From Elusimicrobiota bacterium (lineage in GTDB: Bacteria; Elusimicrobiota; Elusimicrobia; UBA1565; UBA9628), in the NCBI GenBank assembly GCA_016207605.1, contig JACQPJ010000041.1, positions 4,264 through 68,263 of the forward strand: a DNA stretch of 64,000 nt, written 5' to 3'. The notes beneath the pieces are model-generated. The model did not search any database. It saw only the letters and a program-made list of their open reading frames with translations, and was not told the origin of the DNA. Below, in pieces: positions 1-64,000 of this stretch (its first letter is position 1; each line of letters opens with the position of its first letter). The translations under genes and the position numbers were made by a program.

Positions 1-70
1 GCAGGACGCGCAGGGCGCGCGCGGTCACGTCCTCGAGGTTCCCGATCGGGGTGGGGACCACGTAAAGCAT
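1..70 (-). CDS. rsmI: 16S rRNA (cytidine1402-2'-O)-methyltransferase RsmI, first 23 codons only (gene continues past the left window edge)
   Basis: Reverse-strand ATG at 70. The codons read MLYVVPTPIGNLEDVTARALRVL, the conserved RsmI N-terminus. Absent from the ORF track because the window edge truncates it. Confidence 0.55.
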   Translation of the reverse strand, partial: MLYVVPTPIGNLEDVTARALRVL

Positions 71-99
71 CAGTCCCCGCAGACTAGCATTTGTAGCGT

Positions 100-1128
100 T
101 TAGGGAGCGCGGCCCGGGCCGGTCTTTTCCGTCTCCGCGAGAAGGGCCGCGGACTTCTCCGGCCCGAGCAGGCCCTCCAGTTGAGCGCGCGCGGCGTTGC
201 GGGACGCCTCGTCCGGGGCGCGCAGGGCGTAGCGCGCCAGCAGCGGCGCGGCGCGGGGGTTTAGGGAAGCGAAGGCCGCCGCGGCCCAGAGCAGGCGCGT
301 CTTGTCGTCCGTCGCGGCGTCGTGGGCCTTCAGGAGGGCGTCGACCTCCTCGTCGGCCGAGCAGGCCCCGGCCTTGAGCGCGAACTGGTGGCGCAGCTCG
401 GCGTCGGCCGCCGGGTCGCCGACCACGGCGAGCATCTCCTCCCGCGTGGCCCGGGCGTCGGCCGGGTCGATAGCGGCCGCGGCGGCCTCGGCCGCGCGCC
501 GCCGGACGGCCTCGTCCTTGGATTGCGACCAGGGCCGGAGGCTGGGGAAGGTCTGCCGCCAGAAGAAGCTCCCCAGGAGGCGGGCGACGGCGGGGCTCTC
601 CTCCGTCTTGGCGCGCAGAAGGGGCAGGGCCTTCTCGCCCTCCCACTGCGCCAGGGCGGAGAGGGCCTCGTACTGCGTCCACCAGGCGTTGCGCCCCGAC
701 AGCACGGAGATGTCGGAGGCGTCCGCCGCGTCGAAGCGCCGCCCCGCGATGCGCCGCACCAGGGGCAGGGCCTGCAGGGAGCGCAGGCGGAAGGCGCCGT
801 TGACGCCGAAGAGCTGGGCGTTGGGCTCCGGCTGCTTGAGGTAGCGCACGAACAGGGGCTCGAGCGTGGGGTTGTTGGCCGGCATCAGGGCCAGGGAGTC
901 CATGGCGGCCCGGCGCACCTCCAGGGTGGGGAAGCGCTCAAAAAGGTCGAAAAGCGCCGTCACGTCCTGCGCCGAGACGGGGGGAGTCCGCCGCAGCAGC
1001 GCCAGGGCCTGGCCCCTGTCCCCGTCTTGAACGGCGCTTTGGAAGCGCTCCTTGAGCTCGGCGACCGACGGGTTGCGGGTCTGGGCCGCGGCCAAGGATG
1101 CCGACAGCAGGCATAGGGCGAGGTTCAT
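100..1128 (-). CDS. Secreted helical-repeat (HEAT/armadillo-like) protein, function unknown
   Basis: ORF track, 342 aa. Signal-like N-terminus MNLALCLLSASLAAAQ and an Ala/Leu-rich helical repeat composition. Its start overlaps the nagZ stop as ATGA. Confidence 0.5.
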   Translation of the reverse strand: MNLALCLLSASLAAAQTRNPSVAELKERFQSAVQDGDRGQALALLRRTPPVSAQDVTALFDLFERFPTLEVRRAAMDSLALMPANNPTLEPLFVRYLKQPEPNAQLFGVNGAFRLRSLQALPLVRRIAGRRFDAADASDISVLSGRNAWWTQYEALSALAQWEGEKALPLLRAKTEESPAVARLLGSFFWRQTFPSLRPWSQSKDEAVRRRAAEAAAAAIDPADARATREEMLAVVGDPAADAELRHQFALKAGACSADEEVDALLKAHDAATDDKTRLLWAAAAFASLNPRAAPLLARYALRAPDEASRNAARAQLEGLLGPEKSAALLAETEKTGPGRAP

Positions 1129-2591
1129 GGGGTCTCCAAGACGAGGGCCAGCGCGGCCTCCAGGCTGACGAGGCGGTAGCCGGCGGCATCGACGACGGTC
1201 ATAGCCGGGGGGCAGAGGTCCAGGTCGTGCTCCGAGCGGATGAGGACCGCGGCCGTCTTGGCCGCCGCCCGGCGGGCCAACAGCTTGAGCGCGGCGGCCT
1301 GGCCCGGGAAGCGGCGGGCCTCGAAGCAGAGGAAGACGACGCGCTCGGCGCGCTCGGCCAGCGCGGGCAGGCGCCCCAGCCCGGCGCCGGCGACCGGCGC
1401 GCGGACGACGTCCGCGCCGCGGGTCAGGCGCCTCAGGAACGCCTCCGGACCTTTCGGACCGCCCTCGAAGGTGAAGCGTTCGCGCACCTCCAGAAAGTTC
1501 GGCACGACCAGCAGCGTCCCGCGCGCCGGGACGGGCAGGCGCAGGGCTCCGCGGCGGACGACGCGGACGGCGGAAGCGGCGATGCGTCGCGCCAGCGCCA
1601 GGCCCTCGACGCGGTCCGCGCGCTTGTCGGCGCGGCGGCGCGGGAGAAGCCGCTCGATGCGCGCCGCGGCGGCGGCCAAGGCCGCCTCGTCGTCCGCGCC
1701 GGCCGTCTCGCGCAGCAGCTCGACGGCGTCGCGCATGCCCTGCGCGTCATGGGCGATCATCAGGACGTCGTGGCCCGCGTCGAGTCCGCGGCGCGTGGCC
1801 TCGGCGACCGGCCAGCGCTTGGTGATCGCGCCCATGCAGAGGTCGTCGCTCACGATCAGGCCGTCGTAGCCCAGCTCGCCGCGCAGCAGGTCATGAACGA
1901 CGCGGCGCGAGAAGGTCGCCGGGACCGAGTCGAAGGCGGGAAAGCGCACGTGCGAGGTCATCACCGCGTCGACGCCGGCCGCGATCGCGGCGCGAAACGG
2001 GGCCAGGTGCGCGCGCGCGAAGGCCGGCCGCGGCAGGCGGATCACCGGCAGGTCCACGTGCGCGTCCACGGTCGCCGCGCCCTTGCCGGGGAAGTGCTTG
2101 GCGCAGGCCGAGACGCCGTGCGCCTGGAGCCCGCGGACGAAGGCCGCGCCCAGCCGGCCCGCCCGGCGCGGGCCGCGGCCGAAGGAGCGGATGCCGATGC
2201 CTGGGTTGTAGGCGCGGGTCTCCACGTCGAGCACCGGAGCCAGGTTGAGGCGGATTCCCAGCGGCGCCAGTTCGCGCGCCATCTGACGCCCCTGGGCGAA
2301 GGCCAGCGCCGGCTCGCCCGCGCGGCCGAGCGCGGCGTTGCCCGGGAACGCGGTCAACCCCGCGGCGAAGCGCAGGACCCAGCCGCCCTCATGGTCGACC
2401 GCGACCAGCAGCGGGCGTCCCAGCCGCTCCTCGAGCTCGTCCACGTAGGCCTTGGTCTGCGCCGGGGTCTCGATGTTGCGTCCCAGGAGCAGGACCCCGG
2501 TCGCGCTGGTCGCCTTGAACAGCGCGACCGTCCCGCGCGACGGCTTTTTGCCGTACACGCCGAACATGAACAGCCGTCCGGGGTCGGTCAT
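1125..2591 (-). CDS. nagZ: Beta-N-acetylhexosaminidase, glycoside hydrolase family 3 (NagZ-like)
   Basis: 488 aa with GH3 hallmarks LLVAVDHEGG, NLAPVLDV and KHFPGKGAATVDAHVDLP. Confidence 0.8.
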   Translation of the reverse strand: MTDPGRLFMFGVYGKKPSRGTVALFKATSATGVLLLGRNIETPAQTKAYVDELEERLGRPLLVAVDHEGGWVLRFAAGLTAFPGNAALGRAGEPALAFAQGRQMARELAPLGIRLNLAPVLDVETRAYNPGIGIRSFGRGPRRAGRLGAAFVRGLQAHGVSACAKHFPGKGAATVDAHVDLPVIRLPRPAFARAHLAPFRAAIAAGVDAVMTSHVRFPAFDSVPATFSRRVVHDLLRGELGYDGLIVSDDLCMGAITKRWPVAEATRRGLDAGHDVLMIAHDAQGMRDAVELLRETAGADDEAALAAAAARIERLLPRRRADKRADRVEGLALARRIAASAVRVVRRGALRLPVPARGTLLVVPNFLEVRERFTFEGGPKGPEAFLRRLTRGADVVRAPVAGAGLGRLPALAERAERVVFLCFEARRFPGQAAALKLLARRAAAKTAAVLIRSEHDLDLCPPAMTVVDAAGYRLVSLEAALALVLETP

Positions 2592-2626
2592 GACCAGAGT
2601 CTAACAAAGCGCCGCGATGGATTGGA

Positions 2627-3814
2627 TCAGTGCAGCTTGAGACCGCCCGGCGAAACGATCCGCCATTCGTCCGTCAGCGGCTCGGGGGCGGTTCCCGCGC
2701 CCAGCGAAACGACTTGCCCCTGCTCCCAATTCGGATCGGCGACGCGCGCCAAGGGGACTAAATCTTTGGATTGCACCCGCCCCATCTTGACTTCGATTGG
2801 GAAGCAGCGGCCCGCGGTTTCGACGAGGAAGTCGATCTCCTGTCCGTCTCGGGTGCGCCAGAAATGGGTCTCCGCGGTCTGCAGCCGATGGCGCAGCCGG
2901 CGAAGGATTTCGCCGAAAATATGCGTCTCGAAGGCGGCGCCGCCAAGGGGCCCCAGGCGCAGGGCCTCCGGGTCCCGCCAGCCGGCCAGATGCGCGCAAA
3001 GTCCCATGTCCAAGAAATAGAGCTTGGGGCTCTTGATGAGCCGTTTTGTCCTGTTCGTGTGGTAGGGCGGCACGAGCTTGATGAGGAAGCTATCCTCCAG
3101 CAGGCTCAGCCAATTCTTCGCCGTCACCGGAGAAATTCCCGCATCCCGAGCCAAGTCATCGTAGTTCACGACCTGGGCGCTGCGTAGAGCGCACATTTTC
3201 AGGAATATCTCGAATTCGCGGCGCTTCTCGACGCGCAGGAGTTCCCGCACGTCGCGTTCGATATAGGTCTGCGCGTAGCTTGAGAGATAAAGTTGTCGGG
3301 CGTCCGGAGTCGTGATGCCGAAGAGCTTGGGGAAGGTCGTCTCCAGGATCCTCTCGAAATAGGCCGGTGGAGAGAAGCTGCGAATTCGTTTTTCCTCGTC
3401 GGACAGCCCGAAGAGGTTCCCAATGGCGATGCGGCCGGCCAAGGTTTCCTTGATTCCCTCCATAACGGAAAAATTCTGCGAGCCGGTCAACCAGACGGCG
3501 CCGGGGCCGGGATCGCGGTCAGCCATTCGCTTGATAGGGCTGAGCAGTTGGGGCGCGTACTGGATTTCGTCTATGAGCAGCGGAGGCCGGAGTCCGCGCA
3601 TAAAAAGTTCCGGGTCCTGGTTGGCCCGAGCGCGGGTGTCCAGGTCGTCAAGATCGATGAAGCGCCGTGAGCCGGCGCAGCGCTTGAGGAGGGAGCTTTT
3701 GCCGACCTGCCGGGGACCGAGCAGGAGCCAAACGGGAAACAGCCGCAACGCGGGCGCGGGCGCCGTCAAAAGGCCTTCCAACGTACGCTCGACCCATAAT
3801 TTTGGCATATCCAT
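2627..3814 (-). CDS. AAA+ ATPase with C-terminal DUF4143-like region
   Basis: Internal in-frame ATG at 3814 (MDMPKLWVERT...) chosen. The upstream 198 codons of the 593-aa track ORF are Arg/Pro-rich read-through. Walker A GPRQVGKSS; the C-terminal half resembles the DUF4143 family. Confidence 0.65.
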   Translation of the reverse strand: MDMPKLWVERTLEGLLTAPAPALRLFPVWLLLGPRQVGKSSLLKRCAGSRRFIDLDDLDTRARANQDPELFMRGLRPPLLIDEIQYAPQLLSPIKRMADRDPGPGAVWLTGSQNFSVMEGIKETLAGRIAIGNLFGLSDEEKRIRSFSPPAYFERILETTFPKLFGITTPDARQLYLSSYAQTYIERDVRELLRVEKRREFEIFLKMCALRSAQVVNYDDLARDAGISPVTAKNWLSLLEDSFLIKLVPPYHTNRTKRLIKSPKLYFLDMGLCAHLAGWRDPEALRLGPLGGAAFETHIFGEILRRLRHRLQTAETHFWRTRDGQEIDFLVETAGRCFPIEVKMGRVQSKDLVPLARVADPNWEQGQVVSLGAGTAPEPLTDEWRIVSPGGLKLH

Positions 3815-3876
3815 AGTATACCTCAGATTTGCCAAAATAACAGCGGTTCGGGTCGCGCTCGGGACTTGAACCGAAA

Positions 3877-4599
3877 CTACGGTGCGCGGGGGTTTTTTGA
3901 CGCCGCGATGATCCAGGCTTCGATCTTGTCGAGGGTCGCGGTGTCGGCGAACATCTGCGTCCCGTGCCCGGCCGGGGCCTCCAGGGTTTTGGCGCCGCTG
4001 CGGGCCAGCGGAGCCAGCGTCGAGAAGGCGTAGGCGTCCCCGGACGCGGCCGCGGCGAGCGTCCTGACGCCCGGGACCGGCCGCAGGACGACGCCTCGGT
4101 AGTCGGGGCCGGGGGAGAGCAGGAGCAGGAAGGGGGCCCGCGGCTCCCGAGCGGCCGCCTGGGAGGCGAGGTTGGCGCCGATGGAGGCGCCGCCGAAGGC
4201 GACGCGGGCGGCTGGAATCCCGCGGGCCTTGAGCCAGCGCGTCGCGCAGAGCGGGTCCTCCAGGGCGCGCGGCCACTCGCCCGCGGCGTCGAAGTCCTGG
4301 TCGCTGCGCGGACCTTGGGGGCCTTGCAGGCTGCCGCCGTGGCCGCGCAGGTCCAGGGCCAAGGCCCCGACGCCCTGCGCCGCCAGGCGCTCGGACAGGG
4401 GCGCCCACTCGTTTTTCGAGCTGCCCACGCCGTGGATCAGCACGATCACGGGCCTGCCCGGGAGCGGCGCGCGGTAGAGCGCGGCCAAGGTCCAGCCGTC
4501 GCGCGTCTTGAGCGCGATCTCGCGGGCGGGCGCGGGCGCCGCGGCCCGCGCCGAGGCGGCCAGGACGGCCAGGGCCGCGGCGAGCCGGGCGCTCCTCAT
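3877..4599 (-). CDS. Secreted alpha/beta-fold hydrolase
   Basis: Start at 4599 (MRSARLAAALAVLAASARAAA signal). Contains VIVLIHGVGSS and the nucleophile elbow GASIG. The N-terminal 188 codons of the track ORF were rejected as read-through. Confidence 0.65.
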   Translation of the reverse strand: MRSARLAAALAVLAASARAAAPAPAREIALKTRDGWTLAALYRAPLPGRPVIVLIHGVGSSKNEWAPLSERLAAQGVGALALDLRGHGGSLQGPQGPRSDQDFDAAGEWPRALEDPLCATRWLKARGIPAARVAFGGASIGANLASQAAAREPRAPFLLLLSPGPDYRGVVLRPVPGVRTLAAAASGDAYAFSTLAPLARSGAKTLEAPAGHGTQMFADTATLDKIEAWIIAASKNPRAP

Positions 4600-5243
4600 C
4601 GGCAGCGCATGGCCAATTCGTAGCCCGCGTTGTAGACGGCGAAGACCGAGTCCTGGATGCGCACGACGGAGCGTAGGAGCTCGTCGGAGCGGTGCGCGAA
4701 GAAGCGGGTGTTGGCCCAGGAGTTCTGCGCCACTTGGCCGCGCATACCGGCCGCGTCGTAGTAGAGCTGGTTGAGCGCGAGCTGGAGCTGCTGGACCTGG
4801 CCCAGGATCAGCAGCGAGGCCCGGTACATGTCCTGGTCGGGCAGAGCCTGGGACTGGGCCAGGCGCTCGCGCGCGGTGAGGTAGTAGAGGTTGTGGCGGA
4901 TCTGGTCGCAACCCGCCGTCAGCGTGCGCAGGTTGTCCGAGATCGTGGCCAGGCTGGGCTGGGGGTCGGCTTGCGCGTAGGCGTAGCGCAGATTGCCGCC
5001 CTGGGCCTTGACGTAGCGGCCGATCTGCATCACATTGGCGGTCTGCTGGGCGACCTGGCCCGCGACGGACTTCATCATGGGGATGAGGACGGGGTCGCTC
5101 TGCCGGCGCATCATCTTGTCGCGCGCGCTGGTGAGCGCGTCCCAGAAAAAGCGCTCCTGCCACAGCGCCGGCGCGCTCTCGAAGAGCGCGGACGCCGGCC
5201 CCGCCGCGGCGAGCGCGATGACCGCTAAGAATGAAGCTCGCAT
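4596..5243 (-). CDS. Secreted all-helical hypothetical protein
   Basis: ORF track, 215 aa. Signal MRASFLAVIALAAAGPASA. Its stop overlaps the hydrolase start as ATGA, suggesting translational coupling. Confidence 0.5.
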   Translation of the reverse strand: MRASFLAVIALAAAGPASALFESAPALWQERFFWDALTSARDKMMRRQSDPVLIPMMKSVAGQVAQQTANVMQIGRYVKAQGGNLRYAYAQADPQPSLATISDNLRTLTAGCDQIRHNLYYLTARERLAQSQALPDQDMYRASLLILGQVQQLQLALNQLYYDAAGMRGQVAQNSWANTRFFAHRSDELLRSVVRIQDSVFAVYNAGYELAMRCR

Positions 5244-5341
5244 CCGCCTAAGTATAAGTCATCGCGGCTTGCGCGTCCATTGGCAGCATGCGGTTCATTG
5301 GTGTGCTGCCGCCGAAGGAGCTCTTGCAGCTCGGATTCGGA

Positions 5342-5854
5342 TTATGGCTTGTTCAGCGGATGCTTGGCGATGGTTGATTTTTGCAATAGCGTTGTGGAAG
5401 GCGCGCCGATATCATTCTCTTTTCCCCAATAGATGATGATCGCTTCGTCGCTCACTAAAAATTCTGCGTGGGGCAAAACTTTCGTCTTGACGTCATCTTT
5501 GACATGATTAAGCATGGTGTCTCTGCTCATGTAGTAAACATGGCGAGATATGTTGTCGCTCGTGAGCACGACGCTCCACAGCAGACTCGCCGGTTCAGCC
5601 GGGGCTAAGTAATTATAGTAATCCAAACGCTTTAGGTTTTTAGAAGAATCCCATCGATAGATAAAACAAGCAGAACCCACCTGTCCAGGGCCAGGTTTCC
5701 AGGGGGATCGAAAATAAAGCGCATTTTCTATGATGGCGTCATTCGCCGATATTGATTCAGGAAAATCCGGAAATATGCCTTCGGTGTTCCCAGGGGTCCA
5801 GAATATGCACAGACTTACCGCGATCAGAAAGGCTCGCCAGATTTTGCTGATCAT
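5342..5854 (-). CDS. Orphan secreted or membrane-anchored hypothetical protein in an AT-richer island
   Basis: ORF track, 170 aa. N-terminal hydrophobic segment MISKIWRAFLIAVSLCIFW. Codon composition is visibly AT-richer than both flanks, and no Shine-Dalgarno precedes the ATG. Confidence 0.5.
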   Translation of the reverse strand: MISKIWRAFLIAVSLCIFWTPGNTEGIFPDFPESISANDAIIENALYFRSPWKPGPGQVGSACFIYRWDSSKNLKRLDYYNYLAPAEPASLLWSVVLTSDNISRHVYYMSRDTMLNHVKDDVKTKVLPHAEFLVSDEAIIIYWGKENDIGAPSTTLLQKSTIAKHPLNKP

Positions 5855-6017
5855 AGGAGGCTTAGTTTAGCAGGAAAAGGTGTTGGGCGGCAGGAGATGT
5901 TGCGCGGCTCTTTTCGCGCCGGCTCGGCTGAACGCTTGATTGACGCTGAGTCCCGCGGCTTTGGTATGATGACGCGATGAGGACCGACGACGGGCTGGCC
6001 TTGGCCGGGCGGCGGGC

Positions 6018-7604
6018 ATGACGGCGCCCAAGGAGCCGCACCAGGTCCTGGCGCGCAAATACCGCCCGCAGGGCCTCGACGAGCTCGTCGGCCAGCCGGG
6101 CGTGTCGCAGACCCTGCGCGGCGCGCTGGCGGCCAAGCGCCTTCACCACGCCTATCTCTTCACCGGCCCGCGCGGCTGCGGCAAGACCACGACCGCGCGC
6201 ATCCTGGCCAAGGCCTTGAACTGCGCCCAGGGGCCGACGCCGGATCCCTGCGGGACGTGCGTCTCCTGCCGCGAGATCGCCTCGTCCTCCTGCCTGGACG
6301 TGCTGGAGATGGACGCGGCCTCGCACACCGGCGTCGACAACGTCCGCGAGGTCATCATCGACACCGTCGGCCTGGCGCCCACGCGCGACCGCTACAAGGT
6401 CTTCATCGTCGACGAGGCCCACATGCTCTCGTCGGCGGCCTTCAACGCGCTCCTCAAGACGATCGAGGAGCCGCCGCCTCATGCCGTCTTCGTCCTGGCC
6501 ACGACCGAGGCGCACAAGGTCCCGGCCACGATCGCCTCGCGCTGTCAGCGCTTCAAGTTCCGGCCGGTCGCGGCGGACGCGCTCGCCGAGCACCTGGCCG
6601 CCCTGGCCAAGAAGGAGAAGATCGCCGTCGAGCCCGAGGCCCTGCTCCTCCTCGCCCGCGCGGCGGAGGGCTCCCTGCGCGACGCGGTCAGCCTGCTCGA
6701 CCAGTGTCGTTGCGCTGATGGGGGGGCCGTCTCGGCGGAGTCCGTGCGCGACGCCTTCGGCTTCGCGCCCCAGGAGCTCCTCCTTGGCGCCGCGCGGGCC
6801 CTGCTGGGCCGCGACGCCAAGGCCCTGGCCTCCTGGCTGCGCAAGTCCTATGAGGAGGGCGTGGACCCGGCGCAGTTCCTCAAGGATTTACGCGCGGGCT
6901 TGGAGGGCGTCTACCTGCGGGCGCTGGGGGCGTCCGCTCCCGCCGATCCGGCCTGGTCCGAGGCCGCCGCCGGGGCCTCGCCCGAGGCCTTGGGCTTTCT
7001 CCTGCGCCGGCTCAACCGCGCGCTCGAGGAGCTGCGCTTTGGGGACGCGCCGAGGCTGGCCCTGGAGCTGGGGCTTTTCTCGGCGCTGGAGGCCGCCCAT
7101 GACCTGGGCGCCTGGGCCGCGCGTCTGGAGGCGCTCGAGCGCCGCCTGGCCGCCGGCGGCGGGGGCGCGGCGCTGGCGCCGGCCGCTGCCTCCGCCGCCG
7201 AGGTCGCGCCGGCCGCCCCGCGCGCGGCGCCCGTTTCGGCGGCCCCGCCTTCCATCTCGGGCGCGGATTGGCCCGCCTTCGTCGCGGCCGTAGCCCGCGA
7301 GAAGCCCCTGCTGGGCGGCGCGCTCGAGCGCGCCGCGGGCGGGCTGGAGCCCAGCGGGAGCTTCACTGTCCGCTTCGCCAAGCCGTTCGACCTGGACACG
7401 GCCAAGCGCGCGCAGCCGTACTTGGAGCAGGCTCTCGAGCGCTTGGCGGGACGCCCGGTCGCGCTCGCCCTGGTCCTGGGCGGCGTGGCCGCGTCCGGTC
7501 CGGTCGAGGACGGCGCTCTCGCCGCCGAGGCGGCCGGCGGCGCGCTCCAGGCCGCGGAAGGGGTTTTCGGCGGCAAGGCCCGCATCGTCTCGCGGGCGAG
7601 ATGA
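6018..7604 (+). CDS. dnaX: DNA polymerase III subunit gamma/tau
   Basis: 528 aa. Walker A GPRGCGKTT, VFIVDEAHML and ATTEAHKVPATIASRCQRF, followed by an Ala/Pro-rich tau-like C-terminus. Confidence 0.9.
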   Translation: MTAPKEPHQVLARKYRPQGLDELVGQPGVSQTLRGALAAKRLHHAYLFTGPRGCGKTTTARILAKALNCAQGPTPDPCGTCVSCREIASSSCLDVLEMDAASHTGVDNVREVIIDTVGLAPTRDRYKVFIVDEAHMLSSAAFNALLKTIEEPPPHAVFVLATTEAHKVPATIASRCQRFKFRPVAADALAEHLAALAKKEKIAVEPEALLLLARAAEGSLRDAVSLLDQCRCADGGAVSAESVRDAFGFAPQELLLGAARALLGRDAKALASWLRKSYEEGVDPAQFLKDLRAGLEGVYLRALGASAPADPAWSEAAAGASPEALGFLLRRLNRALEELRFGDAPRLALELGLFSALEAAHDLGAWAARLEALERRLAAGGGGAALAPAAASAAEVAPAAPRAAPVSAAPPSISGADWPAFVAAVAREKPLLGGALERAAGGLEPSGSFTVRFAKPFDLDTAKRAQPYLEQALERLAGRPVALALVLGGVAASGPVEDGALAAEAAGGALQAAEGVFGGKARIVSRAR

Positions 7605-8188
7605 AAAACGTCGAGCGCCTGGTCGCGGCCTTGAAGCGGCTGCCCGGCGTGGGGCCCAAGCAGTCCGAACGCCTGGCCATCCACCTGCTGCGCGCGCCGC
7701 GCGGCGAGGTCGAGAACCTGACCGAGGCTCTGCGCGAGGCCAAGGCGTCCGTTCGCCTCTGCTCGCGCTGCGGCGACTTCACCGAGCGCGAGTTCTGCCG
7801 TCTCTGCGCGGACCCGGCGCGCGACGCGGGCCTGATTTGCGTGGTCGAGGAGCCGCAGGACGTCGCCGCGCTGGAGCGCACGCGCGCCTTCCGCGGCCTC
7901 TACCACGTCCTTCACGGCGCGCTCTCGCCCCTGGAGGGGTTGGGTCCGGAGCGCCTGCGCGCGCGGGAGCTCATCGAACGCGTGCGGGCCGGAGGCGTGC
8001 GGGAGGTCGTGCTCGCCACCGATCCGGACACCGAGGGGGAGGCGACGGCCCTCTATCTCGCCCAGCTTCTCAAGCCGCTCGCCGCCAAGATCACGCGCAT
8101 CGCCCACGGGGTGCCCTTGGGCGGCGACCTGGACTATCTCGACGAACGCACCTTGTCCCACGCCCTGACCGGGCGCCGGGAGTTCTAG
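7601..8188 (+). CDS. recR: Recombination protein RecR
   Basis: In-frame ATG at 7601 overlaps the dnaX stop as ATGA. MKNVERLVAALKRLPGVGPKQSERLA (HhH), zinc finger CSRCGDFTEREFCRLC and a Toprim-like VVLATDPDTEGEATA. Confidence 0.9.
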   Translation: MKNVERLVAALKRLPGVGPKQSERLAIHLLRAPRGEVENLTEALREAKASVRLCSRCGDFTEREFCRLCADPARDAGLICVVEEPQDVAALERTRAFRGLYHVLHGALSPLEGLGPERLRARELIERVRAGGVREVVLATDPDTEGEATALYLAQLLKPLAAKITRIAHGVPLGGDLDYLDERTLSHALTGRREF

Positions 8189-8209
8189 TCGAGGCCTAGC
8201 GGAGGATTC

Positions 8210-9598
8210 ATGCGCTGCGAGAACGTGCTCGAGGCCGTCGGCGACACGCCGCTGATCCGGCTCAACCGCCTGGCCCAGGGGCTCAAGCCCCGGATCTACG
8301 TGAAGGCCGAGTTCATGAACCCGGGCGGCTCGGTCAAGGACCGCATCGGCGCGGCCATGATCGACGACGCCGAGCGCCGCGGCCTGCTCAAGCCCGGCGG
8401 CACCATCATCGAGGGCACCTCGGGCAACACCGGCATCGGGCTGGCCCTGGTGGCGGCTCTGCGCGGCTACCGGCTCATCTTCACGATCACCGACAAGCAG
8501 TCGCGCGAGAAGATCAACCTGCTCAAGGCCCTCGGCGCCGAGGTCATCGTCTGCCCGACGGCCGTCGAGCCGGAGGATCCGCGCTCCTACTACTCCGTCG
8601 CGGCCAAGCTCGCCCGGGAGATTCCCAACGCCTTCTACCCCAACCAGTACGAGAACCCGGAGAACCCGGCGGCGCACTACCGGACCACCGGCCCCGAGAT
8701 CTGGCGCGACACGGAGGGCAAGATCACGCACTTCGTCGCCGGCATGGGCACCGGCGGCACGATCTCCGGCGTCGGCAAGTACCTCAAGGAGCGCAGCCCG
8801 CGGCTGCAGGTCGTCGGCGTGGACCCGATCGGCTCGCTGTACTACGAGAAGATCGTGCGCGGCCGCGTCGGCGCCGCCAAGCCCTACGTGGTGGAGGGCA
8901 TCGGCGAGGACATCTTCCCGGGGACCATGGACCTCAAGATCGTCGACGACGTCGTCCAGGTCACCGACCGGGACTCCTTTCTGATGACCCGCAAGCTGGC
9001 CCGCCTGGAGGGCCTGCTCTGCGGCGGCTCCGGGGGCTCGGCGGTCTGGGGCGGTCTGGAGTACGCCAAGCGCCTCTCCGCCAAGGACTTCATGGTCATC
9101 CTCCTGCCCGACACGGGCATGCGCTATCTCTCCAAGATCTACAACGACGAGTGGATGCGCGAAAATCAGTATTTCGAGAGCGCCGTGCCCCTGCGCGCCG
9201 CGGACGTGCTGGCGGCCAAGCGCCGCCGCGGCAAGGCCGGCCCCCTGGCCGCGGCCAAGCCCTCGGACTCGCTCTGGTCGGCCCTGCGCGTCATGCGCCG
9301 CCGCGACATCTCCCAGCTTCCGGTGGTGGAGAAAGGCCGGCCCGTGGGCGTCGTCCAGGAGGACGACGTCCTGGGGCTCCTGCTCAAGGGCCGCGACGTC
9401 AAGACCATGATCGTGCGCGAGGCCATGGCCCCGCCGCTGCCCGTCGTCATCCCGGAGGCGCGCATCGAGACGGTCCTGCGCTGCTTCACCCCGGACCGCC
9501 ACGCCGTCCTCGTCCAGGCGGGCAAATCCCGCTACGACATCATGACCAAGTACGACGTCGTCGACGCCGTCGCCGGCGCCTCGGAGGCCCTCCCATGA
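8210..9598 (+). CDS. Cystathionine beta-synthase (PLP fold type II domain plus C-terminal CBS pair)
   Basis: 462 aa. NPGGSVKDR (PLP lysine) and the SGNTG loop. The C-terminal ~130 aa look like a tandem CBS-domain region. GGAGGA Shine-Dalgarno upstream. Confidence 0.8.
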   Translation: MRCENVLEAVGDTPLIRLNRLAQGLKPRIYVKAEFMNPGGSVKDRIGAAMIDDAERRGLLKPGGTIIEGTSGNTGIGLALVAALRGYRLIFTITDKQSREKINLLKALGAEVIVCPTAVEPEDPRSYYSVAAKLAREIPNAFYPNQYENPENPAAHYRTTGPEIWRDTEGKITHFVAGMGTGGTISGVGKYLKERSPRLQVVGVDPIGSLYYEKIVRGRVGAAKPYVVEGIGEDIFPGTMDLKIVDDVVQVTDRDSFLMTRKLARLEGLLCGGSGGSAVWGGLEYAKRLSAKDFMVILLPDTGMRYLSKIYNDEWMRENQYFESAVPLRAADVLAAKRRRGKAGPLAAAKPSDSLWSALRVMRRRDISQLPVVEKGRPVGVVQEDDVLGLLLKGRDVKTMIVREAMAPPLPVVIPEARIETVLRCFTPDRHAVLVQAGKSRYDIMTKYDVVDAVAGASEALP

Positions 9599-11088
9599 CC
9601 GCGTTTGCGCTCCTCGCCCTGGCCGTTTCCCTCGCCGCTCAGGAGACCCCGCCGGACGCCCCGGCGCCCGCGCCCGAGATCGAGGCCCCCTCGCTTCGGG
9701 AGATCGTGCCCCCGCCCGCGCCGCTGCATGTGGAGGAGGCCGCGCCGCTTCCCGCGGCCGTGCCCGCCCTGCCGCCCGTGTCTCCGGTCCTCGCCTCGGA
9801 GAAGCCGGCCGCTGAGTCCAGCGCCGAGGCCGATGCCCCGACGCCGGCGCCCAAGGCCGCTGAGCCGGTTCCCGCGCCCGCGGCGGCCGCTCCCGCCCGG
9901 CCCGGCGTCGAGGAGGAATTCGCCTTCGCCAAGGCCGCCGCGCGGGCGGCGTCCGACGACGCCGCCGTCCGGGCCGCCGCCGTCGACGACCTGCGCCTGT
10001 TCCTGCGCCGCCGCCCGCAGTCCGAGCAGGTTCCCGAGACCCTCCTTCTGCTCGGGTCCCTGCGTCAAAAGGAGGGAGACTGGGCGGAGGCTCTCGCCGT
10101 GTTCCTGCGCCTGATCCACGAGCATCCCTCCGTGCCCGTCGCGCTCTCCGCGAAGTCGTCCTACCTGGAGATCGTCAACGCCAAGGCCTCCCGCCGCCAT
10201 CGCCAGGCGCTCAGCGAGCTGGTCCGGGCCTCCAACGCGCCCGACGCCGGCTCCCGCCTGTCTTCGGCGTGGCAGGTCCTGGCCGCGGAGGCTCCAGACG
10301 CGCTGTATGCCCCGGCTGTCGCGGGCGTCCTCGACACGCAAGCCCGCTTCCCGGATCTCGCGGACGCCGACCGCCTGCAGGCGGCGCTGGCGCGCCTCCA
10401 CGCGGCCAACGATCAGCCGCAGGCGGCCGTGCTCGCTTGGCGCAAGCTCCTGGCGCTGGAGCCCGCCAGCGCCCTGCGTCCGCGGGCGCAGATGGCCGTC
10501 GGCGACCTCTACGCGGACGCCCTGCGCGACCCCAAGCAGGCGGTCGCGGCCTACCAGGCCGTGATCGCGGACTATCCCCAGGCCCCGGAGGTCGCCGCCG
10601 CGCTCGACCACTCCGCCCAACTCTTCGAGGACCGGCTCAAGCAGTACGCCCTCGCCGTGGAGATGGACGAGAAGATCGCCGCGCGCTACCCCAAAACCCC
10701 CGCCGCGTTCAAGGCCTTGAAGTCCATCGCCCGGCTCCAGCGCTCCCGCCTGGACGCCCCCGGCGACGCGATCAAGACCCTCCGGCGTCTGGCCAAGGAC
10801 TACGGCGGCCAGGAGGGAATGGACGCCCTCCTGCTGGCCGCCCAGATCGCGCGCCGCGACCGCAAGGACTATCCCCTCCAAGCCGAGATCCTGCGCCAGG
10901 CCGCCGCCGACTACCCCGCCTCCAAGGAGGCGCCCGACGCCCTCTACGACGCGGCCCGCGTCTACGAGTCCGACCTCCACGACGCCGCCCAGGCCGTCGA
11001 GGTCTACAACGGCCTCATCGCCCAGTTCCCCGCGCACAAGCTCGCCGCCAAGTCCGGCGACCGCGTCGCCAAGCTGCAGTCCAAATAG
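9595..11088 (+). CDS. Secreted Pro/Ala-rich tetratricopeptide-repeat protein
   Basis: In-frame ATG at 9595 (MTAFALLALAVSLAAQ signal) overlaps the CBS-gene stop as ATGA. The C-terminal two thirds have TPR-like helical repeats (e.g. AVAAYQAVIADYPQAPEVAAAL). Confidence 0.6.
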   Translation: MTAFALLALAVSLAAQETPPDAPAPAPEIEAPSLREIVPPPAPLHVEEAAPLPAAVPALPPVSPVLASEKPAAESSAEADAPTPAPKAAEPVPAPAAAAPARPGVEEEFAFAKAAARAASDDAAVRAAAVDDLRLFLRRRPQSEQVPETLLLLGSLRQKEGDWAEALAVFLRLIHEHPSVPVALSAKSSYLEIVNAKASRRHRQALSELVRASNAPDAGSRLSSAWQVLAAEAPDALYAPAVAGVLDTQARFPDLADADRLQAALARLHAANDQPQAAVLAWRKLLALEPASALRPRAQMAVGDLYADALRDPKQAVAAYQAVIADYPQAPEVAAALDHSAQLFEDRLKQYALAVEMDEKIAARYPKTPAAFKALKSIARLQRSRLDAPGDAIKTLRRLAKDYGGQEGMDALLLAAQIARRDRKDYPLQAEILRQAAADYPASKEAPDALYDAARVYESDLHDAAQAVEVYNGLIAQFPAHKLAAKSGDRVAKLQSK

Positions 11089-11146
11089 CGTGGTGCGCCG
11101 CGCGGCGCGCGCGGATCGGCCCGCCGTCGCGGCCTATTATAGGCCC

Positions 11147-11185
11147 CCAGGCGCTATTGGCCTGGTGTTTTGCGTTTTATTTTCT
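11147..11185 (+). terminator. Rho-independent terminator of the TPR gene
   Basis: Stem CCAGGC (11147-11152) pairs with GCCTGG (11160-11165) around a 7-nt loop, followed by TGTTTTGCGTTTTATTTT. The palindrome GGCCTATTATAGGCC lies just upstream at 11131-11145. Confidence 0.6.
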
Positions 11186-11286
11186 GTCGGTAACGGGAAA
11201 TAAAAATGTCGTTTAAGAGCCGCTTATCGCGAATGGAATTGTTCGTGCCATTTGATGGCCAAGAGCCGACAGGTTCGCCTGCCTTC

Positions 11287-11361
11287 TGGTGGTGATAGGC
11301 TCAGAGACGTGGCCTGCACCCTGCTCTTGAGGGCGTAGGTTCGATTTCCTAACATAGCCCC
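11287..11361. other. Degenerate tRNA-like (cloverleaf-shaped) element, strand unresolved
   Basis: The plus strand carries a T-arm-like TAGG-TTCGATTT-CCTA. The minus-strand reading is 75 nt, starts GGGGCTA and ends CACCACCA. It has a 5/7 acceptor stem, a 4-bp arm, and a 5-bp stem (GCCCT/AGGGT) with the 7-nt loop CAAGAGC. U33 is absent and the T loop has 8 nt, so this is not a canonical tRNA. Confidence 0.25.
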
Positions 11362-11414
11362 ATGACCGAGGGTCGCCGAGGAAATGGCTGCGTCCATCGC
11401 CGTAGGAGGCAACC

Positions 11415-12443
11415 ATGACCGCCGCAAGGATTCCCGATCTCTACAAGAAGCTCGGGGCCAAGCGCCTGCTGGAGATTCACCGGCTCATGGTGCGGGCGCG
11501 CCTGCTCGAGGAGCGGCTCATCAAGATGAGCAAGGGCGGCGACGGCTTCTTCTGGATCGGCGGGCCGGGCGAGGAGGCCTTCAACGTGCCGCTGGGCCTG
11601 ATGATCAAGAAGGGCCGCGGCGTGGACCATGACTACCTCCACCTCCACTATCGCTCCTCGGCGATCCTTCTGGCCATGGGCGCCGACCCCGCGGACACCC
11701 TGCGCCAGATGCGCTCGACGGCGGCGGATCCCTATTCCAAGGGCCGCAACTTCGTCAACCACTATGCGATCCCCGAGTGGAACGTCACCCCGGTTTCGCC
11801 CACGATCGAGACGCACTATACGACGGCCATCGGCACGGCCATCGCCCAGGCCCGCGCCAAGACCGACGCGATCACGATGGCCAACGGCGGCGACGCGGGC
11901 AGCGCCGAGGGAGACTTCCACTCCTGCCTGGTCTGGGCCAACCGTCCCGCTCTTCCGCTTCCGATCCTGATCATCGTGATCAACAACGGCTACGGCATCT
12001 CCACGCCCGTCTCGACCCAGCACGGCGAGAGGCGGATTTCCGACTGGGCCAAAACCTTCCCCGGCATGCCCGGCGCGACCGTGGACGGCAACGACGTCGC
12101 CGCATCCTGGGCTGCGCTGGAGGAGGCTTTCGCCTACGTGCGTAAGGAAAGGCGGCCCTACATTTTAGAAGCGCGCGCCAGCCGCCTCTACGGACACTCC
12201 TCCTCGTCGGGCGCCAACCGCGTTCCGGAACCGGACTGCATCGAGCTTTTCGAGACGGCGCTGGCCCGGCGCGGCCTGGTCAAGCCCGCCCAGTTCGCCG
12301 CGGTCCGCGAGCGCGAGGCCGTCGCCCTCGACGCGGCGCACCAGAAGGCCCGGGCCGAGCCCTTCCCCGCGCCGGAGTCCGCCTGGGAGGACGTCTTCGC
12401 CGCGGGCCTGCCGCCCTCGTATCCGACCAAGGGAGGCAGCTAG
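11415..12443 (+). CDS. Thiamine-diphosphate-dependent 2-oxoacid dehydrogenase E1 component, alpha subunit
   Basis: 342 aa. The TPP-binding region reads GGDAGSAEGDFHSCLVWA...IIVINNGYGIST. AGGAGG Shine-Dalgarno at 11404-11409. Confidence 0.8.
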   Translation: MTAARIPDLYKKLGAKRLLEIHRLMVRARLLEERLIKMSKGGDGFFWIGGPGEEAFNVPLGLMIKKGRGVDHDYLHLHYRSSAILLAMGADPADTLRQMRSTAADPYSKGRNFVNHYAIPEWNVTPVSPTIETHYTTAIGTAIAQARAKTDAITMANGGDAGSAEGDFHSCLVWANRPALPLPILIIVINNGYGISTPVSTQHGERRISDWAKTFPGMPGATVDGNDVAASWAALEEAFAYVRKERRPYILEARASRLYGHSSSSGANRVPEPDCIELFETALARRGLVKPAQFAAVREREAVALDAAHQKARAEPFPAPESAWEDVFAAGLPPSYPTKGGS

Positions 12444-12446
12444 GCG

Positions 12447-13505
12447 ATGGCCAACATGTCACAGGCCATCCGCATGGCCCTCCACTACGGCGAGACGCAT
12501 CTCGGCGTCAAGGAGATCTTCGGCGAGGACGTCGGCCCGCCGCTGGGCGGGGTCTTCACGGCCACGCAGGGCCTGGAGCGGGCCTGGAACTCGCCCCTCG
12601 ACGAGCGCGGCATCCTCGGCGCGGCGCTGGGCCTGGCCTGGGCGGGCTCGCGCCCCGTGGCCGAGATACAGTTCGTGGACTACATCTTCAACGCCGTGGA
12701 CATGCTCAAGCTTTGCGCCAACGGGCGTTGGTCCTCGGGGGGCCGCTGGGGCGCGCCCCTGGTGATCATGACGCCCACCGGCTCGGGCATCCACGGCTCG
12801 ATGTACCACTCCCATTCCTTCGACTCCATCGCGGCCAAGCTTCACGGCATGAAGGTCGTCTGCCCCTCCACGCCGATCGACGCCTACGGCCTGATGATCG
12901 CGGCGATCAGGGACGAAGACCCCGTCCTCTACCTCAAGCCCAAGGCGCTGCTGCGCAGCAAGGGAGAGGAGCTCATCCCCGGCGAGCCCGCCGACGAGAA
13001 GACGCTCCGGGGCATGATCGACGCGCCCATCGGCGACCGCTCGAAGTGGAAGCCGCGCTGGCCCAAGCTGACGGACTACGCGGTGCCCATCGGCCAGGCC
13101 AAGATCTCCCACGCGGGCTCCGACGCGACGGTCGTCACGCACGGCCGCATGGCGCCGATCTGCCTGGACGTCGCGCGCGGCCTGGAATCGGCGGGCCGCG
13201 GCTCGGTCGAGGTGCTCGACTTGCGCTCGCTGATCCCCTACGACTGGGACGCGATCACGGCTTCGGTCAAGAAGACCGGCCGGGTCCTCTTCGTCAACGA
13301 GGAGACCGAGATCGCCAACCTCGCGGAGCACTTCATCCGCCGCCTGGTCGACGAGATGTTCTACGAGCTCAAGGCGCGCCCGCGCCTGCTCTGCGGCAAG
13401 GCGACGCCCGGCGTCGGCCTGGCGGTCAACCTGGAGAACTTCATCCAGCCCCAAAAGACCGACGTCGAGCGCGCGATCGCCGAGCTCCTGGCGGATCCCG
13501 CATGA
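12447..13505 (+). CDS. 2-oxoacid dehydrogenase E1 component, beta subunit
   Basis: 352 aa, transketolase-like pyrimidine-binding and C-terminal domains (FGEDVGPPLGGVF, EIQFVDYIFNA). Starts 3 nt after the alpha-subunit stop. Confidence 0.8.
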   Translation: MANMSQAIRMALHYGETHLGVKEIFGEDVGPPLGGVFTATQGLERAWNSPLDERGILGAALGLAWAGSRPVAEIQFVDYIFNAVDMLKLCANGRWSSGGRWGAPLVIMTPTGSGIHGSMYHSHSFDSIAAKLHGMKVVCPSTPIDAYGLMIAAIRDEDPVLYLKPKALLRSKGEELIPGEPADEKTLRGMIDAPIGDRSKWKPRWPKLTDYAVPIGQAKISHAGSDATVVTHGRMAPICLDVARGLESAGRGSVEVLDLRSLIPYDWDAITASVKKTGRVLFVNEETEIANLAEHFIRRLVDEMFYELKARPRLLCGKATPGVGLAVNLENFIQPQKTDVERAIAELLADPA

Positions 13506-14662
13506 GCTCCGCCGAGCCCGAGTTCGCGACGCTTGCGGTCCACGCCGGGCAGGCGCCCGACCCCGCCACCGGCGCGATCATGACGCCGGTCTACCTCACC
13601 TCCACGTACGTCCAGGAGTGGCCCGAGCGGCACAAGGGCTTCGACTACGCGCGCACCGCCCACCCGACGCGGCTGGCGCTGGAAAAAAACCTCGCGGCGC
13701 TCGAGGGCGCGGCCTTCGGGCTGTGTTTCGCCTCCGGAATGGCCGCGACCTCCACGGTGATCCAAGCCCTGTCCGCGGGAGATCACGTCGTGTGCGGCAA
13801 CGATCTCTACGGCGGGACCTACCGCGTGTTCACCAAGGTCTTCGCGCGCTTCGGAGTCTCCTTCTCGTTCGCGGACTCCACGGATCCGCGCGCCTTGGCG
13901 GCCGCGTTCACGCCCAAGACCCGGCTGGTCTGGGTCGAGAGCCCCTCCAACCCGCTGCTGCGCATCACCGACCTGCGCGCCGCCGCCGACCTGGCCCACG
14001 CCCGGGGCGCGCGGCTGGCCGTGGACAACACCTTCGCCAGCCCCGCTCTGCAGAGGCCGCTTTCGCTCGGCGCCGACGTCGTGGTGCACTCCACGACCAA
14101 GTACCTGGGCGGGCATTCGGACGTGGTCGGCGGCGCGATCCTGGTCAACGACGAGGCGCTTTACAAGGAGTACAAGTTCCTGCAGAACGCCGTCGGCGCC
14201 GTGCCCGGCCCGCTCGACTGCTTCCTGGTCTTGCGCGGCACCAAGACCCTGCCTCTGCGCATGGACAAGCACGGCGCCAACGCCGCGGCGCTCGCCCGGC
14301 ATCTCGTCGCGCATCCGGAAGTCGCCAAGGTCCACTACCCGGGCCTGCCGGGCGACCCCGGCCACGCCCTGGCCAAGGCCCAGATGCGCGGCTTCGGCGG
14401 CATGATCTCCTTCGAGCTCAAGGGCGACTTGGAGCGCGTCAAGCGCATGATCTCCTCCTGCCGCGTGTTCTCGCTGGCCGAGAGCCTGGGCGGCGTGGAG
14501 TCCCTGATCGGCCATCCCGCCTCGATGACCCACGGCTCCATCCCGCGCGAGGAGCGCCTCAAGGCCGGCCTGGCCGACGGCCTCATCCGCCTTTCCGTCG
14601 GCATCGAGGACGTCAAAGACCTCGCCGCCGACCTCGACGCCGCGATCGACTGCTCGCGCTGA
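13502..14662 (+). CDS. Cys/Met-metabolism PLP enzyme, cystathionine gamma-lyase or gamma-synthase family
   Basis: In-frame ATG at 13502 overlaps the E1-beta stop as ATGA. MSSAEPEFATLAVHAGQ...; PLP lysine context HSTTKYLGGHSD; 386 aa. Confidence 0.8.
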   Translation: MSSAEPEFATLAVHAGQAPDPATGAIMTPVYLTSTYVQEWPERHKGFDYARTAHPTRLALEKNLAALEGAAFGLCFASGMAATSTVIQALSAGDHVVCGNDLYGGTYRVFTKVFARFGVSFSFADSTDPRALAAAFTPKTRLVWVESPSNPLLRITDLRAAADLAHARGARLAVDNTFASPALQRPLSLGADVVVHSTTKYLGGHSDVVGGAILVNDEALYKEYKFLQNAVGAVPGPLDCFLVLRGTKTLPLRMDKHGANAAALARHLVAHPEVAKVHYPGLPGDPGHALAKAQMRGFGGMISFELKGDLERVKRMISSCRVFSLAESLGGVESLIGHPASMTHGSIPREERLKAGLADGLIRLSVGIEDVKDLAADLDAAIDCSR

Positions 14663-14671
14663 GCTTTCGGC

Positions 14672-15508
14672 CTAGCGGCCGTATTTGATTTTGTCTTCCA
14701 GCGCGCGCTGTCCGCTTTCGATTCGTTCCTGGTCGGTTCCGCTGAACGGCGCATTTTCCGTCTTGAGGTAGATGTATTCTCTCTCGCCCCCCGGGCCGAT
14801 GAAGTTGCCATTGTCCTCGCGCTTGATGATGCCCGCCTTCTTGAGGCCGGGGAAATCGCGCAACGCGACGGCGTTCTTGGCCAGCCAAGCGTTGACTCCG
14901 CGCAAGTCCCCGAACTCAATATCCGGGCCAAGCCGACGCTCGGCCTGGAACAAATGCGCGTATTGCCAGCGAGAAATCGCATAGCCGTTATTTTTCTTGT
15001 CGATATGGATGTCTTCCCTGCCGGTCTGGAGGGTCTTGCCTTCCGGGCGAGCGACTTCGGCTTCACTAACGATGCGCACAACCCGCCCAAACATGGATGT
15101 GTCGATGAGAAACGGGATGCCGTCGGTCCCGGTGATTTCAACGACGGCGTGGCCCCCGTCTTGGCCCTTTCTCGTGCCGCCGACATAGACCGCGCGCCGA
15201 GGAGGATTGGACGCGTCGTAAAGGACCTTGAAGACCTTCGCCGCCTCGACGCAGCCGTTGAAATTCCCCTCGGCGAGCACGCGCTCGCCCGCCCATTCGT
15301 GGGCATCGCGCGGAGCCGGCCGGTCCACGTCGCCGTGAAATCTGATCGCGCTGGCCATGTGCCTGAGCACGTTGTACGCCAGACTTTTGGCGGGGTCGAC
15401 GTCCGCGGCCGGCATGCTTTTGATCGCGGCCACGGCCTCCGGCACCGTGGCTGCCGTTGCGGCGCGAGTCAGGCACAGCGCCGTCAGGATGTATAGGGGG
15501 CTGGTCAT
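14672..15508 (-). CDS. Secreted hypothetical protein; possible papain/transglutaminase-like Cys-His-Asp fold
   Basis: ORF track, 278 aa. Hydrophobic N-terminus MTSPLYILTALCLTRAATAA. Spaced motifs NFNGCVEAAKVF, GGHAVVEI and FLIDTS. Its start overlaps the antitoxin stop as ATGA. The fold assignment is inference only. Confidence 0.45.
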   Translation of the reverse strand: MTSPLYILTALCLTRAATAATVPEAVAAIKSMPAADVDPAKSLAYNVLRHMASAIRFHGDVDRPAPRDAHEWAGERVLAEGNFNGCVEAAKVFKVLYDASNPPRRAVYVGGTRKGQDGGHAVVEITGTDGIPFLIDTSMFGRVVRIVSEAEVARPEGKTLQTGREDIHIDKKNNGYAISRWQYAHLFQAERRLGPDIEFGDLRGVNAWLAKNAVALRDFPGLKKAGIIKREDNGNFIGPGGEREYIYLKTENAPFSGTDQERIESGQRALEDKIKYGR

Positions 15509-15792
15509 GAAAAACGAATGTCCAACCGCTTGTCGAGCGCATCAGCCAGTTTCTGCAGGGTTTCCAGCGTGATGTTGGTGTGCTTGCGTGTCTCGATATC
15601 GGACAAGGCCTGCTGGGTGGTTCCCAGCCGTCGCGCCAAGGCGCTCTGGGTCAGCCCGATTTTCTCGCGCAGAAACGCGATCTGAATGGCGACGCCGGAG
15701 CGCAGGTGTTCGCGTTCATAGCCTTTGCGGAAGGCGGGATCCTTTAGTTGTTCGGCCAAAAATTCGTTGAAATCCAGCGATCTAGGGTTCAT
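15505..15792 (-). CDS. higA: HigA-like XRE-family helix-turn-helix antitoxin
   Basis: Internal ATG at 15792 (MNPRSLDFNEF...) chosen, giving 95 aa. HTH segment GLTQSALARRLGTTQQALSDIE. Overlaps the toxin stop by 11 nt. Confidence 0.7.
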   Translation of the reverse strand: MNPRSLDFNEFLAEQLKDPAFRKGYEREHLRSGVAIQIAFLREKIGLTQSALARRLGTTQQALSDIETRKHTNITLETLQKLADALDKRLDIRFS

Positions 15793-16156
15793 TGGTTTTC
15801 TCCTGTGCGTCAATCCAGTGCCCGCGATACCGTTGGGCACGCGCAATCTCCCTCGGGTCCGTTTGGCGGCTTTTCTTAAGGAATCCATGCGTGATTATGA
15901 TCCTTTTACCATGGAAGAAATATAGCAGCCTGATCTCGAGCCGCGCAAACGAGATGCGCAGTTCCCGGATCGGCGCTTCCAGAAGGTCGGAATAAGGCCT
16001 GGGTAGGCGTGGCCCGAGCTGCTGGAGGCGCTGAATCCATTTGGAGACTTTCCCACGGACTGGCGGCGGGAGAGAAGCAAGAAATTCTCGCGCAGGGCAA
16101 TTTCCTCGAATTGTCCGAAATACTTCAACTTCATAAGACTCATGAATAGTATACAT
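15782..16156 (-). CDS. higB: RelE/ParE-superfamily toxin (HigB/Gp49-like); toxin gene precedes antitoxin gene
   Basis: 124 aa matching the Gp49-like pattern: REFLASLPPPVRGKV...ELRISFARLEIRLLYFFHGKRIIITHGFLKKSRQT. Confidence 0.7.
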   Translation of the reverse strand: MYTIHESYEVEVFRTIRGNCPAREFLASLPPPVRGKVSKWIQRLQQLGPRLPRPYSDLLEAPIRELRISFARLEIRLLYFFHGKRIIITHGFLKKSRQTDPREIARAQRYRGHWIDAQEKTNEP

Positions 16157-16245
16157 GATTTATCATGTACGTCAAGGGCCTGTTTTTGTTCATGGCGGAT
16201 AACTCGTCCTACCTATACGCGCGACCCCCCTATTTAGTTCCACGT

Positions 16246-16254
16246 TGTTATAAT
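16246..16254 (+). promoter_or_regulatory. Extended -10 promoter element for the ABC transporter operon
   Basis: TGTTATAAT (TGnTATAAT consensus) ends 9 nt before the ATG at 16264. No Shine-Dalgarno lies in between. Confidence 0.4.
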
Positions 16255-16263
16255 CACCCGGTC

Positions 16264-17154
16264 ATGCCGTCACCTGTTTTGGAGGCTAAAAACCTCGTTA
16301 AGCGCTATCCCGGCGCGTCCGCCAATGCCGTGGACGGACTGTCGTTGGCCGTGGCGGAGGGCTCCTGCTTCGGACTTTTGGGCCCCAATGGAGCGGGTAA
16401 GACCACGACGGTGGAGATTCTGGAGGGGGTGCTGGCGGCCGACGCGGGCGAGGTTCTCTACCGCGGCGCGGCGGCCGGGGCGGAGTTTCGCGCGCGCGCA
16501 GGCATCCAGTTCCAGCAGACCGCCCTCCAGGAGCGCTTGAGCGTGCGCGAGGTGCTGGAGCTATTTGCGCGACTTTACCCGCGAGCGGCCGACATGACGG
16601 AACTGATCGGGCTCTGCGATCTGGAAGAGATCCTGGACCGGGACGTTCAGCGACTCTCCGGCGGCCAGCGCCAGCGCGTCCTACTCGCGGTCGCGCTGGT
16701 CAACGATCCCGACGTGGTCTTTCTCGACGAGCCGACTACGGGGCTGGACCCGCAGGCGCGGCGCAACTTCTGGGACCTGGCGCGGGCCATCAAGGGCCGC
16801 GGCAAGACCGTCCTGCTGACCACGCACTACATGGAGGAGGCCTACGCCCTCTGCGACGAGGTCGCCATCGTCGACCGCGGCCGCATCATCGCCCAGGGAG
16901 AGCCCGATCGCCTGCTCAAGTCCCACTTCGACGGCGTCACGCTCGAGCTGCCGCGGGAGGACGCCCGCGTGCCGCCGTCCCTGGCCCCGTTTGCGCGCGA
17001 CCGCGCCGGCGCCGTCGAGATCTTCACCGCGGACGTCGAGGGCGCGCTGGACGCCCTGCGCGCGGCCGGCTCGCGCCTGCGCCACTTGACCGTGCGGCCG
17101 CGCACGCTCGAGGACCTCTTCCTGGAACTGACCGGCCGGGAGCTGCGCGAGTGA
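16264..17154 (+). CDS. ABC transporter ATP-binding protein (ABC-2/DrrA-like)
   Basis: Internal ATG at 16264 (MPSPVLEAKNLVKRYPG) chosen. Walker A GPNGAGKTT, signature LSGGQRQR, Walker B VVFLDEPTTGLD. Confidence 0.85.
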   Translation: MPSPVLEAKNLVKRYPGASANAVDGLSLAVAEGSCFGLLGPNGAGKTTTVEILEGVLAADAGEVLYRGAAAGAEFRARAGIQFQQTALQERLSVREVLELFARLYPRAADMTELIGLCDLEEILDRDVQRLSGGQRQRVLLAVALVNDPDVVFLDEPTTGLDPQARRNFWDLARAIKGRGKTVLLTTHYMEEAYALCDEVAIVDRGRIIAQGEPDRLLKSHFDGVTLELPREDARVPPSLAPFARDRAGAVEIFTADVEGALDALRAAGSRLRHLTVRPRTLEDLFLELTGRELRE

Positions 17155-18161
17155 CTGCGTCCCTGCGCCGCGTCTGGGCGGTCTTCACGGCCCGCAACAA
17201 GGAGTTCCTGCGCGACCGCGGCGCGCTGGGCTGGAACCTGCTCTTTCCGCTCTTCGTCGTCTTCGGCATGGCCTTCGCCTTCTCCGGCCGGCGTCAGGAC
17301 GTGTTCAAGGTGGGCGTGGCGGGCGGACCGGCCCTGCCCCGGGCCGTGGCCGAGACGAGATACCTCGGCTTCGTCCATTTCGACTCCCTGGCCGAGGGCC
17401 AGGCCAGGCTCCGGCGCCACCAGATCGACCTGCTCGTCGAGCCCGGGACGCCGCTCTCGTACTGGGTCAACGACTCCGCGCCCAAGGGCTACCTGGCCGA
17501 GCGCGTCCTCCTGGGCGCGCTGGACGGAGCGCCGTCCCGGCGCGGCGCGGTCAGCGGCCGGCCCATCCGCTACGTGGACTGGCTCGTCTCGGGACTCATG
17601 GGGATGAACATGATGTTCTCGGCGCTTTTCGGCGTGGGCTACGTGATCGTGCGCTACCGCAAGAACGGCGTGCTCAAGCGCCTCAAGGCCACGCCGCTGC
17701 GCGCCGCGGAGTTCCTGGCCGCCCAGATCGCGTCGCGCCTGGTCTTGATCCTGGGCGTCTTCGCCGTGGTCTATCACGGCGCGGATTATTTCCTGCGCTT
17801 CGAGCGGCTGGGCTCGCTGGTGGCCCTCTACCTCGTCTTCGCCTTGGGCGCGGTCTGCCTGGTCTCCTTGGGCCTGCTCGTCGCCGCGCGCGTGGCCAGC
17901 GAGGAGCTGGCCGGCGGCCTCCTCAACCTGATCACCTGGCCGATGATGTTCCTCTCCGGCGTCTGGTTCTCCCTGGAGGGCGCGCCGCGTCCCCTGCGCC
18001 TGCTGGCCCAGGCCATGCCGCTGACCCACGTCATCGACGCCGCCCGCGCCGTCATGACCGAGGGCGCGACCCTCTCCCAGATCGCGCCGCAGCTGTGGAT
18101 CTTGGCCGCGATGACCGCGGTCTTTCTCGTCCTCGGCGCCCAGCTCTTCCGCTGGGATTAA
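17151..18161 (+). CDS. ABC-2 type transporter permease
   Basis: 336 aa, multi-pass hydrophobic. Its GTG start overlaps the ATPase stop as GTGA. Confidence 0.75.
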   Translation: MTASLRRVWAVFTARNKEFLRDRGALGWNLLFPLFVVFGMAFAFSGRRQDVFKVGVAGGPALPRAVAETRYLGFVHFDSLAEGQARLRRHQIDLLVEPGTPLSYWVNDSAPKGYLAERVLLGALDGAPSRRGAVSGRPIRYVDWLVSGLMGMNMMFSALFGVGYVIVRYRKNGVLKRLKATPLRAAEFLAAQIASRLVLILGVFAVVYHGADYFLRFERLGSLVALYLVFALGAVCLVSLGLLVAARVASEELAGGLLNLITWPMMFLSGVWFSLEGAPRPLRLLAQAMPLTHVIDAARAVMTEGATLSQIAPQLWILAAMTAVFLVLGAQLFRWD

Positions 18162-18164
18162 AAG

Positions 18165-18473
18165 TTAGCGCAGGGCGCCCTCGGCCTTGAGCATGCGGCG
18201 CTTGGCGTCCACGCCGCCGCGGCCGGAGTAGCCGGTCAGCTTGCCGTCCGCGCCCACGACGCGGTGGCAGGGCACGGCCGGCGCGAAGGGATTCTTGCCG
18301 AGGGCTTGACCGACGGCGCGCGCCGCGCCGGGGCGGCCGACGCGCCGGGCGATCCAGCCGTAGCTGCGCGTCTCGCCCTTCGGGATCTGCGCGCAGGCCT
18401 TCCACACGTCCTGATAGAACGCAGGATATGTCTTCATGTCGTTGAGAACTTTCTTTGGGAGCTTGTTTTTCAT
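18165..18473 (-). CDS. ogt: Methylated-DNA-protein-cysteine methyltransferase (single-domain MGMT/Ogt)
   Basis: Internal ATG at 18473 (MKNKLPKK...) chosen because GGAGG lies 5 nt upstream. Active-site PCHRVV present; 102 aa. Confidence 0.75.
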   Translation of the reverse strand: MKNKLPKKVLNDMKTYPAFYQDVWKACAQIPKGETRSYGWIARRVGRPGAARAVGQALGKNPFAPAVPCHRVVGADGKLTGYSGRGGVDAKRRMLKAEGALR

Positions 18474-18489
18474 GGTCGCCTCCGCTCGG

Positions 18490-19581
18490 TTACGGCAGGA
18501 TGATTTTACCAAGAACGCGGGGGCCGCGGGCGTCCGTCGCGGTAGGGAGATTGCCGGGCTCGCCGTCCAGCGCGCGCAGGGCCAGCCAGGCGAAGCAGGC
18601 GGCCTCTTTGGCCTGGACCGGCAGCTCCGAGACGACGACGGGGATCGGCGCGAAGAGCGCGGACAGCCGCCGCATCAAGTGGCGGTTGAGGACACCGCCG
18701 CCCGAGACCACGACGCGCGCCGGGTGCCGCGGGGAGTTCTCCATCACGCCCAGCCACAGCGATCGGGCGGTGAACTCCGCGAGCGTCGCCAGGACGTTGG
18801 GCAAAGCCGCCTTCGTCAACCGCGGATAGAGGCGAGCCAGCAGGGCGGGACCGAAGGTCGAGCGGTCAAGCGACTTGGGGGGAGCTTTCAGGAAATAGGG
18901 ATGAGCGAGCAGGCGCCGCAGCGTCGTTTCATCCGGTTTGCCCCGCGCGGCCAGCCTCCCGCCGCGATCCAGCTCCTCGCGCCCGCCGGTGGCTCGGCGC
19001 ACGGCCTCGTCCATGAGCGCGTTGCCGGGACCGGTGTCGAAAGCGGCGTGCAGGCATCCCTCGCCGATTAAAGAGGCGTTGGCGATCCCTCCGATATTGA
19101 CCACCGCTTGGCACGGGTTGTTTTTATAAAGGAATAGATCGAAGGCCGGCACCAGCGGCGCGCCCTGTCCGCCCGCGGCCACGTCCCGGGGACGGAAGTC
19201 CGCGACCACCGGAACACCCAAGCGTTCCGCGATCACCGCCGGTTCCGCGATCTGGAGGGTGTTGGGCGGATCCTCGCCAGGGCCGTGCCACACCGTCTGT
19301 CCGTGGGAGCCGATGACGACCGGCCGCGTTCCGCGCGCGATGTTCGCGGCGGCGGCCGCGAACTCCAGGCCCAGCGCGAAGTTGAGCCGTGATAGTTCGG
19401 GTGTTCGAAGGTGCGGCGCGTCCAGGACCAAGCGCTTGATCGCGGGCGGATAGGGATGCGTCGCGTGGCGCAGGACCTTGATCGCGCGCTTCCCGACGCG
19501 AACCAGCGCCGCGGTCACTCCGTCGGCCGACGTGCCGGACATGAGCCCAACGGCCAGGCGAGTTTTCCCGCGCGGCATCAA
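18490..19581 (-). CDS. anmK: Anhydro-N-acetylmuramic acid kinase
   Basis: 363 aa. LAVGLMSGTSADGV N-terminus and overall AnmK-like sequence. Confidence 0.8.
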   Translation of the reverse strand: MMPRGKTRLAVGLMSGTSADGVTAALVRVGKRAIKVLRHATHPYPPAIKRLVLDAPHLRTPELSRLNFALGLEFAAAAANIARGTRPVVIGSHGQTVWHGPGEDPPNTLQIAEPAVIAERLGVPVVADFRPRDVAAGGQGAPLVPAFDLFLYKNNPCQAVVNIGGIANASLIGEGCLHAAFDTGPGNALMDEAVRRATGGREELDRGGRLAARGKPDETTLRRLLAHPYFLKAPPKSLDRSTFGPALLARLYPRLTKAALPNVLATLAEFTARSLWLGVMENSPRHPARVVVSGGGVLNRHLMRRLSALFAPIPVVVSELPVQAKEAACFAWLALRALDGEPGNLPTATDARGPRVLGKIILP

Positions 19582-20489
19582 CTCAGGATGGTCTGTAACG
19601 CGACGTCGAGATTCGGATATTTGAAGGCGTAGCCGGCGGCGAGGAGCTTCTTGGGGAGCGCGCGCTGGCCGCCGAGGAGCATGTCGGACATCTCACCCAG
19701 GGCCAGGCGCAGGGCGAAGGCGGGGGCCGGCAGCCAGGAGGGGCGGCCGAGGGCGCGGCCCAGGGCCGCGGAGAACTCCGCGTTAGTCTTGAGCTCCGGG
19801 GAGACGAGGTTCACGGGTCCGGAGACCTCCGCGTGGTCGAGCAGGAAGAGGACCGCGCCCACGACGTCGTCGCGGTGGATCCAGGCGAACCACTGGCGGC
19901 CGCAGCCCAGCGGGCCGCCCAGAAAGAAGCGAAAGGGCGGGGTCATCTTGGACAGCGCCCCGCCGCCCTTGCCCAGAACCACGCCCAGGCGCAAGGTCGC
20001 CACGCGCGCGCCGAGAGCTTCCGCCGCGAAGGCCTCGCGCTCCCATTGGCCGCAGAGCGCGGCAAGGAAATCGGCGCCTTGGGGGGAAGTCTCGACCCTG
20101 TCGCCGTCGGGCGCGCTGCCGTAGTAGCCCACCGCCGAGGCGTTGATCAGCGTCTTGGGCCGCGCGGGCGCGCGAGAGATCGCAGCGACGAGGGCCCGGG
20201 TCGAGTCGAGGCGGCTTCTGGCCAGGACGAGCTTGCGCTCCGGGGTCCAGCGCCCCGCAGCCACGCTTTCGCCGCAAAGATTGATCACGGCCTCCGCCCC
20301 GTTCAGGGCTTTTTCCCAGGGCCCGGCGCTTTTGCCGTCCCACTCCGCGATCGAGGCTCGGCCGGCCCAGCGAGCGCGGACGGCTTCGGGCCGCCTTGTG
20401 AGGACGGCGACCTTGTCGCCGCGGGCGATCAGGGCTTCGATGAGAGGGGTTCCGACGAAGCCGGCGGCGCCGGCGAGGACGATGTTCAT
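19578..20489 (-). CDS. NAD-dependent epimerase/SDR family protein with DUF1731-type C-terminus (YfcH-like)
   Basis: 303 aa. Rossmann motif VLAGAAGFVGTPL. Its stop overlaps the anmK start as ATGA. Confidence 0.7.
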   Translation of the reverse strand: MNIVLAGAAGFVGTPLIEALIARGDKVAVLTRRPEAVRARWAGRASIAEWDGKSAGPWEKALNGAEAVINLCGESVAAGRWTPERKLVLARSRLDSTRALVAAISRAPARPKTLINASAVGYYGSAPDGDRVETSPQGADFLAALCGQWEREAFAAEALGARVATLRLGVVLGKGGGALSKMTPPFRFFLGGPLGCGRQWFAWIHRDDVVGAVLFLLDHAEVSGPVNLVSPELKTNAEFSAALGRALGRPSWLPAPAFALRLALGEMSDMLLGGQRALPKKLLAAGYAFKYPNLDVALQTILS

Positions 20490-20567
20490 GGCTGGCCTCC
20501 ATCCAAAGTCCGGGTTATGATGGCAAAAATATCGGGAACTTTCCGGCCCTCGGGCGCGTATCCTGTC

Positions 20568-22427
20568 ATGCTCCTGTGGCGCCCCCTGCTTTGGGCCGTT
20601 CTTCTTGGCGGCGCGGCGGCCTTCGCCGCGCGCCGGGAAGGGCGCTTGCCCGCGCCCCGCGACCCGAGCTGGCGCGCCAAGGCGTGGCGCACGGTCGGTC
20701 TGGAGGGCGTGGTCGCCGGCTCCGTCCGCCGCACGGGCCGGGGCTGGCGGACCGTGCTGGACGTCCCCGCGCCCTCCGGCGTCCAGCGCGCCGTCCTATG
20801 GCTGCCTAAGGGTCCGCCCCCGCCCGGCTGCGAGCCGGGACGGCGCATTGCCGCGTTCGGCCGCCTGCGCCCGACGCGGCCCGCCCGCGATCCTGGAGAT
20901 TACGATGAGGAAGCGGCCGAGGCCGGCCGCGGCGCGGCCTGGGTTCTGGAGGCCGGCCGGGTGGAGGTCTCCAGCGCGCCTCCGGCCGCGCGGTTTTGGC
21001 CGCAGGTTTGGGCCCAACGCGCCCGCCTGGCCGCGGAGGCGGCTTTCGAGCGACGTCTGGTTCCGTACCGCGCGGCCCTGCTGGCCGCGCTCGCCTTCGG
21101 CGAGGGAGGCGGGCTCGGCCGCGCGACGTCGGCGGCCGTGCGCGACGCGGGGGGCATGCACCTCCTGGTGGCCGGGGCTCAAGGCGTGTGGTTCGCGGCC
21201 GCGGCCGGGGCGCTGGCGGCGTTCCTATTGGGACTGCGGCCCCTGGGGAGGGGCGCCTGCGCCCTGGCGGCCGCCGCCTTCTACGCGCTGATGGTCGGCG
21301 CGGACCCTCCCAGCGTGCGCGCGTGGCTCATGCTCGGGGCCGCGTCGGCGGCTCGGGCCCTGGATCGGCCCAGCTCGATGTCGGCCGCGCTCACGCTGGC
21401 GGCCGCGGCGCTGCTGGCCGTCCAACCCGCCGCGGCCCTGTCGCTGGGCGCCCTGCTGAGCTTCGGGGGCGTGGCGGCCATCCTCGCGGCGTCTTCGAGG
21501 CTAGATGCCCTGGTTCCGTCCCGCTGGCCCCGCCTCCCGCGCCATGCCGCCATCCTCTTGGGCGTGGGCGCGGCGATGACCGCGGTCCTATGGCCCCTGC
21601 TGGCCGCGACGTTCCTGCGGGTTTCCATGATCGGTCCGCTCGCCAACCTGGCGCTCATCCCCCTGGCCGGTCTTCTGCTGTACGCGGCCTGCGTCCTGGC
21701 CGCGCTGGACGCCTGGGCGCCGGCCGCCGCGGCTTGGGCGGCGCGCGCCGCGGACGCGGGCCTGGCGCTGTTCGAGAGGATCTGCCTCCGCGCGGCTTCA
21801 GTGCCCGGCGCCGCGGTTTCCGCTCCTGCGTGGGGCGGAGCCGATTACGCCGGCTATGCCCTGGTCCTGGCCGCCTTCCTGGCTTGGCCGCGCCGCCGCT
21901 TGGCCGCGGGCTTGACGGCCGCGGCCGTTGTCGCCTGGGCGCTGGCTCCCCGGTTGGCGCCTCCGCCGCCCGTCTGCGCCGTGTTCCTGTCCCGTCCGCC
22001 CGGTGCCGCGCTGCTGCGCTTCTCCGGGGGGCGGGCCTGGTTCGTGGGGCCGCGTCCGCCTGACGCGGCGGCGCGCCGCGCGGCGCTGGCCCTGGGGGCG
22101 GGGCCCGTCGCGCGCGTTCTGGTCGGCCGGCGCCTGGTCGTGCGCCTGGGCGTGGTGTCCCTGCGCCTCGGCGACCCGGCCGGCCCCGCCGCCCGGAGGG
22201 GGGAAGGGCCTTTTGCTATAATCGGGCGTCCTCGGGCGGGAGCGCTCGAGGCCGCGACCGATGGCTCCTCCCTCGTCGTCCGCGTTCTCCGGCCGGGTCT
22301 TTTCCGCGGCCCTGGTGTTCCTCAACGAGTCCAAGCCGGGCTCGCGGGGGACGCTGGCGCGCGTGCGCGCCCTGCTCAAGGCGCGCGGGATCAAAGCCTT
22401 GATCGTGAACGGACGCCCCCGCGCTGA
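20568..22427 (+). CDS. comEC: ComEC/Rec2 family competence channel protein without a recognisable metallo-beta-lactamase motif
   Basis: Internal ATG at 20568 (MLLWRPLLWAVLLGGAA) chosen. Has an N-terminal DUF4131-like part and a polytopic competence domain (e.g. AVRDAGGMHLLVAGAQG). No HxHxDH in the C-terminal ~140 aa. Confidence 0.7.
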   Translation: MLLWRPLLWAVLLGGAAAFAARREGRLPAPRDPSWRAKAWRTVGLEGVVAGSVRRTGRGWRTVLDVPAPSGVQRAVLWLPKGPPPPGCEPGRRIAAFGRLRPTRPARDPGDYDEEAAEAGRGAAWVLEAGRVEVSSAPPAARFWPQVWAQRARLAAEAAFERRLVPYRAALLAALAFGEGGGLGRATSAAVRDAGGMHLLVAGAQGVWFAAAAGALAAFLLGLRPLGRGACALAAAAFYALMVGADPPSVRAWLMLGAASAARALDRPSSMSAALTLAAAALLAVQPAAALSLGALLSFGGVAAILAASSRLDALVPSRWPRLPRHAAILLGVGAAMTAVLWPLLAATFLRVSMIGPLANLALIPLAGLLLYAACVLAALDAWAPAAAAWAARAADAGLALFERICLRAASVPGAAVSAPAWGGADYAGYALVLAAFLAWPRRRLAAGLTAAAVVAWALAPRLAPPPPVCAVFLSRPPGAALLRFSGGRAWFVGPRPPDAAARRAALALGAGPVARVLVGRRLVVRLGVVSLRLGDPAGPAARRGEGPFAIIGRPRAGALEAATDGSSLVVRVLRPGLFRGPGVPQRVQAGLAGDAGARARPAQGARDQSLDRERTPPR

Positions 22428-23136
22428 GGCTCTGCGCCGCGCCGATCTCGCGATCGCTTTGGGCGGCGACGGAACGATGCTGCGGGCGGCGCGGGAGGCG
22501 GCGCCTCGCGGCATCCCCCTGCTGGGCGTCAACACCGGCCGGCTGGGCTTCCTCTCCGGGGCGGAGTCGCCGGAGCTGGCGCGGGGGCTGGGAGAGGCCC
22601 TGGCCGGCCGCTTCGCCGTCGAGGAGCGCTCCATGCTGGAGGCGGAGGTCCTGCGCGGGGGCCGGCGCGTCTTCGGGCCCGACCGCGCGCTCAACGAGGT
22701 CGTCATCCGCTGCGGCGAGCAGGCGCGCGCGGTCACCCTGTCGGCCCGCTCGGGCGCGCGCTTCGTGGCCGACTATTTCGGCGACGGCCTGATCGCGGCC
22801 ACGCCGACCGGCTCGACCGCCTACGCGCTGGCGGCCTCCGGCCCCCTCGTGGACCCGTCCCTGGACGTGATCCTGGTCGCGCCGATCTGCCCGCACACGC
22901 TGACCCAGCGCCCGCTGATCGTGCCGGCCTGCCTGCCGCTCTCGATCCGCCTGGGCCGCCGCCGCGCCGACGAGGCGCCCCGCGTCCTGGTTTCCCTGGA
23001 CGGCCGCGCCGCCTGCGACCTGCGCGTGGACGACGAGGTCCGCGTGCGCCGCGCGGCGGCGCCGCTGAAGCTGCTGATGCCGCCGCGGAGATCCTTCTTC
23101 GAGGTCCTGCGCCGCAAGCTCAAGTGGGGGGCCTGA
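22261..23136 (+). CDS. nadK: NAD kinase
   Basis: GGDGTML motif and NTGRLGFL. The start is uncertain (ATG 22261 or GTG 22315); either overlaps the comEC 3' end. Confidence 0.8.
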   Translation: MAPPSSSAFSGRVFSAALVFLNESKPGSRGTLARVRALLKARGIKALIVNGRPRAEALRRADLAIALGGDGTMLRAAREAAPRGIPLLGVNTGRLGFLSGAESPELARGLGEALAGRFAVEERSMLEAEVLRGGRRVFGPDRALNEVVIRCGEQARAVTLSARSGARFVADYFGDGLIAATPTGSTAYALAASGPLVDPSLDVILVAPICPHTLTQRPLIVPACLPLSIRLGRRRADEAPRVLVSLDGRAACDLRVDDEVRVRRAAAPLKLLMPPRRSFFEVLRRKLKWGA

Positions 23137-23138
23137 CC

Positions 23139-24590
23139 ATGCAAGTCCGCACCCGCTTCGCCCCGTCACCGACCGGGTTCCTGCACATCGGCGGCGCCCG
23201 CACCACGCTCTACAACTGGCTTTTCGCGCGCCGCCACGGCGGAGCCTTCATCCTGCGCATCGAGGACACCGACGAGGTGCGCTCGACGGAGGAGTCGGTC
23301 TCGGCCATCCTCGACTCCATCCGCTGGCTCGGGCTCGACTGGGACGAGGGCCCGGCGGACCTCAGGAGCGACAAGGGCCGCTGCGGTCCTTATTACCAGA
23401 TGCGGCGCGTGGACCTCTACCGCGCCCAGAGGGACCGGCTCCTAAAGGACGGCAAGGCCTACCGCTGCTACTGCACCAAGGAGGAGCTCGACGAGATGCG
23501 GCGCCTGGCCCAGCTCGAGAAGCGCCCGCCGCGCTACGACGGCCGCTGCCGGAGCCTGACCGAGGCCAAGCGCCGCGAGCTCGAGGCCTCGGGCCGCAAG
23601 GCCGCGGTGCGCTTCCAGATGCCGGGCGACGGCGTCACCGTCATCGAGGACCAGATCCGCGGCTCGGTGCGCTTCGAGAACCATCTCCAGCAGGACCTGG
23701 TGATCTGGAAGACCACGGACGGGCCCACCTACAACTTCGCCTGCGTCGTGGACGACCACCTGATGGAGATCAGCCACGTCATCCGCGGCGACGAGCACCT
23801 CTCCAATACGCCGTCGCAGATCCAGATCTACCGCGCCCTGGGCTGGGAGCCGCCTCTGTTCGCGCACCTGTCCATGATCCTGGGTCCGGACGGCTCCAAG
23901 CTCTCCAAGCGCCACGGGGCGACCTCGGTGCTGGAGTACCGCGACCAGGGCTATCTCCCCGCGGCGATGCGCAACTACCTCGCCCTGCTGGGCTGGTCCA
24001 CGCCCGACTCCCAGCAGCTCTTCGCCGCGGAGGAGCTCGTCGGCAAGTTCGCGCTGGAGGGCTGCCAAAAGAGCCCCGCCACCTTCGACACGGTCAAGCT
24101 CCAGTGGATGAACGGCGAGTACATCCGCAAGACCGGCCTCGACGAGCTGACGCGGCTGGCGGAGCCGTTTTTGGAGAAGGCCGGCCTGAAAGGCCTTCCC
24201 GGCCCGGATTTAAAGGCTGCCGTCGCCCTCGAGCACGAGAAGTTCAAGCTTCTCTCCGAGATCCCGGGGTTGGTGGACTTTTTCTACAAGCCGGTGGAAT
24301 TTACGCCGAAGGCGATGGATAAGGTTCTTAAAGCTCCAGGCGCGAAGGAGGTACTGAACGGCATGGCCCTGGCGTTGAAGGACCTGGAGCCTTTCGACGA
24401 GAAAACGATCGAGGCGCGCGTGCGCCGCTTCTGCGAGGACGAGGGCCTCAAGACCGGCCAGGCCTTCCATCCCCTGCGCGCCGCCGTCACCGGCCGCACC
24501 GAAGGCCCGACCCTCTTCAAGATGCTCGAGATCATGGGCCGCGGCGAGGTCCTCAAGCGTCTGGCCGACGCGCAAACCCGGCTTGCCTGA
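23139..24590 (+). CDS. gltX: Glutamate-tRNA ligase
   Basis: ATG at 23139 (MQVRTRFAPSPTGFLHIGGART; HIGH motif), 2 nt after the nadK stop. KMSKS variant KLSKR. Confidence 0.9.
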   Translation: MQVRTRFAPSPTGFLHIGGARTTLYNWLFARRHGGAFILRIEDTDEVRSTEESVSAILDSIRWLGLDWDEGPADLRSDKGRCGPYYQMRRVDLYRAQRDRLLKDGKAYRCYCTKEELDEMRRLAQLEKRPPRYDGRCRSLTEAKRRELEASGRKAAVRFQMPGDGVTVIEDQIRGSVRFENHLQQDLVIWKTTDGPTYNFACVVDDHLMEISHVIRGDEHLSNTPSQIQIYRALGWEPPLFAHLSMILGPDGSKLSKRHGATSVLEYRDQGYLPAAMRNYLALLGWSTPDSQQLFAAEELVGKFALEGCQKSPATFDTVKLQWMNGEYIRKTGLDELTRLAEPFLEKAGLKGLPGPDLKAAVALEHEKFKLLSEIPGLVDFFYKPVEFTPKAMDKVLKAPGAKEVLNGMALALKDLEPFDEKTIEARVRRFCEDEGLKTGQAFHPLRAAVTGRTEGPTLFKMLEIMGRGEVLKRLADAQTRLA

Positions 24591-24659
24591 CGCGTTCTGG
24601 GTCTTGCGCGGCGGGGGGGTTCTCATATACCATCTGTGCCGGTTCCGACGGAGGATTTT

Positions 24660-25217
24660 ATGGCGAAGAAAGCGGCGAAGAAAAAAGTGAAGAAGACCGC
24701 GGCCCGCGCGGCCAAGCCGCGCCCCAAGTCCAGGGCGAAGCCGCGGCGCAGGCCCAAGGCCGCGCCCAGGAAGTCGGCCGGCGCTTCCTCCGCCGCCAAG
24801 GCCTTGGCGTGGCTGACCCCGGCCAAGCTCAAGGAGATCCGCGCCAACCTCGTGCGCATGCGCGACGACATCCTGCGCACCGTGCGCAAGCAGCAGGTCG
24901 AGGAGGGCGTCGACAACGGCGATTCCGTGGACCAGGCCAGCCAGTCCATCGAGAAGGAGCTCCTCTTCGAGCTCTCCGACAACGAGCGCGTCACCCTCGA
25001 CATGATCGACGCCGCCATCCGCCGCGTCGACCGCGGCGTCTTCGGCTTGTGCGAGGCGACCCAGAAGCCGATTTCCCGCGCGCGCCTGGAGGCCATCCCC
25101 TACGCCCGCTACTCCATCGAGTACCAGAACCAGCTCGAGCAGAAGGTCACGGCCGAGCCGGAGTCCGGGCCGGACTTCAGCGCCATCGGAGAGATCGAGC
25201 ACGCCGCAGAGTCCTGA
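24660..25217 (+). CDS. DksA/TraR-family protein with a Lys/Ala/Pro-rich N-terminal tail and only one zinc-finger cysteine
   Basis: ATG at 24660 preceded by GGAGGA. The N-terminal ~45 aa read MAKKAAKKKVKKTAARAAKPRPKSRAKPRRRPKAAPRK. DksA-like coiled coil follows, then GVFGLCEATQKPISRARLEAIPYARYSIEYQ where CxxC...CxxC is expected. Confidence 0.6.
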   Translation: MAKKAAKKKVKKTAARAAKPRPKSRAKPRRRPKAAPRKSAGASSAAKALAWLTPAKLKEIRANLVRMRDDILRTVRKQQVEEGVDNGDSVDQASQSIEKELLFELSDNERVTLDMIDAAIRRVDRGVFGLCEATQKPISRARLEAIPYARYSIEYQNQLEQKVTAEPESGPDFSAIGEIEHAAES

Positions 25218-25258
25218 CCGCATTAAATTCGTAACAGGATCGGGCTATCCTGCGGGCG

Positions 25259-26959
25259 GTGAAGTATTGGGTCTATAAAAACGCCCGCATCCTGGGTCCC
25301 CTGGACAAAGAGGGGGTTTCGGGCCTGCCCGGCTTGGACGCCGACACGCTCGTCTGCTCCGACGAGGCGGCCTCCGTTCTCCAGAGCGGCTGGCGTCCGG
25401 CGGGGGAGCTGCAGGACTTCGCGGGGCTGACCGCCGAACTCGAGCCTTCGGGTCCGTTGGAAGGGGCGCCGCTGGACGTGGAGCTGCTCGCCGAGCTGCG
25501 CATCGGTTCTCGCGGGCCTTCCGCCGCGCCTGCGTCGGCGCCCGGCCGCGCGGACCTTGAGACGGAGGCCCTGCTGCGGGAAGCCCGCGAGCGCGTCGCC
25601 GAGCTCGCGGAGCAGGTGGCGGCGCTGCGCCGGCGCGTCGCGGAATTGGAGGTCCCGTCCCCCGCTCCCGAGCTTGCATCGCCTCCGGAGCCGCCCGCGC
25701 CCCCGCGTCCCGAGGCTCTCGCGGCGCCTGCCGCCGCGGCGCCCGCTCCCTCGGAATCCGTCGCGTCCTCTCCCGCGCCTGCGCCCGAGCCTGAGCGGCC
25801 GCCCGAGCCGGAGCCGCCTCGGGCCAAGCCGTTCTCCTTAGGGCGGCCGCGGCGGTTCAAGGTCGTTCCCGCCCTCAAGTCGTTGCGCGTGGTCGCGTCG
25901 GAGGAAGCGGTTCTTCCCGCGCCGCTTCCGGCCCCAGCGTCCCTGCCGCCCCCCGGCCCCCTTGCGCCGCCGCCGGCCCCCTCGGAGTCCGCCGCGCCGG
26001 CGCCCGTCCTGGCGCCGGAACAGCCGCCGACGTTTACGCCGCCGGCCGCTCAGCCGCCCGTCGCCGCGCTCCCCGTGACGCTGGCCGTCTCCGCTCCATC
26101 CGCCCCGGCGGCGGAGCCCGCTCCCGCGCCGCCTTCCACGCGGGAGGTCCTGGCCCGTCTGTCCAGGCCGGAGCCCGCGCCGCCCACGGCGCCGGAGCCG
26201 GAGCCTCCGCGGACGTTTTATTTCGGCGGGCCGGCGCTGGTCGTCGCCTTGGTCGTCCTGGTGGCGCTGGGCGTAGGCTACGTTTTCCTGCGTCATCCCA
26301 AGGATCTCCGGCAGATGGCGTCCCTGGACGACGGCCGGGAGCGCGTCGGGGCCCAGCCCCTGGAGGACGCCGTTCCGTCCGGCTCGCCCCCGGCCGCTTC
26401 CGCGCCCGCCGCCTTCCCGCTCGAGCCCGAGGGCTCGGCGCCGGCGGCCTCCAGCGCCGTCCAGCCGACTCCCCAGGCCCGGTTGGACGCGGCCGTGGCG
26501 CTGGTCCAAGGCTTCCCTCTTTCCGGCGGCCGCGGAACCATCGCCCAATGGCTGCAGTACTCCTTCAACGCCAGTCCCAACGCCGGCCAGGAGTCGTGGA
26601 ACGCGAGCGGGACGACCGACAGGACCGTCCTGGTCGAGTACCGCTTCATCCCCTCCGTTCGCGGCGCGCGTCCGGTTCACTACCTCTTCGAGACGGACAT
26701 GGAACAAGGCTTCGTGGTCGGCAAGAGCCTGGAGGCGCGCCAGATGCTGGCGGGGGGAGGCGCCGCCGTCGCGTCGGCCAAGCCGGCGCCGGCGCGCGCC
26801 CGCGGGAGCGCGCGGGCGTCCCGGCGCCGGACGTCCCGCGCCGGCGCCGCCAAGTCCCGCGTTCGGGCGCGCCCGGCGCCGCTTCCGGAGATCGAGCGCC
26901 TGCGGCCCCCGGCCCAGGAGAGCGGGGCCTTCAGCGCGGGGGAGGAACAGGCCCTGTGA
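25259..26959 (+). CDS. Membrane protein with N-terminal GYF_2 (DUF4339)-like domain, Pro-rich linker, one TM segment and a C-terminal globular domain
   Basis: 566 aa, GTG start. N-terminus KYWVYKNARILGPLDKEGVSGLPGLDADTLVCSDE...GWRPAGEL. TM segment FGGPALVVALVVLVALGVGYVF. Confidence 0.5.
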   Translation: MKYWVYKNARILGPLDKEGVSGLPGLDADTLVCSDEAASVLQSGWRPAGELQDFAGLTAELEPSGPLEGAPLDVELLAELRIGSRGPSAAPASAPGRADLETEALLREARERVAELAEQVAALRRRVAELEVPSPAPELASPPEPPAPPRPEALAAPAAAAPAPSESVASSPAPAPEPERPPEPEPPRAKPFSLGRPRRFKVVPALKSLRVVASEEAVLPAPLPAPASLPPPGPLAPPPAPSESAAPAPVLAPEQPPTFTPPAAQPPVAALPVTLAVSAPSAPAAEPAPAPPSTREVLARLSRPEPAPPTAPEPEPPRTFYFGGPALVVALVVLVALGVGYVFLRHPKDLRQMASLDDGRERVGAQPLEDAVPSGSPPAASAPAAFPLEPEGSAPAASSAVQPTPQARLDAAVALVQGFPLSGGRGTIAQWLQYSFNASPNAGQESWNASGTTDRTVLVEYRFIPSVRGARPVHYLFETDMEQGFVVGKSLEARQMLAGGGAAVASAKPAPARARGSARASRRRTSRAGAAKSRVRARPAPLPEIERLRPPAQESGAFSAGEEQAL

Positions 26960-26977
26960 GCCGACTTTCCCGCAGAC

Positions 26978-27006
26978 TTGACAAAGGCGGACGCGGACCC
27001 TAACCT
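26978..27006 (+). promoter_or_regulatory. Sigma70-like promoter of pilB
   Basis: TTGACA (26978-26983), a 17-nt spacer, then TAACCT (27001-27006). The -10 abuts the ATG at 27007, and a second in-frame ATG lies at 27016. Confidence 0.4.
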
Positions 27007-28794
27007 ATGGCGGATATGCCCAGCGTCCACCACGCCATCGCCATCGGCCTGTCGCGGCGCCTGGCGGACATCCTGGTCGAGGAGAAGCGCCTCACCGCGG
27101 CCCAGCTCCAGCAGGCCCTGGAGGCCCAGAAGCGCGGCTCCGACAAGCTGGGCAGCCTCCTCGTCTCCATGGGCTTCATCGACCAGGAGTCGCTGCTCCG
27201 GTTCTTCGCCGACAAGACCGGCGTCGCCTACGTGTCCCTGTCGGAGGCGGACCCGATCCCCGAGGAGGCGGTCCAGGCCGTCCCCGAGGCGATCGCGCGC
27301 CAGAAGATGCTGATGCCGTTCCTCAAGACCAAGAACCGGCTGACCGTCGCCCTCGTCGATCCTCTCGACGTCCTCGTCCTCGACGACCTGAAGATGCTCA
27401 CGGGCTGCGACGTGGTCGGCTGCCTGGCCTCCGAGGCCGAGATCGTCGCCGCGCACGACAAGTACTACCGGCAGGCCACCTCGCAGGAGGCTCTGGAGGA
27501 CATCGTCCGCCAGTCCCAGGTCTCCGAGGACGCGGCCGCGGACGTCGAGCAGGTCGAGGACCAGGCCCAGCAGGAGAGGGAGGGCGCCCTCGAGCGCGAG
27601 GCCGAGGACGCGCCCGTCATCAAGATGGTCAACCTCATCCTCGCCGGCGCGGTCAAGGCCAAGGCCTCGGACATCCACATCGAGCCCTACCAGAAGGAGC
27701 TGCGCATCCGCTACCGCATCGACGGGGTCCTGCACGACCAGCCCGCGCCGCCCAAGAAGTTCTCCGCCGCCGTCGCCGCGCGCGTCAAGATCATGTCCAA
27801 CCTCGATATCGCCGAGCGGCGCGTCCCTCAGGACGGGCGCTTGAAGCTCAGGATCGAAGGGCGCCAGATCGACATGCGCGTGTCGGTCCTGCCCTGCGCG
27901 ACCGGCGAGAAGATCGTCATCCGCCTTCTCGACTCGGCGGGCCTGCGCGTGCAGATGGGCCAGCTCGGCTTCGAGCCCGAGCCGCTGGCCGTGTTCCAGA
28001 AGGCCATGGAGGCCCCCTACGGCGTCAACCTGGTCACGGGCCCGACGGGCTCGGGCAAGTCCACGACGCTCTACTCGGCTTTGGCCAATCTCAACACTCC
28101 GGACGTCAACATCGTGACCGCCGAGGACCCGGTCGAGTACCAGCTCCACGGCATCAACCAGGTCCAGGTCCACGCGGCCATCGGCCTCACCTTCGCCGCG
28201 GCCCTGCGCTCCTTTCTGCGCCAGGACCCCGACATCATCATGGTCGGCGAGATCCGCGACCAGGAGACCGCGTCCATCGCCGTCAACGCGGCGCTGACCG
28301 GCCACCTCGTCTTCTCGACCCTCCACACCAACGACACCGCCCAGACGCTCACGCGCCTGGGGATGATGGGCGTGGAGCCCTTCCTGATCAGCTCCGCCCT
28401 GCTGATGGTGGAGGCCCAGCGCCTGGTGCGCTCGGTCTGCGTCAAGTGCCGGGAGCCCTACGAGGTCGAGAAGGACTGGCTGCTCAAGCTGGGCATTCCC
28501 GAGGCCCAGCTCCAGACTGCGGGCAAGGGCAAGATCGTCCTCCACAAGGGCAAGGGCTGCGGCCACTGCGCCGCCACCGGCTACCGCGGCCGCCAGGGGC
28601 TTTACGAGGTCATGGAGATCACCGACCCCATCCGCCAGCTCATCCTGGAGCGCGCGCCCGCCAAGCGGATCAAGGAGCAGTCCATGCGGCAGGGTATGCT
28701 GACCCTGCGCATGTGCGCCGTCCGCAAGCTGCTGTCCGGCGCCACGACCGTCGAGGAGATGATGCGGGTCACCGCGTCCGACACGGACGTCTGA
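27007..28794 (+). CDS. pilB: Type IV pilus assembly ATPase PilB (GspE family) with N-terminal T2SSE_N/MshEN-type domain
   Basis: 595 aa. Walker A GPTGSGKST, Asp/His boxes and the tetracysteine CVKC...CGHC. The start could instead be 27016 (see promoter). Confidence 0.9.
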   Translation: MADMPSVHHAIAIGLSRRLADILVEEKRLTAAQLQQALEAQKRGSDKLGSLLVSMGFIDQESLLRFFADKTGVAYVSLSEADPIPEEAVQAVPEAIARQKMLMPFLKTKNRLTVALVDPLDVLVLDDLKMLTGCDVVGCLASEAEIVAAHDKYYRQATSQEALEDIVRQSQVSEDAAADVEQVEDQAQQEREGALEREAEDAPVIKMVNLILAGAVKAKASDIHIEPYQKELRIRYRIDGVLHDQPAPPKKFSAAVAARVKIMSNLDIAERRVPQDGRLKLRIEGRQIDMRVSVLPCATGEKIVIRLLDSAGLRVQMGQLGFEPEPLAVFQKAMEAPYGVNLVTGPTGSGKSTTLYSALANLNTPDVNIVTAEDPVEYQLHGINQVQVHAAIGLTFAAALRSFLRQDPDIIMVGEIRDQETASIAVNAALTGHLVFSTLHTNDTAQTLTRLGMMGVEPFLISSALLMVEAQRLVRSVCVKCREPYEVEKDWLLKLGIPEAQLQTAGKGKIVLHKGKGCGHCAATGYRGRQGLYEVMEITDPIRQLILERAPAKRIKEQSMRQGMLTLRMCAVRKLLSGATTVEEMMRVTASDTDV

Positions 28795-28813
28795 GGCCCC
28801 CGAGGAGACACGC

Positions 28814-29902
<1,089 letters not shown>

Positions 29903-29903
29903 C

Positions 29904-31136
29904 ATGCCCGCCTTCGCCTACCGCGTCAAGACCGCCGCCGGAACCTTCCTCGACGGCCTGCTGGAGGCCGACGGCCGCAAGGCCGCCGTCGACAAGCTGC
30001 GCGCCCAGAAGTTCGTCGTCATCCAGATCGCGGAGAGGACGCCCGGCCCCCTGGACAAGCTCAAGGCCCTCTTCGGCGGCAAGAGGAAGGGCAAGGTCGT
30101 GTCCAAGGACCTGGTCCTCTTCTCGCGCCAGCTCTCCACGCTGGTCGGCGCGGGCGTGCCCATCGTCCAGAGCCTGGGCATCCTCGAGTCGCAGGCCGAG
30201 AACCCGGCCTTCAAGGAGGTCCTGGCCGCGGTCAAGACCGACATCGAGGCGGGCCTGTCCATCTCGGACGCGCTCAAGAAGCACCCGGAGGCCTTCCCCG
30301 ACCTCTACACGTCCATGATCCGCGCTGGCGAGCTGGGCGGCATCCTCGACGTCATCCTGGAGCGCCTGACCGCCTACATGGAGAGCTCGGAGGCGCTCAA
30401 GGCCAAGGTCAAGTCCGCGATGATGTACCCGGCCATCGTGCTCTCCATCTGCGCCCTGGTCACCGTCTTCCTGATGGTCTTCGTCATCCCGACCTTCAAG
30501 AACATCTTCGCCAGCTTCGGCGGCGAGCTGCCGCTGCCCACCCAGATCCTGATCGACATCTCCGACGGGATGAAGCGGCACTGGTACCTGCTCGTCGCGG
30601 CGCCCTACCTCCTCTACAAGGGGTTCCTGCGCCTCTACGCCACCTCCAAGGGCCGCCGCTGGGTGGACGCCAAGACCCTGGAGGCGCCGATCTTCGGGCC
30701 CATCCTCAAGAAGGTCGCCGTCGCCCGCTTCACGCGCACGCTCGGCACCCTCATCAAGTCGGGCGTTCCCATCATGCAGGCCCTGGAGACCGTGGCCGCG
30801 ACCGCGGGCAACGTGGTCATCGCCGAGGCCGTCCTGCTCACCCGCGAGTCCGTGCGCGAGGGCGGCCACCTCGCCGACCCCTTGAAGAAGTGCGGCATCT
30901 TCCCCAACATGGTCACCTCGATGATCTCGGTCGGCGAGGAGACCGGCGCGCTCGACATCATGCTCTCCAAGATCGCCGACTTCTACGACCAGGAAGTCGA
31001 CACCTCGGTCAAGGGCCTGACCTCCCTCATCGAGCCCATCGTCATCGTGGTCATGGGCATCATCATCGGCTCCATCGTCATCGCGATGTTCATGCCGATG
31101 TTCGGCCTCGGCGAGCTGGCCGCCAACCAGGGCTGA
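29904..31136 (+). CDS. pilC: Type IV pilus platform protein PilC (GspF family)
   Basis: 410 aa with two T2SSF repeats and three TM segments. Starts 1 nt after the pilT stop. Confidence 0.9.
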   Translation: MPAFAYRVKTAAGTFLDGLLEADGRKAAVDKLRAQKFVVIQIAERTPGPLDKLKALFGGKRKGKVVSKDLVLFSRQLSTLVGAGVPIVQSLGILESQAENPAFKEVLAAVKTDIEAGLSISDALKKHPEAFPDLYTSMIRAGELGGILDVILERLTAYMESSEALKAKVKSAMMYPAIVLSICALVTVFLMVFVIPTFKNIFASFGGELPLPTQILIDISDGMKRHWYLLVAAPYLLYKGFLRLYATSKGRRWVDAKTLEAPIFGPILKKVAVARFTRTLGTLIKSGVPIMQALETVAATAGNVVIAEAVLLTRESVREGGHLADPLKKCGIFPNMVTSMISVGEETGALDIMLSKIADFYDQEVDTSVKGLTSLIEPIVIVVMGIIIGSIVIAMFMPMFGLGELAANQG

Positions 31137-31144
31137 TTCCGGTC

Positions 31145-31173
31145 TTGACAAGACGTACTATTCATGGTACGCT
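31145..31173 (+). promoter_or_regulatory. yefM-yoeB promoter with embedded GTAC-core operator
   Basis: TTGACA (31145-31150), a 17-nt spacer, then TACGCT (31168-31173). Two GTAC cores (31155-31158 and 31167-31170) sit 12 bp centre to centre. The ATG at 31180 lies 7 nt after the -10, so the mRNA is probably leaderless. Confidence 0.5.
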
Positions 31174-31179
31174 TCGATC

Positions 31180-31422
31180 ATGACCACCATCACCACCAGC
31201 CGCGCCCGGGCGCAGCTCTATCATTTGGTTGACGCGGCCAGCCGTTCCCACCAGCCGATCCAGATCACCGGAAGGCGATCCAGCGCGGTTCTCGTGTCCG
31301 CGGAGGATTGGAGCGCGATCCAGGAGACGCTTTACCTGCTTTCGATTCCCGGCATGCGCGAATCCATCATCAAGGGAGCCAAGACTCCCGTGAGCAAGTG
31401 CTCCGCTAAGATCGCGTGGTAA
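31180..31422 (+). CDS. yefM: Phd/YefM family antitoxin
   Basis: 80 aa, TTSRARAQLYHLVDAASRSHQPIQITGRRSSAVLVSAEDWSAIQETLYLLS. Confidence 0.8.
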   Translation: MTTITTSRARAQLYHLVDAASRSHQPIQITGRRSSAVLVSAEDWSAIQETLYLLSIPGMRESIIKGAKTPVSKCSAKIAW

Positions 31423-31682
31423 GCTGGCGGATCGTCTTCGCGCGCCAGGCGCTGAAAGACGCAAAAAAGCTTTCCGCGGCGGGCCTGCGGTCGAAAGCGG
31501 AGACGCTGCTCGAAGTCCTTCGCGCCGATCCCTTCCAAAATCCTCCGCCGTACGAGAAATTGGTCGGCGACCTTGCCGGGACCTATTCTCGCCGCATCAA
31601 CATCCAGCACCGCCTCGTCTACCAGGTTGACAAGGACCTTCGCGCTGTCAAGGTGATCCGCCTCTGGACGCACTATGAATGA
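31416..31682 (+). CDS. yoeB: Txe/YoeB family toxin
   Basis: 88 aa with a GTG start overlapping the yefM stop. DPFQNPPPYEKLVGDLAGTYSRRINIQHRLVYQV...WTHYE matches the YoeB pattern. Confidence 0.8.
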   Translation: MVSWRIVFARQALKDAKKLSAAGLRSKAETLLEVLRADPFQNPPPYEKLVGDLAGTYSRRINIQHRLVYQVDKDLRAVKVIRLWTHYE

Positions 31683-33024
31683 GCGCATCGGGCTTCTCGC
31701 CGAAGAGATTCTTGCCGCGCAGGAGGCGGTGGTAGGCCACGCCGAAGCGGTGGGCTTCGTCGCGCAGACGCTGGAGCAGGCTCAGGGCGGGGGAGCCGAT
31801 GGGGAGCAGAAGGGCTTCCGAGCGGCCGGGCAGGAAGACCTCCTCGATGCGCTTGGCCAGCGAGGCGAGGGGGATTTTCAATTTAAGCTCGGCGAGCGCG
31901 GCCTGAGCCGCGCCGAGCTGGCCCTTGCCGCCGTCAACGAGCACGAGGTCGGGCAGCCCGGCTTTCTCGGCGGCGAGGCGCTTGTAGCGGCGCAGCACCG
32001 CCTCGCGCAGGGACTTGAAGTCGTCGATGCCCGGCGTCTCGCGGATGCGGAATTTTCGGTAGTGGTCGCGGTGCGCTCGGCCGCCGACGAAGCAGACCAT
32101 CGAGGCGACGGTCTGGCGGCCTTGGAAGTGCGAGACGTCGAATCCTTCGATATGCGCCGGCGGAGCGGCAAGGCCCAGCGCCCTCTGTAGGTTCGTGACC
32201 GCCCGCGTGCCCGCCAGGTGGCCGCCGACGTCGTCGGCCTCGACGGCGCGCACGCGTATTCTCTCTCCCATGAGGCCGAGGGCTCTGGCGTTATCGCGCA
32301 TGTGGGCCGCCGTTTCGTACTCCAGCCTCGATGACGCGGCTTTCATCTCGCGCTCGAACTCGTCCCTCAAGTCCTTGTAGCGGCCCTTGAAGAACATCAC
32401 GGCCCGCTCGGCGATTGTGCGGTAGTCGTCTTTGGATATTCGGCCGGCGCACGGCGCAGGGCATTCCTTGGTGTGGTAGTACAGGCAGGATTTGATCTTG
32501 CGGGGGTCGAGCGGCTTGGTCCGCGAGAACTCCCAGCGGCATGGCCGCAGGGGAAAGATCTTGCGCGTCCACAGATAGTGCAGAAGCGAGCGCACGGGCC
32601 CGACTTGCGGATACGGCCCGAAGTAGGCGCCGCCGTCGCGGACTTTTCGGCGCGTCGTGAAGACCCGTGGGAAGTCCTCGCCCAGCGATATCTTCAGGTA
32701 CGGATAGGTCTTGCCGTCCTTCCACATCGCGTTGAAGAAGGGCTGGTTCTCGTGGATCAGGCGGCGCTCGAGGAGCAGGGCCTCCCGCTCCGAGCGGCAG
32801 AGCACGTAGTCTATGCGCCGCACCAGCGGCGCCAGGGCCTGGGTCTTGGCGTCCTCCTTGTTCGGGTTGAAGTACTGCGCCACCCGCTTGGCCAGGTCGA
32901 TCGCCTTGCCTATGTAGAGAATCTCCCCCGTCCCATCGCGCAGGATGTAGACGCCGGTCGCGTGGGGCAGGTGGCGCCGGTCGGGAGAGCCGGCCTCGTC
33001 GGGAGGGCGGGGCGTGTCGTCCAT
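31648..33024 (-). CDS. uvrC: Excinuclease ABC subunit C lacking the C-terminal (HhH)2 domain
   Basis: ATG at 33024 (MDDTPRPP...) chosen. GIY-YIG (GVYILRDGTGEILYIGKA), a UVR domain (EYETAAHMRDNARAL) and the RNase H-like endonuclease domain (IEGFDVSHFQG...LVDGGKGQ). It ends about 55-60 aa short of typical UvrC, and its 3' end overlaps convergent yoeB by 35 nt. Confidence 0.8.
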   Translation of the reverse strand: MDDTPRPPDEAGSPDRRHLPHATGVYILRDGTGEILYIGKAIDLAKRVAQYFNPNKEDAKTQALAPLVRRIDYVLCRSEREALLLERRLIHENQPFFNAMWKDGKTYPYLKISLGEDFPRVFTTRRKVRDGGAYFGPYPQVGPVRSLLHYLWTRKIFPLRPCRWEFSRTKPLDPRKIKSCLYYHTKECPAPCAGRISKDDYRTIAERAVMFFKGRYKDLRDEFEREMKAASSRLEYETAAHMRDNARALGLMGERIRVRAVEADDVGGHLAGTRAVTNLQRALGLAAPPAHIEGFDVSHFQGRQTVASMVCFVGGRAHRDHYRKFRIRETPGIDDFKSLREAVLRRYKRLAAEKAGLPDLVLVDGGKGQLGAAQAALAELKLKIPLASLAKRIEEVFLPGRSEALLLPIGSPALSLLQRLRDEAHRFGVAYHRLLRGKNLFGEKPDALIHSASRGGSP

Positions 33025-33034
33025 GGGATTATTG

Positions 33035-33040
33035 TATAAT
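33035..33040 (+). promoter_or_regulatory. Candidate -10 box (TATAAT) for rpsT
   Basis: Perfect TATAAT 8 nt upstream of the rpsT ATG (33049). No Shine-Dalgarno lies in between and no clear -35 is present. Confidence 0.35.
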
Positions 33041-33048
33041 GCTCGCCT

Positions 33049-33345
33049 ATGGCAAAGAAGAAGCAGACCCGTCACAAGTCGGCGCTAAAGGCGGGGCGTC
33101 AGGCCCTCAAGCGCTGGCTGCGCAACCGCGACATCAAGAAGTCGGTGCGCTCCGCCGTGCGCGCGGTCGTGGACGCGGCCAAGGCCAAGGACGTGGGCAG
33201 GATCGCCGAGATGACGGCGAAGGCGTCCGCGGTCCTCGACAAGGCCGCTCAGAGCGGCGTCCTGCACTGGAAGGCCGCGGCGCGCAAGAAGTCGCGTCTG
33301 GCCGCCCAGGCGCGCAAGCTCGTCGCCTCCGCGGCCGCCAAGTAG
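33049..33345 (+). CDS. rpsT: 30S ribosomal protein S20
   Basis: 98 aa, MAKKKQTRHKSALKAGRQALKR..., basic and helical, typical of S20. Confidence 0.9.
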   Translation: MAKKKQTRHKSALKAGRQALKRWLRNRDIKKSVRSAVRAVVDAAKAKDVGRIAEMTAKASAVLDKAAQSGVLHWKAAARKKSRLAAQARKLVASAAAK

Positions 33346-33355
33346 TTCGGCGGCC

Positions 33356-34378
33356 TTAAGCCGCGCACAATTCCACGACCAGTCGCTCAAGCTCCAGCTT
33401 GGGATCGAGCCACGACTTCGATTTAAGGTCCGCCTCGACCTCCAGGCAGCGGCGCAGGTCCCGGCGCAGGCGCTCCTCGCCGACGCGCTCGGCGCGGGCG
33501 AAGAACCCCCGGTCGTAGAAGATGCGCAGGCGCGTCTCGATCTCGCGGGGAGCGGCGCCGGCCCTCAGCAGGCGCTTGGCCTTGAGCTGCTTCAAGCAGG
33601 CGCCGCGAATCTGGGCCAGGGCGCGAAAGACCGCGTCCTCGGGCTTGCCGTCGGCGAAGAGCGCGGCGAGCTGGTCCAGGCAGGCCTTGAGATCGCGCTC
33701 CTGGACGAGCCGCTCCAGGGCCCAAGGATCGGCCGACTTCCGGTAGCCGAGGCACTGGAGCGCGTCCTCCACGCCGATTCCCGGGGCGTTCCCGACGAAG
33801 AGAGCGGCTTTTTCCAGCTCGCCGGCGAGCACGCCCCAGTCCGTTCCCGCCTCGGCGACCAGCGCCTCCGCGGCCCGGGGGGCCAGGGTCTTGCCCAGCT
33901 CCCGCGCCCGCGCGATCAGGCGCTCGGCCGCCGTCCCCTCGTCCAGCGGCGCGAAGACGCAGACCGCGCCCGCGCGGGCCGCGGCCGCCGCGAGAGGGTC
34001 CCGGCGGTCCGGGCGGCGGTCGTCGCAGAGCAGGACCAGCGTCGTGGTCGCGCAGGGCGACTCCAGGTAGGCGGCGAAGGCCGCGCGCGCCTCGGCGGGC
34101 AGCCGGGGGCCGCGCACGATCACGAGCCGCCGCTCGGCCAGGACGGGCAGGGTCAGGGCCTCGGCGATCGCGGCCTGCGCGCCGGCCTGCGCGTCCAGCT
34201 CCCGGCGGTTGAAGTCGTCGGCGCCGAAGAGTTTTTTGAGCTCGAGAAGAGCCTGGGCCTTGGCCGCGGACTCCTCGCCGAGCAGGTAGTAGACGGGCCG
34301 GAAGCGCCCGGCCTTCCATTCCCCGAGGAGCGCCTCGGCGGACAGTTCCACTAGGCCGCGATCCTTCGGACGCGGCAC
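33356..34378 (-). CDS. holA: DNA polymerase III subunit delta
   Basis: 340 aa in the track, with FRPVYYLLGEE and the conserved position after leuS-lptE. The GTG start at 34378 lies inside a CTAG-bounded repeat. An alternative GTG at 34348 (VELSAEALL...) is equally plausible. Confidence 0.75.
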   Translation of the reverse strand: MPRPKDRGLVELSAEALLGEWKAGRFRPVYYLLGEESAAKAQALLELKKLFGADDFNRRELDAQAGAQAAIAEALTLPVLAERRLVIVRGPRLPAEARAAFAAYLESPCATTTLVLLCDDRRPDRRDPLAAAAARAGAVCVFAPLDEGTAAERLIARARELGKTLAPRAAEALVAEAGTDWGVLAGELEKAALFVGNAPGIGVEDALQCLGYRKSADPWALERLVQERDLKACLDQLAALFADGKPEDAVFRALAQIRGACLKQLKAKRLLRAGAAPREIETRLRIFYDRGFFARAERVGEERLRRDLRRCLEVEADLKSKSWLDPKLELERLVVELCAA

Positions 34379-34410
34379 AGATGCGCTGAGGAGAGGCTCA
34401 TAGCATCTAG
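34351..34410 (-). repeat. CTAG-bounded double-hairpin repeat unit (single copy, inverted relative to the 49.4 kb copies)
   Basis: The reverse complement reads CTAGATGCTATGAGCCTCTCCTCAGCGCATCTGTGCCGCGTCCGAAGGATCGCGGCCTAG, near-identical to the units at 49387 and 50202. Confidence 0.85.
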
Positions 34411-35024
34411 TAGGGCGCGGGCACGACGGGCTTGAGGGGCTCCTCGGGCTTGACCGCGGGCTCGGTGGAAGGGGCGTCGCCGGAGATGCGGCGCGAGGAC
34501 GTCCCCGTGACCGCGCCGAAGCCGTCCACGACGCGCTTGACGATCCGGGGGGCCAGCACGCTCCAGATCTGCTCGCGGGCCTGCTCCTCGGTCAGGCCGC
34601 CCGAGAGCGTCGCCGAGGGATAGACGAGGGAGCTTTCGATATTCTTCTCGGTCCAAAGCGCCTGGTTCGCCCGCCGGTCCACGAATTGGACCTCCACCAG
34701 GATGCGCAGCTTGTAGGCCGCCGGGGCCAGCGTGGCGTCGTACTGCGTCACGACCAGCAGGTAGCGCGTGACCGTGACCCAGACGAGCCCGTCGGCGTCC
34801 TCCTCGGGGACCAGGGGGTAGCGCCCGTCGCGCAGGAACTCGTCGCGCACGGCCAGCGCCAGCTTGTCCTCCAGCCCGAACTGCTGGGTCTTGTTGGCGA
34901 CCGGCCGCAGGGCCAGCTTCTGGATGCCGTGGGGCAGGAGCTGGGGCGCGGGGGTGTAGGCGACGTCGGGGCCGCCGCAGGCGGCCAGCAGCGTGGTCAG
35001 CAGGAGCGGAAGGGATCGGCGCAT
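34407..35024 (-). CDS. lptE: LPS-assembly lipoprotein LptE (RlpB-like)
   Basis: 205 aa. Lipobox LLAAC after MRRSLPLLLTT. Sits in the conserved leuS-lptE-holA order. The assignment rests mainly on synteny and size. Confidence 0.55.
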   Translation of the reverse strand: MRRSLPLLLTTLLAACGGPDVAYTPAPQLLPHGIQKLALRPVANKTQQFGLEDKLALAVRDEFLRDGRYPLVPEEDADGLVWVTVTRYLLVVTQYDATLAPAAYKLRILVEVQFVDRRANQALWTEKNIESSLVYPSATLSGGLTEEQAREQIWSVLAPRIVKRVVDGFGAVTGTSSRRISGDAPSTEPAVKPEEPLKPVVPAPY

Positions 35025-35025
35025 G

Positions 35026-37545
35026 TCATTTCACCACGAGGTTGACGAGTTTTTTTGGGATCACGATCTTTTTTATGATCGTTTTTCCGCCTACGGCGGC
35101 TTTAACCCTCTCCTCGGCCAGCGCCGCTTCCGTCAACGCGGCTTCCGCCGCGTCGGCCGCCATCTTGAACGTCGCGCGGAGCTTGCCGTTCACTTGCACG
35201 GCATATTCGACGACGGATTCGACGAGTCGGGCGTCGTCCCAGACCGGCCACGGCTGTTTGTGCAGCCGGTCCGCGTGCCCGAGCTTCTCCCATAGTTCTT
35301 CCGTGAGGTGCGGCGCGAACGGGTGGAGCAAGATTAGGAAGGTTTCGAGGTCCGCGGCCGCCGGAACTTTTTCTTTCTGAATTTCGTTCAGATAGATCAT
35401 CAACGACGAAATGCACGTGTTGAACCCGAAGGCCTCCAGGTCCTGCGTCGCCTTCTTGATCGTCCGGTGGCGGAGGGCGGCCAGGCCCTCGTCCGCGGCG
35501 GGGGGGGCCTCCCGCTCGATGATCAGCGTCCGGGCGCGGCGCAGGAAGCGCGAGACGCCCTCGATGCCGCGCATGTCCCAGGGTTTGGCCTGCTCGAAGG
35601 GGCCCATGAACATCTCGTAGAGCCGGAACGCGTCGGCCCCGTGGCGCGCGAGCACGGCGTCGGGGTTGACGACGTTCTTCTTCGACTTGGACATCTTCTC
35701 GACCTGCTCGGCGAGGACCTCGCCAGTGCGGGCGTGCACGGCGCGGCCCTGCTCGTCGCGCTCCACGTCCTCGCAGGCGCGGTAGGCGCCCTTGGCGTCG
35801 CGGTAGGAATAGGAGAGGATCATGCCCTGGTGGCGGAGCTTGGCGAAGGGTTCCTTGGTCGAGACGAAGCCCAGGTCAAAGAGCACTTTGTGCCAAAAGC
35901 GCGCATAGAGAAGGTGCAAGACGGCGTGCTCGGCTCCGCCCACGTAGCAGTCCACGGGCCCCCAAGCCTTCTCCACGGCCGGGTCCCAGGCCGCGCAAGC
36001 GTTCTTGGGATCGAGGAAGCGAAGGTAGTACCAGCAGGAGCCCGCCCATTGCGGCATGGTGTTGGTTTCGCGCTTGGCCGGCCCGCCGCAGTTCGGGCAT
36101 TTCACGTTCACCCACGCGGCGACCGCGGCCAGCGGCGACTCGCCCGTGCCGGTGGGCTTGTAGTCGCTCACCTCGGGCAGGCGCACGGGGAGCTGGTCCT
36201 TGGGGACGGGGACCAGGCCGCAGGCCGCGCAATGGACGATGGGGATGGGCTCGCCCCAGTAGCGCTGGCGCGAGAAGAGCCAGTCCCGGAGCTTGTAGTG
36301 GACTGCACCGCGGCCGAGTTTTTTGGATTTCAGCCAGGAAACAATTTTTTTCTTGGCCGCGGGCGTGGACAAACCGTCCAAAAAGCTCGAATTGATCGCC
36401 GTCCCATCGCCGTCATAGGCATGATTCGGCTCGATCGCGGCCCCGGCGGGGGGGGCGACGACGGGAACGATCGGCAGCTTGTATTTGCGGGCGAACTCGA
36501 AGTCGCGCTGGTCGTGGGCAGGCACGGCCATGATGGCGCCCGTGCCGTAGGAGGCCAAAACATAGTCCGCGATCCAGACCGGGATTTTCTTTCCATTGAC
36601 GGGGTTGACGGCATAGCCTCCCGTGAAGACCCCGGTTTTCCCTTTTTGCAGCTCAGCGCGCTCCAAATCAGATTTAGACCGCGCGGCGATCAAATACGCT
36701 TCGACCGAGGATTTTTGAGAGAGCGCCGTCAGCGGCGCGACTAAGGGATGCTCAGGGGCGAGAATCATGTACGTCGCGCCGAATAACGTGTCGGGGCGCG
36801 TGGTGAAGACCTTGAACTCGCCGCCGGCCTCGGTCCGGAAAACGACCTCGGCGCCCTCGGAGCGGCCGATCCAGTGCCTCTGCATCGCGAGCGTGGACTC
36901 GGGCCAATCCAGGCCCTCGAGATCCTTTTCGAGGCGGTCCGCGTAGGCCGTGATCTTGAGCGCCCACTGGCGCAGATTCTTGCGCTCGACCTTGGTTGCG
37001 CAGCGCTCGCAGGCGCCGTCATGCACTTCCTCGTTCGCCAGCCCGGTCTTGCACGAAGGGCACCAGTTGATGGGCAAGGTCGCCTCGTAGGCGAGGCCCT
37101 TCTTGAAGAGCTGGAGGAAAATCCATTGCGTCCAACGGTAGTAACCGGGGTCCGTGGTGTCGAGCTCGCGGTCCCAGTCGTAGGAGAAGCCCAGCGCCTG
37201 GATCTGACGCTTGAAGTTGGCGACGTTGTCGCGCGTGACCTTGGCCGGGTGCGCGCCCGTGGCGATGGCGAAGTTCTCGGCGGGCAGGCCGAAGGCGTCC
37301 CAGCCCATCGGGTGCAGGACGTCGAAGCCGCGCATGCGCTTGTAGCGGCAGAGGATGTCGGTGGCGGTGTAGCCTTCGGGGTGGCCGACGTGCAGCCCCG
37401 CCGCGGAGGGATAGGGGAACATGTCCAGGCAGTAGAACTTCCTGCCCGGGCGCGGGACGCGCGGCGCCTTGAACGCGCCCTCGGCCTCCCAGCGCCCCTG
37501 CCACTTGCGCTCGATCTCGGCGAACGGGATCGCCTCGGTCTTCAC
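35026..37545 (-). CDS. leuS: Leucine-tRNA ligase
   Basis: 839 aa. HIGH-type motif (LHVGHPEGY), KMSKS, and the CP1 editing-domain insertion. Confidence 0.95.
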
Positions 37546-37588
37546 TTTCAGATTATAGGTTACTTCAGTCGAGCCCGAGCGCGAAGCG

Positions 37589-39013
37589 CTATTTCGCGGC
37601 GCTGGAGACGACGACCTCGGCGGGGGGCGCGGCCAGGCGGCCGCGCCAGACGCCGGCGCGCACGGTCGAGGTGGAGTACAGGAAGTCGGTCGCGTATTGG
37701 AGCGCGTAGCTCGTCGTTGCGGCGGCCAGCAGCGGGCCGGCCGCGTCGCGGTCCTGCTCGAAGCACAGCGTCTTGTTCGGGGGGATCTTCACCTGCTCCG
37801 TGACCAGTCGTGCGGTCGCGCTGGAGGCGAGTTGGGAGAACGGCTCGGGGGCGCGGTTGAAGCCCAGGACCGCGCCGCGCGCGCCGGGATCGCGCACGAA
37901 GTCCAGGAAGGCGCTGCGCCCGCCGGCGTTCTGGATCTCGACGAGCAAGGTCACCGTCTCCCCAGGCGCGTAGGCGGGCTTGAGGGGGCGCACGCGCGCG
38001 CGCAGGCCGCCGGCGGCGCGTCCCCAGGGGGGCGCGGGGGGGAGATCGGCCCGCGCGCAGGCCGGCGAGCGGGCGAGGGGGTCCTCGGGGCGGGGCTTGA
38101 GCCTGGCGTCGAGGTCGAGCGCGAGGAGGGAGTACGGGTCGACGCGCGCCTCGCCGAGCTTGAGCGCCCAGTGGAGGTGCGGTCCGGTGACGCGGCCCGT
38201 CGCGCCGACCCGGCCGATGAGCTGGCCCTTGCGGATCGGATCGCCGGGCTGGACCAGGATGCGCGAGAGGTGCGCGTAGAGCGTGGTCAGGCCCAGGCCG
38301 TGGTCGAGCACCACGGTCTTGCCCGAGAAGAACAGGGTTCCCGCCAGGGCCGCCCGTCCCGCCGCCGGCGCGCGCACGGGCGCGCCCGTCTTGGCGCGCA
38401 GGTCCGCGCCCGAGTGGGGCGCGCGCGGCTGGCCGTTGAAGACGCGCCGCCGGCCGAAGCCGGAGGCCGCGGCGGCTCCGGGGATGGGCGGCGCGAAGGC
38501 GCCCTCGAAGAGGCGCGGGGCCTGCGGCCGCGCGAACAGGCGGTGCAGGGCGGCCGCCTCGCTCTCGGCGCGCTCCAGGTCGGATTTCGGCAGCGTGACG
38601 TAGCCCTCGGGGACGCTGAGCGCCTCGATGGGGAAGCGCGCCGCGCGCACGAAGAGGGTCTTTTGCGTCCGCGCCGCGCGTCCGGCGGGGTCGCGCAGGA
38701 CCGCCTCCAGCCGCGCGGGGCCCGTCGAGGCGTCGAGATCGAGGGCCGCGAGGGCCAGCCAGGTGCCCGTCGAGGCGCCGGGAAAGAAGCTCAGGTCCTT
38801 GCCGCGCAGGGAGGCCGAGGGCGGCGCGACGGGGTCGGCGCCCTCGACGACGACGAGCAGGACTTCTCCGGGCCTGACCGCGCGCGACTCGACCGACAGG
38901 CGGGGTCCCGCCGCCGCGGGAGCCGGGCCTCGACCCTTCGGGCTCGGCACGGGCGCCGCGGAGGAAAGCCTTGTAGCGCCTAGGGCCGCGGCCAGCAGCA
39001 GGGCCGCGGTCAC
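37589..39013 (-). CDS. Secreted M23 family metallopeptidase with additional N- and C-terminal domains
   Basis: 474 aa. Signal [14 protein letters not shown]23 motifs HSGADL and [13 protein letters not shown]. Confidence 0.8.
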
Positions 39014-39471
39014 CGCGCGGCCTTCCCCAGCCCGGCCAGTATCTCATCCTGGAGCCGGAACATGCGCGCCTGGGCCCGGGGCGCGGCGTCGTCGTGGCCG
39101 AGCAGATGCAGGGCGCCGTGCGCGGCGAGGATCAGGGCCTCGCGCAGGACGGAGTGGCCCTGGCCGGCGGCCTGGATCCGCGCCAGGAAGCCGGAGACAT
39201 AAATATCGCCGAACCCCTGCTCCGTCGTCGGCGCAGCGGCGATCATTTCGTGGCGAAAGGCAAGGACGTCCGTGTCCCAGTCGTGACCCAGGAACTCGAG
39301 ATTCAGCCGGCGCATCTGTTGGCGCGTCTGGAACACGACGGAAACCTCGCCCTGGGCCTGCGTCCGCGCGAAGGCGCGGCGCACGGCGGCCTCAAAGAGG
39401 CGGGGCCTGCGCGCCGAGGGGGGCAGGCGGGACAGTCCCGCGACGCGGACGGTCAGTCCTCGGCGTCCCAT
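39010..39471 (-). CDS. ybeY: rRNA maturation endoribonuclease YbeY
   Basis: 153 aa with the zinc motif [11 protein letters not shown]. Its stop overlaps the M23 start as ATGA. Confidence 0.85.
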
Positions 39472-40409
39472 CGGTCGTAGGCGCGGATGAGGCGCTTGAC
39501 CAGGGGATGTCGCACGACGTCGCCCTCGGCCAGATGCGCGACCGCCACGCCCTCGACGCCCTTGAGCACCTCCAGCGCGCGCGTCAGCCCCGATGGGACG
39601 CGGCTGGGCAGGTCGCTCTGCGTGAGGTCTCCGGTCACCACGGCCTTGGAACCCGGGCCCATGCGGGTCAGGAACATCTTCATCTGCTCGGGGGTGGTGT
39701 TCTGCGCCTCGTCGAGGATCATGAAGGCGTCCTCGAAGGTGCGCCCGCGCATGTAGGCCAGCGGCACGATCTCGACCACCTCGTCATCGCGCCAGGAGCG
39801 GAAGCGCTCGGGCCCCAGCAGCGAGTAGAAGGCGTCGTAAAGCGGGCGCAGGTAGGGGTTGACCTTCTCGATGAGGTCGCCGGGCAGGAAGCCCAGGCGC
39901 TCGCCCGCCTCCATGACGGGGCGCGAGAGGATCACTTTCGCGGCGCGGCGCGACTCCAGCGCCCGCAGGGCGCAGGCCACCGCCAGGTACGTCTTACCCG
40001 TCCCCGCCGGGCCCACGCCGAAGGTGAGGTCGTGCGCGGCGACGGCCTCGACGTAGCGGCGCTGGTTGGGCGAGCGGGGCCGGATCACGCGGCCCTGGTG
40101 CGAGCGAAAGAGGCCGTCCTCGGGCAGGCTGGGCGCGTCCAGGTTGAGCGGTTCCAGGCCGCGCGGCTCGGCCGCGGGCGCGGCCCGGCGGCGCAGGGCG
40201 TCGAGCTCCTCGCGCAGGCGCCGCGCGGCCTTCTCCGCGCGCGCCGCCGATCCGCGCACGATCAAGACGATTTCCCCGCTGTCTCCCTCCTGGCGCAGGA
40301 GGATTTCGACCCCGAAGTCCCGCTCCAGCTCCCTCAGCCGCGCGTCCTGGTGCCCCAGCAGGCGCACCGCCTCCTGATGGTCGTTGAGGCGTATGTTTTT
40401 CGTGGTCAT
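39453..40409 (-). CDS. phoH: PhoH family ATPase
   Basis: 318 aa. Walker [10 protein letters not shown] and Walker [10 protein letters not shown]. Conserved phoH-ybeY order. Confidence 0.85.
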
Positions 40410-40462
40410 CCCCGCGTCATTTTAACCTATATAATCAGGACGTTCACGGGAGAACGTCCATC

Positions 40463-40636
40463 ATGAACGAATGGGCGCGTTATATGAAGCGCCTCAAGCG
40501 GTTCAATGACTGGGAGAAGGCAAATCCCCGGCTATTGACTTTCGAGCAGGCCCTCGAAATCCGCGAGGAACTTGCCGCGTTGCGGCGCGGGTTCGCCGCG
40601 GAGCGGAGGGAGTCTCAAGCGGAGGACGGGCCTTGA
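40463..40636 (+). CDS. Small hypothetical protein (57 aa), not in the ORF track
   Basis: ATG 40463 to TGA 40634-40636 reads MNEWARYMKRLKRFNDWEKANPRLLTFEQALEIREELAALRRGFAAERRESQAEDGP. Preceded by TATAAT (40430-40435) and the perfect inverted repeat GGACGTTC-n6-GAACGTCC (40438-40459). Confidence 0.3.
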   Translation: MNEWARYMKRLKRFNDWEKANPRLLTFEQALEIREELAALRRGFAAERRESQAEDGP

Positions 40637-40649
40637 TCGGTTTTCGTCG

Positions 40650-41636
40650 CTACTTGTCTATGGTGGTCGGTCGATTGCCGATGGAGTCCGCGGTGCCTCC
40701 GTACACAGGCGCGGATGAGTTTATGCGTTTCTTGAGGTTCTTCAGCAGCGCTTGCTCCCGTTCCGCCACGGCCCTGGGACGCTGCGGCAGCATGGCCGGA
40801 ATGTCGACGTTCCAGTATTGATTGACCTCGCGGCCCCAATTCTTCAGCGTGATTGTGTAGAAATTGTCCGATGCCGCTCTGTCTGCCATGTCGAGATGTT
40901 TCAAGCGCGCTGCGCTGTCGGCCAGGAGATTTATTCCGGAATCTGTTGGCGTGCCTACGTGGGTCTTAAATACATTCCAGAACTCTTCGACCTGCCGGCG
41001 CATTTCAGCGAGTCGTAGTCTGAGAAGTTCCGGATGATAGAACTGGGGCTGCTCCGGCTTGGCCGCTTTTTGCGCGGCCACTATGTTCCCGATGATGAGT
41101 CGGTATGCCTTCACCTGGTCATGCCGATAGCCCAATTCCCGCATGACGCAGACGATTTTATCGTAGTCGTCTTTGCCCTGGCGGATGATCGGCGTCCGGG
41201 CGTCTTGGGCGCACCACCCCGCCTTCCGGCGCAGCTCAGCCCACGGAAGCTCGGGGCTTCCTGCAGCGGCGGAGCAGGGCGCGTCCCAAACCTTCGTGTA
41301 GCGGTAGGCGACCAGATTCTCGGCGTCGCCGCCGGCGGAAGCCTGGCCCGGCAGTTGCGCTTTTTCAATCTCGCTTTTGGCCTGGTTCTCCTGCGTTGGC
41401 AGAAAATGCGCCATGTAGCCCTTCAGCGGGGCGCATGTCCCGGCGGACTGTGTCTCAAAAAAGTCGCTCAAGGTCTGCAGGTTCTGGTCCGCGGCTGAGC
41501 AGTTGCCGCTGGCTTGCGGCAGGTCTTTGAGAGCCGGCCAGACGGCGTCCTCCGCTGAGTTTCTGCAATTGAACGTTGCGTGCGAGAGGGCTGCGAGACA
41601 GGACAGCAGCAGGGCGAGCAGGGCGGCGGATTTCAT
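40650..41636 (-). CDS. Secreted Cys-containing hypothetical protein in an AT-richer segment
   Basis: ORF track, 328 aa. Signal MKSAALLALLLSCLAALSHA. Six further Cys residues. GGGAGGA Shine-Dalgarno 4 nt before the ATG. Confidence 0.55.
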   Translation of the reverse strand: MKSAALLALLLSCLAALSHATFNCRNSAEDAVWPALKDLPQASGNCSAADQNLQTLSDFFETQSAGTCAPLKGYMAHFLPTQENQAKSEIEKAQLPGQASAGGDAENLVAYRYTKVWDAPCSAAAGSPELPWAELRRKAGWCAQDARTPIIRQGKDDYDKIVCVMRELGYRHDQVKAYRLIIGNIVAAQKAAKPEQPQFYHPELLRLRLAEMRRQVEEFWNVFKTHVGTPTDSGINLLADSAARLKHLDMADRAASDNFYTITLKNWGREVNQYWNVDIPAMLPQRPRAVAEREQALLKNLKKRINSSAPVYGGTADSIGNRPTTIDK

Positions 41637-41668
41637 GCGTTCCTCCCGGGACGGCGCGGCTCCCAGGA

Positions 41669-41697
41669 AGTATGGGGGAGACCCCTTGCGTTGTCAA
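41669..41697 (-). promoter_or_regulatory. Sigma70-like promoter of the 328-aa secreted-protein gene
   Basis: On the minus strand: TTGACA (41697-41692), a 17-nt spacer, then CATACT (41674-41669). This predicts a ~26-nt 5' UTR containing GGGAGGA. Confidence 0.4.
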
Positions 41698-41710
41698 GGG
41701 CGGATCAGGG

Positions 41711-42880
41711 TCAGGAAACGCGGAGGAACAAGGCGGCGGAGAGCAGCGCGCCGGCCAAGCAGGACGCCCACAGGGCCGCCGCGCCGAAAGCGTCCAGGAG
41801 ATGGGCGCCGAGCAGGGGGCCGAGGAGCAGGGCGAGGCTGAAGGCGGCGCTGTAGAGGCCCATGTAGCTGCCGCGTCGGGCGGCGGGGGCGATGTCGGCG
41901 ACGTAGTTGGAGGCGCTGGGAAGCAGGATCATCTCGCCGAAGGTCCAGACCGCGACGGTTGCGGCGACGGCCCAGGGCCCGCGGACGAAGGCCAGGGCTC
42001 CGAACCCCGCGGCGAAGAGGGCGGCTCCGAGGGCCAGGGCCCGGCCGTGCGGCCAATGGGCGGTCTTGAGGTTGAGGGGCATCTCGATGAAGATGATGAG
42101 CGCGGTGTTGACCACGAACAGGAGCCCGTAGGCCCGCGTGGAGAAGCCCAGGTCGCGCACGAGGAAGAGGGGCAGGGTGGATTCGTGCTGAAAGAAGACC
42201 ATGGCCGCCGGGATGAGGGCGAGAAGAAAATAGCGCAGGCGCGGGTCTCCCGCCGCGCCCCGCAGGGACGCGGCGATGGAGTGCGCGGGCCCGGGGGCCG
42301 CTCCGGCGCGGGCGCGTCCGCGCAGCGCCCGCCAGAGGAAGGCGCCCGCCAGCAGGCTCGTCAAGCCGTCCACCGCGAAGAGCGCCGCGAAGGACCACTG
42401 GGCCAGGAGGCCCCCGACGACGGGGCCGACGCTCATCCCCAAGTTGATGGCCAGGCGGTTGAGCGAGAAGGCGGTCTTGCGCCTGGCCGGGGGCGCCAGT
42501 TCGCTCGTCACGGACAGGCCCGCGGGCCCGAAGAGATGGGCGGCCAGGGCCCAGGCCGGCGTGAGCAGGAGGACGGCGAACGGGGAGGCGGCCAGCGGGT
42601 AGAGCAGCACGACGGCTCCGGACGCGCACAGGGAGGCGGTCATCAGGGGGGCCGCGCCCCAGCGGTCGCAGAGCCAGCCGCTCAAGGGGCCGGCGGCGAG
42701 AGCGCCCGCGCCGTAGGCGCCCAGGACCGTGCCGGCCTGGGACACGGTGAAGCCGCGCCGCTGGGTCAGGTAGAGGGCCAGGAAGGGCAGAGCCATGGTT
42801 CCCATCCGGTTGATGAGATGGGCCCAGAAGAGGGCGCGCAGCTCCCGCGGGGACTGGCGCAGCTCGCGCAGGGCGCGCAT
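41711..42880 (-). CDS. MFS transporter
   Basis: Internal ATG at 42880 ([27 protein letters not shown]...) chosen, giving 389 aa and about 12 hydrophobic segments. The ATG shares one base with the glgC stop (TGATG). Confidence 0.75.
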   Translation of the reverse strand: MRALRELRQSPRELRALFWAHLINRMGTMALPFLALYLTQRRGFTVSQAGTVLGAYGAGALAAGPLSGWLCDRWGAAPLMTASLCASGAVVLLYPLAASPFAVLLLTPAWALAAHLFGPAGLSVTSELAPPARRKTAFSLNRLAINLGMSVGPVVGGLLAQWSFAALFAVDGLTSLLAGAFLWRALRGRARAGAAPGPAHSIAASLRGAAGDPRLRYFLLALIPAAMVFFQHESTLPLFLVRDLGFSTRAYGLLFVVNTALIIFIEMPLNLKTAHWPHGRALALGAALFAAGFGALAFVRGPWAVAATVAVWTFGEMILLPSASNYVADIAPAARRGSYMGLYSAAFSLALLLGPLLGAHLLDAFGAAALWASCLAGALLSAALFLRVS

Positions 42881-44130
42881 CAGCGCGTGACGAGGGTCTT
42901 GCCGCGGGGCACGACGACGATGCCCGTCGGATCGACGAACCAGCGCCGGGCGTCCTCGCCGCGGTCGAAGCCCAGGCGCGCGCCGGCGGGGATCTCGTTG
43001 AAGCGGTCCACGACGGCGCGGCGCAGGCGGGCCCCGGCGCGGACCTTGCAGAAGTCCATGACGATGGAGTCCTCGATGAGCGCGCCCTCGTGGACGTGGA
43101 CGCCGCGGCCGAGGATGGAGTTGCGGATCGTCGCGCCGCGCACCAGGCAGCCGTCGCTGACGATGCAGTTGCGCAGGCGGCCCCCCAGGATCTTGGCCGG
43201 CGGACCGTCGTAGCGGCCGGAGTGGATGAACCAGCGGCGGTTGTTGAGGTTGAGCTTGGGCCGCGCGCCGAGGATGTCCATGTTGGCCTGGTGGAAGCTG
43301 GCGATGGTCCCCACGTCGCGCCAGTAGGCCGGCTCCTCGTAGGTCTTGGCGCCCGGCAGGACGCTGGAGGAGAAATCGTAGGCGTAGAGGCCGTGCGACT
43401 TGTGGAGGGCGGGCAGGACGTGCCGGCCGAAGTCGAGCTCGCCCTCGCCCTTGTAGCGGCGCGTGAGCAGGTCGACCAGGAGGTCCTTGTTGAGGAGGTA
43501 GTTGCCCATCGAGGCCCGCGCGCGGCGCGGGTCGCCCCGCATGGCCTTGGGGTCGGAGGGCTTCTCCACGAAGCCGAGGACGCGGCCCCGCGCGTCGGTC
43601 TCCAGCAGGCCGAAGGACGACGCGGCCTTGAGCGGGACGGGGGTGGTCGCGATGGTCGCCTCGGCGCCGCGCTCGACGTGCCAGCGGATCATCTGGCCGA
43701 TGTCCATGCGGTAGACGTGGTCGGCGCCGAAGACCGCGACCAGGTCGGGGTCGAAGTCGTGGATGAGGTTGAGGTTCTGGCGCACCGCGTCGGCCGTGCC
43801 GCGGTACCACATGGTGCCCAGGCGCATCTGCGGCGGCACGACGGTGATGAACTGATCGCGCGTGAGGCCCACGGTGCGCCAGTTGGCGCGCAGGTACTCG
43901 ATGAGGCTCTGGGACATGTACTGCACCAGGACGTAGATCGACTGGATGCCGGAGTTGACGAAGTTCGACAGCACGAAGTCGATGATCCGGTACTTGCCGC
44001 CGAAGGGCACGGCGGGCTTGGAGCGGTCGTGCGTGAGCGGGTGCAGGCGCTCGCCCTTGCCGCCCGCCAGGACGACGGCCAGGACGCGCTGGGTGGGCGC
44101 GACGGCGGCCGGCCGGCCGAGGCGGGACAT
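42880..44130 (-). CDS. glgC: Glucose-1-phosphate adenylyltransferase
   Basis: Internal ATG at 44130 ([33 protein letters not shown]...[14 protein letters not shown]) chosen; 416 aa. Confidence 0.85.
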
Positions 44131-44135
44131 GGGCT

Positions 44136-44876
44136 CTATTTCGCCGCGGCTTGCGGGACGGGCAGGGCGGCGCGCTCGGCCGCGATGGCGGCGTTCTCGC
44201 CTTTCCAGCCGTGGCGCAGGAAGGCCTCGTAGGTCCAGGGCATGCGCTCCTTGAAGACGCGGGCCATGGCCTCGCCGTACCGCTGGATCTCCCACTGGGC
44301 ATGGACGTCGGCGCGCAGGGCCACGAAGTTCATCAGGCTGCGCGCGTTGACGGTCCAGTAAAACTCGGTGTAGAGGTTGACGGGCAGGACCATGCGCGCC
44401 ATCTCGCGCGCCACGCCCTGCCCGAGCATCGCCTTGTAGGCCGCGTGCGCGGCCTCGACCTGGGTCTTGAAGAGGCCGTGCAGCGCGGCCTGATCCAGAG
44501 CCGGCGCGGCCACCGAGCCCTGCTTGTTCTTCCGGTCCTGCGCGCGCCAGACCGCGGGCATGTAGAAGTCGTCCTTGACCTCGGTGTAGCGGAAGGAGAC
44601 CTCGTTGTAGGCCGCGAAGCGGTGGCGGAACCACTGCCGCGCCACGAAGATGGGCGCGGCGACGTGGAACTTGAACACCGCGTGCTCGAAGGGCGTCATA
44701 TGCGAGTGGCTCAAGAGGTAGCCGATGAGCTTGCGGTCGGCCTCCGCGCCTTTGGACGTTCCCCCATAGGAGACGCGGGCGGCGTCCACCACGCCCTGGT
44801 CGCCTCCCATGGTCTCGACCAGGCGCACGAAGCCCTTATCGAGGACTTTGATCGTTTCAAGAGAGTTTTCGGTCAT
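44136..44876 (-). CDS. thyX: FAD-dependent thymidylate synthase ThyX
   Basis: Internal ATG at 44876 ([17 protein letters not shown]...) chosen. ThyX motif [17 protein letters not shown]; 246 aa. Confidence 0.85.
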
Positions 44877-45826
44877 TCTCGCCTCCTTTCGTCCGGCCGC
44901 GCCGCGGCGGCCGCGGCCGCCGATTTGATCCATTCCGCCAGGCGGCGGTCCCCGACGGCTCCGCGGCCGTCCCAGCGGTAGATCGCGTCGGGCAGGGCCC
45001 GGCGCAGGAGCCGCTCGGTCCGCGCGCCGTCGGCGTCGAGCGGCACGATCACGACGCCGCCTCGGGCGGCCAGCGTCCGCACGGCCGCGCGCAGGGCGTC
45101 GGCGTCGCGGCTGCGCTGGGCCGGGCGCACGCCGTCGCGAACGCCCACGGCCGCGGCCTCGCGAAAGCCGCCGCGGGCCCGGACCTGCTCCGCCGTCGCC
45201 CGCGCGGCGGCCAGCCAGCCCGTCAGGGCCGCGTCGGAGCGGGGCGCCACGCCCGCCAGGACCACGGCGTCGCGCGCCGGGTTGCGCGAGAGGGCGCGGG
45301 CGCGGCCGGCCAGGATCTCGACGAGAGCCGGCGCGGCGGCCAGCTCCTCGGCCAGCACCAGCGGAACGCGGCTGCGCAGGCGGCGCGGGCCGGGGGTCTC
45401 CGGCGGCAGGACCAGCCTCGGCGGACGGGGGGGGCGCGGCCCCGCGGGCTCGCGTCGGCCGGGATCGGGGACGTCGGCGATGGGCTCGGCGCGCAGGCCG
45501 AAGAGGTAGCGCGTCTGCTCCAGCCGCGGTGACCCGGAGACGGTCTCCAGCGGCACGGCCACGATCTTGGCCGGGCCGCGGCCGGCGAGCCGGTCGAGCG
45601 CGCGCTGGATTGCCGTGCCGTCGGCCGCGCCCCGGTACTCGGCGTCCACGGTCTCGACCGGGACGGTCTTGAGCGCGGCGCGCAAGGACGGCTCCTGGCT
45701 GCGCCAATTGGAGCTCAGGCCGTAGCCGAGCACGAGCACGCCGTAGGGCTTCCTCCCCCCGACCGGCCGCGTCCAATCCCGCGCCCCGGCGGGGACCAGC
45801 GCCAGCGCGAGGAGGAGAGCGGTCAC
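44873..45826 (-). CDS. Secreted two-lobed protein, weakly CbiX/class II chelatase-like, lacking the usual His residues
   Basis: 317 aa, GTG start, signal MTALLLALALVPAGA. Two halves, each with a strand-loop pattern (YGVLVLGYGLSS; DAVVLAGVAPRS). Family assignment is tentative. Its stop overlaps the thyX start as ATGA. Confidence 0.35.
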   Translation of the reverse strand: MTALLLALALVPAGARDWTRPVGGRKPYGVLVLGYGLSSNWRSQEPSLRAALKTVPVETVDAEYRGAADGTAIQRALDRLAGRGPAKIVAVPLETVSGSPRLEQTRYLFGLRAEPIADVPDPGRREPAGPRPPRPPRLVLPPETPGPRRLRSRVPLVLAEELAAAPALVEILAGRARALSRNPARDAVVLAGVAPRSDAALTGWLAAARATAEQVRARGGFREAAAVGVRDGVRPAQRSRDADALRAAVRTLAARGGVVIVPLDADGARTERLLRRALPDAIYRWDGRGAVGDRRLAEWIKSAAAAAAARPDERRRE

Positions 45827-45836
45827 GGCGCCAACT

Positions 45837-47183
45837 CTAAAAATCGAAAGTCCAGATCGAGGACTTTTCGGCGGCGCCGCGCACCACGGCCGCGAGCTCG
45901 CGCCGGCCGGGCGCCGTCGAGACGATCGCCAGCCCCTGGACGCAGCCCGGCAGCTCCGCCGACCACTCCGTCTCGAAAGCGAGGCCGTTCCAGCGCTTGC
46001 GCGCGACCTCGCCGCGGTTGAAGACGCCGAACGGGCTGGCCAGTCCGCCCAGGGCCGCGAAGTTGCGCGCCGCGAAGAGCGCCTCGAAGCCGGCGGGGCC
46101 GTAGGCCGCGGGCATGGGCGGATTGAACTCGAGAAGGCGGTCGTTCCAGCGCACGCGCACCGGGGTCTGGCCGTAGTCCTCGTCGGGCGAGCGCCAGGAG
46201 CTTTTGGCGAACTGCGCGCGCAGGGCGTGGACCGAGGTGAGCAGGATCACGGCGGGGTCGTCCTTGCTCACGCCGGCCGTGGTGAAGCCGTAGATCCAAT
46301 CCGCGCGCGGGTGGCGGATCGCGGGCCGGTCCTGGATGTAGCGTCCGTTCCTGTAGGCGACCGGGTAGATCGTCCCGAGGGGGAAGGTCCGGTCGTCCAG
46401 GATCTGCTGGGAGGCCAGGACCCGCGCGCCCGCGGGATCCTGGTGGACGCGCACGAGGAAGGGGAGTTCCGCGGCCGCGGCCCAGCGTCCGCCGTCGAGC
46501 TTGAGCACGCGGGTCTCGAAGCGGCGGAAGCCCTGATCGTAGAGGGACGCGAAGAGCTCCGCCTTTCCGTCGCCGTCCAGGTCCGCGGCCTCCAGGCTCA
46601 GGATGCGCGAGCCCGTCCCGCCTAGGGCCGCCTCGGCCAGGACCCGGGCGTCGGTCGCGGGATAGGCGTAGAGCCGGACCGCGTCCTCGGCCGCGACCGC
46701 GATCTGCGGCGTCCCCGTCCCCGCGAAGTCGCCCGCGGCCATCCCCACCGCTGCGTAGTTCAGCGTCGCCCCGCGCGTCCTGGCCGCGCGCCGCCCGGGC
46801 TCGGCCGAGGCGCCCGCCTGCGCCGGCGCGGAGGCGGCGGGGGGGGCGGCCGCCGCCGGCGCCGTCAGCCGCGCGCGCTGCCCGGCCTTGGCCCGGCCGT
46901 TCCCGGTCAAAACGCCCGTTGAAAATTTATCCTGGACCTCCCGGATCGTCCCCTCGGCGGCCGCGTCCCGCACGCGCCCGAGGCTGGCGCCGGTGACGGG
47001 ATGCTTGAGTTCCGCGCCCTCCGAATACACCTCGAAGCTGCGCCCCGGCGCCGCGCCGTCGGCGGCGGTCAAGTCCAGCCACACGGTTCCCGCCTCCGCG
47101 CGCACCACATAGCCCTTCTCCGGGCTCCGAGTTTGGGCGCCGGCCCCGACGCACAGCGCGGCCAGCAGGAAGGAAACGTTCAC
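45837..47183 (-). CDS. Secreted FG-GAP/VCBS-repeat-like protein
   Basis: GTG at 47183 chosen (VNVSFLLAALCVGAGAQ signal), giving 448 aa. Contains DLDGDGKAELF and AVGMAAGDFAGTG repeat signatures. The upstream 166 codons of the track ORF were rejected. Confidence 0.55.
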   Translation of the reverse strand: MNVSFLLAALCVGAGAQTRSPEKGYVVRAEAGTVWLDLTAADGAAPGRSFEVYSEGAELKHPVTGASLGRVRDAAAEGTIREVQDKFSTGVLTGNGRAKAGQRARLTAPAAAAPPAASAPAQAGASAEPGRRAARTRGATLNYAAVGMAAGDFAGTGTPQIAVAAEDAVRLYAYPATDARVLAEAALGGTGSRILSLEAADLDGDGKAELFASLYDQGFRRFETRVLKLDGGRWAAAAELPFLVRVHQDPAGARVLASQQILDDRTFPLGTIYPVAYRNGRYIQDRPAIRHPRADWIYGFTTAGVSKDDPAVILLTSVHALRAQFAKSSWRSPDEDYGQTPVRVRWNDRLLEFNPPMPAAYGPAGFEALFAARNFAALGGLASPFGVFNRGEVARKRWNGLAFETEWSAELPGCVQGLAIVSTAPGRRELAAVVRGAAEKSSIWTFDF

Positions 47184-47270
47184 GAGAGAGAGGGTATCAA
47201 ATTCGATGCGGGGGGGTCTGTAACGGCCGGGGGAGCATATCGCTTTTGAGGATTTATGTAGAATCCGCCC

Positions 47271-48449
47271 GTGTACGTCGATGCGACGCCGCGGACGGGG
47301 ACGGCGCAGGACTTGATGCGCGTGGTGACGCGGGCGCGGGAGATCGAGACTGCGCGGTCGGGCGAGAGACTTCCCTTCAAGAGCGTCGCGCGGCGGCGCT
47401 GGGTGGAGCCGCCGGCGCGCCTGCTGGGCATGGCGATCGCGGGGTTGGCGGCGCTGGCGCCGGCCGAGGCAGCGCTGGCCTGGCATGACTTCCTCTATCG
47501 CCGCCTGGCCGCGCCCCGCCATGTCCCGTTCGACGCCGCGCGGCCGGAGATCATTCGCGCCAAGGAGCTGGCGCGCCGCGTCGAGGCCGAAACGGGGGCA
47601 TCTCCCGCGCTCCTCGCCCTCGTCTCCCACGCGCCGGTGAGCGAGGAGCTGGGGTTCCTGAATTTCGAGCTCGTCCGGCACGCCACGTTGGCTTTGCGCG
47701 CGGTCCGCGGCCGCTCCTGCCGGCCGCGCCTGCTCGTGGCCGTGGACTCATTTGCATTGGATACGGCTTCGCTGTTTGAAGAGGGCGTTTACGCCGCCTA
47801 CATGAGCGCCTCCCATTTGGGTTTCGATCGCTTGTCCTTGGGTGGCGGCGGGCTCCGGGCGTGGCCCGCCCTGCCTTGGCGGTTCTCGCGGCTCCTGTGC
47901 GCCGGCGGCGAGGCGGCGCTGGCGCTGGCGGGCGGCGTGCCCGGGACGGCGCGCGTGCTCTATGCCGCGCGCGAGTGGGCGCGGGCCGTCCGCGGCGCCA
48001 GCCCCTTGCGGCCCGCCGAGGCGCGGGCTCGCCTGGGCTCCCATCCGACGTTCCGCCGCTTCTTTGAAAACGCCGATCCCGCCTTGCCCCGGCCTTCGCG
48101 CCCGGGGCTTTTGCTGGAGGCCTGGCTCATGGCCGGCGCCGCCGGCCTGGCGGGCGCCGCGCCGCGGGAGGTCGCGGCCGCGGCGCTGGAATGCCTTGCG
48201 GTCCCGGGGAAGGAGCGGCCGGCGTTGCTCGCGGATTTGGAGAAGGATTTGGCGCGCGAGACGCCGCGACGGCGGCGCTTCTTTCGATTCCTGGCGGGCC
48301 GCGTCGCGCCCCGCCGGCCGATCGTGTTCCTGCCGTTCGTCCACCGCGTCGACCCGCCCAGCGTGGAGCCGCGGGAGGCGTGGGCGTGGCGGCAGGGAGA
48401 GGACGGCGGCGAACGCGCCGGGCGCCTCGTCGAGGAGGTTTTCACGTGA
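47271..48449 (+). CDS. Hypothetical protein (392 aa)
   Basis: ORF track with a GTG start. I recognise no motif. The coding call is supported mainly by the GTGA-type overlap with the next gene and by the absence of a better frame. Confidence 0.4.
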   Translation: MYVDATPRTGTAQDLMRVVTRAREIETARSGERLPFKSVARRRWVEPPARLLGMAIAGLAALAPAEAALAWHDFLYRRLAAPRHVPFDAARPEIIRAKELARRVEAETGASPALLALVSHAPVSEELGFLNFELVRHATLALRAVRGRSCRPRLLVAVDSFALDTASLFEEGVYAAYMSASHLGFDRLSLGGGGLRAWPALPWRFSRLLCAGGEAALALAGGVPGTARVLYAAREWARAVRGASPLRPAEARARLGSHPTFRRFFENADPALPRPSRPGLLLEAWLMAGAAGLAGAAPREVAAAALECLAVPGKERPALLADLEKDLARETPRRRRFFRFLAGRVAPRRPIVFLPFVHRVDPPSVEPREAWAWRQGEDGGERAGRLVEEVFT

Positions 48450-49363
48450 GCGTCAAGATCTACCGCAGCGTCCACGAGCTCAAGGGTTTCTCGCTCAAGA
48501 GCTGTCCGGCCATGGACCAGCCCTCGGGCGTGCTGATGTGCCCGCCGGACCACTACCAAGTGCTCGCGGTCAAGAATCCCTACATGGCGGGCCAGGTCGG
48601 AGCCGTGGATCGCGAGAGAGCCCGCGCCCAGTGGAACCACCTCAAGGAGGCCTTCGACGCGGCCGGCTGCCCGGTCTCCCTCATCGACCCGGCGCCGGGC
48701 CTCGAGGACATGGTCTTCTGCGCCAACCAGTCCCTGGCCGGCACGCGTCCCGACGGCCAAAAGGTCGCCCTGCTGTCGGCGATGCGGCACTCCTCGCGCC
48801 GCCGCGAGGTCGAGTCCTTCGAGGCCTGGTACGCGGCCCGCGGCTACCGCGTGATGCGGTTCAAGGCGGGCGGGCACGAGACCTTCGAGGGCTCGGGCGA
48901 CGCGGTCTGGCACCCCGGGCGGCGCCTGCTCTGGGGCGGCCACGGCTTCCGCAGCGACCCGGAGGTGTTCGAGCGGGTCGCCGACGCGTTCCAGACGCCC
49001 GTCGTCCTTCTCAAGCTGGTCAACGAGCGCTTCTATCACCTCGACACCTGCTTCTGCCCGCTCACGCCCGAGGCGGTGCTCATCTATCCGTCGGCCTTCG
49101 ACGCGGCCAGCCTGGAGCTCATCCTCAAGATCGTCCCCATCGTCGTCACCGTCGGCGAGGCCGACGCGGGCGCGCGCATGGCCTGCAACGCCGCGGTCGT
49201 ACGCTCCAAGACCGCGATCCTGCAGAAAGGCGCGACCTCCGTCGCCAACCACATGCTCGCCCTGGGCCTGGGCGTCTGCGAGGTGGACACCTCGGAATTC
49301 ATCAAGTCCGGCGGCAGCGTCTACTGCCTCAAGCAGTTTCTCTTCGACGGGCCCGCCGGTTGA
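48446..49363 (+). CDS. Amidinotransferase/DDAH/arginine-deiminase superfamily (guanidino-group-modifying enzyme) protein
   Basis: GTG at 48446 overlaps the upstream stop; an alternative ATG lies at 48512 (MDQPSGVLMCPPDHY). Contains FYHLDTCF and the C-terminal catalytic-type motif GGSVYC. Confidence 0.65.
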   Translation: MSVKIYRSVHELKGFSLKSCPAMDQPSGVLMCPPDHYQVLAVKNPYMAGQVGAVDRERARAQWNHLKEAFDAAGCPVSLIDPAPGLEDMVFCANQSLAGTRPDGQKVALLSAMRHSSRRREVESFEAWYAARGYRVMRFKAGGHETFEGSGDAVWHPGRRLLWGGHGFRSDPEVFERVADAFQTPVVLLKLVNERFYHLDTCFCPLTPEAVLIYPSAFDAASLELILKIVPIVVTVGEADAGARMACNAAVVRSKTAILQKGATSVANHMLALGLGVCEVDTSEFIKSGGSVYCLKQFLFDGPAG

Positions 49364-49386
49364 AAGAACGGCGCTGGAGGGCTATA

Positions 49387-49503
49387 CTAGATGCTATGAG
49401 CCTTTCCTCAGCGCATCTGTGCCGAGCCCGAAGGGTCGAGGCCTAGATGCTAGTAGGCTTTCAGCCGCCGCATCTGTGCCGAGCCCGAAGGGTCGAGGCC
49501 TAG
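49387..49503 (+). repeat. Tandem dimer of CTAG-bounded double-hairpin repeat units (type 1 + type 2)
   Basis: Unit 49387-49446: CTAGATGCTATGAGCCTTTCCTCAGCGCATCTGTGCCGAGCCCGAAGGGTCGAGGCCTAG. Unit 49443-49503: CTAGATGCTAGTAGGCTTTCAGCCGCCGCATCTGTGCCGAGCCCGAAGGGTCGAGGCCTAG. The two share the middle CTAG. Confidence 0.9.
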
Positions 49504-49507
49504 ACGC

Positions 49508-50026
49508 ATGATGAGATTCCCGCGTCTGGCACTGGCCTTCGCTCTTCTGGCGTCGACGACGCTTCCTCTCCACGCGCAGGAAGAAGGCGAGGCCGCCGAC
49601 GCCGTGCCCGCCTCCGACGCGCCGGCCCCGCCGGCGGAGGACGCGGCTGCCGACGAGACCGCTCCGCCGGCCGCGCCGGCCCCCGCCTCGCCCGCGCCGC
49701 CCGCTCCCGCGGCGCGCCCCGCGCCGCCCGCCGTCAAGGCCGCGGCCAAGGTCCCGCGCAAGGCGCGCCGGCGTCCCGCGGCCAAGAGAGCGCGCGCGAA
49801 GGCCCGGGTCCGCGAGTCCCGCTACAAGTCCCGCGTGCTCAGCGAGGGCGCGGAACATCACTACCGCTTCGACGCCCGCGGCAATCCCCTGAGACGCTCC
49901 AAGCCGGGCGCCAAGCCCCGGAAGGGCGGGGCCCCCGTCGCGCCGGCTCCGGACTCCCGCGCCTGCGCCGCCGACGGCTCTTGCCCCGACGGAGCCGCCA
50001 AGTCCTCGGACGCCGACGCTTTGTAG
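49508..50026 (+). CDS. Secreted low-complexity Pro/Ala-rich and Lys/Arg-rich protein
   Basis: ORF track, 172 aa. Signal MMRFPRLALAFALLASTTLPLHA, then a PAPPA-rich tract and a basic KARRRPAAKRARAKAR segment. Confidence 0.45.
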   Translation: MMRFPRLALAFALLASTTLPLHAQEEGEAADAVPASDAPAPPAEDAAADETAPPAAPAPASPAPPAPAARPAPPAVKAAAKVPRKARRRPAAKRARAKARVRESRYKSRVLSEGAEHHYRFDARGNPLRRSKPGAKPRKGGAPVAPAPDSRACAADGSCPDGAAKSSDADAL

Positions 50027-50034
50027 GCGATTCG

Positions 50035-50205
50035 ATGCGCCTGGAGCGCCTGCGCTGGCCTCTTCTCCTGGTCTCCCTGATCGCGTTGGGCCTGTGCCTG
50101 TGCCGGGGAGCGACGCCCACCCGCCTGGCGGCCGCCGCGGTCGGCGCCGCGGGCTGGTGGCTCCTCTGCCGCCGCAAGGCCCGCTCCCTCGACGGCGACT
50201 GCTAG
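50035..50205 (+). CDS. Small membrane protein (56 aa)
   Basis: Internal ATG at 50035 (MRLERLRWPLLLVSLIALGLCLC...AAGWWLLCRRKA, two hydrophobic segments). Its TAG stop is the first CTAG of the next repeat dimer. Confidence 0.35.
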   Translation: MRLERLRWPLLLVSLIALGLCLCRGATPTRLAAAAVGAAGWWLLCRRKARSLDGDC

Positions 50206-50318
50206 ATGCTATGAGCCTTTCCTCAGCGCATCTGTGCCGAGCCCGAAGGGTCGAGGCCTAGATGCTAGTAGGCGTTCAGCCGCCGCATCTGTGCCGAGCC
50301 CGAAGGATCGCGGCCTAG
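50202..50318 (+). repeat. Second tandem dimer of CTAG-bounded repeat units
   Basis: Unit 50202-50261 is identical to 49387-49446. Unit 50258-50318 is type 2 with a hybrid right arm (GCCGAGCCCGAAGGATCGCGGC). Confidence 0.9.
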
Positions 50319-51028
50319 CTGCCGACGGCGATCCAGCCGGCCGAGCCCATGGAGGACCAGCCGTTCCAGGCGCCGCAGCTCCCGGCGTCGGGCGAGCCCC
50401 CGACGTACAAGCGGAAGCCCGTTCTGGTCATGTTGGCGGGATAGGCCACAACCTTGTCGGTGGCGCCGCCGACGCACCCGCCTTGATTGGAGATATTTTC
50501 CGGCGTCACCAGGACATGGGGCGTTGACGTGAAGGGTTGAGAGAAAACGATGTCTTGGAACCAAAGCCCGCTGCACAGCCCCCCTTGGAAGGTGCCGCTG
50601 CAATTGGCGGGCGCGCCGGGGCTCACCCCGTGGCCCGAAAGGACTCGGACCGGGCTGGGCATCGCGGAGAGGCATTTGCCCCCGCTCGCGTCCGTGCAGA
50701 CGTCGGTCGCGGCGTGGATTTTTCCGTTGACGTCCAACGCGTATCCCGCGGCCGGGGCGGAGGTTTTGATCCCGACCGCGCCGCCGTCGCGCGCCAGGTA
50801 GGTGTCGCCGGTCGTGATCATCCGCGTGTAGATTCCCGATGGGGCGGGATAATAGGTGGTGAGGGTGATGTTCTCGGAGCCGAGCTCGGCGCCCGCCGCC
50901 AGGAGCATGGCCGTGACCGCGCCGGCGCGCAGAAGCCGCGGGCGGACGCGAATCTTACGGCGGAGGGTCCCTATGGCCACAAGAAGCTGTGAGGCCCAGA
51001 GTATAGGGGGCATTCCAGACAAATTCAA
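50315..51028 (-). CDS. Membrane-anchored or secreted protein with a tail-fibre-like stalk motif and a C-terminal H-type-lectin-like domain
   Basis: ORF track, 237 aa; the start could be 51013. TM/signal AGAVTAMLLAAGA, then ITLTTYYPAPSGIYTRM...GAVGIKTSAPAAGYALDVNGKI, then FSQPFTSTPHVLVTPENI...NMTRTGFRLYV. The stop lies in the repeat's terminal CTAG. Confidence 0.5.
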   Translation of the reverse strand: MNLSGMPPILWASQLLVAIGTLRRKIRVRPRLLRAGAVTAMLLAAGAELGSENITLTTYYPAPSGIYTRMITTGDTYLARDGGAVGIKTSAPAAGYALDVNGKIHAATDVCTDASGGKCLSAMPSPVRVLSGHGVSPGAPANCSGTFQGGLCSGLWFQDIVFSQPFTSTPHVLVTPENISNQGGCVGGATDKVVAYPANMTRTGFRLYVGGSPDAGSCGAWNGWSSMGSAGWIAVGS

Positions 51029-51043
51029 GGGGGGCCGAACTGG

Positions 51044-51628
51044 GTGTCAGGCGAAGGCGAACTGCTCCTGGGCAATGACTCCGCGACCGCCTATAAAGAA
51101 AAAACAGTAGAGGACGAGAAGGGCAATACCAAGGTCGTCAAGCAATTGATCAATCCTTGGAAGTTCAGCGCCGACAAGGGCCGGGCCGAGGAGATCCAGG
51201 CTTTGGCCGGGCAGTACGTGTTCATCCGATACCGGCAGCACAACCTGAAAAATCCTCTCGCGGCCGACACCGATTATGAATTCCAGGAGATCAGCCCGGT
51301 CAACCCGGAGTTCGCTCCCAAGGAGGCCTGTCAAATCGACATGAAGGGCGGCAATTCCAAGGGGTTTCGCATGGCGCGCATCGTGAAAGCCAGCCGCAAG
51401 GGGGTGGCGGTCAAGTCCTTCGAGCTCATGCTGCAGGTCGGCGGCGCGGGGAATCAGTTCGAGGAGATGTCGGTTTCCGATGAGGGGATTTACAAGTGCG
51501 CGCAGGATTGGCTTGCCTCCGGCAAAGCCGTCAATGTCTGGTACGCGCAGAGCTACATCTACAACCCGATCACCCAAGGCACCGGCTACAGCGTCTGGAA
51601 ACTGGAGCCCCTGGCCTCCTTGAATTAG
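51044..51628 (+). CDS. Hypothetical protein (194 aa), AT-richer
   Basis: ORF track with a GTG start only 15 nt from the divergent gene, so the start is uncertain. No signal peptide and no motif I recognise. Its TAG stop lies in the TTAG end of the next repeat. Confidence 0.4.
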   Translation: MSGEGELLLGNDSATAYKEKTVEDEKGNTKVVKQLINPWKFSADKGRAEEIQALAGQYVFIRYRQHNLKNPLAADTDYEFQEISPVNPEFAPKEACQIDMKGGNSKGFRMARIVKASRKGVAVKSFELMLQVGGAGNQFEEMSVSDEGIYKCAQDWLASGKAVNVWYAQSYIYNPITQGTGYSVWKLEPLASLN

Positions 51629-51700
51629 GCCGCGATCCTGCGGACGCGGCACAGGTGTGCTGAGGAATGGTTCATAACACCTAGGCCGCGATCCTTCGGG
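51625..51700 (-). repeat. Divergent CTAG/TTAG-bounded repeat unit plus an adjacent half unit
   Basis: The reverse complement of 51625-51684 reads CTAGGTGTTATGAACCATTCCTCAGCACACCTGTGCCGCGTCCGCAGGATCGCGGCCTAA. The half unit CTAGGCCGCGATCCTTCGG follows from 51681 and encodes the hpnE C-terminus. Confidence 0.8.
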
Positions 51701-53003
51701 CGGCGGCGAAGCCCGAGACGCAGGCGCTCTCGATGGTCGCGGGCAGGCCGGTGCGGGTCCAGTCGCCGGCGAAGAGGAAGCCGGGCATGCCGGAGCCGGG
51801 TTCCGGGCGCTTGGCCTCGGCGCCGGGGGCGGGGGAAATGGTGGCGAAGGGCTCCTTGATCACTTTCCAGGCCGTCACGTTGGCCTTCGCGAAGTCCGGC
51901 AGACAGGCCGAGAGGTCGCGAAGCATGGCGTCGAGAATCGCGCGGGGGGAATAGGCGATCTGGTCGTGGGCGCCGGAGATCACGACCGATAGAATTTGAC
52001 CGTCGCCGCTCAAGCCGTGGATCCGGGATTTGTTGAACACCCAATGGGTCTCGGCGCCGAGCAGGCCGATGAAGCGCTCGCGCATCACGGGGCGGTCGAG
52101 GCGCAGCGTCGCGCCGACGATGGGCGCGGGGGCCAGCGTCTCCCAGGGGCCGCGCAGGGCGGCGGGCAATTCCAGCCGGCTTAAATCCCAGGGGGGCAAA
52201 GTCGAGACGACGGTTTGCGCCGGGAAGCGTTCGCCGCGATCGCTGACCGCGCCGCGCACGCATTGACCATCCTCGATCAAGGCCGCCGCTTTGGCCGACG
52301 GGATGATGCGGCCGCCGCGTTTTTCGATGGAGTTTTTCGCGGCATCGACATAAAGCTCGGATAGGCCGACGCGCGACAGGCCGAAGCGCGAGGCCTCGCG
52401 GCTGGAGAAAATCGCGCGCAGGACCTGGACCAAGCCCGCGGCCGAGGCGATCTCGGGCCGCTCGTTGAGCGCGCCGATGACGAGGGGATCGAAGAAGCGC
52501 GCCTGGAAATTGCTGGAGAGGCCCAAGGACGTCAGCCACCGGCGCGCGGTCATCGCCTCGACCGCGTCGGGGACGGCGCCGGTCTTGAGAGCCCTGAGCG
52601 CTTGATCGAAGGCAAGGAGCGCCGCCTTGTCGCGCCAGCAGACGCCCTTCAGACCGAGAAGTCCCGCGGCGAGATGGAGCGGTGCCGGCAGCCAGGCGGG
52701 ACAGGCCAGGCGGTCGCGCCGGCCGCCGGGCTCGGCGTAGTCCACGGCGATTTCCTCAGACACGTCCAGGTTTTCCTCGGCGCCGATCAGGCGCAGGAAG
52801 CGGCGCGTGGCGGCGTAGCAGCCCATGAAGAGGTGCTGGCCGTTGTCCACGGCGCCGAGCTCCTGGTCCGGGAAGGAGAAGGCGCGCCCGCCGAGATGCG
52901 GCTTCTTGTCGAGGAGAAGGACTTTGGCGCCCTTGTCGGCGAGGGCCGCCGCGCAGGAAAGCCCCGCGAACCCCCCGCCCAGGACCAGGACGTCAGAGGC
53001 CAT
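51681..53003 (-). CDS. hpnE: Hydroxysqualene dehydroxylase HpnE (FAD-dependent amine-oxidase/phytoene-desaturase fold)
   Basis: Internal ATG at 53003 (MASDVLVLGGGFAGLSCAAAL; dinucleotide-binding motif) chosen; 440 aa. Follows hpnC-hpnD. Confidence 0.75.
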   Translation of the reverse strand: MASDVLVLGGGFAGLSCAAALADKGAKVLLLDKKPHLGGRAFSFPDQELGAVDNGQHLFMGCYAATRRFLRLIGAEENLDVSEEIAVDYAEPGGRRDRLACPAWLPAPLHLAAGLLGLKGVCWRDKAALLAFDQALRALKTGAVPDAVEAMTARRWLTSLGLSSNFQARFFDPLVIGALNERPEIASAAGLVQVLRAIFSSREASRFGLSRVGLSELYVDAAKNSIEKRGGRIIPSAKAAALIEDGQCVRGAVSDRGERFPAQTVVSTLPPWDLSRLELPAALRGPWETLAPAPIVGATLRLDRPVMRERFIGLLGAETHWVFNKSRIHGLSGDGQILSVVISGAHDQIAYSPRAILDAMLRDLSACLPDFAKANVTAWKVIKEPFATISPAPGAEAKRPEPGSGMPGFLFAGDWTRTGLPATIESACVSGFAAARRIAA

Positions 53004-53829
53004 GGCAGTACAGCCAGGCCTTCCAGACGAGGGCCAGCTTGCGATGGGCGGGCAGGCGCGTCCTCTCGAAGAGCACGGGGAAGGCGCGCGACTTGATCTC
53101 CTCGAGCAGGCCCTCGTAGACGTGGGCCATGACCTCGGCGGGCAGCAGGCGCGGCCGATCGCGGAAGTCCACCAGGCTGCGCGCCCGCGCGTAGTAGGTC
53201 TTGGCGCGCCTGTACTGGGCCTCCATCGCGGCCTGGAAGCCGGGGCCGCCGTCCCGCCGGAGCAGGCGCTCAAGCGAGTAGCCCGCCTCGCGCAGGTCGG
53301 CCTGCGGCAGGTACACGCGTCCGATCTCCAGGTCCGCGCCGACGTCGCGCAGGATGTTGGTGAGCTGGAAGGCGTAGCCGAAGGTGACCGCGAATTCCTC
53401 CATGCGCGCGGCGGGCGTGTGGGACCAGCCGAAGACGCGCACGCACAGGAGGCCGACGGAGGAGGCCACGCCGCGCATGTAGTCCTCCAGGTCCCGCGCC
53501 GTCTCGTAACGGGCCTGCTCCAGGTCCAGGGCGCAGCCGCGGATCATCTCGAGGAATTCCGCCTTGGGCAGGCCGTAGTCGGAGACGGGCTTGAGCAGGG
53601 CCCGCGCGGCGTCGTGGCCGGGCCGGCCCGCGTAAAGGCGCTCGATCTCCTCGCGCCAAAAGTCGAGACGGCGGCGCGCCTCGTCCCGGGAGAGCTCGCC
53701 GGAGTCGACGACGTCGTCGATGAGGCGGCAGTAGGCGTAGATCGCGGAGAGCGCCTCGCGCTTGGCGCGGGGCAGGAGGAGGAAGCCGAGGCGAAAGTTC
53801 GAGCCGGCTTCGGGGCGGCGGACGCTCAT
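52993..53829 (-). CDS. hpnD: Presqualene diphosphate synthase HpnD (squalene/phytoene synthase family)
   Basis: Internal ATG at 53829 (MSVRRPEAGSNFRLGFLLLP...YAYCRLIDDVVD) chosen. Second Asp-rich region NILRDVGADL; 278 aa. Overlaps the hpnC stop as ATGA. Confidence 0.75.
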   Translation of the reverse strand: MSVRRPEAGSNFRLGFLLLPRAKREALSAIYAYCRLIDDVVDSGELSRDEARRRLDFWREEIERLYAGRPGHDAARALLKPVSDYGLPKAEFLEMIRGCALDLEQARYETARDLEDYMRGVASSVGLLCVRVFGWSHTPAARMEEFAVTFGYAFQLTNILRDVGADLEIGRVYLPQADLREAGYSLERLLRRDGGPGFQAAMEAQYRRAKTYYARARSLVDFRDRPRLLPAEVMAHVYEGLLEEIKSRAFPVLFERTRLPAHRKLALVWKAWLYCHGL

Positions 53830-54712
53830 CCGCCGACCAGCGCGCGCGCGATCAGCGGGATCCAATCGAGCTTGGTCAGCGCGGGGCGCGTGCGCAGCGT
53901 GTCGAAGTCGAGACGGCGGATCAGCTTGAGAATCCGGACTCCGCCCAGCCAGGTCAGGCGGATCTCCAGCGACAGCGGCCAACGCAGGCGCGCGGGCAGG
54001 GCGCGGCCTTCCTCGAAGAGGGCGCGCGTGCGCGAGACCTGGAACTTCATCAGGTTCTTGAAGCGTTCGTTGCACACGCCCATGCGCAGGTCCGCCTCGG
54101 AGTAGCCGTGGGCCGCGAAGTCCTCCTCCGGGATGTAGATGCGGTCCTTCCTGAGGTCCACGGACACGTCCTGCCAGAAGTTGGCCAGTTGGAGCGCCGT
54201 GCAGACCGCGTCGGAGAGGCGAAAGAGCTCCGCGTCGCGGCGGCCGTGGATCATCAGCACGATGCGGCCCACGGGGTCGGCGGAGCGCCGGCAGTAGTCG
54301 AGCAGCTCGGCGAAGGTCGCGTAGCGGCGCTTCTCGACGTCCTGCAGGAAGGCGGACAGGAGGTCGTCGAAGGGCTGCTTGGGGATATCCAGCTCCTGGA
54401 GGGTGCGCCCCAGGGCGAGAAAGACGGGATGGCGCGGGGGGAGACGGCCGACCTCGGCGAGTTGGGCGCGCCAGTCGAGGAGGCGCTCCCGCCGCGCGCC
54501 CTCGTGCTCGGGCTCGTCGGAGATGTCGTCGGCGATGCGCGCGAAGGCGTAGAGGACGGCGACGTGGCGGCGCAGGCGCCGGGCCAGAAGCCGCGAGGCG
54601 ACGGGGAAGTTCTCGTAGTGGCGTCCCGCCAGGTCCGCGCAGAAGCGGTAGGCGCCCGCGGCGTTGTCCGGATCATCGAGGCGCGCTTGGTAGTCCCCGA
54701 GGGTCCCGGCCA

Positions 54713-54713
<1 letters not shown>
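53826..54713 (-). CDS. hpnC: Hydroxysqualene synthase HpnC (squalene/phytoene synthase family)
   Basis: Internal ATG at 54713 (MAGTLGDYQARL...HYENFPVASRLL...YAFARIADDISD) chosen; 295 aa. The ATG shares one base with the obg stop. Confidence 0.75.
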
Positions 54714-56032
<1,319 letters not shown>

Positions 56033-56061
56033 GGGGCGGCCGCGGCGGGCGTCCCGGGGGG

Positions 56062-56328
56062 CTATTTCGCGGCGCTCAAGGGGCGCACGGACGCCTGCTT
56101 CTTGTCCTTGCGCGCCCACTCGAAGCGGACCACGCCGTCGATCTTGGCGAAGAGCGTGTCGTCCTTGCCGCGGCCGACGTTGAGGCCGGGCAGGATGCGC
56201 GTGCCGCGCTGGCGGACGATGACCATGCCAGCCTTGACGGCCTCGCCGCCGTAGCGCTTGACGCCCAGGCGCTGGCCGTGGGAGTCGCGTCCGTTCTGGG
56301 TGGAGCCTTGGGCTTTGGTGTGTGCCAT
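56062..56328 (-). CDS. rpmA: 50S ribosomal protein L27
   Basis: 88 aa, [29 protein letters not shown]... Confidence 0.95.
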
Positions 56329-56329
56329 G

Positions 56330-56641
56330 TCAGTTGAAGGAGATGCCGTCGATCTTGATCTCGGTCAGCCACTGCCGGTGGCCGCGCGTCTTCTTGTAGG
56401 CCTTCTTGGTGCGCTTCTTGAAGACGATGATCTTTGGTCCGCGGCCCTGCCTGACGACGGTGGCAGAGACCTTGGCCTGCCGGCTGTAGGCCGGTTCCTG
56501 GCCTTCCGGAGCGTCGCCGACCGCCCAGAGGGCGTTGAACGTCAGCGATTGGCCCTTGTCGGCCTCGAGCTTCTCGACCTTGACGGTCTCGCCCGGAACG
56601 ACCCAAAATTGACGCCCGCCCGTCTCGATGATCGCGTACAT
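56330..56641 (-). CDS. rplU: 50S ribosomal protein L21
   Basis: Internal ATG at 56641 ([25 protein letters not shown]) chosen; 103 aa. Confidence 0.95.
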
Positions 56642-56664
56642 GACACCTCTTCCAACGTCTCGGG

Positions 56665-56693
56665 ATGATAGCAAAACCCGGCGGGAAGCGCAA
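56665..56693 (-). promoter_or_regulatory. Sigma70-like promoter of rplU-rpmA-obg(-hpnCDE)
   Basis: On the minus strand: TTGCGC (56693-56688), a 17-nt spacer, then TATCAT (56670-56665). A GGAAGAGG Shine-Dalgarno lies before the ATG at 56641. Confidence 0.4.
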
Positions 56694-56703
56694 TTCCCTC
56701 GGC

Positions 56704-56732
56704 TTGCGGACGCCGAATTCACGGGGTATACT
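56704..56732 (+). promoter_or_regulatory. Sigma70-like promoter of the pilin-like operon
   Basis: TTGCGG (56704-56709), a 17-nt spacer, then TATACT (56727-56732). The ATG follows 11 nt later, with no Shine-Dalgarno. Confidence 0.4.
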
Positions 56733-56743
56733 TAGCGGGACTC

Positions 56744-59341
56744 ATGGGAACTCCCCGCCGCCGGCCGCCGCGCCGCCCCTGCGCGGGAGTGACGCTGGTC
56801 GAGCTCATGGTGGCCGCCGCCGTCATGAGCGTCGGCCTGTTGGGCCTGTTCGGCGCCTTTCGCTACATCAGCCGGGCGCTGGTCGTCAACCGGATGCAGA
56901 CCCTGGCCACCAACCTGGCCCAGGAGCGCATCGAGTCGCTCAAGAACCTCAGTTACTACGACCTTCTCCTCAGCACCGCGTCCGCCTATGACACGCAGTT
57001 TTCCCCCGCCCTCGCCTATGACACCGGCGCCTACGCGGCCGAGACCATCACCATCGGCGGCATCCGCTTCACGCGCTACACCCACGTCGCGATGGCCGCC
57101 ATCGTGTCGGGCAGCGTCTCCGAGCTCTCCTACACGTACCCCGACACGGGCCTGAAGTCCATCACCGTCCACGTCGTCTGGAACGACAACGGGACCTGGA
57201 AGCGCTGGACGCTCAAGAACCTGCTCGAAAACCCCAACATCAACCCCTTGGACGCCACCATTTCCGGGACGGTGTCCGTGTCGGGCGGCGGCGTCCTGCC
57301 CGGCGCCGCGGTCAGCGTCGAGCAGAACCCGAGCTGGTCGGCGACCTCGAACGCGAGCGGCGTCTACTCCTTCGGCGTCTACCACGGCTCCTACACGGTG
57401 CGCGCCTCCTCGGCGGGCTATTACGACGCGGTCTCCACGCCGACCGTGGTCGCCCGCGGGGGCAACGCCTCGGTCAACCTGTCCCTGCAGGCCATCGCGA
57501 CCGGCACCGTCGCCGGGACGGCCTGGTACAACTCCGACCTCGTCGTCAGCCAGGTCGTCGCCTCCACCGTGACCGCGGTCGGGGACGGCTCCTCCCACGA
57601 CATCGAGTACGTGGAGCTCTTCAACCCCACGACCTCCGCCATCAACATCGGCCAGACGGGCTCCTACCCCAAGCCCGTGATGCTGACCTACTGCGACTGG
57701 AACTCGACCTGCAAGTACGACTCGTCCTCCAGCCCCTTCGACGTCGTCAACGTCACGACCTACGTGCCGGCGGGGCGCTACTACCTCATCGCCAGCGCCT
57801 CCTACTTCTATCTCGCCGGCGGGTGGGTGCGGCCTGACGCCTACTACGACTCGGCGCTGAGCTACCCCGACGACATCACCAACAACAAGGCCGCCTGCAT
57901 CCGCCTCTACCGCGAGTCCAGCTCCAGTTGGATCGACACCGTGGGCTGGGCCGACACCGGGCACGCTCCGCCCAGCTACGAGGGGACCTACATCCCCAAC
58001 GCCACCGGCTTCAACGGCTTGGGCTCCCCGTCCGGCCACCAGATCGTGCGCGTCTCCAGCCCCGCGGCCGGCGCCGCGGTCATATCCGCCTACGGCCGGG
58101 CCTACGACTCCGACAGCAACGCGCGGGACTTCCTCTATCCCTCCGACGCGATGGCGGGCTTCACCGGCATCGTCCACGCGCCGCAGACCTCGTCCGCGGC
58201 GGCCGTCTCCGTGCTCGCGGGCAAGGTTCCCCTGGGCGCCCACGTCTCGGCCAGCGACCTCTACTCCGGCTCGACGCAGACCTATGCCGCCTACGCGACG
58301 AGCGGCAGCCTCAGCCTGCCCTACGCGGCTTTCTCGCTGCAAGGCGTGACGACGGGGACCTGGATCGTCGCGCTTGCCTCCAACACTTTCTCCCAGCAGC
58401 TCAGCGGCGTGGCGGTCGCCCAGAACGACGTCACGCGCGTCCCCAACGCGGCGACCACGCCCGCGTGGCTGGCCAGCGGGCTCTACCACGTGCCTCTCGA
58501 CAGCGCCACCGTGATGGGCTTCATCAAGGGCATCGTGACCGATCCGAACAACACCCCCATTGCGGACATCATCGTCCAGTCCGGCGGCGAGCAGAAGGTG
58601 ACCGGCTCCAACGGGCTCTATTTTATGGCCGTCTCCAGCGGCGCCATCACGCTCGTCGTCAACCCCAACAACCAGAACGCCTCCTACACTCAGGATATCC
58701 AGGCTCCCGTCATCACCCAAGGCGCGGTCACCATCCAGGACGTGGTCCTGAGCCTGGGCGGGCGCGCGACCGGCTACGTGACGACCGGGACCACGCCCCT
58801 GGCCAACCAGGTCGTCGTCGCCCTCAACGGCGGCAGCCAGGCCGGCAGCGGCACGACCGACGCGACCGGCGTGTTCTACATTTCCAATCTGGCGACCGGG
58901 ACCTATACCGTTCAGCCGACCCTCGAGACGGGCCAGGACTCCAGTCCCAACACCCTCCCCCTGACGCTCAGCTCGACGGGCACGGTGTCCGTGGGCACCT
59001 TCACGGTCTCGGGCGCCTTCGGCAGCATCGCCGGCAGCGTGTCCGACGCCTCGGGGCTGATCACCTCCGGCGCCCTGCTGATCGCCTCGACGGCGACGAT
59101 CGCGAGCACTCCTCCGGCCATCGTGGGCTCCTCGGCGCCGGCGATGACCTCCTACTACATGGTCTCGAGCCAGGCCGACGGCACCTACACCCTGCCCGTG
59201 CGCGGCGGCTGGAGCTACTACCTCTCCGCCTACGTGCCGGTGATCTCCCCGTCCGGGTCGGTGTCGATCACGACCAAGACCTATTCGGGCATCAGCGTCA
59301 GCGCCAGCGCGACGACGACCAAGAACGTGACCATCCCATGA
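56744..59341 (+). CDS. Giant type IV pilin-like protein (865 aa): prepilin N-terminus, lamin-tail-domain-like module and several CarboxypepD_reg-like beta-sandwich repeats
   Basis: Prepilin motif CAG-VTLVELMVAAAVMSVGLLGLF (Glu at +5). LTD-like IEYVELFNPT...ACIRLYRESSSSWIDTVGWA. Four or more repeats of the type ISGTVSVSGGGVLPGAAVSV...GVYSF...GSYTV. Confidence 0.7.
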   Translation: MGTPRRRPPRRPCAGVTLVELMVAAAVMSVGLLGLFGAFRYISRALVVNRMQTLATNLAQERIESLKNLSYYDLLLSTASAYDTQFSPALAYDTGAYAAETITIGGIRFTRYTHVAMAAIVSGSVSELSYTYPDTGLKSITVHVVWNDNGTWKRWTLKNLLENPNINPLDATISGTVSVSGGGVLPGAAVSVEQNPSWSATSNASGVYSFGVYHGSYTVRASSAGYYDAVSTPTVVARGGNASVNLSLQAIATGTVAGTAWYNSDLVVSQVVASTVTAVGDGSSHDIEYVELFNPTTSAINIGQTGSYPKPVMLTYCDWNSTCKYDSSSSPFDVVNVTTYVPAGRYYLIASASYFYLAGGWVRPDAYYDSALSYPDDITNNKAACIRLYRESSSSWIDTVGWADTGHAPPSYEGTYIPNATGFNGLGSPSGHQIVRVSSPAAGAAVISAYGRAYDSDSNARDFLYPSDAMAGFTGIVHAPQTSSAAAVSVLAGKVPLGAHVSASDLYSGSTQTYAAYATSGSLSLPYAAFSLQGVTTGTWIVALASNTFSQQLSGVAVAQNDVTRVPNAATTPAWLASGLYHVPLDSATVMGFIKGIVTDPNNTPIADIIVQSGGEQKVTGSNGLYFMAVSSGAITLVVNPNNQNASYTQDIQAPVITQGAVTIQDVVLSLGGRATGYVTTGTTPLANQVVVALNGGSQAGSGTTDATGVFYISNLATGTYTVQPTLETGQDSSPNTLPLTLSSTGTVSVGTFTVSGAFGSIAGSVSDASGLITSGALLIASTATIASTPPAIVGSSAPAMTSYYMVSSQADGTYTLPVRGGWSYYLSAYVPVISPSGSVSITTKTYSGISVSASATTTKNVTIP

Positions 59342-59835
59342 AAAAGCGCGGTTGCCGCGGCTACACTTTGACGGAGCTGATGATGGTCGTGGCCATCGTC
59401 GGCGTCCTGGCCGCCATCGGGCCGCCTCTCCTCATCGGGACGCAGAACTTTTTCCTGGGCACCCAGGCGCGCGCCGAGGTCCAGCGCGACGCCCGCAACG
59501 CCCTCGACGCCATCAACCGCTACCTGCGCCAGGCGGACAGCTCCTCCATCGTCGTCGACACGCCGTCCGGGGGCGGGCCCTACTCCCGGGTCCGCTTTCG
59601 GATGGCGGACGGGCGCAGCATGGATTTCCACCAGGACGGCTCCAGCCTGATCCAGGTCGTCAACGGCACGACAACCTCCACCGTCAGCCGAAATCTCGTC
59701 TACATCGCCTTCACGTACCCGCGCACGGACGACCCGACCATCCTCAGCGTCTCGATCACGATGGGCAAGAACATCCAGCTCGGCCGCCGGCAGGTGCTGG
59801 AGCTGACCATCCAGAAAGTGAGGATCATGAACTAA
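59338..59835 (+). CDS. Prepilin-type N-terminal cleavage/methylation domain protein (minor pilin or pseudopilin)
   Basis: In-frame ATG at 59338 overlaps the upstream stop as ATGA. MKKRGCRG-YTLTELMMVVAIVGVLAAI (Glu at +5); 165 aa. Confidence 0.75.
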   Translation: MKKRGCRGYTLTELMMVVAIVGVLAAIGPPLLIGTQNFFLGTQARAEVQRDARNALDAINRYLRQADSSSIVVDTPSGGGPYSRVRFRMADGRSMDFHQDGSSLIQVVNGTTTSTVSRNLVYIAFTYPRTDDPTILSVSITMGKNIQLGRRQVLELTIQKVRIMN

Positions 59836-61104
59836 ATGGAACCGATCGCGCCGCGCGCGCGGGGACAGATTCTTCCCGCCGTCGTCGCCATGCTGGTCGT
59901 TCTGGCGATCTTCGTGCCGCTCCTGGTCTTCTACGCCCAGCGCGACGCCGTATGGTCCGTCCGGCAGGCCGGCAGCACCATCGCCTTCCATCTCGCCGAG
60001 GCGGGCGTCGAAAAGGCTTATCTCTACATGTCCCAGTCCACGCAGACGTGGAACTCCATCCAGGCCGGGACGGCCCAGAGCGGCTATGCGTTCGACACGG
60101 CCTATACCGACATGGGCAGCGGCAGCTACGCCGTCTCGATCACCAGCGGCCCCGGGACCCAGACGGCGACCGTCTTCTCCGTGGGCCGCGACCCCAACCG
60201 CCGCCAAACGCGCGCCTTGAAGGTCGTCTACGCCAACTCGACCTACGGCGCCACGGCGATCTACGCGGGCCGCGGCGCGCAGATCGGAGGCGCCGTCAAC
60301 GTCGAATGGGGGGCGGTGATGAGTCCCTACACGATCGCCGCGGACAGCCGCAACCACCCGCAGTTCTGGTCCGCCAGCCAGATCACCACCAAGGACACCG
60401 ATCCCAACCCCCCGAACTGCGACGGGCCCGCCTGCTGCCAGTGGCACTCCTACCAGTCCAACCTGCCCCCCTTGCCCTCCATCGACTTCGACTTTTACCG
60501 CTCCTCGGCCCAGAACTCGACGGGCTGCCCCTCCGGCGGCACGCCGACCGGCACCTGCTACTACGCGGGGTCGGTCTCGAACTGGAACAACTCGACGGTC
60601 GGCACGATCTTCATCGAGGGGGACCTTTCGGTCAAGTCGCCGGGCATGTACCATCAAGGCAACATGGTCGTGATGGGCAACGTGAACTTGCCCAACGGAG
60701 TTTGGGGCCGCGGCTCCGCCACGATGAGCATCCCCTCGGACGCCTGGAAGCAGTACTGCAACGACTGGAGCGTCTATACCACCAGCTTCGACACAAGCGC
60801 GGCCTCCAGCTTCCCCGGCCTCGACTCAAGCTACGCCCCGACGGGCCTGACCTACAGCTCCTCCAAGCTCGCCGTCAACGGCATGCTCTACGTAGGGGGC
60901 AACTTCAACAATGGCGGCGGGGGCGGCGGAAACAGCGACATCTACGGCGCGCTCTACACCGTCGGTTCCGCGACGCAGACCGCCAACTCCAGCGTGACCT
61001 TCTATTTCAACGGCACGGCCGCCGGCCAGGTCCAGACGACCAACGTCTACCTGACCCGCACGTCCTGGCAGGATTCCCTCGTCGGCTGGCCCTCCGGCCT
61101 CTGA
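59836..61104 (+). CDS. PilX-N-like pilus-associated protein with an N-terminal anchor
   Basis: 422 aa. The ATG immediately follows the upstream TAA. N-terminus RGQILPAVVAMLVVLAIFVPLLVFYAQRD resembles the PilX N-terminal domain. Large Gly/Ser/Thr/Asn-rich ectodomain. Confidence 0.55.
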   Translation: MEPIAPRARGQILPAVVAMLVVLAIFVPLLVFYAQRDAVWSVRQAGSTIAFHLAEAGVEKAYLYMSQSTQTWNSIQAGTAQSGYAFDTAYTDMGSGSYAVSITSGPGTQTATVFSVGRDPNRRQTRALKVVYANSTYGATAIYAGRGAQIGGAVNVEWGAVMSPYTIAADSRNHPQFWSASQITTKDTDPNPPNCDGPACCQWHSYQSNLPPLPSIDFDFYRSSAQNSTGCPSGGTPTGTCYYAGSVSNWNNSTVGTIFIEGDLSVKSPGMYHQGNMVVMGNVNLPNGVWGRGSATMSIPSDAWKQYCNDWSVYTTSFDTSAASSFPGLDSSYAPTGLTYSSSKLAVNGMLYVGGNFNNGGGGGGNSDIYGALYTVGSATQTANSSVTFYFNGTAAGQVQTTNVYLTRTSWQDSLVGWPSGL

Positions 61105-61128
61105 CGCCGGAGGGCGGGCTTCAGCCCC

Positions 61129-61332
61129 TTACCCGAAGGCCTTGGATATGCGCGTCTCGAGCTCCCGGTCGGGCAGCCTCCAGTCCATCGCGCGCAGGGC
61201 CGCCTTTTCCTCGGCGTCGAGCTCCACGCCGGCCTTGCGGACCGCGTCTTCCGGGTTCGCCCTAAGCTCCCGCCGGAACTCAGCGTCGGCGGTCCAGCGG
61301 TCCATCAGCGTCTTGATTTTCTGTTGGTCCAT
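61129..61332 (-). CDS. NHLP-like small peptide, paralogue 4 (67 aa)
   Basis: MDQQKIKTLMDRWTADAEFRRELRANPEDAVRKAGVELDAEEKAALRAMDWRLPDRELETRISKAFG. AAGGAG Shine-Dalgarno 7 nt upstream. Confidence 0.7.
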   Translation of the reverse strand: MDQQKIKTLMDRWTADAEFRRELRANPEDAVRKAGVELDAEEKAALRAMDWRLPDRELETRISKAFG

Positions 61333-61347
61333 GAATGTTCTCCTTGA

Positions 61348-61551
61348 CTAGACGAAGAGCTTCGACGCGCGCTGCTTTAGTTCCTGGTCGGACAATTTCC
61401 AGTCCACGGCGCGCAGGGCGGCCCGCTCCTCGGCGTCGAGCTCCACGCCGGCCTTGCGGACCGCGTCTTCCGGGTTCGCCCTAAGCTCCCGCCGGAACTC
61501 AGCGTCGGCGGTCCAGCGGTCCATCAGCGTCTTGATCTTTTCTTGGTTCAT
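61348..61551 (-). CDS. NHLP-like small peptide, paralogue 3 (67 aa)
   Basis: MNQEKIKTLMDRWTADAEFRRELRANPEDAVRKAGVELDAEERAALRAVDWKLSDQELKQRASKLFV. AAGGAA Shine-Dalgarno upstream. Confidence 0.7.
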   Translation of the reverse strand: MNQEKIKTLMDRWTADAEFRRELRANPEDAVRKAGVELDAEERAALRAVDWKLSDQELKQRASKLFV

Positions 61552-61570
61552 GGCGTTTCCTTAGGTTCGC

Positions 61571-61771
61571 CTAGGCGACCTTAGAAACGCGGGCTTGGAA
61601 TTCCTGGTCGGAGGCTCCCCAGTCCATCGCGCGCAGGGCGGCCCGCTCCTCGGCGTCGAGCTCCACGCCGGCCTTGCGGACCGCGTCTTCCGGATTGGCC
61701 CTAAGCTCCCGCCGGAATTGGGGATCGGCGGTCCAGCGGTCCATCAGCGTCTTCAGTTTTTCGCGGTTCAT
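61571..61771 (-). CDS. NHLP-like small peptide, paralogue 2 (66 aa)
   Basis: Internal ATG at 61771 chosen because GGGAGGA lies 6 nt upstream. MNREKLKTLMDRWTADPQFRRELRANPEDAVRKAGVELDAEERAALRAMDWGASDQEFQARVSKVA. Confidence 0.7.
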   Translation of the reverse strand: MNREKLKTLMDRWTADPQFRRELRANPEDAVRKAGVELDAEERAALRAMDWGASDQEFQARVSKVA

Positions 61772-61839
61772 TGATCTTCCTCCCATCACCTGCCTTTTAA
61801 GATACGCGCTTCAAGCTCCTTGGTTTCTCCGTGGTCTGC

Positions 61840-62040
61840 CTAGGCGCCCTTGGAAACGCGGGCTTGGAGTTCCTGGTCGGAGGCTCCCCAGTCCATCGCG
61901 CGCAGGGCGGCCCGCTCCTCGGCGTCGAGCTCCACGCCGGTCTTGCGGACCGCGTCTTCCGGATTGGCCCTAAGCTCCCGCCGGAATTGGGGATCGGCGG
62001 TCCAGCGGTCCATCAGCGTCTTGATTTTCTGTTGGTCCAT
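61840..62040 (-). CDS. NHLP-like small peptide, paralogue 1 (66 aa)
   Basis: MDQQKIKTLMDRWTADPQFRRELRANPEDAVRKTGVELDAEERAALRAMDWGASDQELQARVSKGA. AAGGAG Shine-Dalgarno upstream. Its first 71 nt lie inside the 3' end of the upstream synthase-like ORF. Confidence 0.7.
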   Translation of the reverse strand: MDQQKIKTLMDRWTADPQFRRELRANPEDAVRKTGVELDAEERAALRAMDWGASDQELQARVSKGA

Positions 62041-63058
62041 GGGTGTTCTCCTTAGACGTTTTCCCGGGGAAGAACGAGACCTGGCGGATCATCTCGCGAA
62101 GGGCGCCGCCCGCCGGCTCGAGAGGGCGGGCCTCCTTGAGGCGGGCGAGGGCTTTTTGGCAATGGATTTCCACGACGAAGGCGCAGTGCCGCAGCCGGCC
62201 GCCTTCGATGAGCAGGCGGCGTATCTCCGCCCGGGCGGCGGCGTCCTCGCGGGCCCGGTCCAGAAGGCGCATGAATCCACGGCGGGCGGGAGCGTCCAGA
62301 GGCTCCAAATGGAGGGCGATGGGCAAGGTGCGCGTCCCATTGGCCAAATCCCGGCTGTGCTCGGCTTGGAACAGGTCGTGGCAGTCTGAGGCCAACTGTC
62401 CCGCCGTGCCGATGGCGCGCCCCACGTCTTCGTAGCGCGCGATCTGCGCGGAAGGCGCGCCGGCCAGAAGGGCGGCCAGCGCGGCCCACAGAGCGATCTC
62501 CTCTCCGCTTTTGCCGGCCACCGATTCTTCCACGGCTTGGGCGCCGACCCGGGCGCGGCCGGCGAAGCCCAGGTCCTGTTGCTGGCCGGCGCTCATGCGC
62601 AGGAGCCCCTCGGCCAGCCGGCGCTGCATCGCCACGATCCGCTCGGGCGGCGCGGCCAGCTCGGCCAGGGCCTTGGGCGCCAGGGCGCAGAGAGCCGTGG
62701 TCGCGGCCAGCTGGACTTGCGCCGGGGGGAAGCGGCGCCACGGCGTCCGGGGGAGATCCCCGTCCGCCAGATCGTCCAGGAGGTCGATGCCCAGGAACAG
62801 GAGGGTCCCCGCGACGGCCAGCGGCAGGGCCGGCGTCGGCTCTCCGCGGAGCGCGGCGTGAACGGCCAAGGGGAGGGAGATGAAGGGAAGGGGCTCCTCC
62901 TCTCCGAGCTGGGCCTCCAAGTTCTCGACCGCAGTCAGCAGCAGCCGTTTTTGGCCGGGGGATTGCGCCTGGACCGACACGAAGCGCTTGGTGCGGGAGA
63001 AGACCTCTTGCGCCGGACGGTACCGCATCGCGGCTGAGTATAGACTGTCTTCAGGCAT
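61970..63058 (-). CDS. Polyprenyl-diphosphate-synthase-fold protein with a degenerate second Asp-rich motif (ComQ-like candidate peptide prenyltransferase)
   Basis: 362 aa. First Asp-rich motif GIDLLDDLADGD. Second motif degenerate: GTAGQLASDCHDLFQ. RDLANGTRTLPIALH resembles the DLxxGKxTLP segment of trans-isoprenyl diphosphate synthases. Confidence 0.6.
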   Translation of the reverse strand: MPEDSLYSAAMRYRPAQEVFSRTKRFVSVQAQSPGQKRLLLTAVENLEAQLGEEEPLPFISLPLAVHAALRGEPTPALPLAVAGTLLFLGIDLLDDLADGDLPRTPWRRFPPAQVQLAATTALCALAPKALAELAAPPERIVAMQRRLAEGLLRMSAGQQQDLGFAGRARVGAQAVEESVAGKSGEEIALWAALAALLAGAPSAQIARYEDVGRAIGTAGQLASDCHDLFQAEHSRDLANGTRTLPIALHLEPLDAPARRGFMRLLDRAREDAAARAEIRRLLIEGGRLRHCAFVVEIHCQKALARLKEARPLEPAGGALREMIRQVSFFPGKTSKENTHGPTENQDADGPLDRRSPIPAGA

Positions 63059-63079
63059 CGCGCCAGTGGAAAATTGTAA

Positions 63080-64000
63080 CTATTGGCGTTGGAGCGAGAC
63101 GGCGGCCTGCAGGATGGCTCCCAGGGGCTCGGCGAAGTCCGCGAAGCGCTTTTCGTCCTCCGGGGTGAACGGGCCGTCGCCCTTCTTGTTGACGAGCTGG
63201 GCCACGGCGAAGACGTTCCTGGCTCGGTCCAGGATCGGCAGGCAGAGAAGATTGCGGGTCCGGAACCCCGTTTCGCGATCCACGTCCGGGTTGAAGTCGG
63301 GACACGCGTAGGGATCCGGGACGTTGGCCGCCCGCCCCGTCGAGGCCGTCCGCCCGGCGATGCCGGTCGAGAGCGGAATCTCGATGGCCAGCGGCCGGGT
63401 CCCGTCTCCGGAGGCGAGCTTGGAGCGGAGCTGGCCGCGCTCCGCGTCCACCAGGAAGATCGCGGCGCGCTCGGCCGACAGCATGTCCCGCACCTTCAGC
63501 GTCACCGCCTCCAGCATCTGGTCCGTGAGAGCCTCCAAGGCCTCGCGGCCGCCCAGCTCCAGCAGGCGGGCCAGGCGCGCGAAGTCCGCGGTCGCCTGCT
63601 CCATGAGGGCGAGAAATTTGTCGTCGGAGAGGGCGGCCACGTGCCGCGCCAGCTCCCCTTTGCGCTGGAGGGCGGCGAACGCCGAGAGCAGGCTTTCCGC
63701 GCGTCCGCCGATGCCCAGGGCGAAAGAGGAGAGGCGGCCGTCCTCCAGCGTCAGTATCCGGTCCGCGACGTCCAGGATGCGGTCGTCGTGCGTGACCAGC
63801 AGGATGGCGCAGCCCTGGCGCTTGGCCAGTTCATGGAGGAGGTCGGCGGCCTCGCGGCCGGATTTGCGGTCCAGCGACGCGGTCGGCTCGTCGGCCAGCA
63901 CGATTTCGGGCCGGCGGACGAGGGCGCGCGCGATCGCCACGCGCTGCTTCTGTCCGCCCGAGAGCTGTTCGGGGTAGCGATCCTGGACGCCGGCGAGGCC
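63080..64000 (-). CDS. ABC transporter ATP-binding protein fused to a C-terminal GAF domain (5' end lies beyond the right window edge)
   Basis: Reading continues upstream of the track's internal Met: ...YPEQLSGGQKQRVAIARALVRRPEIVLADEPTASLD...LLVTHD (signature, Walker B, H-loop). A ~160-aa GAF-like domain follows (AAIFLVDAERGQL...GIAGRTASTG...NLLCLPIL...VAQLVNKK). Confidence 0.75.
   Translation of the reverse strand, partial: GLAGVQDRYPEQLSGGQKQRVAIARALVRRPEIVLADEPTASLDRKSGREAADLLHELAKRQGCAILLVTHDDRILDVADRILTLEDGRLSSFALGIGGRAESLLSAFAALQRKGELARHVAALSDDKFLALMEQATADFARLARLLELGGREALEALTDQMLEAVTLKVRDMLSAERAAIFLVDAERGQLRSKLASGDGTRPLAIEIPLSTGIAGRTASTGRAANVPDPYACPDFNPDVDRETGFRTRNLLCLPILDRARNVFAVAQLVNKKGDGPFTPEDEKRFADFAEPLGAILQAAVSLQRQ

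Follow-up and report, generated by a model that had tools for sequence, protein, structure and literature searches.

CTAG-bounded double-hairpin repeats at gene ends in an uncultured Elusimicrobiota genome: a probable stop-preferring mobile element with a mini-ORF

In a 64-kb stretch of DNA from an uncultured Elusimicrobiota bacterium (the window), repeats of about 60 nt that fold into two hairpins abut the ends of genes so closely that their CTAG termini double as stop codons. This raises the question of what these units are and how they came to occupy such positions. We propose, with a probability of roughly 0.7, that they represent a small non-autonomous mobile element that prefers stop codons, inserts without target duplication, and carries a mini-ORF.

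Repeat units of the window and the family to which they belong

The window holds the following units:

34351..34410, (-): full 60-nt unit that fills the lptE-holA junction (contig C25:38614-38673)
38923..38983, (-): diverged 61-nt unit, read in frame within an M23 peptidase gene (C25:43186-43246, 53 bits)
49387..49446, (+): 60-nt unit that opens dimer 1, 72 bits; left hairpin of the ATGC type, right hairpin of the GAG/GAG type with tandem G.A
49443..49503, (+): 61-nt unit of "type 2", second in dimer 1; has a CTAG in common with the first unit
50202..50261, (+): unit that opens dimer 2; a small membrane-protein gene takes its stop (50203-50205) from the first CTAG
50258..50318, (+): second unit of dimer 2; hybrid right hairpin, a GAG arm with a GCG arm
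51625..51684, (-): full unit between convergent genes; left hairpin of the GTGT type
51681..51701, (-): half unit that lacks its 5' part and retains the 3' arm of the right hairpin (E 0.022, aligned to model positions 40-60)

A first-pass annotation of this DNA had counted at least 6.5 copies. The units it listed lie where it placed them, but the total is seven full units and a half unit; the copy at 38923-38983 (-) was absent from its list. It had correctly recognized the two hairpins, the exchange of GATGC/GCATC for GGTGT/ACACC, the two right-arm types (one with tandem G.A/A.G), the hybrid unit, and all five coincidences between unit ends and stop codons.

The flanking genes are real by Pfam, with matches to LptE, DNA_pol3_delta (DNA polymerase III delta subunit), an HpnE-like amine oxidase, and Peptidase_M23. 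At the lptE-holA junction, the stop of lptE (34407-34409) is the first CTAG of the unit, the GTG of holA begins with the G of its last CTAG, and the mini-ORF chain described below is complete. The second unit of dimer 1 contains an 18-codon ATG-to-TAG mini-ORF that ends 4 nt ahead of the start codon at 49508. Dimer 2, which is a 97% identical duplicate of dimer 1, closes with a CTAG that also ends the convergent gene 50315-51028 (-) (stop at 50315-50317). Two genes stop at the ends of the unit at 51625..51684, namely the gene 51044-51628 (+), where the + strand reads TTAG, and the hpnE-like gene (stop at 51681-51683); the adjoining half unit encodes the last residues of the HpnE-like protein (..RRIAA before the stop), whose relatives end otherwise, e.g. 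in ..AAEKILRG. In the M23 peptidase, the diverged unit accounts for about 19 extra residues directly after the signal peptide, and sequence comparison found the N-termini of 8 relatives to be devoid of this element-derived segment.

The copies are not confined to the window: an nhmmer search of the 1.44-Mb assembly recovered 101 at E<1e-6, comprising about 100 units in 80 arrays, most of them in gene-end or intergenic positions, with 94 of the 99 full copies distinct in sequence. All 17 multi-unit arrays are head-to-tail, with a period of 56/57 nt and no case of mixed orientation. The suggestion that type 1 and type 2 units always pair as dimers fails genome-wide, where other dimers are type 1 + type 1 or GTGT + GTGT. 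From 5' to 3', a unit consists of its own CTAG, a left hairpin, a CTGTG linker, a GC-rich right hairpin and a ..GGC end, and is 56 nt long in this genome and 57 nt in most relatives. The outer stem of the left hairpin is kept via compensatory change while its interior is free to vary; in the right hairpin a bulged T is conserved and the loop is GAA (or GCA), and this hairpin, together with the linker, is far less variable across the approximately 100 copies than the left-hairpin interior. Eight pairs in this genome have changed on both sides, with an observed covariation score reached by none of 500 shuffles. The covariation persists in a larger alignment, as claimed for the structure at the outset: in 52 distinct copies drawn from other genomes, both sides had changed at 11 pairs, and pairing was retained at 98% in the left outer stem and 94% in the right hairpin. 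Tandem G.A and U.G, the non-Watson-Crick pairs of the unit, are stable on the sense strand only. The perfectly paired right-hairpin type was not in significant excess among antisense copies (6:2 versus 18:19), and there was no sign of the GAG arm serving as a Shine-Dalgarno site at junctions (~9:5; not significant).

Among 185,579 species genomes, the core pattern is confined to Elusimicrobiota, where its occurrence is patchy: it is found in 28 of 61 genomes and 10 of 18 genera, at up to about 100 copies per genome, and is absent from the remaining 33 genomes. The element is restricted to one family-level clade of uncultured Elusimicrobiota and is strongly amplified in the genome studied here. 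No Rfam family matched (the sole match, to mir-138, was at chance level, E 7.5), the plasmid and phage collections yielded no match to the element, and we found no structured repeat family for Elusimicrobiota in the literature searched; the present family is hence an addition for this uncultured phylum.

Mobility, boundaries and choice of target

The element is mobile. The clearest case is a relative (G005) with two copies of an IS91/ISCR-family transposase gene that are 99.7% identical, with one mismatch over ~270 flanking nt, and of which one carries an exact 57-nt CTAG..GGC insertion at GAAGA^CGCAGG. Comparison of this filled/empty pair reveals no duplication of the target, leaves at most 1 nt of ambiguity, and shows a target that lacks CTAG. 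Across species, all 29 sister species compared lack a unit at the lptE-holA junction, as do 28 at the hpnE 3' end. For the two dimers of the window, related Elusimicrobia do not keep the synteny around the neighboring DDAH-like gene (48512-49360), which leaves no empty site for comparison. The junction between the genes for a KH protein and trmD has a conserved GAC-TAG and is filled in three scattered genomes out of 31, in the same orientation each time, and empty in the other 28, which include seven sister species of this genus. We had entertained the view that shared sites are old orthologous copies held in place by selection and have withdrawn it, because at the trmD junction the filled genomes are scattered and a single conserved CTAG was probably hit independently in each.

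The two ends of the unit differ in constancy. At the 5' end, 93 of 99 copies have CTAG; at the 3' end, 69 have CTAG, 5 CTAA and 2 CTGA. In the filled/empty pairs, whether the 3' stop is TAA or TGA follows the resident stop. By comparison of these sequences, the element appears to own its 5' CTAG only, the CTAG, CTAA or CTGA at its 3' edge being the resident stop of the invaded gene; this boundary and the lack of duplication are drawn from one clean pair plus four cross-species comparisons. The element inserts without target duplication, usually immediately 5' of C-TAG and less often of C-TAA or C-TGA. The landing site in practice lies just ahead of a gene's stop codon, such that the upstream gene would then end at the element's own TAG while the resident stop and any adjoining start codon would remain at the element's 3' edge. 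Insertion just 5' of C-TAG would account both for the CTAG on either side of a unit and for the head-to-tail arrays with a common CTAG. In approximately 38 of 80 arrays a co-oriented gene terminates at the first CTAG, and 43 of the 108 C-TAG stops in the genome (~40%) lie within elements. Between co-directional genes, 32 elements are in sense and 10 in antisense orientation (p 0.0009). GC skew in this fragmented assembly tracked the coding strand, with no replication signal.

The stop-start mini-ORF and possible service to the host

The 57-nt unit amounts to 19 codons (TAG, ATG, then 17 sense codons) that share the frame of the resident stop, and the 56-nt form keeps the same frame via an ATG-CTA-TGA that overlaps a second ATG. 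In this genome, the chain is complete in 12 of 14 copies at operon junctions versus 22 of 64 elsewhere (p 0.0007); the corresponding figures are 14 of 20 versus 6 of 29 in relatives (p 0.001), and 26 of 34 versus 28 of 93 combined (p 4e-6), in a comparison defined post hoc, after inspection of the data, whose two mini-ORF classes are partly sublineages (ATG-start versus ACG-start). All nine arrays flush with the next start codon have a complete chain; it is absent in ~40% of copies. Junction copies may simply be younger than the others, and they do lie slightly nearer the consensus, a difference that is not significant (p 0.11).

Since TAG, ATG and the open frame run into the resident stop, a terminating ribosome could restart within the element, read through both hairpins, and stop beside the downstream start. 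We infer that the mini-ORF is translated and that it preserves translational coupling, as the intact chains at operon junctions suggest. Most surviving copies would spare their neighbors because they land before stops and bring their own stop, start and short frame. It is also conceivable, though less likely than not, that the unit has gone further and become an adapted "harmless insertion" cassette moved by undescribed machinery, an in-frame unit that replaces the stop, keeps the stop-start junction, and relays ribosomes through the hairpins.

An alternative is that the repeats mainly serve the host as RNA, as a 3'-UTR or intercistronic double hairpin that stabilizes mRNA, ends transcription or insulates genes. 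The sense orientation in 32 of 42 co-directional pairs, the restriction of stable tandem G.A and U.G pairs to the sense strand, and the constancy of the right hairpin and linker relative to the left-hairpin interior would all be in keeping with this. Against a terminator or insulator, which had been raised as an option from the sequence, units end in GGCCTAG with no T-run after the hairpins, no terminator-like call was obtained on any unit in 49200-51900, and many copies sit within operons, flush with the next start codon. A host function also sits poorly with the 33 copy-free relatives, with window sites that are empty in 28-29 sister species, with copies that are read in frame as protein, and with the resemblance of sites common to several genomes to repeated hits on one CTAG rather than to conserved orthologues. 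We therefore regard a primary host role as unlikely.

The mobilizing enzyme and comparison with known systems

Neither terminal inverted repeats nor a linked transposase were found, as the first-pass annotation had reported. Its suggestion that a RAYT gene be sought elsewhere in the genome led to no such gene: this assembly, a MAG that is 75% complete, has no match to PF01797 (Y1) and no Y2 transposase. Across the 61 genomes neither the Y1 nor the Y2 family tracks element copy number, and no full-length parent element was found. Two local candidates were rejected. The element follows a Y2 transposase fragment in several genomes, which raised the prospect that it is the end of an IS91/ISCR transposon; 12 full-length Y2 loci are without it, and the copy at the fragment is simply an insertion into the transposase's tail. 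An IS630-family transposase adjoining one copy had itself inserted into the element's CTAG.

The latter case bears on the idea that the units are MITEs left by a CTAG-targeting DDE transposon of the IS630 or IS5 type, with CTAG or TA as the target duplication. IS630-type elements favor CTAG and duplicate the central TA, and an IS630-family IS with a TA duplication indeed lies inside the 3' CTAG of the copy C20:87422-87481. Its ends (CTGATATACG..) are however unrelated to the unit, and the two CTAC ends in this genome (contigs C20 and C30) both run into the first bases of the IS630-family element's end, the whole inserted element being readable on C20. Further, the unit lacks terminal inverted repeats, its ends CTAGATGC.. 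and ..GGTCGAGGC not being inverted copies of each other; DDE_3 is present in just 16 of the 61 genomes, with no relation to where the element occurs; and the clean filled/empty pair, with no duplication and a non-CTAG target, largely refutes this origin and leaves the earlier hint of IS5-type YTAR target sites unsupported. We consider it highly improbable. Improbable too, in our estimation, is that the units form a classical REP/REPIN family whose mover, a RAYT (Y1 HUH transposase), happens to be missing from the incomplete MAG. Read on the opposite strand, the right hairpin with its ..GGCCTAG looks like a tagged REP, Y1_Tnp genes are common (47 of 61 genomes), duplication-free insertion suits an HUH enzyme, and GTAG REP termini supply TAG stops and occasionally occur in frame inside ORFs (PMC3733652). 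The tag, however, is CTAG and not GTAG or CGTC, and inverted doublets were never seen among the 17 multi-unit arrays. Two relatives have copies and no Y1 gene (G049, 98% complete, with 10 copies, and G051, with 37), many copy-free genomes have several Y1 genes, no element lies within 1.5 kb of the Y1 genes at 32 loci, and in two relatives a different palindrome flanks the Y1 genes. The earlier assignment to the REP/BIME type thus holds in kind, for genome-wide small structured repeats, and not in the defining features of tag, RAYT and inverted doublets.

We infer that the mover of the element is a single-strand, HUH-type or otherwise duplication-free enzyme. As no Y1, Y2 or DDE enzyme tracks the element, a new duplication-free, strand-specific system that recognizes the bulged-T hairpin could be responsible, and the missing transposase offers a lead for the study of HUH and other single-strand DNA enzymes. 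The element provides a natural example of selfish DNA that lives in tightly packed operons by combining the targeting of stops with a replacement stop, start and open frame. It also has consequences for annotation: because ~40% of C-TAG stops lie in elements, gene callers will misplace starts and C-termini, a risk illustrated in the window by the holA start, the HpnE tail and the M23 peptidase. Many copies are found at contig ends, which suggests that they fragment the assembly.

Several known systems share parts of this syndrome. The HUH elements of the IS200/IS605 and IS91 types and PATEs have subterminal hairpins at both ends, including an extrahelical hairpin base, no terminal inverted repeats and no target duplication, and they insert next to a particular tetranucleotide and carry a similar one at their own other end. 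The Elusimicrobiota element resembles them in its two covarying hairpins, conserved extrahelical base, duplication-free insertion, lack of terminal inverted repeats, and strong preference for C-TAG with a similar tetranucleotide at its own other end. It differs in that this MAG has no Y1 or Y2 gene, those of many relatives show no association with it, and there is no full-length parent; moreover, its best-folding strand (with tandem G.A) has the target on the 3' side, which is the opposite of IS608. Like the Rickettsia palindromic elements, it is tolerated as in-frame insertions in proteins (here the M23 peptidase and a transposase tail), but most copies lie at stops or between genes rather than within ORFs, and the 56-nt form dominant in this genome is not readable through in frame.

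By analogy, the closest known systems are the GTAG-tagged REPs and the mycobacterial MIRUs. With REPs and BIMEs the element has in common short GC-rich imperfect palindromes, high copy number near gene ends, compensatory change, a tetranucleotide ending in TAG beside a hairpin, TAG-supplying termini, the occasional in-frame copy inside a gene, and clusters with tandem reiteration. It departs from them in the palindromic tag CTAG, two unrelated hairpins per unit, strictly head-to-tail arrays of 56/57-nt period, the want of a linked or correlated RAYT, and the stop-start mini-ORF. With MIRUs, beside which we set it by description, it has in common tandem units of ~50-100 bp in intercistronic regions and an internal ORF joined at its ends to the stop and start codons of the neighboring genes, a likeness in arrangement with translation predicted. 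Unlike MIRUs, which belong to mycobacteria, another phylum, and are described as inserting at start codons with a -4 spacing, it lands before stops with its own TAG and is dominated by two conserved hairpins. The element thereby unites two separately described ideas, namely the TAG-donating termini of REPs and the coupling ORFs of the MIRU style.

The repeat family and its paired structure

Each of the double-hairpin units bounded by CTAG that the first-pass annotation had listed was recovered at its coordinates, and a repeat scan of the window added a further, diverged unit:

34351-34410, minus strand: unit
38923-38983, minus strand: diverged further unit
49387-49503, plus strand: dimer 1
49508-50026: gene for a Pro/Ala-rich secreted protein, between the dimers
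50036-50205: gene for a small membrane protein, between the dimers
50202-50318, plus strand: dimer 2
51625-51684, minus strand: unit
51681-51701, minus strand: half unit

The family is not confined to this 17-kb stretch: at E<1e-6, a profile made from the window's own units retrieved 101 copies across the source assembly G000 (a MAG of 1.44 Mb in 60 contigs, 68.6% G+C, estimated as 75% complete, in which the window spans C25:4264-68263), many of them at contig ends. Distinct sequences account for 94 of the 99 full copies. The 101 copies group into 80 arrays, of which 63 are singles, 14 dimers, 2 trimers and 1 a tetramer, and orientation is uniform within every array (0/80 mixed). The earlier suggestion that two subtypes always pair as type 1 plus type 2 holds for the two window dimers only and fails genome-wide. 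These dimers, mutually 97% identical, constitute 117-nt direct repeats 815 nt apart (49387-50318); bracketing the two small genes as they do, they could allow deletion or duplication of the gene pair. A promoter-like site (TTGAAA, 17 nt, TATACT; 10/12 matches) occupies 49360-49388, its end falling on the opening CTAG of dimer 1, so that this dimer may be part of the 5' leader of the gene whose start is at 49508.

The proposed compensatory changes are upheld both in G000 and elsewhere. Among the 94 distinct G000 copies the two-hairpin model is 89% paired, 8 pairs are changed on both sides with a covariation score reached by 0/500 shuffles, and pairing falls to 31-43% when partners are slid by 1 to 3 columns. 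Another 52 distinct copies, drawn from other genomes, form an independent set with 11 pairs changed on both sides; its left outer stem is 98% paired, its right hairpin 94%, and the variable inner left hairpin just 65%. The alignment of this set was fitted to the structure model and so leans toward that structure. The central pair of the right hairpin occurs as C-G, G-C and A-U variants and, in about half of the G000 copies, as a tandem G.A/A.G; the tandem G.A and U.G pairs are stable on the CTAGATGC.. strand and not on its complement. A bulged T, a GAA or GCA loop and a CTGTG linker are conserved. The left and right hairpin types reassort (left type ATGC with right types GAG or GCG, 35:18; left type GTGT with the same, 9:6) and hybrid right hairpins are seen in a few units; thus, copies of the element exchange sequence by recombination or conversion.

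Units that have lost internal sequence but retain both ends, such as ATGCCATGA-AGGTCGAGGCCTAG and ATGCTATGAGC-CTAG, come after full units, and short left-end stubs (ATGCTATGAG..) follow several G000 arrays. The deleted units outside the window are:

C25:68620-68682
C40:10040-10102
C20:94013-94030

A second repeat family is present in G000 outside the window, in at least 8 copies that frequently sit at contig ends:

C8:36086
C22:53878
C37:4553
C46:1977
C50:34
C54:15972
C55:72
C60:41411

On C37 the motif that starts it, AGGGGTTGCAATCAAATAATATGACC, reappears in inverted orientation ~200 nt downstream, and hence this family looks like a MITE of ~240 bp with bounding inverted repeats.

Insertion sites and element boundaries

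CTAG is avoided ~three-fold in G000 (595 observed against ~1720 expected from trinucleotides), and a quarter of those present (147/595) belong to elements. Mapping the copies relative to stop codons revealed that the first CTAG supplies the stop of the co-oriented upstream gene in ~38 of the 80 arrays, against ~9 in which an opposing gene terminates at the last CTAG (p 2e-5); 43 of the 108 C-TAG stops of the genome lie inside elements. Between co-directional genes, sense elements outnumber antisense ones by 32 to 10 (p 0.0009). In-frame copies inside genes were verified in two cases, the tail of a transposase of the relative G005 and the window's M23 peptidase, where ~19 extra residues after the signal peptide are absent in 8 relatives.

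Comparisons with relatives uncovered numerous empty sites. The lptE-holA junction is filled in G000 only, 29 other species of the genus having been compared; in its empty versions, 0-12 nt separate tac-TGA/TAG/TAA from ATG or GTG GAG CTG. At the 3' end of hpnE, where the half unit encodes the last residues of the G000 protein, 28 other species have no element. Conversely, of 10 sites filled in relatives and mapped in G000, at least 6 are plainly empty and 1 resembles a decayed in-frame remnant. The junction between the genes for a KH protein and TrmD, a conserved GAC-TAG with the start codon 0-6 nt on, is filled in 3/31 genomes (three units in G000, and also G007 and G072), always in the sense orientation, and empty in 28, including 7 sister species of the G000 genus and 2 of that of G072. 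This pattern agrees better with repeated hits on one target than with a single old insertion.

The boundaries are delineated by a duplicated IS91/ISCR-family transposase gene in G005, whose two copies show a single mismatch over ~270 flanking nt; one copy has precisely 57 nt more, CTAGACGC...CCCGGC, at GAAGA^CGCAGG. As this exact insertion lacks a target duplication (one C being ambiguous) and its target lacks CTAG, the sequences indicate that the 5' CTAG belongs to the element and that what follows ..GGC is target. Consistent with this, CTAG is kept at the 5' end in 93/99 G000 copies versus 69/99 at the 3' end; 3' CTAA and CTGA are in excess, the latter, two changes away from CTAG, being found in 2 G000 copies and ~6/45 in relatives; and in cross-species filled/empty pairs the 3' stop type (TAA or TGA) is that of the empty genome.

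A stop-start frame within the unit

The 57-nt unit amounts to 19 codons, with TAG and ATG followed by 17 sense codons; the ORF closes at the resident stop. In the 56-nt form common in G000 the order is TAG-ATG-CTA-TGA, with a frame to the terminal stop starting at an overlapping ATG. The chain is complete in 9/9 arrays flush with the next start codon, and complete chains are enriched at operon junctions:

Complete stop-start chains at operon junctions and elsewhere (test defined post hoc, after the data were seen; the two classes, ATG-start against ACG-start, are partly sublineages)
G000: junctions 12/14, elsewhere 22/64, Fisher p 0.0007
Relatives: junctions 14/20, elsewhere 6/29, Fisher p 0.001
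Combined: junctions 26/34, elsewhere 28/93, Fisher p 4e-6

This enrichment points to selection for a predicted translational relay, or to purging of copies that would break coupling. Junction copies are marginally nearer to the consensus than others (p 0.11).

Mobilization, distribution and known systems

The absence of terminal inverted repeats was borne out; together with the missing target duplication, it rules out DDE-type transposition. An IS630-family element (C20:86353-87421, outside the window; DDE_3 domain, 23-bp inverted repeats CTGATATACGYATAAGTAATAGG, TA duplication, transposase split in two ORFs) lies exactly inside the 3' CTAG of copy C20:87422-87481, and was rejected as the mover, having itself inserted into the repeat and having inverted repeats unrelated to the unit. 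Copy C30:3-62 likewise ends in CTAC+TG at the contig edge, where another insertion of this kind is probable. The footprint combines two subterminal hairpins and strand asymmetry with a target tetranucleotide that adjoins one end and resembles the tetranucleotide at the other; it looks most like that of HUH single-strand elements. The lack of a transposase noted for the window extends genome-wide to the HUH enzymes sought: the 75% complete G000 MAG has neither a Y1/RAYT nor a Y2 (IS91-type) gene. Y1 genes are present in 47/61 relatives, unrelated to element copy number, and both G049 (10 copies) and G051 (37 copies) are devoid of them; no element lies near any of 32 Y1 genes. Y2 genes occur in 26/61 relatives with no association, and 12 full-length Y2 loci lack the element. 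A different palindrome, AAAAAGGGGACWGTCCCCTTTTT, occurs in several copies flanking two Y1_Tnp (RAYT-like) genes of another genus (loci L130 and L134, in G079 and G062) and is presumably the REP family that belongs to them. In G080, two Fic-domain genes are bracketed by repeated C-terminal fragments of an IS91/ISCR-family transposase (L093/L158, contig C122), and one such fragment holds an element in its tail.

The element has no match in Rfam or in plasmid and phage collections, and a literature search turned up no publication about repeats of this kind in Elusimicrobia. Among 185,579 species genomes, its exact core patterns are confined to Elusimicrobiota MAGs, and a covariance model search of the taxonomic family detected it in 28/61 genomes and 10/18 genera, with 0 to 37 copies in relatives and ~100 in G000. 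Its spread is patchy, with a single strong lineage-specific expansion.

The main interest of the element lies in its stop-codon targeting, its built-in stop-start frame and the missing transposase. GTAG-tagged REPs likewise donate TAG stops and also occur inside ORFs (PMC3733652). The REP/BIME-type reading of the first-pass annotation is apt insofar as small structured repeats are spread through the genome, but it falters on the GTAG/CGTC tag, the RAYT and the inverted doublets, all of which are wanting. While failing the tests that define REPs, the element appears to work like a blend of GTAG-tagged REPs and the mycobacterial MIRUs.
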